From: Chlorokybus atmophyticus
Taxonomy: Eukaryota > Plantae > Mesostigma and Chlorokybus algae
Direction: 5' to 3'
NCBI GenBank assembly: GCA_009103225.1
Contig: RHPI01000560.1
Coordinates: 726,524-790,523, forward strand
DNA: 64,000 bases
Part shown: positions 1 to 64,000 of the stretch, piece after piece
How the letters are laid out: every line of letters starts with the position of its first letter
How positions within the stretch are numbered: position 1 is the first letter of the stretch
Notes under the pieces: generated by a model
The model's database searches: none
Told to the model about the DNA's origin: nothing
The model's input: the letters and a program-made list of their open reading frames with translations, nothing else
Translations under genes and position numbers: made by a program

Positions 1-1499
1 ATTGGTGGAGTTGTTGGGGAAGGTTGTGGAGGTGATGCGGCAGGTGGGGGGAGCGATGGCGATGTCGGCAAAGAGCAGCTTTCGGCGTATATCATATGCA
101 GTCGCGGAAATGACTCGCAGCTCGCTGTCCAAGTAAAGCTCAAGTAAATAGCGTTGTCGTGTGTGTGCATGCGCGAGTGCATATGTACGTGGGCGCACGC
201 TTGTGTGTGTCTATGCGTGCGCGAGCGCGTGCACCTATGCATGCGCGTATGCACGACTCATGTGGGGTTGTTGTTTATATGTGTATGTATTGTTAGGCGC
301 TGCATAAGGCCGGGTTGCATAGGGCGAAGGATGTTGTGCGTAGATTGGAGAACTGGCGCAGCCTGGTGGATCCAATTGTCCCAAGCTATTAAATTGGTGA
401 CTGGATGTGTTGTGAGGATTGCCACCAAGTGACATTTGTGTTGATTGAGTGCTTAATGACGGCGTTAAAGTTCAGCAAACAAGTACGATTAGTGACATAC
501 TTTGACTCCCACAACTGCACATCAGTAAGACAATATTGTACCACCATGGACACAACCAATTCTATGGCCACAATTTCACACCCCATCTATAACATGCACG
601 CCACACACATACAAAAGTTCCAGGAGAGCGTTGACACGCATGGTATTTCCCTACCAAATCAAGCCAATACGTTGCTCACTAAGCGCCGCATTGTGTCTAT
701 AAGAAGCGGACATGATGTTGGCAGCGGTTGGTGGCCTGTGCCCCTTGTACAGTTTCACGAAGATGATATTACTGAAAACTGTTTACCGGACAGTGATCAT
801 GAACAGTGAACATCTGCTAAAAATATACACGCTCCGGCAGTCCGGACACGCTATGTGCATTTTGGCCATTGTGAGCAACATTTCTGATCAACATATCCTA
901 CTGCACAGCGCTCCGCACAAGACTCGGTTTGCCATAGCTCATGCTCCAAGGCGTCACGCGCTGCTTGTGCGGCGTGGACAACACGCCTGACGTGTGGCAT
1001 ACCGCGGTGTACCCCTGCCATAGGATAGCCATCGTACCCACGTCATGTCAGTAGTCAACTAATGGTCTATTTTATTGGATAAGACCGGATGTGATGATCG
1101 TGATAGGTCTGACTATATCTGAGTCGTTGTATTGTAATGATGTTGCGGCAAATAAGCTGCTTGTTAATTGCCTAGTTATGTTTAAACAGGCGTTTATACA
1201 GGCATTTAGCAGAGCTAAGAGTTGTCGCCGTGGTATATAAGTGGCAGTCGCAGCTCAACATAGCATCCCCTTTTTTACTGTTCTTGGCAGCAAGTGTGCC
1301 TACTTGCATAGCAATCAGGGTCCCTAGCATAGTGAGGCTCATACAACAAGCTGTATAATTTTGAAAGTAATATAAGTAATATAACCTTTTGTATTGCGCA
1401 ATGAGCGTGCTATGCATGTCATACAATGCATGTCATGAATGTGACTGAGGGATGATTTGTGAGTAAGTGCATGTGTTCAGTTACGTGTGTGAACTCACG

Positions 1500-1568
1500 T
1501 CCGCGTACTTTGCCTAGCGGCGTGACCGGCCTACCACAGACGGAGCGCACTTGTTGCGTTGTGCCGTA
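1500..1568 (+). mobile_element. Left part of a CRE-like non-LTR retrotransposon remnant (degenerate zinc knuckle preceding the REL domain), cut by the pogo insertion
   Basis: Reads RDRPTTDGAHLLRCAV up to the TA at 1567-1568. Joined to the sequence after 5107-5108 it continues in frame as GHDALRDEV. Confidence 0.6.
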
Positions 1569-4500
1569 GGGTAAGTATGCCTAACTTGGGGCTGTTTGGA
1601 GGTCATAAGGTTATGGCTTCCGCGGTGTTGGTTTTTTGGCTGCCATGTATATGTATGATGTGTGAACTAAGTTTTTCCCTACACAGCCATATTTTTAAGG
1701 GTTTTTTTGGCCTAGTATCACGTTAGTTGCAGTAGGCCAAAGTTGGGGTGTGAAAGCTGTCAGTCTCAAAAGTCGCGGGCCCTAACCTGGGGACTCGATA
1801 CAGCCTGCCAAAGGCTGTCAGCAGACTGCAGCCTGTGCTGAAGGCTGTTCAAGGCAACCTTGCAGCCATTTCGGCATGGCTGCGGCCAGTGGGAGCAGGC
1901 TGGGGGGGCAGGCGGACACGCAGGTGATAGCCTTGACATGCAGGCTATTTGGGCTGCAGGCAATGCTTGCCGCCAAGCGACGAGCATTGCCTTCATTGCA
2001 AGGTTGCAAGCAAGGCGGCGAGGTGGGCGGCATGCACAAGGTACGCAGCATGCATGGGGGACAGGGGTGCATGTGTGTGTATGGTTGTATGTACAGGGTC
2101 AGAGCATTGCTAGCTACCACTAGTGCTAGGTGTAGCTACTGCTGGGGTGGTCTTGCGCTTCTGGCGCCAGCGTGCGCCAGCCTCCTTGGCGAGGTGGTTG
2201 GTGCGGCCGTTGAAGTGACGCTCAGCGACATCCCACAGGGGATCGCCCAGTTGGTTATGGCATAACATAGGGTTCCACTCATAGCGGAACCAGATCTCAA
2301 GGGCTTTTCTGGCTGGCTGCTCTCTCACATGCCTCTGCTGCCGTGCATCTTGTGCTGCTGCCTGTGCCTCTGCTCTCTCCTCCTTCTATAGTTCTTGCTG
2401 CCGCTTGGCTGCTGCCTGTGCCTCTGCCTTCTCTTGCCGCTTCTTCTCTTTCTCTCGTTCTTGCTGCTGCTTGGCTGCTGCTGCTGCCTCTTGTGCCTCT
2501 GCTTTTTCTTGTTGCTTCTTCTCCTTCTCCCGCTGTGCTATCATCTTCTTCAGCTGTGCTCTCCTCTTCTTCTCTGCTTGTGCTGCTGCCTTGGCTACTG
2601 TATCCTCAATTGCTTGGACCTTTTTCAGTGCTGCAGCTTCTTTGCGAGCCTTGGTTGCTGCCACCTTGGCAGCCTTGGCCTCAGCCTTCCTCTGCAGCTC
2701 ATCGATCACCTCATCAGCAGTCAACAGGTGAGCAATCTTGATGCTCTTGGCCCTCTTTGCTGGCTGCCCATCTGTGCAGTCTTCTTCGCCATTGTCTTCC
2801 TCTACTGCCTGCTCATCTCTAACCTCGATTGCCTCCAGCAGGGCAGATAGTCCAGGTGCCGGTGGGGCTGCTTCAACAGTGTGGAAGTACTTGTCGCAGC
2901 AGTGCTTGTCAAGGGGCCACAACCCACAGGCTCTGAATCCTAAGATGATGTTCTGGGGGGACAACGCAATCAGGTAAGGGTTTACCAGCATCTTCAAAAA
3001 ATCCTTGCGCTTGAGTGCCTGGTTGTGCTGTCCGTCCTCCCTTTTACGGTACTCCTTCTTGTAGGCTTCTTTAAATGGGTGGAAATAGCTAACATCCAAC
3101 ACTTGTAGCCTATGTGTGGTGTGTGGTGGTAGTATGAGGATGTGGAGTCCCCGGTCGAGTGCAAAGCGGATCATCTTTGGGTTGTACCTTGAAACATGCC
3201 CGTCCGTGACTAACAGCGCAGGGTTCTCAGGGCTGACTCCTCCTGGCAGCCATGACACCAGCTTCTCAATCCAGAGCTCGAAGATGTCAGTAGTCATCCA
3301 CGCGTTGGCTTGAGCAAAGTAGCGGGCCCCGGGGACCTTGAAGGCCTTGACATCAGCGCTGACTCTCTCTCCCTTTATAATCACGAGGGGTGGTGCAGCA
3401 AGCCCAGCTCCAATAATTGCGCACATCAAGGTGATGTGCTCTCTGCTGCCGCTGGTTGAACACTGTGCATACTTGTTGCCACTGCACAGGCAGACAAGTG
3501 AGTCAGCATGTGCATGAACATGTGCATGCACATCAATCTCAAAGACAATGCATGAATCTCAAAGACAACACTAACAACTCTTACCGTTCGCAGATGATGC
3601 GGATGTTCCCTGCAGCACTGTCAGGCTCGATGCCAACCTCGTCTGCTGACAGGATCCTCTCTGGCCCAACACCCAGCTTGTGCACAGTCTTAGCCAGCAG
3701 ATTAAAGTATTGGTACACAATGCCTTTGGTGAAGGCAACCCTCCGGGACCTGTCCAGAGGCTCAGCCTTTCTACTGACAAGGTTGTGCCTCTTTCGTAGC
3801 CCATCGAACCACTTCTGCCCAGGTATGCCATTGTTGAACAGCTTTGCGCGCAGGTCTCCCACGAGCCGCTTGCCTGCTTCAACACAAACCTCCCCCGAGG
3901 TAACACCTCTCCCCCATTTGTTTCGCAGCTTCACCCACTCTGCCAAGTCCTTCTCTTCTTCATCAGTCAACACAGTCGGAGCCCCTGGTGCTCTGCATTG
4001 CATACACACTTTACTCAGCCCCCCACCAACGCAGTGACCAACTCCTGACTGCAACACTGAATGCACTGACAGGCAGGACTTGCTAACTCACTTGTACACA
4101 GGCAGGTCCTGCTGCTGGGCAACGAATCTGCGCATGGTTGAGTCAGAGATGTCCAGCTCCTTCACTGCGTCACTCACAAGCATGCAGCCTTGGTTGATCG
4201 CAGTGACAGCCCTGCTGATGTCCTCCATCCTCCCCTCGTATGTGCTGTAGTTGCGCTTGCGTTTGTTGGCCTTGGGAGTCTGGGCCTTCACTCTCTTGCC
4301 CTGCCAGCAGCATGTTAGCTTGGGTGGTCTGAGTGGCATATGCCACCGTGATGACAAGCATGCCAAAGCGTGCAAACTACCCACCCGGGTCCAGCTGCGT
4401 GGCATAGCAGTAGGTGTAGTTGTGTAGTTGTGGTAGTCTTGCCTTGGACTTAGGGACCTCCTTGCAATGCACAGTCCTCCTCCACACTACTGCCGTGTGC

Positions 4501-5106
4501 TAACTCAGTGCATGCCCACACTTGCATGCACACGCTCAACACCAACTAGCGGTGACGACGTAGCGCGATTTTAAGACTGCAACCACCAACAACACTAGGA
4601 AACACACTCCTAAAATCGTGAATGCGCCTACAAATTACAGTAATACCAACAAGGTAGCTTCCCTATCAGTTTCAAGCCCAACAACAGCCTCTACATAAAG
4701 TTGGTTTTTGGGGGTGTCGCCAACGTAACCCCTAAAAATGTGCACATTGCAACTTTTCCATCTCCGTAGCAAATGGGCTGAAACTTGGTAAATAGGCTAA
4801 TGAGACCAATACAATCCACTGGAAAAAAACCGCAACCCATTTGCTATTCACATGCTAAAGATATCACTCCATGAAATTATAAAGTGCATAATCCATAATT
4901 TGCCACCAAAATTCCCTACTGTTGAAATTCAAAACTCCCGCTATACTAGGCCGTTTGTAATACTGTTTGAATCCACGCGTAGCTAACGGCCTGAGGCATC
5001 ACCTCACATTATTTGGCCGTCAAATACCCACTTGTCCGCCAGTTATGGCACAAAAACGGCCAATTCACCAAGATACGGCGCGTTCCCAAGTTAGGCGGTT
5101 TTACCC
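1569..5106 (-). mobile_element. pogo/Fot1-like (DD35D) DNA transposon, copy 1
   Basis: Imperfect 22-bp TIRs: GGGTAAGTATGCCTAACTTGGG (1569-1590) and CCCAAGTTAGGCGGTTTTACCC (5085-5106). TA duplication at 1567-1568 and 5107-5108. Encloses a transposase gene. Confidence 0.92.
2110..4339 (-). pseudogene. Intron-containing DDE_1 transposase (psq-type HTH, CENP-B HTH, DD35D catalytic domain, long K/E/A/Q coiled-coil tail)
   Basis: Three exons. ISRAVTAINQG...ISDSTMRR; GAPTVLTDEEEKDL...KWFDGLRKRH; ADEVG, TDGH and QVLDVS with 35 residues between D2 and D3. One in-frame TAG at 2386-2388 in the tail, after which the frame continues to 2110. Confidence 0.88.
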
Positions 5107-5648
5107 TAGGGCATGACGCGTTGCGTGACGAGGTGTACGTGCTGCTGCGCGAGGCGGGCTACGTGGTCGGCCGAGAACAGACGAGTTCTATCCCGATCCA
5201 GGTGGGGGAAACACGTGGACGGCGGGTGGACATGTTCGCCGCGGAACCAGGTGGTTGTTGGACGTGACAATCATCGCGTGCGGGCCGGCGCCAGGGGGGG
5301 GCGGCACGAGCAGCGGAGCAGGGCAAGCGCCGGAAGTACCACGACCACCCACCGGTTGACGTACTGATCCCACTGGCGGCGGAGACCCACGGCACTCTTG
5401 GGGCTGCCTTCCAAGACCTCATCAACCAGGTTGCCCGCCACACGGTGTACACGCGTGGCTTGGAGCTGCGCCGCCTGGGTGGCTTCGTGGCCATCATCCG
5501 GCAGCGAGTGGCCTGTGCGTTGCAACGTGTGCAGGGACTGGCGCTGCTGGACCGTGCAGCGGCGGCTGTGGATTCGGCGCCGGGCTGGGGCCCCTTGGGC
5601 GCAATACCCACGGCGGAGGCGGACGCAGCGCTGGCTGGGGCAGCGTAA
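5107..5648 (+). mobile_element. 3' remnant of a CRE/R4-type non-LTR retrotransposon (restriction-like endonuclease domain), frameshifted
   Basis: Across two frameshifts: GHDALRDEV, GRE, RRVD, LDVTI, AEQGKRRKY, IPLAAETHGTLG, RQRVACALQRVQG. This is the ordered motif set of REL-clade non-LTR C-termini. Confidence 0.8.
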
Positions 5649-6059
5649 TCGTGTGTAGCACTGACATTGCCTACTGCTAGCGGCTACTGTGACCCGTGGT
5701 GCTGTGTGCATGCTGTGTACAAAAGATGCAAGCTGCATCATGTGTTGTGTAGTGTGGGTTGATAGGTAAGGACGAACGCCGCTTTGGCCTGGCATTGTGT
5801 TGACTTGATAGAGAGAGAGGCTGGAGACAGATTATGCTTGTACATGTAGACCTAAGGTATCCTGCTCAAACTACTATCCTACTGTGCCTACTGTCCTGCT
5901 ATGCAACGAACTACACTACTAGCCTACTGTGCCTACTGTATGTGCAGCCCCATCCTGTACCACACTGTACACCGAGCTCACCACCACCAACAATACCACC
6001 ACTACACAACATCACCTGTACTACAAAAACACACTTTTTACAGTTGCACAGTGAGTCAG

Positions 6060-9000
6060 TCACTGCACCTCCTGCATGATGCTCTGGACATCAGAGGCAT
6101 GCATGATGCTCTGGACATCCGAGGCATCAGCAGTGCAGCTATCAACCACGCTAACAGCGTATGACACGCCAGTGAGGTCCTCTTCTGCTGCCGCTGATCC
6201 AATCATCGACTCCTGTGCTGGGGTCGAGAGAATCATGCTGAGGAGCTCCTGCTGGCGTTCAAGTTCCAAAACCTCGCGTGATTGTTGTTGGAATGTGGTC
6301 TCATCAAGGAGGTCAAGCATTAGGCAGTCGTTGGATTCGGCATAAGGTTGGGTGGTTATGTGCACAGACTCTAAGGACGCGGCAACTGTTGATGCATCAG
6401 TGGCGGGCGATGCTTCGGGCTCCGCAGTTTTGGACTGCAGCTGGAAGAAGCGTGCGGTATCTATCCATTGCTGCAGCGCATACAACAAACGGTCAGTGAG
6501 CTTGCATCCTGTGTGGACTTATACGACACAACAAGCAGCACGCGCTGACAAGCTGAGAGGCCAGCACGCCCCAACACGCGAATACTAACACACCTGCACG
6601 TGTGCCCACATGCCCACACATGTACACGAGCATAGGGGTGCACACGCAAACGTGCGTGCCCTCGCATACACACACAAGCATTGCGCTAGTACTCACCGAA
6701 GTGCCCCAGAAGGAGTTGGCTGTGCGAGTGACGAAGGACAGGAACGCTCCAGCCAACGGCCACTCGACGAGCAGGTAGTCCGCAAGCCAATGTTCAACAA
6801 CACCAGCAATGAACTGGTACCGCAGGTTGGATGACGTGGCAAGGAATGTCCCATACACAAGTGATGTCTTCAACACAGGCGATTGCTTGACTCCGCTGTT
6901 ATTGTTGTTCTTCCCGCCTTTCCAGCGCACGAACGCATTTGTGATGGACAGCGTGCCCAAGTTGGCTACAACACCAACGCCAAAGAGCTTCGCGCCACTA
7001 GCGAATACGCTCAGAATCCTGTCTGCTAATGACCACTTCTCCCCGTTCATTGCGCGCTGGAAGGCGTTCTCAGGAAGGGACCTCAGGGTGGACAACCAGC
7101 CCGGCAAGTTGCTTGCTTCTGTATCAGCAAAAGGAGTCAGTCACACATGATTTGCTTGTCCTGCTATGACACGACACACGCGCAGCCACTCGCACATGCA
7201 CACACGCGCGCACACGCGGACAGTCACACTCTGACACATATTGCTGACCTTCAAGGCCAGCATTGTGAAAGGATAGCGTTGGTGCCGGCAGCCATACAGT
7301 GAAAAAGTCTACAACGCTCCCTCTGATAACGTCCGTGGCGACGTACTGAATCTCAGCCCAGAAGCGGGGCCCACGTTTCTGCACCTCCGCTATCAACGTG
7401 GTCGTGATCGATATTGACTCCTCCACCAGCAGACGCGTCACGAACTGCGGGTCAGCCAACCTGCACAGAGTCGGGGTGAATAAGGCAAGCGCTTGTACTG
7501 TATTAACCCACATGTGGTGCATGTGTGAGGTCTCTCACCATCTCTCTCGGAGACCTTGGAAGCGCCTTGCGGCCGCAGAGAGGAGAGGGTTTGAGTCAAG
7601 GTCAAGAAACCGCTGCAGTATGTCGGGAGAGATGACGCCGCGTTCCACTCCAGCCTGTAGCCCGAGGAAAGGAGAAACTCGTCAGTGACTCGTTGAGGTC
7701 AACCCAACAATGTTTGATCCACCCACACAGCATGCATGCGTACTTTGTTCGTACGTGCGTGCGTGTGTGTTTGTGTGTGTGTTTTCAACACATACAGTCC
7801 AGTACACAACCACACGTTATGGCAAAGATCTAGTAATGCGCTTGCCTGAATGTCTTGGGGGAGAATGTGGTTGGACCCTGCGGCGCTCATGATGCGCGCG
7901 ACCTCAGCGCGGTCGAAGCAATTCTCCGTGCACGGTTTCGCCGCAGCGTACCAGAGGAACTCAGCCTCCGGGACGTCTCCCTCGGTGCGTATGCGCTGGC
8001 GCTCGGGGTTCAGCAGGATTACTACCTGGTCCTTGGCACCGCCCCCGCCCGCCTTCTTCGGCGGGAACACCTGCTGCGCCAGCCGCGCGGGAACGCCCGT
8101 CCCGTAACGCCCGAACCGCACGTGGCTCGCGCCTGTTATCGCCACCACGAGGGTGTTCCTGTTTTGCAGCTCCTTTGCAATCACTGTTGCGGCGCTGTAC
8201 TCCACCACAGCTCTCGCCTGCGGGGACACAATGTTGGCACATGCACACAACAGCCAGGCCACATTGCACATGTTGGTTGCGCGCAGGCTCAGTTGTGTGC
8301 AGTAAACCAACCTGTGCATATCGATACGGGCTCGGGGTGAAGGCAGAGCTTGAGGCGCTGATGGACACGCTGTCGTGAGGGTAGGGGAAGCCTCGGAGGG
8401 GAGGACCGTAGCGCTTCTTGTCTGAGGAGCGCAAGGCCGCTATGCCATGCGCTTGCACAAGCCGCAGAACCTGCACAAAGGGTCACACGGGTCAAGTCAT
8501 GCTATGATGTTCATTGGCCAGCAACTCATACACGTGTACGTGCGTAGGTAGTGCAGCACATAGTGTGGCAAACTCACACCTCAGGAGGAGGTGCAGCAGC
8601 CGCCAGGCGCAGGCGGTTCTCACGAGCATACTTCAGTAGCGGCACGTACCCTTCCCACCTGTTCTCGGGCAGGGAACCCACAACACGGTCCTCTATTGCG
8701 CTGAGCTCCACCCTGCAGTTACACAGTCTCAAACAATGGTGACAAGACACAACAAACCACAACCGTCGCACTAACGAGTGTGCATGTGGGCGGGTGCGTG
8801 TATGCACCTGCCCGCTATGTAGTCATCGAGCACATCCTGGTAGGGCTGAGGGCAGAAGCCGAGTGCAATGGTGACTTGACGATTGATCCAGGGCGCATCC
8901 TTCTCTCGTGCAGCAATCGCATCAGCACGCAACCTATCTACAGTGGCCTTGACTATCTCCAGCTCCAGTTGCTGTAAGGAACTTAGTCAGTACCACGCTC

Positions 9001-10027
9001 AGTACAAGGCAGGCTGTGCGTAGGCTGGTTGGGAGATCACACAATGCAGTACCTGGTCGTGCGGGTCGGGCAAACGCTCCGACTCTCCTAAATACACCAC
9101 GCGCGCTGATGTCAACTCCGCAATCACATCACCCTGCACGGAGTCAATCACACACTGGATGTTAGTAACTCAACCTCAACTCACAACAGCGTGGTTGAGT
9201 GTTTGCGTTGATCTGTCACATGTCTCACCTTGTGCTCCGTAACTGCGAGGGGTTGGCCTATCGGCCGTGCGTCATATACACGTGAGCCTTTAGTGATCAC
9301 AATTGGAGCACTCATGTTGGCAATGCTGGCTACTGCCTCCCCGCCTTCAGCTTCGCCCAGCCATGAAGCTGTTGTTGTGCTTGCGGCGGCGGGTGTGTCT
9401 CTAGCTAGGGCGGTGCACGCAATTGCAGCAGCGGCTTGCATGAGCGCTCTGCGCGGGATTGTGGAGGCCTGTTGCTGGGTTGTGTCGGCTATTGTTGTGG
9501 TGGTAGTTGTTGTGTCGGATGGTGTGGCTGTGGTGGCGGACTGTGCACTGTGCAATCGCCTCATCAATTCTCTCACGGGATCCCATCGCGTATGCGTGCT
9601 GCTTTGTTGTTGTGGCGTTGCCGCACGCACACGCCTGCTCAGCAACACATACACACGTACATATGTTCAGAACAGCTCTCAAACCTATATTGCGAGCAGC
9701 GCAGGCCAGATCCATCACATCAACAGCTGGATCTGCTATTTGTGTTGATCTGGCATGACAATGCGAGCATCCAGCAGCCTCCAAAACCCTAATGAACAGT
9801 GTGCATGTTGCATTGTGCACAGCTGGACAATGCAGCATGCATGGATCAGTTGGATCGCACAGCCAAGCGACATGCAGTGGCAGCCGGATCGCTCACCTGC
9901 AGCGTCCGCTGCGGCCTGATCCTCCTCCTGCTCCTCGTCCGGGACGCCGGAGTTGCTTGCGGCGGCCTGCTTCAGCAACATCCAGGCGAGGCAACAGCAG
10001 CGCTGCCGCTGCTGCAGCAGCAGCCAT
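6060..10027 (-). CDS. RER5: RETICULATA-RELATED 5/6-like chloroplast protein (haem-binding-uptake/TIKI-like domain plus DUF3411), multi-exon
   Basis: Ala/Arg-rich transit peptide from ATG 10027; twin-Arg [13 protein letters not shown]; RVYDA; [10 protein letters not shown]; [20 protein letters not shown]; [27 protein letters not shown]; LPENAFQR; [19 protein letters not shown]; [10 protein letters not shown] / QWIDTAR. Confidence 0.88.
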
Positions 10028-10599
10028 GGCCGTGGCCGCCTCCTTCTCAGCCGCCTCCTTCTCTACACACGCATGAGGACGCAGATCAGCTGTAAACCAT
10101 CAACCACCACCTCCTCTGCCGCATTCATCCCCTCCTCCTTGTCCTCTTTCGCCGCCTCCTCCACGTGGTTAGTTCTGTTCTGCCACGCGCTTTCGCCCTC
10201 ACTCTAGGCCACGCTAATCAACCCACTCGCCACGCCGGAGAAGCCGTGACCTCATGCCTCTCATATACCGGTCAATCGGGTGTATAACCTGGCTTAACAA
10301 TGCCTTGTAGTGACTGCAGCGTTGGCTCCACAGGCATTGAGTCCGATTGAGATCGGTAATCGAGAGGTCGCGGAGATCAGTTACGGGAGGTGACGCTTGC
10401 TGCCGCGCTTTCAACCAGTAGCAAAACGCGCTTTGCTCCGTTACTGCGATGCCTCATAAATTCGATCAGAAAGGAATTTATCATCTTCGTGAGTGCTTCA
10501 ACCTAGACCTCGCTCGCTACTTTGCGGACCGCATTCTGGATGGTGGTCCACCACAATGTGGTCCTGGTGGTCCACCAGTGGTGAATACATCTACCTGGT

Positions 10600-10860
10600 A
10601 CGTGCATGGGGTATCGAGATATCTGCGCCGACCGTACGTAGTCCCAGAAGTAATGCTAACTTTTCTGCGGCAACTGCTGCTGACTGCCGGCTCGACGAAT
10701 CCTGATTTTCCAAAGTGGCTTCAATATACATGATTGAGGTTCCCGCGGTTTTGGGCTTTGATCTCCAGCGGTACGTGTGGGTGAGAATGCAACGAAATCC
10801 TGCATGCGTGCCACGTCGCCGACACGGGTGCTTGCCGCCAGATTTTAGAATATCGTAGGG
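10600..10860 (-). mobile_element. Possible decayed tyrosine-recombinase C-terminus (DIRS/Ngaro-like remnant)
   Basis: Minus frame reads GKHPCRRRGTHAGF...THTYRWRS...SIMYIEATLE, resembling the HSxRxG / RWxS / catalytic-Y series. Stops upstream; no terminal repeats seen. Confidence 0.4.
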
Positions 10861-11486
10861 CTAGAGATGTTTGACGATAGTTTATGGCAAAGCGGGCACG
10901 AGGCGAGAAGCAATTGGTACGGTAGCCAATCAGGTGTGCGTACCTGGTACCTGACAACATTGGCTCCATCATAGAGCCTCTATGCATGATGTTGTGAGCA
11001 GCTGTGAATGTTGCGCTATGTGATTCATGTTTCAGCTCATAAAAACGCAACCAATGACAGTGCTGCCGCATGCTGGCTTAGTTTGAACTCTTTGGTCACC
11101 CAAGTTTGTTGACATGCATGCAAGGTGTTGTGCAGTAACCGACCTTGAGATACAAGCCCACAAGAGTGGTTTACAGCACCCTCTTATTTGTAATAATCAA
11201 TTCCTTAGCTTATGAACAACAACATCCAATATTGGCAATGCACTTCAACACACATTGCTAGCATGTGGAGCTGCCTACCCAGCAATAATGGCGTGTGCTG
11301 TTATTGTTTAAGAGCACACCTTAAGTCATTGCCCAAAGCGATGCGTTGCTGCAAAGACCACTACATTACTATTTACTAACGGGAATGCTGAGCAGATGGC
11401 AATTTGTTGCTGTGATCAGCGCACTTTGTTGTTCATGAGAATGGTGCAACCGGACACTCATGCTGCTTATTAATCAAGCTGTGCAG

Positions 11487-13628
11487 TCACAACATATACT
11501 CCGCGTGCAGCTTGGCTGCAGCTCTATGCAGCAAACAATGCCGCTTGGCTAACACCTGAAAGAGAACTGCAATGAGAACAAAATTAGACATGGAACAGAA
11601 CTGCAGTCTCCACATTCAGCGTTGTACATGTACATACATCGACATTTGTGTGGTAACCGCCCCCAACATTGCCAGCCACGGGCACTCCAGCGTCCAAACA
11701 CAAGTCCAGTACCAACAACTCGCGTTGATACAGGCCATCATCCGAAAGGCACAACCTGCGGTCAGATGCATGTTTGTTGAAGCGCAGTTACGATGTCATC
11801 ATGCTGCATTATTGTACAGCAACAAACCGTACCTGCCCAAGACATCCTCAATGTGAGGATCAACCCCAGCGTCATAAAGGACAAGACTTGGGCGGAACGT
11901 TGACAGTATCTGCAGGCAACATGCAACAAACATCAACATCATTGTTAATTTACATCGGTCTGTTGAGACATGGTTATAGCAGGAACTTGGGTAACACTTA
12001 CAGATGGCAGATGTTCAGCAACTACGCGCAGATATTCTTCATCTCCCACCCCGTCGGAAAGCGCAATGTCCAAGTCACTTACCTGCGCACAGTTGAGTTG
12101 GTACAACTCTGCATACACTTCACCTGGTGCGCATGGCTGGAGTTGAACACTTCTAGCATCAGCATTGGATCCCTTTGGGTGGACGCTGGACCAGCTTTAA
12201 ACAAATCGACCTGGCCTTTTTAGTAGCTATCGTAAAGAAGCTATGTGTGTGGCCCTAGTTCCACACTGATAACAACCTGCCTTCCATGCAAGACAGCGTC
12301 GCATGGCACGGTTGGCTTTGTTACCTGCTTTTTGGCAGGAAAGTTGGACTCGCAGTGCACGCTCATGGTGAACACACGAGGCTCATTGGCTAGCAATGCT
12401 GCTGTGCCATCCCCCTGGACCACAGATGAATCAGCACACTGACGGCATCACAACTCACGTTGCATGCGGCATGAGCAGTCAAGGCTAGCACAGTGAGCTG
12501 GTTGTAAAGAAAAGTAAATAACCTGATGGACGTCAAGGTCCACAATGAGCACCCGCTCTACACGCCGTCTGTGCAACAGTGACAATGCTGTGACCTGCCA
12601 GTCACAACGACGTGTTCTGTGTGCGTGTATGGTGTTGCGCCTGCATGTGCATGCGCACGCCTGCATGTGTGCGCATGCACATGCAGCGAGGAGATGTCTT
12701 TTATTTGCAAGGGTGCAGCACAACGCAGCCCTTAACAAACAGTGTGCTCAACTTACCGCCAAATCATTAATGATGCAGAAACCGGAGCCGTAATCTCGGA
12801 AGGCATGATGTGTTCCTAATCAACAAGGGGGTTGACACTTGTTTAAAGGTGCAGCTGCCAGCGTTACCAACAATTGACTGCTTCTCACCTCCAGCCGTGT
12901 TGCAGGCCAGACCGCGTTCTATCGCAAGTTCAGCAGTCAACATGGTACCTGCAACCTTGAACCTGTCAAAGTAAGCTGCCAATTGGGCTCTGACTTCATG
13001 ATTCACTCTGCAACCTAGCTGTTTGACTATAAAAGTGTACACATTTCTTTTGTAACACCCACCTCAGCCAAAGTCCTTTCAACAAGTACTTCACTCCATG
13101 GCAGACCAATTCTACGCAAGGCAGCCTCACTCAGACTGCCCTTCATGAATTGCTCCAAGTATTGAGCGCAATGTGCCTGTTTGCAAGACATCAATTATAT
13201 GCCTGGAGCGCTGCACTTGAAAGTGTTGCAGTAGAGTTGGCAACTCTAGTCATCAACTTGACACGTACCAGCCGCAATTCTTCATTGGTGGGAAAGCTGT
13301 CAGGAACGTGCACCTGACTTGGGTGGATGATGTTCTCTGCCAGCAACGTCTCGTATATACGCTGAAACACCAGTATGGGAAAGCGATGACGCGCTGGGAA
13401 CTTCGGGGCGCTGTATGCTGCATGGTACACAATCGGCACACTGCGGTGGCTAGCTAATGTGGAGCAGCAGCTGCTGTTGCGGCTGAAGCTACTGTTAAAG
13501 CTAGTACTCGCACTTGATGGACAGGTTGCTTTGTGCTGCAACCATCCTGCATTGGCTACTACTAGCCTCCGGCCAGCATTGCGCACTAGCTGGAATCCAT
13601 TTGCAGCAGCAAGCAGCACGAATGCCAT
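11487..13628 (-). CDS. Class IV/bacterial-type histone deacetylase family protein with N-terminal extension, multi-exon
   Basis: Spliced product contains PIVYH..YS..HRFP, RIGLPWS, GGTHHAFRDYGSGFCIINDLAV, VLIVDLDVHQGDGT, LYDAGVDPH.D.LGRL and VGGGY; ends LHAEYML-stop at 11487. Confidence 0.9.
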
Positions 13629-15408
13629 CGTTGTATAATCTGAAAACGAGCAGATGGAAAAGAAGCATGTTAAGTGCTTGCCAAACAACGTAATTGCATG
13701 CATGCTGACTTGAATCCAATGAGCCACACCAGAGCAACGAGTATGTGCTGGACGGTGCGCACACCATGCCTCTGGACAGGCGGACACAACAAGACGACTG
13801 GTGCACTGTGCCTGCACACTCACGCGGCGAGTTTGCACTCGGCAGTTGCCAGGGCAACACCACCTGGCTGCTTTGCTTGATGCTGGCAAACCTCTCCTAG
13901 AAAAGACTCACAGATCTACCACAGCCCACACTTCAAATCCATACTGTATAGGCATGAAGTGCAACGGAGCCTTACTTACTGGCAAGCATCGCGGCAACAA
14001 ACAAGGGCAGCAAGCCATCACAAGGCTTTGCAGGCAAGGGAACCAACAGGGAACCAACATTGCCATCGCTGCTGACATCACCTCAAAGCAGCAGCAGCAG
14101 CAGCAGCAGCTCCACCAGTCAACTCAGTGCTGCTGGCTCAAGCACAGCCAGCCGGGCATCACGCGTCCCTCCGAAGCTATGCTGCGCTTGCCGGCATGCA
14201 AGCGAAACACAACAATACGATAGGAATGATAACATGCTGAAAACTCCGCCGCCGCCGTCGCCAGAGAGCTCAACAACAACGTCCAGAAGAAATACGTACA
14301 GCATCATTATCATGGCAGAGTTTCTGGTTGAGCAGAGCTTAGTGTAGTCCTTGTTGTGGGCGGTGTTGTTGGCGGTGTCGTTGGCGGCGATAATCAGCGC
14401 TGAGGAGTCTCTCTTGTCTTCTTGGCAGTGCTTCTCTTGCTGGGCGTCCTTGTCTGCTGTTTTGGTTGATTGGTCGACTGGACAAGCGGGAAAGAGGGGA
14501 AGTTGGTTCCTTCGCTTGGGGTGACTCCTTGCGTGCTGGCGATGGCTTGTGTGGACATCACATAAGGCAGGAGCAGACAGGTGCGTTATTGACAAGTTTA
14601 TTCTTAAGTTGATGGCAGTGCGTTAAGAACTTGATTGGTTGCATATGGCTTAGCGCATAACGTATGTCTGCTTATGTATTCCTTGCGGTGCGAGGCTCGC
14701 ACAATAACTTCAAGTAGTAGTATCATTTGCAATTTTTTATTTTACTCACCGCTTGCACGCAGCTCCGCGAGCGGTTCAGCCGCACACGTAGCCAACTTCT
14801 ATTTTGACGCCTTCGTGGGTTGCAAGTACTAGCTGAGCTTAAGCTACATGTGATGTGTTGCGCTCTGTTGTGTTTCAAGCTCACAGTCCATGTCAACACA
14901 TCAATAAGCGGATTGTGCTGGCAGTTCTACCCTTGTTACTGACTTTGTAACTTGCTCAACTTGACCAGGCGTTGGTTTCTGCTTGCAATTTACAGCTTGT
15001 ATGATCAAAGAGCACTTTATGTACGATTTGACCCTGTACGTCCAGTTGCCTTTTTGTAACGCACTCAAGGTTTGTTTGCTGACTCTGTGCACACGTAACT
15101 TGACACAAAGCACTGCACAATGCTTATCAGAGCGACAACATGTAACCAGCATACAGTTGTGCATGCATATTTAATCAGTTCATTCAGCTCCTACATGTTT
15201 TGTGTTGATTGGCTCAGTGAAGAAGTAGCCATAGTTGTGAATGCGTGGGTATTGCTAGCTTCTGTAGACTACCATTCACTATGCTCTAACAAGGGTTTGT
15301 GGACTGCAGTTCAACCCGCTGACGTCGTTCGCAATATCTGCATACAGTTGGACAGAGATCTTTTGCTCGGCGTAGGTTGAAGCCTGTTGCCACCCCAAGA
15401 ACAGCACA

Positions 15409-18400
15409 ATGTTCTTCTCTGGTGATCCGGCTGCCAGTCGGCGCAAGGTAGACTTGCGTGGGAAAAGCAAGGAACAAGACCGAGCTGCCATTGTGGAGGC
15501 AGCCAGGCTTGAGCGAGAGCGAAGATCGCGGCTCAGGCAAGAAACTAAAGCTGCTACACTTATACAGGTAAACTGCATCATCATATACATGTGTATATAT
15601 ATATATATACACGTTGCTACTTGTATGTCACAAGCTGCTGACATACAAGCGGCTCATTTCTCTCTTGCAAGAAGTTGGTGTGGTGCATTGCTTTTGATAG
15701 CATTAATCCAGCGATAGCATTAACCCAGTGCAACATGCAGTCTTTCTACCGCGGGCGCTCTGAAGTAGCAAGCTTGAGGTCGCAAGCGCGCAATCAATGG
15801 CAAGCCACGTATGGGGCATTGGGCGAGAGAGCTGACAGGTATGTGCCACTGCCAGTGTTATGCCTGAAACTTGACATTGTGCGCAGAGTTGAGACTACTG
15901 TCGCATGTGTGTCACTGGTTGATTGACGTTGTTGTTGACTGCCTGTCTGCTGCAGCAATGCGCTTGCATTGCAATCCCCGTACTTGCCGCTTCTTCTGTT
16001 CTTCATGAGGGATGACAATGAAGATGATGTACAGCGGCTGGCAGCATGCTGCCGTTTGCTGTTGTCCTGCAGTGGTTCAGGTAGTATGTCATTCAACTCA
16101 TACGTATTCACATCACATGTTGTACCTTCCCCCGTAGAGCAGGTTGGCTTTGACCATGTTGTAGAGTAGCTCTCGTTCTGATTGTGGTTGCACTACAGAT
16201 GCGGTTACCGCCATCTGCGCTCCCAACAGCCCAGAAATGAATCGGCAGACAGCTGCTTTCCGGTTGCGGTTGCTGGCGCAGAGATGTCTCTCTGCTTTGC
16301 AGCACAACAGGTTAGCCGTTTTTGCCAACCCAGCTCTGGTCCCAATATAGGGCCTCACATTATGGCCATCTCGATTGCTCTCTGTTTGTGCTAACGTGAG
16401 GAGAGAAGATTTTGCTGCGTGCTGAGCATTGTATGATTGTAGGCTTGCCTTGCGAGAGCAGTTGGCTGCACCGTTGCCAGCAACTGCAGACTGGTCCACA
16501 GTTCAGAACATCGCGGTTGCCTTGTTGGGCGGTCTGCTGGCTGCGACAACATCAAGTGTCGGAAGCGGGGTCCTCAGTCATGTACTCCGTCGGTCTGCGC
16601 TCTTCACCACAATGAAAGCCTTGCTCCTTGTCACTAGCCAGGTATGCTTGGAATTTGATCGGATAATACGGCTTTCCGTCTTGCGCAATTACTAAGCAGT
16701 ATTGTTGACTGCGTATTGCAGGTTAAACGGCCCAATATTGTGCCGGCTGTGGAGACAGTTGCACTCGCGCTGACGAACCAGTACATCGTCGCTGTGCAAG
16801 CGGAACAGGGGCGCGCATATACACCCGCTAGCAGTCTCTCACTGTGCTTTTCAACGCAGTTATTGACAGTGCCTACCCTCTGGAACTTCACCACTTTCAA
16901 GGTTTGTGTTTGTTGTCACTTGTCTGGTGCAGGGTATTGTAGGTTGTCACCATGTATATGTGCACCAAACAGGCAGCTGGACCTGCTTTGTGGAGTTTTG
17001 CTGTGCGCTCTCTGGCTCAAGGGCTGCCTTCTCTCGCATCCGCGCTGCCTTCGCAAGGGCCTCAGCCAGCTGGCGCTGTCCTGTTGGGCAACCTGCTGGA
17101 GATGGGTACCACTGTGCTGGGAGGTCCCGCCGCAGACCTCCAAAGCGCAATGGACTTTGCTGCCGTTGTTCGAAGCCTGTTGCCGCTGCTCCCTCTCACT
17201 GCGTTCGGCATGCCAGCTGCCGCAATAGATGATGAGGACTCGTCGGCCACAAGCGCCTTCGGGTCACTGCCTCCACCTTTGGATCCTGCTGTTGTGCAAC
17301 AGCTGGAGCTGATGGTGGACCGCGCTTTGCCAGCCAAGCGCATTTTGCTCAGATCACTCGTAAGTCAACATCTAGGTTGCATGTCTCTAGATTCAGATCA
17401 TGTTGCGTTGACACAGCGGTTTTCAGGTGGAGCTGATTCTGCGACCGGGTTACACTGTTGTTGTGCAAGCGGTGCTGCAGTTGTGCGCGCTGCTGCATTC
17501 CATGTTGTCAGTCTCGGCGTTGGCAAATGTGCGCAGACGCATCCTCAGCACTCTGGCATACACAGCAAACCTTGTCCCCCTCCTGTGGCACTTTATGAAG
17601 GAGTGCCACCTTTCCCAGTCGTGGTTCGTGTTGGAAGACCACGACAACCGCTCGCACCTTGTCAGCGAACCCGGCTGGCTTCTCCCCTTGGCAGTATTCT
17701 GCCCTGTGTATAGCTACATGCTTGTTACAACAGACGATGACGACTTCTATGAGAAGCAAAGACAGCTCACGCTCTCAGATGTGGCCACGCTTGTCGCATT
17801 GCTTAAGCAAGCAGCGTGGCAGTTGCTGTGGAAGGACACTGCTGTTCCATCTCCTGCAGCTCAGGTGCATAGCGCGGACACAACGTGTTGACACAACATT
17901 ATTCCAAGAGCTTTTGGACAGAACAACGAGGATAGGCTTGCAAGCATGTGTATCTGCTCTGTGGCTATCTCGTACTGACCTTTTCAATGTGCTGCAGAGT
18001 TTGAGAGATGCTGTGCGGAGCAGCGTCACGAAGTTGATGGGTCAGCTGCACGACTACAACAGCACAAGACCATTTGTAGCGCTGGAAGCATTTCACGCTT
18101 CGGACATCAACTTTGAGCGCTTCAGAGCAGAGACTCTGGACGACCGCAGCCGCATGGTCCTCCGCGAAGCCCCGTACCTCATACCCTTCCATGAGCGCGT
18201 GCTTGTGTACCAAGGATGGGTCCAACACGATCGCGAGGAGAACAGAGGAGGACCAACCACAGTGTTTGGGTTGCCTGTTGCCCAGGTGATGTAAATGTGG
18301 TCACGTATATATGACTGACTCCAGAGCGTACTTATGTTGTTGAATAAAAGCAAGCAGGCATTGTACCATGGCTGAGTAATTATGGTATGCTAACGCATGT

Positions 18401-19798
18401 GCATGCAGGCGGTGTCAATACGGCGCAACTTTATTGTTGAAGATGGGTTCACGCAGCTGAACAACCTAGGCGACAGGCTTAAGGCGCCCGTGCGTGTGCG
18501 CTTCATCAATGAACTTGGTGCTGAGGAGGCTGGCGTGGACGGTGGCGGGTTGTTCAAAGACTTTCTGGAAGGATTGACAAAGACAGGGTTTGACCCGCAA
18601 TACGGCCTGTTCAAAGCCACGAGCGATCAGCTGCTGTACCCAAACCCCTCATCCCATCTTGTCATGCGCGAGCACCTGCGTTACTTTGAGTTTCTTGGGC
18701 GTGTATTGGGCAAGGCATTGTATGAAGGCATTCTCGTGGAGCTGCGCTTCGCGCCATTCTTCCTCTCAAAGCTAAGGAAGGGTTACAACTACCTGAATGA
18801 CTTACCTTCCCTTGATCCCGAGCTTTACCGGAGTCTGATGTTCCTGAAGCACTACAAAGGTGATGTGTCGGAGCTGTCGCTGTACTTCACGGTTGATAAC
18901 AACGAGTTTGGAGAACATGCTGAGACTGAGCTCGTACCGAATGGGCGCGATGTACTTGTGACAAATGAGAACAAGCTGCACTACATTCATAAGGTGGCCG
19001 ATCACCGGCTGAACATTCAGGTCAGAAGTTGTTGCCACTTGTGGTATGGTGTGCAATTGGTGGTATCATGGCTCTTGCAGTTGATGACAGCTGTGAGTTG
19101 AGCAGATAAGGCAACAAAGCGCTGCTTTTCTGAAAGGCTTTCAAGATCTAATAAAGCCGGAGTGGATTGCTCTGTTTGGAGAGGATGAGCTCCAAGTGAG
19201 TTGAGCACATACAGTACATCAGCAACACATTCAAACCCTGCATGGCTGATATGATGAAGCTTGTCACTTTGCATAGTCTCTTATGCTCTTTATTGCAGAT
19301 GTTGATATCTGGTTCGGAGTCACGGGTTGACATTGAGGATCTGAAGGCCTATGTCAACTACTCTGGAGGCTACCACAAGGACCACTCGGTCATAAGACAC
19401 TTCTGGGACGTCTTTGCCAGCTTCACATCCGAGCAACAGCGACAGGTCAGTGGAAACACCCTGATTCATTGTATTATTCCAAGCTTCTTACGCATCGTGC
19501 AGGTAAGGAGCGGGGTATTGGCCTTTGAGACACACACATGTGACACATGTGGTTGCGTTTGCAGGTTCTGAAGTTTGTCACTGCTTGCTCAAGGCCTCCT
19601 CTGTTAGGCTTCAAGTATCTTGAACCGCAATTCTGCATACACCGTGCCGGTACAGAAGACTCCTCAGATAGAGAGCGGTTGCCAACATCCGCCACGTGCA
19701 TGAACCTGCTCAAGCTGCCTCCATACAAGAAAAAGGACACGCTTCGGCAGAAGCTGCTGTATGCTATTAATGCTGGTGCAGGCTTTGACCTCAGTTAG
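15409..19798 (+). CDS. UPL6: HECT E3 ubiquitin ligase with N-terminal IQ motif (UBE3C/UPL6 type), multi-exon
   Basis: N-terminus MFFSGDP...VDLRG, ATLIQ; [10 protein letters not shown]; [13 protein letters not shown]; [16 protein letters not shown]; ends AGFDLS-stop. Confidence 0.95.
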
Positions 19799-20636
19799 CT
19801 TCAGGAGTTGACCTCAGTTAGCTTCAGATGGTGCTTCACATAGGTTGTTGATAATGTTGATAATTCAGGCCGATGGTTTAGTGCATGCTCAAGTTGTTGG
19901 CACATAGGTTGCAATGTGCCTTGCACACCGCTTTTCGTGTTCAGTAGGCTACATGTCCATTGGTGCTCATGCCACCATGATTCAACCTGCATAGCTGAGT
20001 ATCATGAGTTCGACCACAATTTGACAATACAAACAGCTGAGCAATGTGATAGGACGCTTTTGATACACCATCCGCAAATACAGTTGCATGCGCAATAACC
20101 TGTTGCAGGCTGCATTTGTTTTGGAGGGCTCAAGCTGGCCATTCTATTCTTGTCGCTCTGCTGCTTGTCTGTAAGAGTGCGGACAGTCGTGTGCCCGCTG
20201 GCCTTGCCACCCAGTCTGCTAACTGGACATTGCATCAGTTCCAAGCAATGGTGTGTTGTGAGACTGTGCCCTTTCGCATGGAATGACACAGATCTCCTGT
20301 GCAACACACATTGCAAACATGGTACAGCGGAGCGCTACAGAATCAAGGTACTTGCATTGTGTACACTTCATATACAAATACTACGGACGCGTGCAATGTA
20401 GCCAAGGTGATCACCAGGTATAGCTAGATGGACCGGATCCGTGCACTCCGCCAAAATAACCCTATCAACGAAGCCTACAAATGTCTGAGGCAGCTTGGCA
20501 CATCCTGCAAAGATTGCGCACACGCGCACGAGGATGTAGAGTTCACCATGCCTCCTTGACCGGCAGCAACGAGACCTTTGTGATGAGCTCCTCCCATTGT
20601 CCCTTCATGATGATAATCATGATGCACAGCACTCCT

Positions 20637-21366
20637 TCAACTAGCCCAGCACTCCGGCCCTGACCTCAGCATCACATGACGTGGCCCAGTTTTCTGCATA
20701 AGCTGCTGTTGTTTGTTTCATGCTTGAGCACCACCCTCCTGCTGCCTCACCTCCTCCTGCTGTTGCAGCCATATTTCACTCAACAGTGTTTTTATTGAGA
20801 TCACAAGACTGGACAGGACAAAACAATTCATCGCAAGCAGTAGACCCAGCGGCAGACCACAGCACAGTACAGCTTGACACAGCAAACACACGTACTGGTG
20901 CTGGAGGAGGTGTTGAAGACAGAGGAGACCGTGAGGGCAGTGTGGGCAAAGCGGTGCGGAACTCCCTGTTACAATCGGTGTATGCCGAGCCGATGCCCGT
21001 GCCGGCGCCAAACGCCAGCACAGCTGCCCGAGTGGAGGCTCGCCCTGCGTGAGTGTGCGTGAGTGTGTGCTAGTGTGTGAGCTTGGCTTACTTTTATGGA
21101 CTGCAATCCGGCATGCAAGAGCAGTGACAAACCTATGCTTGAACATGGATCAAGCACAAGTGGAGTACACCAATGCAAGTGGAATGGAATGATGGTGTGA
21201 CTGATAGCACATAGGGTTGTTGATGGTTGACTGATGGGCCCAGCAGCTGTTGCTTACTGAAAAGCAGGAGAGCGGCGAGGCCACCCGCGAGGCTGCCGTA
21301 GACGGTGCGGCGCAGCGTCAGGTCGATGCACTTATCCCACTGCTCGTCAACGGCATTGGCGGCCAT
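20637..21366 (-). CDS. MIC10: MICOS subunit MIC10-like protein (last exon uncertain)
   Basis: MAANAVDEQWDKCIDLTLRRTVYGSLAGGLAALLLF spliced to RRASTRAAVLAFGAGTGIGSAYTDC; glycine-rich hairpin TM motifs. Confidence 0.85.
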
Positions 21367-21428
21367 GACGCCGCCGCCCACAGCCACACCACCAACGCTA
21401 CCTACCATGTCAATGACAACCAAAGCCG

Positions 21429-21436
21429 AACCCTAG
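21429..21436. promoter_or_regulatory. Telobox-like motif upstream of MIC10
   Basis: AACCCTAG about 60 bp upstream of the ATG. Confidence 0.45.
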
Positions 21437-22701
21437 CCGTATGCGGTGTCTCGTTTGTCTTTGTATCTAATGAGCCGTTTTCTCGCTTGCCCACATCATT
21501 TCACGACGCGCCAGATAACATGCAATGAGTTATGCCAGTAAGTTGCAAATGCTTACCTGGTAGATGCCTCCACTCCGTTGCAAGAGTGCAGCACACACTC
21601 AGTTGCAGTCACAACCATATTGCATAAGGTATGCATTGTAGTCATTCTAAATCTAACACACACGTGCTCATGCGCAAGCCAGCATACAAGCACAAGCTAA
21701 CATGCAACACCAACAGCAATACATTATTACACCCGGGGCCGTCACCATTTATCCTACACCACACTAAGTGCCTTATGTGCGATGCAATGCAAGTGGCGAG
21801 CAGCAGGAGGAGACATCAGCCAACCAACGACTTAATCAACCTGTAGATCTCAGGCCACAAACGAGCATCAGTCCTTGTTAAGTGGGCGAGCCGAAGAACA
21901 TGAGAGGCAAGGCAAGCGCAGGCAAGAGATGTGCGATAATGTGCTGTGCGCTATGGTTTGCCGCCCCCACTTGTCAACACGCCCCAAGAACCGTGTGGTG
22001 CCTGGCGGCCAGCGCCGTCATACATGCCTAGGGTATAGTAACGCATAATCATGCCATGATTGTCATCCATCATACTATACGCGTACTTACATAACAAAGG
22101 TAGCACATCAGCATGTGATGAGAAGAGCAACAATCACAATACAAGCTTTCAACTTAACATTACCAGACAAGCATGATTTTAGCTAAGGCGAGCAGCAGGC
22201 ACAATGTGCAATCAGATAAAAACAAGTGGTCAATTTGAAGTTCACATGGTCATTCACAGCTGCTAGCGCAGTAGTTAGGTTTGAATAAGAGTAGGGTAGG
22301 GTAACAAGCACAACGTGTGGTAGCATGCACTGATGTACAACGCTGCCCAAAGCTTGTAAGCCCTAAACTTAACCCCACCCCACCCCCCCACCCCCCGCCC
22401 CCCGCCGGCCAAATGTCACCTATCTGTAGGCTTTGCAATTAATCACCATACCTGCGGTGTTATTGATGTTACGTCAAATATATGAAGAATTTATGATATT
22501 AATACTATTTGCATGTTGGTAATAACTAATATTGATTGCAATTTTCACATGTGTACGAAGCCGGGTTGCCATGTTGTTTGTGACTTGTGTACATATGTAT
22601 GTATGTCACATATATACACATGCCCTGTTGGCAACTTCCTCATTGTGGCGCTCTGAGTGTAGGTGAGCCCCTGGTCCTACATATTGACGCTGTTGGTGCT
22701 A

Positions 22702-23498
22702 CAGTCTACTCGCGTTTGTGTCACGCCCTTTAACGAAACAATCGCGTTATAAGAACCATTTATTGAAAATGAGTTATACATGAGGGAAGTTCATTATAGG
22801 AATAGTCACATTCGTTATATGAGCCAGCAATAGATGTAAGGAGGTTCTTATAACGCATAAGGTCAATGCGTTCCATTGGGTCGTCTATGATTAGGCGTAT
22901 ATGCTCATATATGTTATCATCATGTTGATATAATGATATATGGTTAATGCCATATAAGAACCGCCACACAGCATGTGCCCTGGCAATGTTCTTGTAACAA
23001 GAGAAGAACACTGCATTATAGTAACCAATATCACGGAGGCAAGTGTGGTTCTTGTAGCGAGCTTGGACTATATTGGATGTGGGGGGGCCAGCACATTCGT
23101 TGTGCTTGCTTTGTCGTTGCTGCTATTGCCTGCTGCTGCTTGCTGCTAAATTGTACTACGTTGTAATTGATACAGTGGGTTGTATTGTGTAACGGGAAGG
23201 TACATTACACTACCACAAATCGACCATAAAAGCATCAAGTCTTTTGTGGTCGAGTGGGCTGTGACAGTGTATTGCCGTTGCCGTTGCCTTGTTGGAGTTA
23301 CTATACTGTTATTGCTTGTACATGCAGCATTGGCATGGTACACAACAGATGGATTGGGGCCAATCAGCCAAGGCATATCGCATCAGCAATTATGTGCTGA
23401 ATTGTGCCGTGTTTACTCACTTTGTTGGCCCATGTGTTTTACCCTATATTGTCAAAAACTCCACAATTGATATATTGTTAACATGCGCAAAGGGACTG
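22702..23498. mobile_element. Candidate old non-autonomous Tc1/mariner-type element
   Basis: TA|CAGTC at 22700-22706 and GACTG|TA at 23494-23500. Internal perfect 14-bp inverted pair GCGTTATAAGAACC (22744-22757 / 22843-22856). More AT-rich than flanks. Only 5 bp of perfect TIR. Confidence 0.3.
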
Positions 23499-24217
23499 TA
23501 AGCTACAGAGGTGACTGTTGTCACAAAACAACTACCATCTACAACAAGGCGTAGGTGCACAAGTTCCGTGTGTTTTACCCTATACCACCGCAGCACAGCT
23601 ATCACACGTTCGCACTTTTCCCTTCATCTCTTCATGCACACCTCACACCACGCATTTCCAATTGCCATCGTTGTCGACCATATGCCACGTATGCCACATT
23701 CCCTCATTGCATACTTTGTATGCCTGACAACCTACCAGACACAAAGACATATAACATGCATAGGCATCAGAGGCTACTTGATACTAAAGTCTGCATTGAA
23801 AACCAATCTGACAATCCATACAAGATGCGAGAGACAAGCGCGTGCATTTGCAACAACCAGCAGGTCATGCACAGCATACTCACTCACTTACCAGCGAAGC
23901 CACTCCGTGCTAGGAAAGGAGAGCACCCGCGTATTCGATGATTATGCAAGACACAAGCTTTGTTCTTGGCGATCATGCAATGACTACAATGGCTATGACT
24001 TGCCAATAGGCAAGACTACTGGCTCTAGCTAGCTGACGCCGGCACGATCCCAGTGACTGGTATCTACAACAAGGACACCAGCTAACATGCTCACTCACAA
24101 CATACATATTGCCAATACACCCAATGCTGGTGCATACTACCCAATCCTAATCAACAACATTTGACCTAGGCAAAATCTATTGTCTCATGACTGCGAGGTG
24201 CAGGCACAGTGGAAAAC

Positions 24218-25301
<1,084 letters not shown>

Positions 25302-25730
25302 GTTCAGTCTCTACACAGTACAGCTGTCCATGCACACTGCCAACAGCATGCCGCTTTAGTCAACTGGCCATGCACACTGCCAAGTAAGCATGCATGCAGG
25401 CATGCAAGAAGCAATTCTCACAACCATTTATGCTACAAAAGTACCATGAAAGCAAAGATAATTCCTGCAAGCAACCGGGTCCGGATTGCCACAGCAGCCG
25501 CCAAGCGCTTCACAATGGCCCAGTTTCAGCTGCAAAAGTTGGAAACTCCTGCCGCCCACGGTACTCCTCCGACCTCCGCAAATAAGAATGTAAGACGCTG
25601 TGCTGGAACGCGCAAGTAGACCCTCTCTACAACCGCAAGTGCCCTCCGCAAACCCTTGGCAGAGCTCTATGCCGCTGCCACCGCCGCCGCCAACAACAAT
25701 GCTGCCGTTATCGCCGCCACCTCTGTATGC

Positions 25731-25738
25731 AACCCTAA
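25731..25738. promoter_or_regulatory. Telobox near the likely ferredoxin transcription start (5'UTR intron inferred)
   Basis: AACCCTAA next to GCC-rich sequence. A tag acceptor lies 9 nt before the ATG at 25301. Confidence 0.45.
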
Positions 25739-27023
25739 TCGTACTCTTATACGGTACTGTACTCCGCACAAGAGCATTACGCATCACGGCAGGTGAGCCA
25801 GCACGTGACGCCCATCCGACAACACGTGACGCTTCGACGGTTACTGCTGACGTTACGTAAGGTGTGATCGCGACCGTTCAGCTTTATCGAACGGTGATGA
25901 TAAAATATTATATACCTTGCTATATCGGCATACGATAAGGATATCCACTTACGTTGGAGGATATCGCGACGGTAGCAGCATGCGCATCGGCTGCTTGTGC
26001 ACAGCATGCTGCTGCCTGCTGTTGGCGGCAGTGTCAGTGGTGTGCTGGGCTGTTGAGCTCACTATGTACGCAAGTTGGGGCGTTATCGGCTGGCGGTGGG
26101 TTAAACTTGCAGCTGGAGCTGGCTGTGAGCAGTCCGACAACACATTGTGCATTGCAAGTAAGCTCCTCACTGCTTGATTGTTGTCTTCATGGATGGTGAC
26201 TGCCTTGCTGACGTGGAGTCGAAGCCTTCATTGCTCAATCAGCTGCGCACAACACCCGACGCAAAAGCAGTCGCGCAGCTGTAGTTGAAGCATAGGTCGA
26301 CATTTTACTCTTGAGCGAGTAGTTACGCGTTTCGTCATGGCTGTTAAATTGTGGTTGACAAGAGAGCGAGCCTGTCAGTGGTCGACCATGCACTGCACAT
26401 TGTTGTAAGAGAAGATCAGCTGGCTGTTAGATAAGCGTTCACGGTTGTTCGGGTTGTTCATGTCGACCTCAGGCTAGTAACTTTGCGACAGACCATGGGA
26501 GTGTTTGCATGGTCTGTCACAAAATTACTAGTTATTAACTCGTTCTGCCAGCCACTTGGTTAGGCAGGCTTACTGCCCATGTGAGGCAATAAGCTGCGTG
26601 AGACACCCAGCGCTGCTTTGGGTCTACTACGTACGAAACAGCGTGTCAGGACAGTGCTCGTCAAGCTACAACATGTCAAGCCACTCTAACCTGAACAAAC
26701 ATGCTCTGGGAGCCGAGTATTTCGCCTATGTGGCGCCGGTTGCGTGGTATGACATTGGTTGTTGTTGAACAGGTTCTTCCATGAACGCGTGCAGCAACAG
26801 ACACAGTCCTTTTTAACAAGTGCTATAGCACCAAGTGCATGAGCAAGAAAACAGGTAAGCTCGTTCAACACAGACTCCTACACCGAGCATTGTAGAGTAG
26901 TGGTTATGTATGATGTTGGTTCTAGTATCTCCTTTCACAGATGTCAGCTGAGTTTTCCGCAGTGGGTGGGTTGGGATTGCATGCTAAAATGATGTCTCGC
27001 AGCAATTGTCTACCTAAATAGAC

Positions 27024-30000
27024 ATGGATGCTGTCAAGCGGACGTCCAAGCACCAGCAGCAGCGCCTCCCTGCTTTCCACAGACCGGAGGGTCCGTGCAA
27101 CGCGGACGGAGGGCAGCCATCCTTCTTTGCCCGCCCGGGTGGCCGAGGAGCAGCTTTGCAAGCGCCCGCAAGACAACAAAATCACTGGAGTCATAGAGGG
27201 CGGGGCAATGGCAGGGGACGCGGCGGACGGGGGAGGGGTCAGAACGGGTACAAGTTTAGCGACGCTAACGGGGTGTTTCCACAAAATGCCAAGCCACGTT
27301 TTCAGGACAACAGCGACACAGAACAGTTTCCAGCTGCGCCATTCAGTGACACAAACAGGTAGTTCAGTCTCATTGTATGACTTGCAGGAACAGTCAGTTG
27401 CCTGTAAACTACCGTACTTATGAAGCTGTGCTATGCATGTGCAGACAGCAAAGGTTCCCTCAGGACCGGCGCATGCATGACACCCCTGCATGGAATGGTG
27501 CTTCAGACTATGGAGCCAATATGCAGTTTGGGCGTGGTCGGCGACCTGGTCCCCCATACAGACAAGTTGAACAATTGGACGAGTATGAAAGGGCAGACTG
27601 TGGAAGGGAGTATGTGTCAACTTCCGGGCGCAGAGAACCCTTTGAATACACTGAGCACAGCGAGCCTGGCCCTGGGTTGCGCGAGGTGCCTCAGCAACAA
27701 TTCCATGCATGCGAAAGCAATGAGCGGGAGCATGTGCAAGAGATGGAATACCGTCACTCAGATGCGCAGATCACGCATGATTACGACCAGCGTGCAAAGG
27801 TATAGATATATCAGGTTATTATTTGATGTCATTCTGTCTGCTAAGCAAACTTTGGCTGGCAAACAATACCAAGAGCGATCGGTTTCATTGTTTGCTCATT
27901 CAAGGGGGCTTGTTGCAATAGCACTGGCATGCATAGGGTGGCTGACTAGCGGTGGCACAGGTGGGTCATATTGATGAACCAGGTATAAGTGATAGCCAGC
28001 CACTTGGCCATCGCAACTCGCGTTGGGATCGCCATGACCGACACAACGACAAAAGCCAACCAAGGCAACCGAGTGACAGGTATGCATAGCAATTGACTCA
28101 GTACGTGTGCAAATGTCTTGCTCTGTGGTGGACAGCTGATAGTCAGGCGGACCGGTACAGGGTTGCAGCAGAGGGTGGTAAGCATGCAACCCGCAAGCGC
28201 TTGACCCCAAGCAGCAGCTATTGGGAGTCTTTCAACATGAAGGTGAATGAACGGCTGGAGAAAGCTGCCTTGGTTGTTGGCGGTCACCGCTCAAGGCGAA
28301 GAAGGCGACAGTATTCTGATAGCGAATCGGATGCCGATGAGAGTGACCATGCAGTGGCAGCAGAGGTGGTGACTGTGCACGATGCCTTGGTTGACAACCA
28401 GTTTGTTTCGCCTGAGGACCAGATTATGCCTTCCCTGCTGGATTCGCCACCTGAGCAAGAATGTGTGGAAGTTACTGATAATCGTGCTCGCGATCAGCCT
28501 GGACTTGCAGCAAGCGACGATGCTCCAAGACAAGAGTGTACTCCACACTGCGAGGACTTGCAAGCAGTACCGTCGCGTGCCGCAGCTGTGCCCGCAGCAT
28601 GCGACGAGGCCAGCCGGCCGGCCAGAGAACCAGAACCTGGCGAGAAGCTAGAGCCCCACTCAACCCTTCCCTCAGCAAAGGATAGAGCTGCCCAAGAGGA
28701 CATCCCTGCAAATGCTGAGCGATTGCATTCTGCCAAAACCGGTTCCCATGTTGCATCTGCCAGATGGGCGTGTGTTGCTATTAGAGTAACTGCTGATGAA
28801 GACCCTGATTGCATATCACCTACAATATCCCCAGTATGGAAGTTCAAGAGCCCACAGCCAGCAGCGCAACAGTCACCTATTGGCACAGCAGGTGCTCAAG
28901 CTGAAGCGCCTGCGAGTTGTGATACTTCAAGGCAGACCGACACCGTTGTTACGCAGATCAGGGATGATGCGGAGCCCTTGTCAATGTCACAGCCAATTGA
29001 AGCATCGCCGGTGCACAGTGGATCTGAAGCTACACCAACGGCGCTGTTGTGCAATGTTGCCATGCGCATTGCAACACACGGGCAGCCTCCTGAAGCATCC
29101 GGCAGCGCCTTGGCGGCAGCAGTCACTGGGGCCCCAGTCCGCAAGCGCCGCTGGGGTGGTGGTGTAGAGACGACGACTACAGAACCAACACTGCGCTCCC
29201 AGTCTCCAGCGCCCAGTGAATCTCGATCAACAAGGTCGCGGCTTGCAGCAGACTTGTCGCACCCACAAGCAGCGATGTCGGATGCAGGCACGTGCTGCAA
29301 GCCAGAGCGTGAGAATGACCTTCAGCAGGGCGATAGCTTCAAGAACACAATAAAGACTGGTGCGCTGGCACAGAAGTTCTCTGCACGGCCCGCTATGGTT
29401 TCCACAGCTCCGGACAATGGTCAAATGACACCAGCAGATAGGCCTGGTGGGAGTGCACCAACGCCTGCTGTCCATTGCAGTGGTCACATCACTGTACAGA
29501 CCACAGCAGAGCCAGCAAATCCTGCAGAAAGGGCCACAGAAACAACTGCCTTGGCCGATGTGACATCTTTGAAGGCAGTGAAGACCATGAAGACTGGTGT
29601 GCTAGCACAGAAGGTCTCGGCACGGCCCGCTATGGGTTCGCACGCAGCAGTCCTTGGCCAAATGTCACCAGCAAATAGGCCCGGTGGGAGTGTGGCAACG
29701 CCTGCTGTCAACAGCAGTGATCACGCTGTTGTGAAGGCCACAGCAGTGCCAGCAAATGCTGCTAAAAGGGTCACAGGGACACAACACCCAGGGACTACTG
29801 CCTCTGCTGCCGCCAATGATGCGACATCTTCAGCTGCTGTACAGAGTGCCACAGGCAACCTTAGCAATGGTTGCAACTGCGGGCATCGGTTCTGTGCACA
29901 GTTTCACAGCAAGCCAGAGCACAGGCAAGGGGAATCTGAAAGCAGCAAGTGGGTGAACGCAACCAAGCCCGCAGCGAAGCAAATCGTGGAGGCAGGCAGC

Positions 30001-30516
30001 ACAATCAAGCTCATAGTCCACCCAAAGGTATCCTCAAGCCAAGATACAGGAGTTTCACACCAGCTGACTCCATCTGTTCGGCTGGTGAGCACAACCACAC
30101 CCGCGGCAGCTTCTTCGGAGAGCACGCCCACCAGCATGGAGAAGGCAGAGGCGCTTCCATTCGCCACACGCTTTGCTGGCAGACTGCGACCGCCAGCACA
30201 GGTTTGTCAAAGGTCCCCCGCAGTCCCAGTGCTGCCACCAGCGCCGAAACCGGTTGTTGTCGTCGCACCAACCCAATCCACTCCAGCACCAGCTCCATCA
30301 ACTCCAGCACCAGCTGTAACAGCAAAGCCGTCTTCAGCCGGAGCCTTTTGCTGTTACTTCAACATTGGTCAGGACTGTCCTTTTGGCAACTGTATATTCT
30401 TGCACGTCTGCCACAAGTGCGGTAGCGGCGAGCATGGTGGACATCGTTGCACTGCTGCTTTGCCTCCTGGCATGGTTGCCAGCACCCAACGCATCTCAGT
30501 TCAGACCACCTGCTGA
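27024..30516 (+). CDS. Large low-complexity protein with N-terminal RGG-rich segment and C-terminal CCCH plus CCHC zinc fingers (4 exons)
   Basis: Phase-compatible exons; HRGRGNGRGRGGRGRG; 807-codon final ORF ending CCYFNIGQDCPFGNCIFLHVCHKCGSGEHGGHRC. Confidence 0.7.
29344..29780 (+). repeat. In-frame internal duplication (about 240-bp period) in the zinc-finger gene
   Basis: TIKTGALAQKFSARPAM...PANPAERAT versus TMKTGVLAQKVSARPAM...PANAAKRVT. Confidence 0.85.
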
Positions 30517-31161
30517 GTAGGTGTCCTGGCAATAGCCAACATGCCCACCAACGATGTTGTGGAACCATGTTTAGCATAGTCAAGTGTTGATAGGTACAAG
30601 TAATTTTCTGGAGTGTGTTGGTTGCAACACGTAAATATAGCCTGTACATTGAGCTCGCACTTGCCTCATGCGTGGGTGTGGGTGTGCGCGCATGACTGTG
30701 TGAGGTAGAGCAGAATAGCACGCTACACATATCCATGTACAAGTGTACATAGAGAGAGCCCCATTCCTCATGCTGCGCATGGGCTATGCGAGTTGGCTGC
30801 ATACGCAAGAAAAGCCAAACATGATTGTCTGCTGCTTTGTTCATAATGGTACAGTGCCCTCGCAACCTGGTGTGCACTGTGGTTGGCCAACATCTTTATG
30901 CCGCACAAACCGTATTACCGAGTTGGCCTGAATTGTTGGCAGCATTGCCTGAGGCTTCAGGCTGCACCAATCTCTCCAGCAAATGAGAGGCAAGGATGCG
31001 ACTATTTGATGTGGCCACACCTTTGCCACCATTACTGGCACAAGCGCAGTAAGACCGTACTGCGCAACAACAAAACGCATCGCAGAGGCTTCCAACATTG
31101 CTTACGGACGCTTTGCAGCAATCAGCACGCGGTAAGTGTGTGTCAACCTTGAGGTGCATAC

Positions 31162-31319
31162 TGGTATGTAGCAGTCTCATGCCACAGTTGACAACTCATT
31201 GCTTACAAACACGCTTTGCAAACCATTGCATGACAAAGCGGTGGTATGTAGCAGTCTCATGCCACAGTTGACAACTCATTGCTTACAAACACGCTTTGCA
31301 ACCATTGCATGCCAAAGCG
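31162..31319. repeat. Near-perfect 80-bp tandem duplication between convergent genes
   Basis: TGGTATGTAGCAGTCTCATGCCACAGTTGACAAC... starts at 31162 and again at 31242. Confidence 0.95.
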
Positions 31320-31394
31320 CATGGTGTTAACCAACCACACATCCAGCCGCCCATATGCAAATCTGCCGTGCAGCTCAATACTACAAGCTGAAAG

Positions 31395-33906
31395 CTAGCT
31401 TGGGCCTGAATCGAGCAGGAGGTGCGTAGCAACGGTAATGTCATTGTTGCCGTTCACAAGCGCGCGGCGCGCCACCTCTCTGTCAAAGCCCATTGCCACA
31501 AGCGCCTCTATGTTCTCCTCTGAAGGCACCGCCTGAGCCGGGGGAGCGGACGGATTCATCGGCGTGGCTCTCCTTGACCCCTGAAGAAAGAGTAAAACAA
31601 CAGAGTAAAACAACTTGCCAAAGGCAATGCTACTTGATATTGATGTCCGTAAGGGCAAACGTACGCATGTAGATGCTTGCGCACACGCATTCGCCAGTGC
31701 ATGTGAACATGCGTGTGTGGGCGTGCGTGCATGCCAACAAACCTGTCCTGGTGGATTGCCCCAAAGCTCCGGCCCGCTGCCGCCCACTAGCTGGTCAGTG
31801 AACCCCTGCCCAGCCTGCATGCCAATTGTCCGGACCTAAGCACATGGACGCCAACAATCTGTGTGTGGGCATACGTAAACCTATCAAGTGTATGTTAAGG
31901 ACTGTGCACAACAGTTTTGAGAAAAAACATGACATTTCCTACCCTTGGCGGTCTTCTGGCTCCATTCTGTTCAGCCACGCGCCGTGTAGCCTATCACATG
32001 CAAAGGCAAAGTTAAGTTGAGCAATCAACTATGCAAAGTCAGTCACCTAACCAGCCGCTATGTCAGTAGATAAAGCCAATCAAAACTGACTAAGCAACTC
32101 AGCGCACCGTTACAGTTGGAGGTGATGATGCAATGATCGGCCGCAGAATGCTTGCGACAAGGTTATTTACAAAGGAGGGGAACTGCAAAGCAAAGGACAC
32201 GTTATGCACTGTGCAAGGATGATGACCATCAATTGACTAATGCGATAAGGTTGTAACCATCTCAATCATCAGCAGATTTACCTCAAAGTGCCGCAAGCCC
32301 AATATGTTGGACCGGTGCGTTAGTCCAGCCAACAACCCGCACAGACCCGAAACAATTGAAGCCCTCCCTTGAGAAAGCAACATCTGCAAACACACGTAGT
32401 GGCAGTTGGTCACATCCACCATGCACATCAGGGTGTACTGCTGTTGTGGTCAAAATTTTTGCAATACGTCAGTTACGCGTGCATAGAGTGGTGTTACCAA
32501 ACAGGATCAAACATCAACATGCATGCTTGTGGGTGCATACATGCACTAATTACAGACACGACTGTCATTGTAATTGCCATCACCTCATGTTTAAGTTGCA
32601 ACGATGACATCAAGTTCATTTAGGTTGCACTATCATGTAATATCATACACTACCGTTGATGACACCCCGAAATGCATCTGACACGCATGCGTACCTGCAG
32701 GCCGGCGACATAGATGAAGACTTTATCGGACAGACGCAGGCCAAAGACGGAGAAGCGAGCGGCGTGGGGGATATCAAACAGGAAAGGCACGAAAGAAGCG
32801 AATATCAAACCGTACGGCCCCGACGCCAGTGGCCTGCTATCTGCACACAAAGAGGAATCGTCTCATACACGTACGCATGCATGTTATGTGTTGTGACACA
32901 CGGACATGTGCACACGCACGCACCTGACTGGATCACGAGCGATGCCACTTGCAGGAGGGATGAGAGAGCGAGCGTGATCACCGTGTAAGCCTGTGCGGGT
33001 ACGAACAAGTGACTGATGTGTAATGTGTGTCTTGATGACTTCAGCATGAAACAAGATGCTGCTTACTCCAAATTTGGAAGAGCCGACTTGGCGCTCGAAG
33101 ATGCGGAAGTAGTAGAGAAGGTACAGGCCAAAGATGATCTCGCCAGGGGAAGAGAACACGAAGCCGCTCGTCAACACACGCCACCACTCGCGCCGCCGCA
33201 GCACAGCCTGGGCCAGTGCACACGTGGTACTCATGCGCTCATGCAAACATACGACTACACATACACACATGTGCACGCCAGTGCGGAATGTGTGTATGTG
33301 CGCGCACACAGGCATGCATGCGCATGCGCACGTGAACACGTGTGCAAGCACACACATACGCGCGCACACGCACATACCAAGCGGGAAAGGTTGAAGGATT
33401 GGGCGTTTCGAGTGATGCCTGCAAAGAGTGAGAGCGCTGTTGTGGCCAGCACCACCGTCTTTATCACTGGAGCGTGATCTGTTGTGTAACAAAAATAAAG
33501 ACGAGGCAACAGAAACGGAATCCAGCCAGGCATATGACAGCCACTCCCAGGCAACAATTGTGGCATTGTTCAGTTTCATTCACACACGCTATGACTCTGC
33601 CAAGTGTGTTAGTGCATGCTGGAGGCGAAGACTTTGCAAAGCAGAGAGTGCACCAACTCCACTTGAAACTATATCACAAAGAGAACTTGTCCAAAACGTG
33701 ACCACAGCGACACACATATAGAAAGCCTAAAACAGCAGATGCAAACCACAGCCACAACAGCAAAGTAGCAGCAAACCAACTGCAAGCGACAAAGAAGCAA
33801 CAAGCGGTCAGGAGCAAGCCAACAGCAAAGCAGCAGCAAAGCTGGCAGCGTTAGTCAGGCGCTAGCTTCGCCTATGCTTACAGAAGCCGGCAGGCCCGGA
33901 GTTCAT
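31395..33906 (-). CDS. RBL20: Rhomboid-like protein with C-terminal UBA domain (RBL18/20, UBAC2-like), multi-exon
   Basis: MNSGPAGF; APVIKT; [21 protein letters not shown]; [14 protein letters not shown]; [13 protein letters not shown]; [16 protein letters not shown]...N.DITVAT. Confidence 0.92.
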
Positions 33907-34188
33907 AGCTACACGAGCATGCGGGGGCGTTGGCCCCGCCCCTTCACCACCGCTTCACTCCTTCTCAAGTCTCGCCTCCCCAGAGCAGCAGTTGATTGCA
34001 GATGGTTCTCACAAAACTGTGAGAGAGCTGCCAAGGCTGGGGTGCTTGCTTGCTTGCGTAAGAGTAACGGTTGTCAAGCTGTTCTAGCAAGCGCACTGCC
34101 GCAACCAACACACGCACGCCGCCGCTACCGGCGCTAGCGACTTTTACCGGATCAGCCTGCTGATGATGATGATGATCATCATCAGCGA

Positions 34189-34198
34189 TTAGGGTTTT
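34189..34198. promoter_or_regulatory. Telobox upstream of the rhomboid-like gene
   Basis: TTAGGGTTTT (AAAACCCTAA on the gene strand) about 280 bp upstream of the ATG. Confidence 0.5.
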
Positions 34199-34817
34199 GA
34201 GCTAACAGCACTGCTAAGGTGGTGCAGTCTGGTAGGCCTAAGATCAGACTGTTGATGAAAGTGCAGTTGCCATTCTTGTTGTTGCTATGGTGGACAATAT
34301 TGCTGCGGTAATGAGTCTGAACCAAAGATTGCTAAAAAGTCCGATAGTAGAGCGTGTGTTTTGGGTTCCATTAACAAGTGGCCCTGCCTGGACTTTGTAA
34401 TGCTTGCTGCATGGACAGATTGTTTAGGATAACAGCATTAGCATGCACAGCTTCACATGTGCTTAGCATTGCTTTGTGCTTGGTGCAACGCGCCATTGCA
34501 ACCATGCTGTGTCGACCACTGACTCACTGGTATCAACTGGTGAGAATCGTATGAAACAAGCATGGCTCAATGGTCAACAGTGCAGACTGGTAATTGTTGA
34601 GTGAAATGTTCAAAGGTGTAAGCGATGCAATCAATGCGAGCACTTTTAGTGCTGCACTAGCCTACGCGCACGCGCAGAACCTTGTCAATGACTGTCTAAT
34701 GTACTGGCAGTGGTAGCAAGCTGTAGCCAAAACCACCTTATGTACAATGCACAACGACACTGTGCAAGCGATGTTTGCACAAGACGAAAACAAATCCTGC
34801 CGTGCGCGTGTCCACAT

Positions 34818-37621
34818 TCAAGCGCCGAGTCCCAGTGACTTGGGCCGCATGAGCGCCTTGATGGGTTCTCTGATGCCGGTGCCACCGCTGCCGAGGCCGG
34901 TGCCAGCGCCGGAGAAGCCCATCTTCGCAAGCATCTTGGAACCAAATCCAGTCGTGTGTTGTTCAAACTCACCAAAGTTTCTTTGGTCAATATGGGTGGA
35001 GTGCACGATCTGCGTGGTGACAATGTGGCTGGAAGCCATTAAAGGCTGTGACACAGAGGGACCCTCATCGGCTATCACCCCGCTCGACACAAACTCCATC
35101 GGCCGCGCGTAGCTCTTGCGCCGTACTTGTGAGATGCCCTCGGCCCGCCTCCGGCTCTTGCTTTTGCTTGTGGACACGTCTCCGCCGGTAGAGTGGCGCC
35201 GTTTTGACCGCCACACGCCGTCCTCGGAAGCCTCCCAGATCAGCCGCTCGTGCGCAGCTGCCCTCCTTGCGGCTCTGTTGGCCTTCACGGCCTTCCTTGC
35301 CCTGTGTTGCCTCTCATAGCTCAGCCCATCATCATCAACGATGTCTTCATCAACATCAGCGGTCAAACTGCTGCGGTAAGAGCCTCTGTCAGCGACGGGT
35401 TGCACGGGCACAAGCAGTCTCTGCATGTAGTCTTGAAGGATCATGTGGTCGGGCACGAAGGAGTGAGGCGTCCTTGTCACCACGGTGAAGCGCTTCTTGC
35501 CCGAACCTTGGCTCGAACTCTTCAGCTTAAAAAGCCCCGCCAGCTTGTGCAGCTGCAAGCGCTTCACTTTGTCCATTGGCGGGAACGCCCACATGTCGCC
35601 CATAGTTTCAACAAAGTCCGCCAGCGTCTGCGCATACGAGAGTTGCAGTAAGCATCGGCCACGACAATGCCAGCACGTGAGTAATATACAACACACTCCC
35701 ATCTTCCATACGTACATTATTGATTACTTGTAGAGACTGCACATCAAAGCCGCGCCACACGCGCTGCGAGCGTGACATGGACTTGGCTTCTGTGGCGTCC
35801 CTCATGCTAGCCTTGTAGTCACGCATCTGTGCACGCAATGCTCTCTTGCCCGCCATCTGCTCACGCCGCCTGTGCTCCTTCTCACCTGTACTCGCACAAG
35901 ACCAAACATCAAAACCAGTTTTTGCATAAACCACACTCGGGCAACAACAGGCATTCGGTACAAACAGCACAAAATAGCTTGCCTGGTGCTAGTCTTGTAG
36001 CTTTGGCCTTTTTGCTACCAGACCGCTGCGAGCTAACATGCCAAATTGGAGGGCCCTCCCGAACATCATCGTCGTTACCGTCCTCTAGACCCTCGCGCAG
36101 AACGGCAGACCGCTGCTGAGCCCGCTGCTGACGCTTCCGCATCCAATGTGGAGGCTTTCTGTTCCCCAGGATCTCATCGATGTCGAGCTCCTCTCCGAGT
36201 ACATGCGGCGCTGGTGTATAAGCTATGGGAGAATCATTGATGGCTTCAGGCAATGTGGTACCTGTTTCCTGCGAATGAGAGCCAAGTTGTTAACAGAACT
36301 TCCTACACTTGGTCAAAACTCCTTCAACAAACCAAGTAGCGTCATTGTTGTCACCGCAGACAGCAGTTGCACGTGACACGCATGAGCGCACCTGAGCAAC
36401 TTCACCATCTTCCTCCTGTTCCTCATCGTCTTCTTCGCTGTCACCAGCAATAAGCCACCCACTCAAGTTGCTGGCTTCACTATCGCTATCACCAAATGGG
36501 TCGTCGAAGTCGTCCCCAGCAACATCATCGAGTGGACCAAGCGGCCTATCTTCAATAGCAACCTGAAACACACAACTTCAGCCCAACCAGACAATGGACC
36601 CAGCGATTCTGAACACAACCAACTGAAGTTGTTTCTACCTGGTGGTTCAACCTTGCAACAATGCCTTCCAGGACCTCCTGATCTTCATCATCCACCTCCA
36701 AGCCTTCCAAGTAGTCATCTATTGCTTCGCTGTCCATGCTGCTGACGCCTTCATTGGACTCTGATGAGCCCGACTCGTACAAAGGCACGGGGGCTTTGCG
36801 TCCTCTTTGGCGTGAACGGTCATCACTGTGACATGCATGAGAGGGGCCTCAACAAAGCATCCTTCCACACTCAAGGCTTGTAAATGCAGAGCATTCCTCA
36901 ACAATAGTTGAGCTACTTGCATACGGCCTGCTGTTGACAGCAACCAGCGGGCTTACAACTCGCTGTATGGCCATGACAGCATGCTCTCAACAGCTGAGTC
37001 AGCACCAGTAGCACAGCTACTATCAACTAGCTTACCCATATGTATGACAGTGTGTTACGTAACATTCAATGTGCATTGCACAACTGTGACATCATCATTT
37101 TCAACCATGCATGTTGAGTAAACCAGCATGCGGCTTGCACCAACCATGACTTGGCAGCGGTCTTGTCTGAAACAAGCTGTTGCAATCATCATCATCAACA
37201 TCATCATCACTGAGCACTGGATGTTCCTTGCCAAGCATGACAGCGGTACATGCCTGTACACGCGCACGTTGCCGATGACGACAAAGTCTCCGTCATCACT
37301 GAAGCTGTCGCTGTCAAACTCAAGCCCAAGAGGGAAGGACTTGCGGCGACTGCGATGCTGCTGTAGCTGCGGAGCACTAGACGAAGCAGAACCCTGACCT
37401 CTCTGCATGGGCCCCGCAGCATCCATTACCATCTCGCCCCAGTCTGTAGCCAACGCACCCCCAACCACGAACAGACCTCCTCCTCCTCCTCCTCCTCCGC
37501 TCCATCCTCCTCCTCTACCTCGTCCTCCATGTCCGCCTCGCCCCCCACCCCCGCCTCTCGGCCCTGTTCCTCGCCTCTTCCCCCTCGGCCCATACAAGGG
37601 CCCCTTACTCTTCTTCGGCAT
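34818..37621 (-). CDS. R3H plus G-patch domain protein (SQS1/GPATCH2-like), multi-exon
   Basis: RG-rich N-terminus; AIDDYLE; FPPMDKVKRLQLHKLAGLFKLKSSSQGSGKKRF (R3H); FEQHTTGFGSKMLAKMGFSGAGTGLG...GIREPI...RPKSLGLGA (G-patch). Confidence 0.9.
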
Positions 37622-37966
37622 GGCCCACGAGCACCGCCGTCGCCGACACCTCCGCCTCGACCTCCGCGTCCACCTCCACAGGCTTTTCTGCCACGTGGCA
37701 AGCTCACATCAAGCCTCGTGGTCCCAAACAAGGCATCGCAAATCCCAATCCACGACCGGGCCCGGGACCCTGCTTGGTCCTGGTTTGGGACCCAGGTGGA
37801 ACACACACATTGCTTGCGGGGTTGTTGCTGAGGTTGTTGGTGGCGGTGGCGGCGGCGGTGGCACTGCGGGGTGTGTGCGCGGTGAAGCTTGAGCTAAATG
37901 TGAACGTCTGCTTGGTGCTGATTTGCCCCTCGCATGGGCGTCATGCTGGCGGCAGCCGTCGCCTAG

Positions 37967-37974
37967 TAGGGTTT
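37967..37974. promoter_or_regulatory. Telobox in a short divergent intergenic region
   Basis: TAGGGTTT lies between the ATGs at 37621 (-) and 38030 (+). Confidence 0.45.
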
Positions 37975-38029
37975 GCGTTTCCAGCTGCTGCTGATGCTGC
38001 TGCTCCTGCACGTAGCAAAGGGGTCCGAC

Positions 38030-40995
38030 ATGGACAATGGGTCAGTGCTGATTGCTATGACGGGAGTTAAGTCGCAGCTGTCTGTGCACGGAATTTGCTC
38101 TCTACTCGGGAGTGAACTGCCCAGAGGGTTTCTTTGTCTGCTTGTAAGAGAATGTTTGCGCAGGTGTGCATATGTACATGATTGCGTGTCAAGAACTGAA
38201 AGTTGTACTCTAAAGATATGGTGGACGCTGTTTGTAATTGGGCGCACTGTGTCTAGCATGCAGCGCTATGCTTGCCTGGCCAAGCCGCGGACAATGTGGC
38301 ATTGTTCAGCTGCATGCATGTAGTTCATGTGCATGCCTCTGTGATTTGCACTCCAGCAGCATGTAGTTCAAGTGCATGTTGTTTTGATTGGCATTCCAGC
38401 AGTGTGAGTACTGACACGTTCATTGCAGAGTTGAGCTGGGGCCTGTGATGAGCACTCCCTCGCCTGTTAATGATTACGAGGATGATGAAGCTCTTGAAGC
38501 AGAGGAGGCTACACCCTCGATGGCAGGGAAGTCCAGGTACCTTTGCGCGTACACCTGTTGCTGCGTTTGTTGCTATCTTACAATGCGCTATGCTCTGTGT
38601 TGCTACATGCCTGCTTAAGTCGTGATGTGCAGACAGTGTCACGCACAAGACATGCATGAGATCATGACGCTATGTGTCTTATGCAAGCACGCTCTATGTG
38701 TCAAGTATTCTTGTGTGGGTCACGCACATAGTTCACATACCCTAACCGTGCATGGTTGTCTCGCTCTGCAGGTCTGAGCTTTTGGATGCCGTGAGAGTGT
38801 ACTCAGAGAACTTGCTGGAGCCGGTATCAAGTGGTTCGGCGGCTTTCGCAGCAGCCACGGGCGACAAGAATGGTGGGTTGTCTTTCTGGCGGGAGACCTT
38901 CGAGGGGCTGTTCCTGGATGCCACTCCTCACTTGGACGCGCCCAAACAGCAGGACGACATGCTGTTCTTTGTGCGCCAGAAGGTGGGGTTGTGAAGGCAT
39001 GAAAGCACACCTTGTCAGGCTGTAGCTCAATCATGCTATGCGTGCTTTGCGGTGGCTGGTCATCAGTGTATGCAGTTGTATGTGTGTGCAGAAGGATGAT
39101 GAAGGCCAGGCCCCGTTCTTCGTGCGACGTTGGACGCCGCAGGTACCTGTGCGTATCAACACCGACCTTCACACCCCTCTTTGGTTGACTGTGTTGGGTA
39201 TTCGGTAGCCCGTGTTGCGGCATTGTGCTCAAAGCGCCTCTACTTGCTGCTTTTGTGCTTGTCCGTTTGTAACTCAATCTGCATGTCTGTGAGAGAGCTT
39301 GGCTCATTGCTTACATGCTACTTCTTTGCAGCTTCCAAAGATTATTGCAGCAGATGTCGGCAATGGGTTTGCCGAGAAGGCAGCGTCTGTGGATTGGAGG
39401 CGATCCGTGTACCTCAATCTCATCGCTCACACGTCATACGCGTTGACTGTCGCAGTTTGCAGGTATGGCCACCTCTACTTGCGTGGCGCCAGGTCAAGAC
39501 CATGCATCGCACACTGAGCGACGTGTGTTGTTTACAGCAAGGCGGCACTTGATGAACGGCGAAGGTCTGGAGCAACCGGGCTGGCTACCTCACTTATGAA
39601 GGTATGGGTGCAGTCAGCAGCAAGAATACGCTGTGTCTCCATGCTACCTCATGTTGTCAAGCATGCGAGGCCGTGAGTTTGGTAGGCAGCTATGCTAGTT
39701 GCTTCATGAGTGCGACGTACAACGTGTGCAGTGAGAAATTCATGCGGGACTCTCGAGACCGTGGCAAGCAGTTGCATTGCCTCATCGATATGTTTTCCGT
39801 CCTACATGACGGTGTGCAAGTGTGCTCCAGGTCACAAAAGTTGTGTATGCATCACCCAGCAGACTGAGAGTGAACATGCAAAGTTCTAAGGTGGGGTTGC
39901 AAGCATCATGCCTTGCCTCGGTGCAATTGCAAGCACAGTGATGATATCATTGTGTGTGGCAGACAGAGAAGCAAGTGCCAGCTTACCCTGACTGCTGCTT
40001 TTCCGTCTTTGACTATGAGATGGCATTTGAGAATGTGGTAAGCAGCTGCTTTGGGCTGCCTCAGCTTGCAGCTGTAGCACTGCTTGCTGCATCAAGGTAA
40101 CAACACCACTACATGTGCGCAGGTGGTGTCGGAACCAGACCATTGTTTGTGCGTGATACTGAGTGCGCGGGGAGGTGCTGCTCTGAGCGACAGGTCGCCA
40201 TCATCGAGTGCCACAACTCCTGTTCAAACACCAGACTCGGCCAGGACGCCTTCTTCCAGCGGCCACTCGGTATGTCGTGTTGTCGTGCATCAATGACGCA
40301 TTGCAGCTTACTTGGCTGCCATTATAGGTCACACTTTTCTCAGGTTTCGTGACCTATGACAAGTTGCGTGAGGCTTTCCAAGGTGGGTAATGGCATCTGC
40401 ATGCACGTGCGTGCGCGGGTGCGTGCAGTCATGGCAGTCATAAACTAGATTTTGGTTGCAGGTGGACGCACTAGGCTATCAACATTGCTGAGTAAAAAGG
40501 CTTCTTCTGAAAGGGTACTCATGAGAGGCCCTGGCGGTAGAGGGGAGGCGGAGGTGGCTGTCACTGGCGTTGGCACAGGTGAGGTTGAGTCCAAGCTGAT
40601 CAGTCGCATGATATCGTGTTGTACAACTATCACAAAGGCGTGATAGGTGTTGACATGCACTCAATGTGTGTCAGCTGACCTGTCACCGCCTCCTGATGAC
40701 TCTCCGGAGAACAGTCCCGTATCCAGCTTCACAGGCAAGGCATTGTTCAAACAAGAAGAGCCGCAGCCGCAGCCACAGCCGGCGGCTTCCAGCCAACAAC
40801 AGGGGTGGGGAAAGAGGTTTGAGGGAGCGTTCAACATGTTGAGTCTTGCTGCTCAGAACACGGCGAGAGCAATGACAGCGGCTGCACAACCGCTCGTGAA
40901 CAGTGGCAACGACATGATTGTGCCGCGACTGCAGTGTTGCCTCATGTCGGTGACTTTGCCCTGGCAGTCATTGGCACACGATCTGCTACTCAAGG
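38030..40995 (+). CDS. KIAA0930-like uncharacterized conserved protein, multi-exon (C-terminal end unresolved)
   Basis: FWRETFEGLF...DDMLFFVR; VDWRRSVYLNLIAHTSYALTVAVC; VYASPSR; GFVTYDKLREAF; MRGPGGRGEAEVAV; LMSVTLPWQSLAHDLL. Confidence 0.82.
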
Positions 40996-42734
40996 TGTGT
41001 GCACACGCATCTGCTTGCGCTACGTGTGCTCTCTTGCCCCNCCCCCCGCCGCCTGTTGCATGGCTGGCAGTCATGTCATCGTGAAACTGAACAACAGTGG
41101 CATATCTGCAGACACCAGTGCCGCTGCCGGTTGAAGCATCATAGCGTTAGCGCCTAATTTCACACAAGTGTACAGTGGAAGTGTATACGCGCCTGCAGCA
41201 CGCTTACAATAGGTTGCAGTTTACATGCACAGGCAATGAACCTTAGGAGAATGCTTGTTGCTGCGCGGCCATAGCCTGGCTGAATGTTTGCATGTCGGCA
41301 TAGCTTTTGGCTTACCTGAAGGCAAAAGCAATGGTAATTATAGCCCAGCACACCAATGGTCACGACATATACTTGTCACACCAGATGCGCGCCCTAACCT
41401 CTTCACAATTATAAGATCAGCGTGTATAAACAGTGTTGCTTTGCAGCTACAGCAACCAAATATCTTTCATCTGCGGCTAGCATGCCGTTTACTGCAATGA
41501 TTCAAAAACGGGCACAGCCATTCCAAACAGAGCACCCATATCGGCTGCGGCAGTGTAGTTGTGTAGGCGTGCTTGCATGCTGCTGGCATGCGTGTGAGTG
41601 TGCTTGTGCAGTGATAGGCAGAGATGACAGTACATAGCTTGGTGTGACGATGTAATAGGCATGGATGACAGTACGTAGCTATGTGTGACGATGTTGCTGT
41701 ACTAGTAATGATGTGGGACCCATATACGATCAAATTGCTTATGTACATGTAAGTGCGGTAGAAGGGTTGTGTACAAACAATACAACAGGAGTCTAATGTG
41801 CGCTCAGTGCATGGTGTTACTCAGAAATGCAATACCACAAGCTATCGCCCTATGCAAAGTCAGCTCTTTGCACTGCCAATGCGCTGGTGTGTAAACCAGG
41901 AAGCGTCTGATCAATCCATCTCTGTTCCGCATGCAATGTCTTGGCGGACAAAGGCGTGGCGCTTGTACTGTTTGTGCTCAGCAATTGTGAGTGAGATGGT
42001 GCATTTGTGAGGCCGGTGCTTCATAAGCCTGCGAGTGTAAGCTGATCTAAATGCCGTGGTTGGCACATCATTAGGCTACAAGCGGCATAATGGTCTACTT
42101 CATTCAATGCAGCCACACAGGAAATCGTATGCTGAACGACCCGGATGTACACACAATGGATTTGCTGCAAACTTCCATTTTGCTGTCAGGGGTATGATGC
42201 ACACAGCAGTCACCGTCAACGGCTCATACAAGAATGATATACGTATATAGAATATCACATTATAAGAAAGCACTCTGAGAAACGTTCTGTACACATCATT
42301 CAGAGACAATCAAGACTGAATACTATCTGTGTGAGAGTTGCAGTACTATCATCTTGTATGAGACACTCAGTAATGCCTACCCAGTCCATGACAGTAAAAT
42401 CTGTACGCGTGCATCAGAAGAATACCACACAAATCAAACCAGCAACAACACAGCAACACTCATTTACAAATTGAGATACACCCACACAGCTAGAAACCAC
42501 CTGTACAAATGTCCTGGCTACGGACGGACACAGAATTACTATCCCAAACTCACATCACGCGCACACGCTGGCACATTGCCAGCATTAGACAGCCCTCTAC
42601 AATGCCTTCAGGGACGGAGAAGAGCAAGATAGACACCAAATACCCACTCTGCGCAGCAACATACTTGTTAGCACAAAATGCAACCAAAAGGTGTGAATGA
42701 CATTTGCTACATACCCACTGTCACATAACGAGTT

Positions 42735-44205
42735 CTACTCACATGACGATGCAGGAGGATGCTTGAAGGGCGCTTTGGTACAACCATCTCCCGTCCCATA
42801 ACCTACGCCATTGGGCAACCACAGTTCAATCCTGTCAAGATCACACCGCTCCAGAAGTTGTAGCCGATCAGTTTCCTTCTTGGTGACGCTACGCCCACAG
42901 AGGACAAGCAGAAGCCGCCTGCCTTGTAAAGCTCTTACGGAAGGGGCACCTTCCTTCAACATGATTCTAAAAACAACCCACAGTTCAAGAGAATATAACA
43001 GTCAGATCTCAAAATAAAGAATGCTCATTCACCTGAGTTTGACAAGCTTTCCGTGCAATTCTTTGGCATCTTCGCTCGTTACGACATTCTTGGCTTCGAT
43101 GATAGCAGCTGCGCCGTCAGCTATTACGACACCGTCGATCTGGACAGATAACTAACAAAACACAGTCAGATATTCAGACAACGACAACAAACATGCTGCA
43201 AAATTACCTTGCCGTCTTTACTTGTAAAGACCCGTTGACAAAGCCGCTGAGGGTTTTGATAGCCGAGTCCATCGAGCCATGCTATGCCATGTTCGGCAAC
43301 CTCGTCTTCTTGCCAATGAGCCATATTCTCGATGAATCCTTCATGAGTCTTCACCTACGTGAAGAAACAAAGTTTGTACAACAATGCAACTTACACACTT
43401 GTATACCATCAATTCTCTTACTGTGGCGTGTAGAGGCGTCTCATCTGGTCGGACCAAAACATACCGACCACCGTCTTTGAGCTGCAAGTGCTCAAATGCC
43501 AAGCACTTGATACCATTCTTACTCTCAAGAACTGTGGAATACTCAGCAACGGCAATACCGCCGCTATCTTTGACAGCTCTTTGCAGCTGCACATGAATGA
43601 AAAGCACGAATCACTTGCGTTGCAGCATAACAAGGTTTGCAAGGAAAACACGTCTCTCAGAACGATGTCTTACTGCGCTTTTTGTTACGAACTCATATAT
43701 GACACGCTTCCACTCATCTGGGTCTTTGTCAGCATGCGGAAAAATCAGCTCCACGTTTAGAAACCTTTGCTGACCATACTTGCGTAAAGGAGGCTTCCTG
43801 CGGGTGAGATGACGAACAACTCAGCACAGAGAGACAAACAAAATCAGACAAACAGGCGTCTCATGTTTACCTCTTCCCATCATCATCGATCGACGCAGAT
43901 GAGGTGGTTGCCATGGCGACTGCCGTCCGCGAGACGGCAGCTTTGTTCCCAAGTTTGCCAGCCGCCCGTTGCGTTGGCGCAGTTTCCTTGTGACCTGTAG
44001 ACAACGAAGAACACAATATGAGACACATCACCGTAGCCATCAACAACATGCTTGCCAACCATCAGACCAGCAAACACCCCCCAAACATACCTGCTGAGGA
44101 TGGCGCGAGGTCTCCTGGGAAAGCAGACGATCCAATTGAACGCAACATGACTCGCCAGTTGTCCTGACGGGTGGCTACGCGCTGGAAAGCAGCCAGGGCC
44201 GCCAT
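42735..44205 (-). CDS. Intact 346-aa PD-(D/E)xK (restriction-endonuclease-fold) family protein with putative organellar transit peptide
   Basis: Seven exons: 44205-44091, 43994-43871, 43797-43674, 43586-43395, 43354-43208, 43139-43033, 42966-42735. All introns GT-AG, phases match, no stops. Motifs QEDE...GKIDGVV...IIEAK...DAKELHGKL...LLLVLCG...LPNGVGY. Confidence 0.8.
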
Positions 44206-44637
44206 CTGTATATGCACATGCGCACTGAAAAGTCAGTGCACAGAAACAAATCGCTAACTTCATGAAAAACTCTCGCGTACACACAACCAGCATGATCGGC
44301 ACACAATTCAACACATAGAAGCATCACAAGCAACACCATATGTAACGGCGTTTGGTTGGGTTGCAGGGCAGGCACATACAGACACATGCGCCGACACAAG
44401 CACATGCTGACGTGAAGACACATGCACCTTGACTCTGCAGAGCCGGCTCAAGCAACGGTGCCGGTGACCAACCACTGCGTGCCGCCTTGCACGTCCCGGC
44501 TGCCGCTGCACAACCAGCTACCGCCATCTTTAACTCCGTGGGACGCATGTTTGACAGACCGGATGTGCGCGGCAGACGTCACTACAGTCGGGACGCTAAT
44601 GGGGAAAACCTTATGCCGGCTGTCTACGCTTGCAGTA

Positions 44638-47600
44638 GGGTAAGACTGGTATATTTCGGACACCTAATTAAGGATAGGTTTTGTACTATGTTATACCTAT
44701 CTGAAGGTGTTAGGTGATAGATCATTGGATAGCCCTTGGCGCGTACTGCTTGACACCGTTGATGGCATATCTTTAGGGTTAGTATTGTGCTGTCAGCGGT
44801 CAGTCAAGTAGACAGGTGTCAGCGAGTGGTCTCAAAACCCTATTTTCTTAATTTCGGACGGCTGAAAATGGCTGCTTTTCAGCCTGCTGTGGCGGTGTGC
44901 TGGCGTCTGACAGGCCTTAGCCTGTGCTGACGTGTTGCCCTTGCCTAGTGGCGCCCGTGACGTGCCCTTCAACCTTGCTGCCATCGCCGCAGAGGCTGGT
45001 GGCAAAGTTGTTGTTGTTGTTGGTTGTCCGAACCTAGGCGAGGTAGTGGGCGCCTGCTGCCTGGTGCGCCTTCCTAGTCGTCTTGTGGCGCCGAGACGCT
45101 CCGTCCGCCCGTCCGGCCTCCATCATGGTGAGTCTTAGTCGGCACCTGCTTGGTGTTGTAGTTGAAACCCTAGGTGTGCCGTTTGCCTTGCTTGCCTGCA
45201 CAGCCTTGCATGCACTCTGTGCGTGCGTGATTGTTTTTGTGTGTGTTGTTGGCTTGGTGTGTGTGCGCGTTGTTCTGTCTTGCTGTGTGGTTGTTAAGTC
45301 GGGGGCTTGGGTTGTTGGCATTGCATCCAGGTGTGTGCATGTGTGTGTGTATTCTGCATAAGCATTGCATGCTGCATTGCAATATAGCATGCAACTGTGC
45401 ATATGTGCCATTCTGCATTGCGATTCAGCACTGTGCATGTGTGTGGACATTGCATGCTGGTGCTGTAGTGTTGCATTGGCACAGTGTGTTGCACATATGT
45501 ACATGGCCCTAGCTCTGTGGCCTCTCAAGAATGACTCTATCGAACCCCTTAGCAGCCAGCTTGAGGTTCAGCAATAGGCGAGCAGGAGTTGCGTTTGGGG
45601 CTGCTGCATCCGCAACCATGGTTGCCTGGTGCATCTCAAATCTGGTGAGGGACAGGGACATGTAGCGGGCAGGTTGTGGACTTCCTGTGGGGCTTGGTTG
45701 TGGTGTCATGTTGTGCAGGGGGGCGTCCAGGTAGGCTGCATCTTGTACCTCCGTGTTCAAGTTGATAAAGCAAGGCCTGGCTCCTGCAGGTGTGTTGATG
45801 TGGGTGGGCCCTGCTCTGGTTATTGCTTCTTGCTGTGCTAACAGCTTGGCTTGCTTGGCAGCCTCCTTCTCAGCCTTGGCAGCCTCCTTGTCTGCCTTGG
45901 CGGCCTCCTTCTCAATCCTGGCGTGCTGCTTCTGCTAGGTCAGGGCCTCCCGCTGTGCAGCCTTATCCACACGCTGCGCAGCTGCCAGCGCCTTCTTGCT
46001 TGCTGCTTCAATCCTCTTCCGCGCTGCCTTCTGCTTGCGCGCCTCGCCTAATGCCTTCGTCGCTGCCAGCTCTGCCCTCTTGGCTTGCAGGGCCTTGATG
46101 TACCCTTCAGATGTGAGGCAAAGGGAGCCGTGAATCTATTGGGTTCTTGGCATTCTTCTGTTGCCACGCCGAAGGGCCAGCCTGCTGCTGCATGACTCCA
46201 AAGTTGATGTTGTTGGTAGCCCCACCAGCACCTGCAGCCCCCTGAGAAGGTGGGTCACTGTTGACGTTGATGGTGATGGTGTTGTTGTTGGTGGTGATGT
46301 TGACGTCGTTGTTGTTGACAGTGCTGGGCATCACAGGCTCTGGAGGCTGGTTCCCCTTGTCGCTGCTGCTGTCATCATCCTCTGTGGCATCAGAGTCGCC
46401 CTCCTCATCAAATGGCACAGGTACTCCTTGCCCATCCAACACTGGGCCTCCAAACTCGTGCTGTACTTGTGCATGAGCCAGGTCTGGGGTGACTTCATCC
46501 GCTGTTGGTTTGGGCAGCTGTGGCAACTTGTCGTCCAATGCATGTACATTAACAGGCCAGATCCCTGTCACAAGGGCAAGGTATGTTTACCACGCTGTGT
46601 CTTCTGCAATTAGGTCAGCAATTAGGCATGCATGGGTGCTATACCTGTCTTTTTGAACCCGCTTGTGATGTTGGCAGGTGTCATGGCTAGGTAAAAGGGC
46701 TTTGCTGTCAGCTCCACGAACTTCAGCTTGGTGATGGGGCAAGTGGGGTCTTCAACTCTCCACTTTAGGAACTCCTTCTTGTAGTGCGCCTTCAGCGACT
46801 TAAAGCAGCTCACATCCAGCACCTAAGTGTACATGGTATGTGTACATCAGCATGTGCATCTCAGCCAGCATGCATGCAAACATGCATACGCATCTCACCT
46901 GCATCAGGTGTGTCATATGGGCAGGGAATGTCAGCATAATGACACCGTTGGCCCGTGCCTTCTCTAGGAGCTCAGGATTTATACGAGAGGAATGGCCGTC
47001 AAGCAACAAAAGAACAGGCCTGTCAGGGCTGGCGCCACCAGGTATGTGTTTCAAGAATTGCTTGAACCACTCAGCAAAAACAGGTCCAACGTCATGTATG
47101 CATTTTCCTGCATGCGCATGAAGGACCCATATGGGGCAGCCTGCACATAGTTCTCTTTGAAGCGTGACCCCTTCATGATGTACATTGGAGGCATAAAGGT
47201 GCCAGCAGCGCTGACGCATGCCATTACGCCCATATGTTCTCGGTTGCCAGCTTGTTTGTAGTATGGGTTTTTGTACCCCTTCTTGCATATCACTTTCACA
47301 ATTCCTGTTATTCACAACATTGTTAGCAACTTGCAGATGGCCTCTAACAGCAACTTGTGTGCAAGTGTGAGCGCAGGTACATACCAACATTGTCTGGCTC
47401 AAAGCCAGTCTCGTCTGCATTGAAGATGCGTGTGGGATCGTCGATGCCAAGCTCCTCCAGAGTCTTTGTGTACAGGTCAAAGAAGCCCTCCACATTCTCC
47501 CTGGTGCACGCCTGCCACCTCCTTCAATCAAGACCCTCAGCTACTCTCGAGGCCAACTGGTGGCGTGTCATGAGCAATCGCAACCACTTGTAGCCAGGCA

Positions 47601-48920
47601 TGCCACTGGCACCAAACCTCTTCAGCCTCATCTTGGGGTCATCCTTCAGCATGCTGACTACCTGCTCACGCAACACCGAGGTGAGTCCAGCAGCACACTA
47701 CACACATCATACACACACAACAGTCATGCACATACAGGCCTATTGTTCACACTTGCACACACAACCTCAACAACCAAGTGACTTCACCTTCTGAAACAGG
47801 GCTGGGCGGGTAACACCAAAGTTGCTGTCCGCACACCATTTGATCCAAGTGACAAGCTCCTTCTCCTCCGCATCGCTCATCACAGGTGGCCTCCCCATAG
47901 GCACTGAAAGCTGCAGCTTCTCGAGGCAATGCACATAGTCACAAAGGGTGGACTTGGCCACACCATGGGTGGCAGCAGATACCCTAAGGCCCATCCCAGC
48001 CTTCACATCATCAACAGCCACTGCCATCTTCAACAAGAGACCCTAACCCCGTGCACCCCAGTTGACATATCGCATGCCCTTGCGCCTGGTGGTGCCTAGG
48101 CAGCTTCTGAGAGCAGCCTTACTGCACCCCCTGGCACGTTTGCCCAAGCAAGGGGCAGAGGGTGTGCTGCATGCTCTCTTGCTACCACACGTAGGAGTAG
48201 TCTCCTGCAATGCATAGCATTCAGAAATATAGCAGCCGTAGCACACAACATGTAGCGGACTTGTATGACAGCAAGCATGTCAACACCATCTCACCTCATC
48301 TTCTTGTGTGCATCCTGCTGTGCATTAACTGGCCTGCCCCTCTGGTGTGCCTCTCATGTGCACCATGAATGCACCCCTCCCTATTGCAACTAACAGACAA
48401 CCCTTCTCTCAATACACAACACATCCCCCTCATCAGTGCACACCGCCACTGCCTCACCACCACACCAACTCAACCAACACTTGCCCATACCCAACTTCAG
48501 TCTGCTGCTATCAACTGACTCACAAAACTGCCAATTTTTGCACTTGTACATTACCCGCCACAACTTTCAATGCCAAAGCTGTTAAGCAAACCCTCTTAGG
48601 GGTGTTAACTAGACAGCTCAGGCAGTCTACAGAGTTATCGAGCACCACCGTTGGCCAAGTACAACTCTATCCTTAAGGGTTCAAAGTCAAGTAAACCATG
48701 TTGCAACACTTAAAATTAAATACTTGACTGAGTGCCTTCGCGCCATTACTCAACCGATGATGGTGAAACCTAGTGGAGGCATTGCATTGGCTCACAGCTA
48801 CACGCCAGAACAACAACCACCTCATTTGGCCTTCAAATGCCGCAACTACAGCGTGGCAAATAGCCCTTAGCGCGCCCTGTCCGAAATTATGACACTGTCC
48901 GAACTAAGTCGATCTTACCC
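44638..48920 (-). mobile_element. pogo/Fot1-like (DD35D) DNA transposon, copy 2
   Basis: Imperfect 25-bp TIRs: GGGTAAGACTGGTATATTTCGGACA (44638-44662) and TGTCCGAACTAAGTCGATCTTACCC (48896-48920). TA at 44636-44637 and 48921-48922. Subterminal TGTCCGAA repeat at about 48878. Confidence 0.9.
45509..48036 (-). pseudogene. Intron-containing DD35D transposase, inactivated
   Basis: AVDDVKAGMGLRVSAATHGVAKSTL; GRPPVMSDAEEKEL; NADETG; LLDGHSSR...HLMQ/VLDVS (35 spacing); coiled-coil tail. TGA at 47524-47526, a frameshift in a T-run near 47075, and TAG at 45935-45937. Confidence 0.88.
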
Positions 48921-48999
48921 TAGATGGACGGTCGTGACGTTAACCTCCGCATTCCGTCTCCGTTGTCCTACGTTTTGTAATCTGAAGGTCGACTTGGGT

Positions 49000-51724
<2,725 letters not shown>

Positions 51725-51740
<16 letters not shown>

Positions 51741-51899
51741 TACCATAACACAACAATAAAGTTAGTAGACCTCTAAGATCTCAGGCACCGAAAGGCGAAG
51801 TTGTCGCCCTGAGATTTTGGAGGTCCAGTAACACACAACGAGTGAGGTTAATGGACCTCTAAGATCTCAGGCATCAAGGAATTGACGACCTGAGATCTT
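51725..51899. repeat. Left part of an array of about 81-bp hairpin-forming units
   Basis: Units of form CCTGAGAT(C/T)TT..AGGTC - about 26 nt - GACCT..AAGATCTCAGG - linker. Left arms at about 51725, 51808 and 51889. Confidence 0.9.
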
Positions 51900-52100
51900 T
51901 TTTTTTTTTTTTTTTTTTTTTTTCGTGAACAAAAGTATATTAATAAAGCACGTGAGTTCATAGCATACACAACTACCTGCAGGCGTCCTACAGGCACGCC
52001 TGCAGCTAAAGAGAGGATAACAGTACAGCACAGCAAGAAAGCGCAGCTGGGCTAAGCACTAGTCACGACAGACACTTGAGAGAGAACCATGGACTACACC

Positions 52101-55100
52101 CTAAGCCGAGACCAGTAGAGACCAGCCCTTCCACACCACCGTCGGTCGGGGGAGAGGGGCAACAAACGAGCAGAAAACAGAGTTGCTTCCCCAAGAGTCC
52201 TGGAAGAGAGACAAAGCGGTAGCGCGGGCATCATCCTTGAGCGGGGTCGTGCAAACCTGAAGCCATTCCTCCCGAGCACGTAGCTCCAGAGACTGCTGCA
52301 ACTGCACTCGAAGGACGCTGAGAGGGGGGGAAGAGCTGTCATAGCGGTGGGTGCAGCGGTGGCGCCACAAAGCCCACAGTACAAGCGGGCGAGCGGCTGC
52401 CCATACCCTGTGCAGGGCAGCAGGAGAAAGTCGTGTGCCAACTCCAAACAGTAGCGAGGGGGTGGTGATGTCAAGAACTCCCCCCAGCCTCAAGAACAAA
52501 GCAGCCAGCCATCCCCAGACCGCCTGCGCCGCTGGGCACTGCACAAAAATGTGCAGGATAGTCTCAACACCAGTGTCCCCACAGGTGAGGCAGGAGGGGT
52601 CCGCTCCAATATGTTGAAGACGTTCCCCCGCAAAGACTGCTCCTTGTGCGATGAGCCAGAGGAGAGATCGCTGTTTGCCTACAGCAGGAGCCTTCCTAAT
52701 CACCTGCCATATCCACCGCCACTGGAGGTCAGGCTGAAGAAGCCTCCAGTATCGGGGGCCAGGCACAAGCTGAAGTCTAGGCATGCTCAGGGTCGAGTAG
52801 CCAAGACGCGAAGAGTAGTTCCACATAGAAGACACCCCCGAGAAAGAAGAGGTGGAAGGCCATGAGCAAGCACCCGGATCGCAGTGAAGATCAGAGAGAG
52901 GAGCCCGCCCCACCACCAGCCAGCCAGTGTGGCGGACTGGAACAGGAAGGGCAAGCCAGGCGGGGGAGAAGGCCGCTGGTGCCCTGGCCCAGCGGGAGGG
53001 AGGAGGGAGAACTCTAACACGGCGAAGAGAGGAGAGGGGAAGGACTCTGCCTTCTTCACCTAAGCACAGTTCACCGGACTCCGCCCCTTTCAAGCGAAAG
53101 AGAGTGCCTTGACACTGAGAGGAAGTGCAGCTGGAGACCAGAAGCACCGCCTGGATGCTCCCGTCAGCCTCAACACAAGCCCACCATTCCTCCGGCTTGG
53201 GGAGTTGTGGACCCGCATCTAGCAGAGCACGCCAAGCGAGGGGAATAGCTGCCCACAACAGGGAAAGACGTTGCTGAGTGGCAACTGGAACCCAGTAGCT
53301 AAGTTCAGCAGCGGTGTATGGCCGGAGAAGAATGTCATCCCACAGGTCCTAGATCCTGTGAAACTCCGCTGACGCCCACGGCTTGAGCTGGCGCCTGGAC
53401 GGACCCATCCCCAGAACTCTCCCATCGGCAGAGCGTATCAGGGGGTTGAAAAACAGAGGCTGTCTCAGCACCTCATCATAGCAAAAGGGAGGGGTGAGCA
53501 CAGGCGGAGACACTTTCTGCCAGGCCCGAAGTATGTACTGCCAATGTCGGGCCACCTGGTTGTGCACCTTCAACCCTGAGGAGAGGAGTGCAGCTGCAGG
53601 GGGCATCCACCGTGTGCCCGGGTCCTGTGGATCTGTTACCCAAGCCTCCAGCTGGCGGAAGCCAAGCGCTTTCCAGGGCGCCCAGGTAGGATCCAGTAAC
53701 CTGGCCGCCCACTTGGCAAGAAGTGCCTGAGTCTGCAGCTGCGGGTCCAAGATACCGAGCCCACCTTCTGCTGTCGGCAGGCACGCCACCTCCCACCTAA
53801 CTCTGCCCCGGGCTGGTGACACTGAGGAATCCTGGTTTGTGCGCCAGAGGAAGGCTGTGCAATCCTTCCTCAGCCTGCGCAAGTCCTCTGTCGAGGGCGA
53901 GGCGACTGCCGCAACATACCATAGGCATGACAGGATAGCCAGGTTGGTGACCAAGGCACGGCCCATCAAGGAGAGGTAGTGCCCGGACCAGGTGTTAATA
54001 CGCTGCTGCACCTTGGCCTGGACTGCTGAGAATAGCTGAGACTGCTGCAATGAAACCCCTACCGGAATCCCAAGCAGCGTGGCAGAGGCGCCATCAGTAA
54101 GCCAACGCACCCCCCAATCCGGGGGTGAGGAAAACCTGGCTGTGCCAAGAAGAATGCCAACCGATTTGGTGAGGCTCAAGGAGGAGTCCGATGCCAAGCA
54201 GTATGTCGCCATCACCGAAGAGAACGCAGCATACGCACTGGCAGTGCAACGGAGCAGCACAACGGTGTCGTCGGCAAAGGCAAAATAGCGGATGTCTTCC
54301 TCCTCGCCATGCTGACCTGGAGAAGAGGGAAGAAGGAGGCCATTGCAATCCGGGTGAGCCTTGAGCATGTACCCCAAGGCTTCTGTGGCAAGAACAAACA
54401 AGGCTGGGGCCATTGGGCAACCTTGCCTGACACTCCGCTGAAGGGGAAATTCATCAGACTGAAAGCCATTTACGAGCACAGAACTTCTCCCTCCCCCGTT
54501 GAGCGTGCGAACCCAGCTGCAGAAAGTGGAGCCAAATCCCAAGGCCCTCATCACCGACTCAAGGAACCCCCAGTCAAGTCTATTAAAGGCCTTCTCAAAG
54601 TCCAACAGCAAGAGCGCTGCTGACTGCTCAGAGACCTCCGCGTAATGTATAGCATCCAACGCGGTGAGGATGTTGTCAAGTATGTAGCGGTGCTTGACAA
54701 AACCTGTCTGCTCAGGTGCCAAAGCTTCAGGAAGTATTGGAAAAAGCCGAGCTGCTAAGGCCTTGGCGAGAATCTTGTAGTGCAAAGGCAGAAGTGTGAT
54801 GGGCCGCCAATTGCGCAGATCCCCCAATTCCCCCTTCTTATGAAGCAAGACTATCAGGCCTTGGCGTTGCGTGTCTCCCATGCAGCCTCCTTGTAGTATG
54901 TCCTGGCAGTACTGCGTATAGTCGACACCAAGGACTGGCCACATGTGCTGCCAAAAGCACGCCGTGAAGCCATCAGCACCTGGGCTTTTGTGCGGAGCCA
55001 TGGAGCTGAGCGCAGAACGCAACTCCCCTTCCAACATTGGCGCGTCCAGCTCCACCGCCTGGTCCGGCGTCACCACAACCGGGATATGGCTAAGACACGC

Positions 55101-56449
55101 TGCGAGGGCTTCCTGTTTGGCTGCCACGTCGGTGGGTGTGGAAGAGAAGAGAGAAAAGTAGTACTCCTTGACAGCATACATGAGATCCTGTTGAGAGGAG
55201 AGAGGAGGGGTGTGAGGAAGAAGAGAGTGGCTGAGAGCACTGAGAGGCGCAGCCTGCCGGTCAGCCCGCCCTTTGGCAAAAAAAGACTTGCTCATTCGTT
55301 CCCCTTCAAGACGCCATTGGCTGCTGAACCGAATGAAGCTGCCTGCCAGTGAATTCGCTTCCACCTGAGACAGTTGCTCGCGAAGGCGGGCACACTCCTC
55401 CAGCTGATCCTGAGAAGAAGGGAGGTGTACCAATGCTGTCTCCGCGGCAGCCAGCAACATTCTCAAGGCTTTCTCGTCACGCTGCCATTGAGCTTTTCTC
55501 CTAGCAGTGTGAGCTTTTGCAAGAACAGCAAGCTGTCCCAACCCATCCTCAAACCACCCCACCGTAGGCAAGCCAGCAGGCTTGGAGGACTGTCGATGCT
55601 CCCACAGCTGCTCAGCATCACCACAGAAGAGGGGGTCCTTGAGTAGTGAGGGATCGAACTTCCAGCAGCCCGGGCCTCGGGGAACAGACGCACTGGAAAG
55701 AAGGGAGAGAGCTACTGGAAAGTGATCTGAAAGCACCTCATCCTGTCGAACGGCAACCTCTTGAGCCGGCTCACGTAGTGCACCACTAACATAAAACCTG
55801 TCCAGGCGCGCTGCTCGCCAGGTGTCATCAACCCGACGGTTACTCCATGTGTAAACCTTGGAGTCTGGGTGGAGCACTCTAAAGATGTCCTCCATCTCCC
55901 AACGCCCAAGCAAAGGAGAAAGAGAGCATGCAGAGTGGGTGTCCGTAGTACCAGGGTGTGACCTGTCCCAACCCGTATCCTCAACGAAATTCCAATCACC
56001 CCCCATCACGCACCAATCCGCTGCCGGCAGAGAGGTTGCTAACTGGTCGAAGAAGGTATTGCGCTCTATGACTGTATTGGGAGCGTACACTGACACCAGC
56101 AAAAGAATCCCCGCATCCCACCTGATGCGTGCCCAGCAGCAGCGAGAAGAGATGGCCTCACCAGTGTCCAGCAGCAGCGGAGACATGCTCTGAGGAAGTA
56201 GCAACGCCACCCCACCTCTACTTTCCACCGACGAGGACCACACCGAAGCCCCCTTCCAAAACCTCCGGAGCCATGCTGCTTCTGCAGACTCGTCAAGCTT
56301 GGTTCTTGGAGAAAAAGAACAGTGCGAGCTCCACCAGACCAGGAGCGAACGCGCTGAAGTAAAAGGGAGCGCTTGTTGTTTCCTAGATATGTGGACGGCC
56401 CCCCTAGGCCCCGCACATTCCAGGAACACAGTCTCAGAAGATCAGACAT
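52101..56449 (-). pseudogene. L1 ORF2 (APE endonuclease, reverse transcriptase, zf-RVT) with two lesions
   Basis: SWNVRG, FLQE/TKL (1-nt deletion near 56300), GGDWN, RLDRFY, SDHFPV, KSPGADG, WRPITLL, LDFEKAF, RQGCPMAP, FADD, CLTC...HIFVQC. In-frame TAG at 53349-53351. Confidence 0.95.
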
Positions 56450-59183
56450 GGAGGCGGGGTGAGTCCGGCTGTGCCAGGCCAAACAACTCCTGCAATGTGA
56501 TAGGAACTGCCTCGCCTGCCGACCACTGCAAGGCATCCACCAGCGAGGTGTCCGCTTGTGCTGGAAGTGGAAGCAGCTGACGGGCATTGCTCCGTAGATG
56601 AAGTAAAGCCTGCGTGGTGAGAGGTCCTAGCAAGGCCGAAAGCCCCCCCGACATGGTGAAAAGCTTCCGCACATTAGCCCAATGCACCGGGCTCCCCCCC
56701 GCAGATGCAAAGGGAGCCTCCGAGGTTACCACCCACACCAAGCCTTTGTACACTCCTTTCTCCTGCAAGTACAAAGAGAGGGAACTAGAAGCCGCCTCCC
56801 ACTCCTCCCACTCCGCGGAGTCTGGAAGCTGCAGCACGGCAGCAGCAAGAGAGCACAGCATGTGCTCCGGGCCTGGATCCTCTGTGCTGGGTAAAGCGAA
56901 GGGGAAGTCCGAGCGCGGGGGACACCTGCCCATCCCCAACCACCAATCCCCCTCACGACAACGCAGCACCAGCATGGCGCAGCCCGGAGAGGGCTGTGCA
57001 GCTGGTGAAGCCTTCACAGGAGAGCGAAACATCACCTTTGCTAGCGGCTGCGACACCGGCGACATCGGGGTCGAAGGGGGGATGCTGGAGCCGGCTTCCA
57101 GCGCTCGCGCTTCCGGAAAAAGGCGCTTGCTGATGTGCAAGCGAGGTGGCGGAAAAGATGAGGCACCCAAGTCCGGAGGGGGGGATGGTGTGTGCAGCTT
57201 CCTCGCTCGCCAGTCCTGCAGCGCCTCGACGAATAGACGTCCCAGAGAAGCGGAGCGACCAGCCGACCTGTCTCTCAAGTGCTCCTCCCACTCCGCCAAC
57301 TGGACCCAACGGTGAGAGCCCATCACCTCGGGGGGTGGCGGGAACTGTGCCGCTGAAGTGAGAAGAGGTAGTAAATAAAGCTTGCCTTTGCGCTTGCCCG
57401 GGCCAAACACCAGCTGCATGTTCGCCAGCGCAAAGGAAAGTTCCATGTCCTCTAGCTCCGTGTTGAGAGGAAACCCAACCTCCGCTAGGCTCTCCCGCAC
57501 TGCAGCTCTCAACCATGCCGACGGGGAGGAGGGCTTCCCCGCGGGGGGCGTGAGGCGAGAAACGCGAATGCCGGAGGTTTGCCCGACATCAGACAGTAGC
57601 ACCTTCACCTCCTCGGGCTTGCCAAGCAGCTGTGTGCCAACAAGGGGGGCGATGAAAAGCGTGTCGAAGTCTGCGTCACCTATCTCCAGACCAGCCTCCT
57701 CAAGGGCTGGAGCAACCCACTCGCTGAGCTTGGGCGTGGGGTCATCAAGAGCAGCCAGCGCTGCGAGGGGAAGAGACGCTGCAGGCTGGACAGCTGCGCG
57801 CTCCTCTTCCTCCATCATATCAAACCACGTCTGATGTGGAGAAGGAGCCGTGGTCGGGGCTGGAGGGAGCAGCCAGCGGGTAAGAGAATGTTGGGAAGAC
57901 GGGGCTGGTGGTTGCTTCAAGAGAGCGCCCTTGCTTTTCGCCTTGCCGGCTGGCACCGTTTGCCATTCTCCGGAAGGGGGATGAGCAGATCTGGTGGCTG
58001 CTGGTAGGGGGTCCGCCGGCGCATGAGAGAGAGGGCCAGGAGCGTGCTGGCGAGATGAGGGACCAGCGCCTCTTAGAGGAGCAGACGTTGCTGCAGCGGG
58101 GATGGTGCCAGGAACAGGCGCAGCAACAACTCGAACAGCACCCTCACTCCTGCTGGCTGTGTTGCGGGGGCAACGGGCTCGAGTGTGGCCAGGCTGCGCG
58201 CACAGGTGACACACAGCTGGAGAGGAAGAGGTGATGACATCCACCGTATAAGTCAGCCATTGCTCACCACTCTTCATCCGGAAGGAAAGCTTCGATGGGA
58301 GGACCACACCGTGGCGAGGGAGAAAGCGATAGCGCGTCGTTGCAGTCTCAAACGGAGGAGAGGAGCCGGTTTGCTGGTTTGGAATAGCCGGACCCAAGAC
58401 TCCAAAGCGTTGAATGACCGCACGGGCGAAGGGGAGAAGCTCCGGACGCATACCAAGGAAGGAGACCCACGAGCGCGAAGCGGTTGCATCGTCCCACCGT
58501 AGCACTCGAACACGGCGACCACTGCTGAGGGAGAGCAGGTGCTGTTGTGCCTTAGCATAGATCTGCTCAGCCCCTGCAGCAGAATGGAAAAGGCACTGAA
58601 ATTCTCCGGGGGAGGAGGGAATGGGAAACACCGATGATAATAAGCTACCCCCGAAGTCATCCGCACATACAGACTGCAACCAAGCAAGCCGCACACTGTT
58701 GGCAGAGGATAGAGAGGGGGTAAACTCAAACACAAACACTAATGCTCGTGCACGCAAGGTCTGCTGCCAGAGGTCAAAAGCATCCGTGGGGACAGTGAAC
58801 TGGAAGGTAGAAGCATCCTCCGTGGGAGGGGGAGAAAGAAGCAAGTATGGCGTACAAGCATCAACAACAGCAGAGAGACACTCAGCTGTGGGTATGGGGC
58901 CCCCGGTGGGAGCCCCTGCAGGCGTGGGAGTGGAGCCCGGACGAAGGTGAGGCACGGGATGCCTTCGATCTCCTGTCGTCCAGGCCAGGCCAGCGGCTGT
59001 AGGGGGAGCCGCGGCCTGGTGAGAGAGGGCATTTCGTGAAGGCGGAGCCTCCGGGAGTGGGGGCAAGGAGCTGGTTCTCGGGGAAAGGGTGTCGTCCATC
59101 GCCTCCCCCGAAATCTCCAGCCGATCGCCCTGGTCCATGGCCTGGTCAACGGCCATAAGCTGGCTCGTTGACTGCGCCGCCAT
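56442..59183 (-). CDS. L1 ORF1p, 913 aa: RRM-like region, CCHC knuckle and a long C-terminal extension with Nudix-like repeats
   Basis: Uninterrupted ORF; CHLCAQPGHTRARC; Nudix-box-like GKPSSPSAWLRAAVRESLAEVGF at 57539-57471. Confidence 0.9.
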   Translation of the reverse strand: MAAQSTSQLMAVDQAMDQGDRLEISGEAMDDTLSPRTSSLPPLPEAPPSRNALSHQAAAPPTAAGLAWTTGDRRHPVPHLRPGSTPTPAGAPTGGPIPTAECLSAVVDACTPYLLLSPPPTEDASTFQFTVPTDAFDLWQQTLRARALVFVFEFTPSLSSANSVRLAWLQSVCADDFGGSLLSSVFPIPSSPGEFQCLFHSAAGAEQIYAKAQQHLLSLSSGRRVRVLRWDDATASRSWVSFLGMRPELLPFARAVIQRFGVLGPAIPNQQTGSSPPFETATTRYRFLPRHGVVLPSKLSFRMKSGEQWLTYTVDVITSSSPAVCHLCAQPGHTRARCPRNTASRSEGAVRVVAAPVPGTIPAAATSAPLRGAGPSSRQHAPGPLSHAPADPLPAATRSAHPPSGEWQTVPAGKAKSKGALLKQPPAPSSQHSLTRWLLPPAPTTAPSPHQTWFDMMEEEERAAVQPAASLPLAALAALDDPTPKLSEWVAPALEEAGLEIGDADFDTLFIAPLVGTQLLGKPEEVKVLLSDVGQTSGIRVSRLTPPAGKPSSPSAWLRAAVRESLAEVGFPLNTELEDMELSFALANMQLVFGPGKRKGKLYLLPLLTSAAQFPPPPEVMGSHRWVQLAEWEEHLRDRSAGRSASLGRLFVEALQDWRARKLHTPSPPPDLGASSFPPPRLHISKRLFPEARALEAGSSIPPSTPMSPVSQPLAKVMFRSPVKASPAAQPSPGCAMLVLRCREGDWWLGMGRCPPRSDFPFALPSTEDPGPEHMLCSLAAAVLQLPDSAEWEEWEAASSSLSLYLQEKGVYKGLVWVVTSEAPFASAGGSPVHWANVRKLFTMSGGLSALLGPLTTQALLHLRSNARQLLPLPAQADTSLVDALQWSAGEAVPITLQELFGLAQPDSPRLHV

Positions 59184-59343
59184 GATAATACCAAAAACAA
59201 ATGTGCCATGAGTCCCCAGCGCGGAGGGGAGGCCAACTCAGGGGCGGAGCCCCATCCTTAACCACCCCCCCTGCAATCCCACCACCGCCAACCCTCCCCC
59301 CCAAGCTTGCCGCCGCCGCCGCCGCCTAGGGTTTCCAGCCGTT

Positions 59344-59570
59344 CGACCTGAGATCTTGAAGGTCTGGTAACACACAACGAGTGAGGTTAATGGTCTTCCA
59401 AGATCTCAGCCATCAAGGGATTTACGACCTAAGATCTTGAAGGTTCAGTAGTACACAACGAGTAAAGCTAATAAACCTTCAAGATCTCAGGCATCGAGGG
59501 ATAGACGACGCTGAAACCTTGAAGGTCCAGTAACGCACAACGACTGAAGTTAATAGACCTCCAAGATCTC
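59344..59570. repeat. Right part of the 81-bp hairpin array (three units)
   Basis: Left arms start at 59347, 59428 and about 59509; conserved loop GTAACACACAACGAGTGAGGTTAA variants. Confidence 0.9.
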
Positions 59571-61065
59571 ATGTATGCTGCCTGACAAGCAATGGACCAA
59601 GAATGCTAGTAACACAGTCTTGCAGACTCGGAACTTCAACACATGAGGCTGAAGGGCTTTGGGTGCGGTCGTGATAATACCATCTGAATACAAAAGCAAG
59701 AACTACACAGTAATGAGGTTGCAACATCTGTGTATATGTGTACGCGTGTGCTCTTGTATGCGGATGTTGCATGACTAATGATGGGTGCCAATACATGCCA
59801 ATTGTGTATTTACCAAGGGGCAGCTCCTCTGCTGCAGTACATCGTGCTTACCATGCAGGGAACAATTACATAAGCAACATGGATGTGTGTGCAAATGTCT
59901 TTGCTTGCTGCATCTTGCTGTGTGCATGCAGCTCTATATGTTGCGCTTTTTGGTTTTGCTGATTACTAGCTCAGGATTTACTGCAGCAACTAGCGTGTGG
60001 TGTGCATTATAGTAATATCAATTGTTAGCTGTCAAACGGTGCATACAAGACTATAACGCACGGATATTGTACCTGCTAGGTGGCGCCATGTGTGCTGCCG
60101 CTGATCAAACCCTCCTGCATGAGCGCTGAGACAGCGCAACCCTTACCGCAAGTCTTCATATCCTCAGCGTTTTACGCTAAAACTAGCTTACAGACGTCCT
60201 AACGGTCAAGTAGAGCAGCAAGCTTCAACTCACCTGGCTCGCTCTCGCCACCCCCGATGGCCCCCACATCGCCGCCCATACCACCGCCCAAAGCCAGCAC
60301 TCACTTACCAGCTACCGCACCAGGTCTTTCAACTTGCAAATTACAACTTGCGAGCTTTAACTACACAGTGGGATCTACTGAAACACACTAGCGCCCAGCT
60401 GAAAACAACAAGGCCGCCGCCGCTAACAACCACACAACCGCCGCCGCCGACTAGCTGCACTGCGGCACTAGAGTTGAGCTCACCGAGTGGGGGGGTTAGG
60501 GTTGGGGTACGACGCGCGATTAATGTCGCAGCTAGGAAGCACAGTTTTTCATTGATTGATTTAATTTATTATATCTATACTATATGTATACTCGATCGTC
60601 GATATATTTAACGGACGACAACATTTTTTTTTTGTATTGCTTGCTCTCGCCCCAGTGCTTGCGCTGCATAAGAGTATAACCGGTACAGATACTTATGTGT
60701 GCGCTATTTAGAGTAGCATGTTGCGTGTGTTTGGTTTTATAGAACCCACTTGATGGTAGACGGTAATTACCCCGCTCTTAGTGAAGTGGTTTCAATGAAG
60801 CCCAGCACACGTATTATGCTGGTTTTTGTGCACAAATAATGAAGTGTTAATTTTCAATCCATAATTGTTACACGTAACGTTGGATTTGTTTGTGCATCAA
60901 CATTAATGTGTCATATTTTAATTTTTAATTGTTGCATGTGATGATTGCGTAGATGATGTTATGAGTCTGTCGAGTTATATCATAACTGGATGAAGTGTAC
61001 GCTGGTGGCAATGCGTAAGGTGTTACGTAATGCTTGGCATGTGTACTTGTAACATGCCGTGAGTG

Positions 61066-64000
61066 ATGACCTCCCTTTACTCCAAGTTAAGAAAGGTCAA
61101 GATCTTGGACCTTCTTTAGCTGCCTACTCTTGAAAGTTTACAATTTTGAACCTCCCTTAGCTTCCTGCTTTCAGAGTTCTTAAGTAAATTACAATTGCTT
61201 CGCATGTATGAGCTTATTACTTTTTGAACTGCAGACAACCCCTGGCAATTGTTAGCCGTGGTCAGGGACCGCAACAAAAGCCTGCAGGCACGCAGCGGGA
61301 ACAAAGTGCCACAAACTAGAAGCAAGACAAGACTCCTCCGCAGAAGACACCTGAAAGTTCCACAAACCTGAAAAAGCCGGTTGAGATTTCTTCCGAAGAT
61401 GACAAGCAGGACAGGAAGCAAGTAGACACCAGTGACGGACAGCCCAGCAACAACAAAAAGCAAGACCAAGAAGATTTCAGCGTCAGCAGTGATGCAAAAA
61501 CCGTCATCTACTCATGTGAGTAACCAAGGGTGTGCAGCAGATGTCTCTGAATTATATGTGACGTTGACAAGTACATGACAAGCTTGTGTTGACAAATAGC
61601 AATCTGGAGTTGCCATGGGCAAAATTGCAAAATTCAATCAAAGTCATCCTCGTATTAAGCGCTGCAGTGTAGAAAGCAATAGCTGAGCGCCAACATGTTT
61701 GGAAGTTGCGGTACATGGGTCCGGGAAATTACCGTCTTAATGTTAAGCGTAAGGTGAGCGTTGTGTTTATAAGCGTGGGTTACATGAGTTCCAAGATCCT
61801 GGGTTACTCGAGTTCCAAGATCCGGCTTAGCTTACCGTGCACAGGGCAACACATCTACATACGCTCTGCTTGGAGCGTGGTGCTCAGATGGAAAGTCCAT
61901 CTACTGTCTCTAATTGCCCTACAGCAATATCAACGACGACAATGACGTCATTGTGCAAAAAGCCGAACTTTTAATCTTGTCCAAAGCAAAGGGGTTCATA
62001 TTCAAGTTAGAAGAAGCTGAGGCAGAGAACGAGCTCGATCAAATGGATCTTGCAGCAAGTGTCAACCGAAGGGTGCTGAAGCATCTGTGGATCCAACAGA
62101 CGACGTGAACAAAAAGTTCTTCGAATGGCCGCGAGGTAGCTTATGGCATACCACATCAATGCCAAGGGCTTGACAAGTCTAATACTCTTGTTTTGCTTTG
62201 CAGACCTGCCCGATAACAGCGCGTCACCCAGCAAGGGCAAGGCAACCAAGCCTTCCACGTCCACATTAGAAGATTCAGATAACTCCGATAGTGACAAACC
62301 TATAGGCTACTCACCTGTCATTGAGATCAGTAACAAAAGTGAGCTATTGTATTCGGCTTTGGCCTGCTTGTCATTACTCTGTGTGCATTGGCTCAAGGCA
62401 TAACCACTAAGTGCGTTGCCATAGGATATTCGATAGTCGCTTGCTTGTCTTATGTTTCAGGCCTGTTGAATCGGTTGAAGCTGCCCCCTTTGTTTCAAAC
62501 CTCTGGAGGAAACACCTTGTTCAATGTTCCCATTGATCGGACGATGCTTGCTCGCCCGGGCCATTCCCTGAGACCGGTGAACGATGCTGGGCTGAAGCTT
62601 GTGGAGGGCGAGATCGACGCTGGCCTGCCAAATTACAAACGGTGGATTTAATTGGTGCTCGAAAAGATTGGACCCACAGAATGGCGTCAAGTGCTAGCAG
62701 ACGAGTTTTTGCTGGACACGTCGAGCGAAAGATGGCAGTTCAAGAATCTGTGCGGGAATCACTCGCTGACTATATCAGCGCAGGCATTATGACCATCCAG
62801 ATGATCCAAAATGGGCGTCTTAAAGGATCGAGGTAGGCTGCTTTGTTGTTGTTAAGTTCTGATACCTTCAATAACTGACCAACAACATTATATGTGACAA
62901 GTCGTGACCAACATCGATAGACTTCAAATCCTCAACCTGAGTAGGCTGCACAACTTGCAGCATGAGCTGTGACAAAAGTCCACGCCATTTGGGGTTATGC
63001 ACGCCATGCGTGACATCTAAAAACAGCATGGTCAACCGTTTAGGCTGTCCATTGGGCAGACCCGCAAGACAAGGTGGGCTGAAGCGTGGCTTGACTGCTC
63101 ACGGTCATGGATGGTCATCTTGCGAGAGTCCCTGACGCCTTCAACGGATGACGAGGTGGCTAAAGTCCCCCAAACCAAGCGCGTCCATGTCACGTACGGC
63201 TTTAAAATCGTATCTATATACAATGCACAACATCCGATACAGCTTTCTACATCTCCGTTAATTACATTGCTACTGCAGGATTTGCGATGGATCTCGGTCT
63301 CTCATAGCCAGATTATCAGCGCTTTTTCCATGTGCTGCACAGCAAAGAAGACTTGTTTATGGCCGATGGAAAGCCGAACACAGCGCAGGGCATTTCCCTA
63401 AATCTCTTGGACAACTTTACTAAACTCGAGCCCCCCCAAATCATGAGCGTTGTCAATCATCTAGACTCCGGCCGGCTGTCCGTTTCGAGAAACAAAGAGT
63501 TTGTCATTGTCTGCAACAACATGCGCAAAAGAGGCAGATTCAATGGATTTATCACTGCCAAGGCTTTGAATGAAGACTTTGGCAAGCCTGGGTACGTTCA
63601 ACCTGATCTGCTTGCAGCGTTCCAAGTTCTTAAACCTTTCTTAACACCCATCTCTTGGAGGGTCAAGATTTTGAACCTTTCTTAGCTGCCTGCCATTTGT
63701 CTGAACGCAATTGTTATGCTTGCAGCAATAAGGATCGTCTTTGCTCAAAATACTCTGAGCTTTTTAGAAAGCTGGATTTGCTCTTCTCCAGAGCTCAGAT
63801 GCATGGCTTTTTCATGAGAGAGCTGATAGCAACGAGACCCAAGGTACAGACGAAAGAGTCAGAAAAAGACGTTGAGAAAAAGCCAATAAAGGCGGGCAAG
63901 GTGAAAGGGAAAGGCCAGCCCACAGATGTCCAACAACTTGAAGATTGAGATCTTCCCGTCGCTATACGGGATGATCTTAAAGAACTCACGGGCTCCAAGC
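61066..64000 (+). pseudogene. Decayed multi-exon gene of unknown family, possibly with a ParB/Srx-like domain (runs off the window)
   Basis: Exon-like blocks with GT-AG borders (e.g. phase-matched intron 63592-63725); HSLRPVNDAGLKLVEGEI...FKNLCGNHSL. TAG stops at 61317 and 63305, plus frameshifts. Confidence 0.45.

Follow-up and report, generated by a model that had tools for sequence, protein, structure and literature searches.

An L1-clade LINE of a streptophyte alga encodes, in the C-terminal extension of its ORF1 protein, a segment that we regard as a candidate for a strongly diverged Nudix-fold domain, with a probability of roughly 0.55–0.6. This segment, domain 1, covers ORF1 amino acids (aa) 500–668 (57180..57686) and drew Nudix signals, all below curated thresholds, from Pfam, ESM features, hhalign and hmmsearch. 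Coordinates refer to the window, the whole 64-kb stretch of DNA that was analyzed, and all features of the element, including both copies of its target-site duplication, are given on the minus strand.

The element (51899..59343, about 7.45 kb) is a recently inserted, full-length LINE, identified by the similarity of its ORF2 to human LINE-1 ORF2p, by Pfam and by its ends. The similarity to human LINE-1 ORF2p (E = 2e-42, aa 109–865) covered the APE and RT regions, and Pfam detected RVT_1 (E = 7.7e-26) and zf-RVT (E = 6e-12) in ORF2. An APE-RT ORF2 closest to L1 ORF2p, a poly(A) tail and a target-site duplication place the element in the L1 clade. The 5′ copy of the 13-bp target-site duplication, AGATCTCAGGTCG, lies at 59344..59356 inside an 81-bp satellite found around the 5′ end of the LINE (59344–59571); the 3′ copy lies at 51886..51898, and the satellite unit resumes on its 3′ side. 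The element carries a G-rich 5′ UTR with a (GGC)5 run (59184..59343), an intact ORF1 of 913 aa (56442..59183), an ORF2 with APE, RT and zf-RVT (52101..56449) and a poly(A) tail of 25–26 A (51899..51923). The stop of ORF1 and the start of ORF2 overlap in ATGTCTGA (56442..56449). In this copy, a one-base frame change near 56301–56305 and an in-frame stop at 53349–53351 interrupt ORF2.

The ORF1 protein has a plant-type front half with one CCHC knuckle at its end, and about 570 further aa form a C-terminal extension. Within it, linkers rich in Pro, Ser and Ala connect two folded segments: domain 1 and a second globular coding segment, domain 2 (aa 730–885; 56529..56996), marked by a coding-like GC pattern. 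The zinc knuckle (C-x2-C-x4-H-x4-C; aa 325–338; 58170..58211) was assigned from its sequence and from weak Pfam zf-CCHC matches. In the classification of Khazina and Weichenrieder, summarized in PMC4120745, the Type I ORF1p of plant L1 and other LINE clades has an RRM and then a CCHC knuckle. The present element is similar in that its ORF1 lies upstream of an APE-RT ORF2 and its knuckle follows a folded-looking region of about 230 aa; with plant L1 it also shares the zf-RVT in the ORF2 tail. It differs from Type I in having just one knuckle. No RRM could be detected: Pfam gave nothing for ORF1 aa 1–324, and no relatives were found for aa 95–345. Unlike all five described ORF1 types, it has the 570-aa extension with two extra segments beyond the knuckle.

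A first-pass annotation had read Nudix motifs in both segments, and all the ORF1 strings it quoted were found at the residue numbers it gave. In domain 1, these are EEVKVLLSD (aa 524–532), LTPPAG (544–549), KLYLLPL (601–607) and HRWVQLAEW (624–632). The claim that a stretch of domain 1 has the exact spacing of the Nudix box was also correct: aa 549–571 (57471..57539) read G-x5-S-x7-R-E-S-L-A-E-V-G-F, the spacing of GX5EX7REUXEEXGU. The residues kept are G549 (G1), R563 (R15), E564 (E16), E568 (E20), G570 (G22) and F571 (F23), and those replaced are E7 (S555), U17 (S565) and E19 (A567). The glutamates of REx2EE in the Nudix box bind the catalytic metals. The glutamate set is incomplete in domain 1, with two of the four kept (E16 and E20) and E7 and E19 gone. 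A search of the window in all six frames found the core pattern G-x13-RE-x3-E-x-G-U a single time, compared with 0.03 occurrences expected from shuffles. Such a match is rare for one window, though no longer so when a whole genome is scanned.

NUDIX (PF00293) was the sole Pfam match of domain 1 (E = 0.015; 15.7 bits, below the gathering cutoff of 21.1), aligning ORF1 aa 545–634 with positions 32–119 of the 134 in the profile (88 positions). With the entire ORF1, the match had an E value of 0.061 and 13.8 bits, also under the cutoff of 21.1. This score range is noisy, because 2 of 10 wrong-frame ORFs of the same region, used as a control, had unrelated Pfam matches at E = 0.05–0.07. Among the ESM-feature neighbors of aa 495–668, 27 of the top 30 clusters were NUDIX, with a score of 0.95. 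They were mostly Nucleocytoviricota clusters, plus one Nudt16-like cluster, and the shared-feature count (141 of 256) was in the range of chance matches or distant relatives. We also made an independent Nudix profile from 72 viral Nudix ORFs. In hmmsearch it gave domain 1 a score of 4.8 bits, which was equaled in 1 of 1000 shuffles, and it ranked the complete ORF1 only fifth among the 289 open frames of the window. When domain 1 was aligned with the viral Nudix alignment by hhalign, P was 7e-4 over 82 columns, in the register proposed by the first-pass annotation. The best pairwise matches of domain 1 to Nudix sequences all put box on box. A single shared 23-residue box may drive the Pfam, ESM and viral-profile signals alike.

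Beyond the box, a downstream Trp motif alone added Nudix signal in domain 1. This motif (the MGSHRWVQLAEWE region; aa ~622–634; 57282..57320) aligns with the conserved Nudix Trp motif at the correct distance from the box, and in a sub-profile test without the box its p value was 0.0175 (35 of 2000). The corresponding test upstream of the box gave no signal (p = 0.73).

No homologue was found by word-index protein searches with aa 480–913, aa 482–666 and aa 95–345 or by an exhaustive phmmer search with aa 495–913 against 1.84 billion representatives. Metagenome scans with aa 495–913 and with ORF2, and a viral-contig scan with domain 1, gave no relative; phmmer gave no match in the PDB, and no Nudix family came up in NCBIfam or PHROGs. 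When the remainder of the 64-kb window was searched by tblastn with ORF1 and ORF2, nothing beyond the element itself was detected. Public reads from two runs of two studies yielded short contigs (150–300 nt) of low depth that were identical to the window, with no diverged copies among them.

Since none of the searches produced a homologue, AlphaFold was run on single sequences. The resulting AF2 models of aa 495–913 (pLDDT 35) and of aa 500–668 (pLDDT 50, pTM 0.48, with a helix on the box) were too poor to judge the fold. For the low-confidence model of domain 1, no fold search (Foldseek pdb, VIA wide, atlas, BFVD) gave a significant match. Only the weak Foldseek pdb rows were enriched in Nudix-fold proteins, which made up about 11 of the 50 (the MUTYH C-terminal domain, NUDT4, NUDT22, RppH, ADP-ribose pyrophosphatase and Ap4A hydrolase). 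The shape searches of VIA wide and atlas pointed away from Nudix, to folds such as RNase H-like ones. An RNase H-like domain 1, suggested by weak atlas rows, was rejected for want of a Pfam signal and of a DEDD pattern.

It is possible, though in our judgment rather doubtful, that the resemblance arose by chance and that domain 1, an alpha/beta domain confined to this lineage, has some other fold, its box being a coincidental helix with flanking glycines. Every Nudix score fell below the curated thresholds, the noise matches of the wrong-frame controls were of similar size, the upstream part was silent, and the shapes of the poor model leaned elsewhere. In addition, a motif expected 0.03 times per window would be expected dozens of times genome-wide. 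Coincidence does not readily explain why three differently built detectors (a Pfam HMM, protein-language-model features and a viral profile) chose Nudix alone, why the alignment is collinear across 80–90 residues, or why the Trp motif, at the correct spacing, scores independently of the box. If the resemblance is nevertheless fortuitous, the finding comes down to a young L1 copy of the ordinary kind whose ORF1 has an orphan C-terminal extension.

The first-pass annotation had proposed tandem Nudix domains. Its proposal gained objective but sub-threshold support for domain 1 (Pfam match, 27 of 30 ESM neighbors, hhalign P = 7e-4) and none for domain 2. The strings it quoted there are CAMLVLRC (aa 735–742), DWWLG (746–750), FALPS (762–766), VWVV (816–819), VHWANVRKL (833–841) and LTTQAL (855–860), and in the proposed register none of the Nudix box residues is present. 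Domain 2 had no match in Pfam, NCBIfam or the PDB; its only row in PHROGs was an unrelated PHROG without an assigned function (E = 0.12), in the C-terminal tail. Against the viral Nudix alignment, hhalign gave P = 0.5, and the sub-profile Nudix tests gave p = 0.3–0.4. Similarity between domains 1 and 2 was not significant (z = 1.1–1.2, p about 0.13), and a tandem duplication of domain 1 is accordingly unsupported. We conclude that domain 2 is a real coding domain for which the Nudix label is unwarranted on present evidence.

We think it unlikely that both segments are Nudix folds, with domain 2 as a catalytically dead partner, perhaps packed as a pseudo-dimer. Such a pair would agree with the 5 of 30 ESM neighbors of aa 722–913 that were NUDIX (at 0.93), with the collinearity of the best alignment of the two domains over about 100 residues, and with the best, insignificant hhalign match of domain 2, which falls in the proposed register. 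It is opposed by the other 25 neighbors, all unnamed bacterial clusters, by the lack of family matches and the p values above, and by the loss of every catalytic position that it would imply for domain 2.

For domain 1, the reading as a diverged Nudix fold draws on several likenesses to Nudix hydrolases (PF00293): the box spacing, G1, R15, E16, E20 and G22, the P-x-G before the box, the Trp motif after it and a size of about 160 aa. Domain 1 differs from them in the absence of E7 and E19, in Ser at U17 and in a Pfam score under the gathering cutoff, and its Nudix fold is putative; unlike free-standing Nudix hydrolases, it forms part of a retrotransposon RNA-binding protein. Within the LINE ribonucleoprotein, such a domain might serve as a binder of a nucleoside-diphosphate-X group or, at best, as a weak pyrophosphohydrolase of this group, and the capped 5′ end of RNA would be its most plausible target. 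Precedents for a role of this kind are known, both among Nudix readers with a degenerate box and among viral Nudix enzymes that remove caps. The first-pass annotation had suggested decapping, ADP-ribose sensing or an effect on dNTP pools as conceivable functions. The C-terminal domain of MutY/MUTYH and the effector domain of NrtR are catalytically dead Nudix folds that read ligands. Domain 1 is like these readers in combining a candidate Nudix-like fold with a degenerate box, and MUTYH was among the weak Foldseek rows; it is unlike them in its protein context, and no sequence relationship to them was detectable. Among viral enzymes, the Nudix proteins L375 of mimivirus, D9/D10 of VACV and g5R of ASFV decap mRNA (PMC8478210). 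A viral origin of domain 1 is possibly indicated by its language-model neighbors, which are the sole basis for it. It would be a long shot to suppose that the module is working or cap-binding, was derived from a giant-virus-type decapping enzyme, and acts on RNA 5′ ends, where it would remove or shield caps, NAD caps included, on transcripts of the retrotransposon or of the host.

Known layouts of LINE ORF1 include RRM with CCHC, coiled coil with RRM and CTD, PHD, and esterase (PMC4120745). No paper linking LINE ORF1 to Nudix came up in our literature searches, in agreement with the earlier statement that Nudix is not among the reported ORF1p accessory domains. If the assignment of domain 1 is true, the Nudix-fold module would be a new class of accessory domain in LINE ORF1 proteins. 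It would suggest that some retrotransposons themselves handle RNA caps or nucleotide-diphosphate ligands, and would provide a directly testable idea of how LINE ribonucleoproteins protect or process their template RNA. With a working or cap-binding module, this would be the first LINE ORF1p described to carry a nucleotide-pyrophosphatase accessory domain.

Other retroelements have gained nucleotide- or RNA-handling enzyme domains, possibly from viruses, as domain 1 may have been. Retroviruses carry dUTPase. Insect TRAS ORF2 carries an RNA helicase, a virus-derived accessory domain in a LINE (PMC5563155). Both differ from the present case in the domain and in the host ORF. The esterase domain of Type IV ORF1p, in the CR1 and L2 clades (PMC3905857, PMC4120745), is comparable as an enzyme-fold accessory domain in a LINE ORF1, and it is thought to act by ligand binding in the ribonucleoprotein rather than in classical metabolism. 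Type IV differs in being an SGNH esterase fold of vertebrate CR1/L2 with clear homology (HHpred above 99%), while the Nudix call here is sub-threshold.

Finally, the extension is very improbably a non-functional product of accidental read-through or of a GC-rich open frame without a selected fold, even though it has no homologue, other frames of the GC-rich element hold several long spurious ORFs and ORF2 of this copy is already broken. The region of domains 1 and 2 is real coding sequence: some 420 codons run without a stop, and the codon-position GC pattern is like that of ORF2. From base composition, we estimated the chance of such a stop-free run at 60% GC as about 1e-6. GC1/GC2/GC3 were 0.67/0.48/0.69 in domain 1, 0.64/0.53/0.67 in domain 2 and 0.60/0.49/0.61 in ORF2. 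Segments that are hydrophobic and look globular alternate with linkers rich in Pro, and ORF2 begins precisely where ORF1 stops, which means that the element is laid out for the long ORF1.

Behind its CCHC knuckle, ORF1 of the minus-strand L1-type LINE in the window carries a segment (domain 1, aa ~500-668) that we consider a genuinely Nudix-derived fold with a probability of about 0.55-0.6. It contains a Nudix-box-like stretch at aa 549-571 (window 57471-57539, minus strand). The first-pass annotation had proposed tandem Nudix folds here, and all the motifs it quoted were found in the ORF1 translation at the residue numbers given. The spacing of the Nudix box (GX5EX7REUXEEXGU) is exact, with E7 replaced by S and E19 by A as it had claimed. 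U17 is also S, and G1, R15, E16, E20, G22 and F23 are retained. The ORF1 region with domain 1 and a second segment (domain 2, aa ~730-885) is genuine coding sequence. Both segments share a GC1-high/GC2-low/GC3-high pattern with ORF2, and they are set apart by Pro/Ser/Ala-rich linkers.

For domain 1, NUDIX was the sole Pfam match, with E 0.061 when the whole ORF1 was the query. Domain 1 alone gave E 0.015 and 15.7 bits, below the 21.1-bit gathering cutoff. The alignment covered ORF1 aa 545-634 and profile positions 32-119 of 134. In an ESM-feature search with domain 1, 27 of the 30 nearest clusters were NUDIX (score 0.95); the neighbours were mostly Nucleocytoviricota clusters of ~200 aa, with one Nudt16-like, and the shared-feature count of 141 is in the tool's range for distant relatives or chance. 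For a profile of our own, 119 viral loci with a canonical box yielded 72 ORFs of 110-260 aa. Domain 1 scored 4.8 bits against this profile, a value reached by 1 of 1000 shuffles, and hhalign gave P 7e-4 over 82 columns; the whole ORF1 ranked only fifth among 289 open frames. In the hhalign register, LTPPAGK fell at the W-x-L-P-G-G-k position and the box was placed as in the first-pass annotation. The box was also aligned to the box in all top pairwise matches. The profile was then split to measure the contribution from outside the box. Its downstream part aligned HRWVQLAEW with the conserved Trp motif, correctly spaced from the box (p 0.0175), and the part upstream of the box gave no signal (p 0.73). 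The proposal of a Nudix fold in domain 1 was supported by sub-threshold Pfam, ESM and hhalign results.

The resemblance of domain 1 to Nudix could instead be explained by chance, which we regard as possible though somewhat improbable. The six frames of the window contain a single occurrence of the core box pattern, where shuffles predict 0.03. It is thus rare locally, but not on the scale of a whole genome scanned in this way, and the box by itself is little proof. In addition, 10 wrong-frame ORFs from the LINE, used as a control, gave two unrelated Pfam matches at E 0.05-0.07; such scores are therefore noisy.

That both segments are Nudix is unlikely. Domain 2 had no match in Pfam or NCBIfam, and the one PHROGs match, to its C-terminal tail, was an unrelated family without a known function (E 0.12). 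Comparison with our viral Nudix profile gave P 0.5 in hhalign and p 0.3-0.4 in sub-profile tests. Of its 30 ESM neighbours, 5 were NUDIX and the other 25 were unnamed clusters from bacteria. The two domains did not resemble each other significantly (z 1.1-1.2, p about 0.13), although their best alignment was collinear. All catalytic positions are lost in the register proposed for domain 2. These results leave the "tandem Nudix" label unsupported.

Word-index protein searches, exhaustive phmmer against 1.84 billion representatives, scans of metagenome and viral contigs and a search of the remainder of the window all failed to find a relative of ORF1. AlphaFold was therefore run on single sequences. 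The pLDDT was 35 for aa 495-913. For aa 500-668 it was 50, with pTM 0.48, and the model has a helix over the box. Fold searches with these low-confidence models gave no significant match. The only hint was that about 11 of 50 weak Foldseek rows were Nudix-fold proteins; since sequence terms enter the score, this is not separate from the other lines of evidence. Nudix was absent from the results of shape-only searches. In public data, pieces of ORF1 occurred in two runs, which belonged to separate studies and carried different organism labels; both contained only short low-depth contigs, identical to the window. Ahead of the CCHC knuckle, where an RRM would be expected by analogy with plant L1, aa ~95-324 (window 58212-58900) looks folded, with no Pfam match and no relatives.

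Nudix enzymes bind their catalytic metals through the REx2EE glutamates. Catalytically dead members of the superfamily, including the MutY C-terminal domain and NrtR, function as ligand readers. Two of the four box glutamates are lost in domain 1, so full hydrolase activity appears doubtful. Most likely, domain 1 would bind, or weakly hydrolyse, a nucleoside-diphosphate-X group inside the LINE RNP, and the most plausible ligand would be an RNA cap. The nearest functional analogy is mRNA decapping by Nudix enzymes of giant viruses and poxviruses (PMC8478210), in agreement with the ESM neighbours of domain 1.

Described ORF1p classes comprise RRM+CCHC, coiled coil+RRM+CTD, PHD, esterase and unclassified (PMC4120745, PMC3905857). 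No publication that connects a LINE ORF1 with Nudix came up in full-text literature searches, which agrees with the earlier remark that Nudix is absent from the described accessory domains. If real, domain 1 would be a new accessory-domain variant of type I-like ORF1p.

ORF1 (59183 to 56442, minus strand; 913 aa) is intact in this LINE copy of ~7.45 kb. Its stop overlaps the ORF2 start ATG (56449-56447, minus strand) within ATGTCTGA (window 56442-56449), which suggests coupling of the two ORFs by termination-reinitiation. ORF2 contains APE, RT (Pfam RVT_1, 7.7e-26) and a zf-RVT tail (6e-12), and among solved proteins human LINE-1 ORF2p matches it best (E 2e-42, aa 109-865). Two lesions disrupt ORF2 in this copy: a one-base frame change within APE (near 56301-56305, minus strand) and an in-frame stop (53349-53351, minus strand). 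A poly(A) of 26 nt forms the 3' terminus. The LINE is flanked on both sides by a 13-bp target-site duplication, AGATCTCAGGTCG, within an 81-bp satellite, so the insertion is young and full length. With target-site duplication and poly(A) pristine, the copy is young yet not autonomous. The satellite is tandem, with 2.8 copies on one side, and carries on at the other (window 59344-59571, 51740-51898); the empty site is readable across the duplication. The 5' UTR (window 59184-59343) is short (160 nt) and G-rich and holds a (GGC)5 run.
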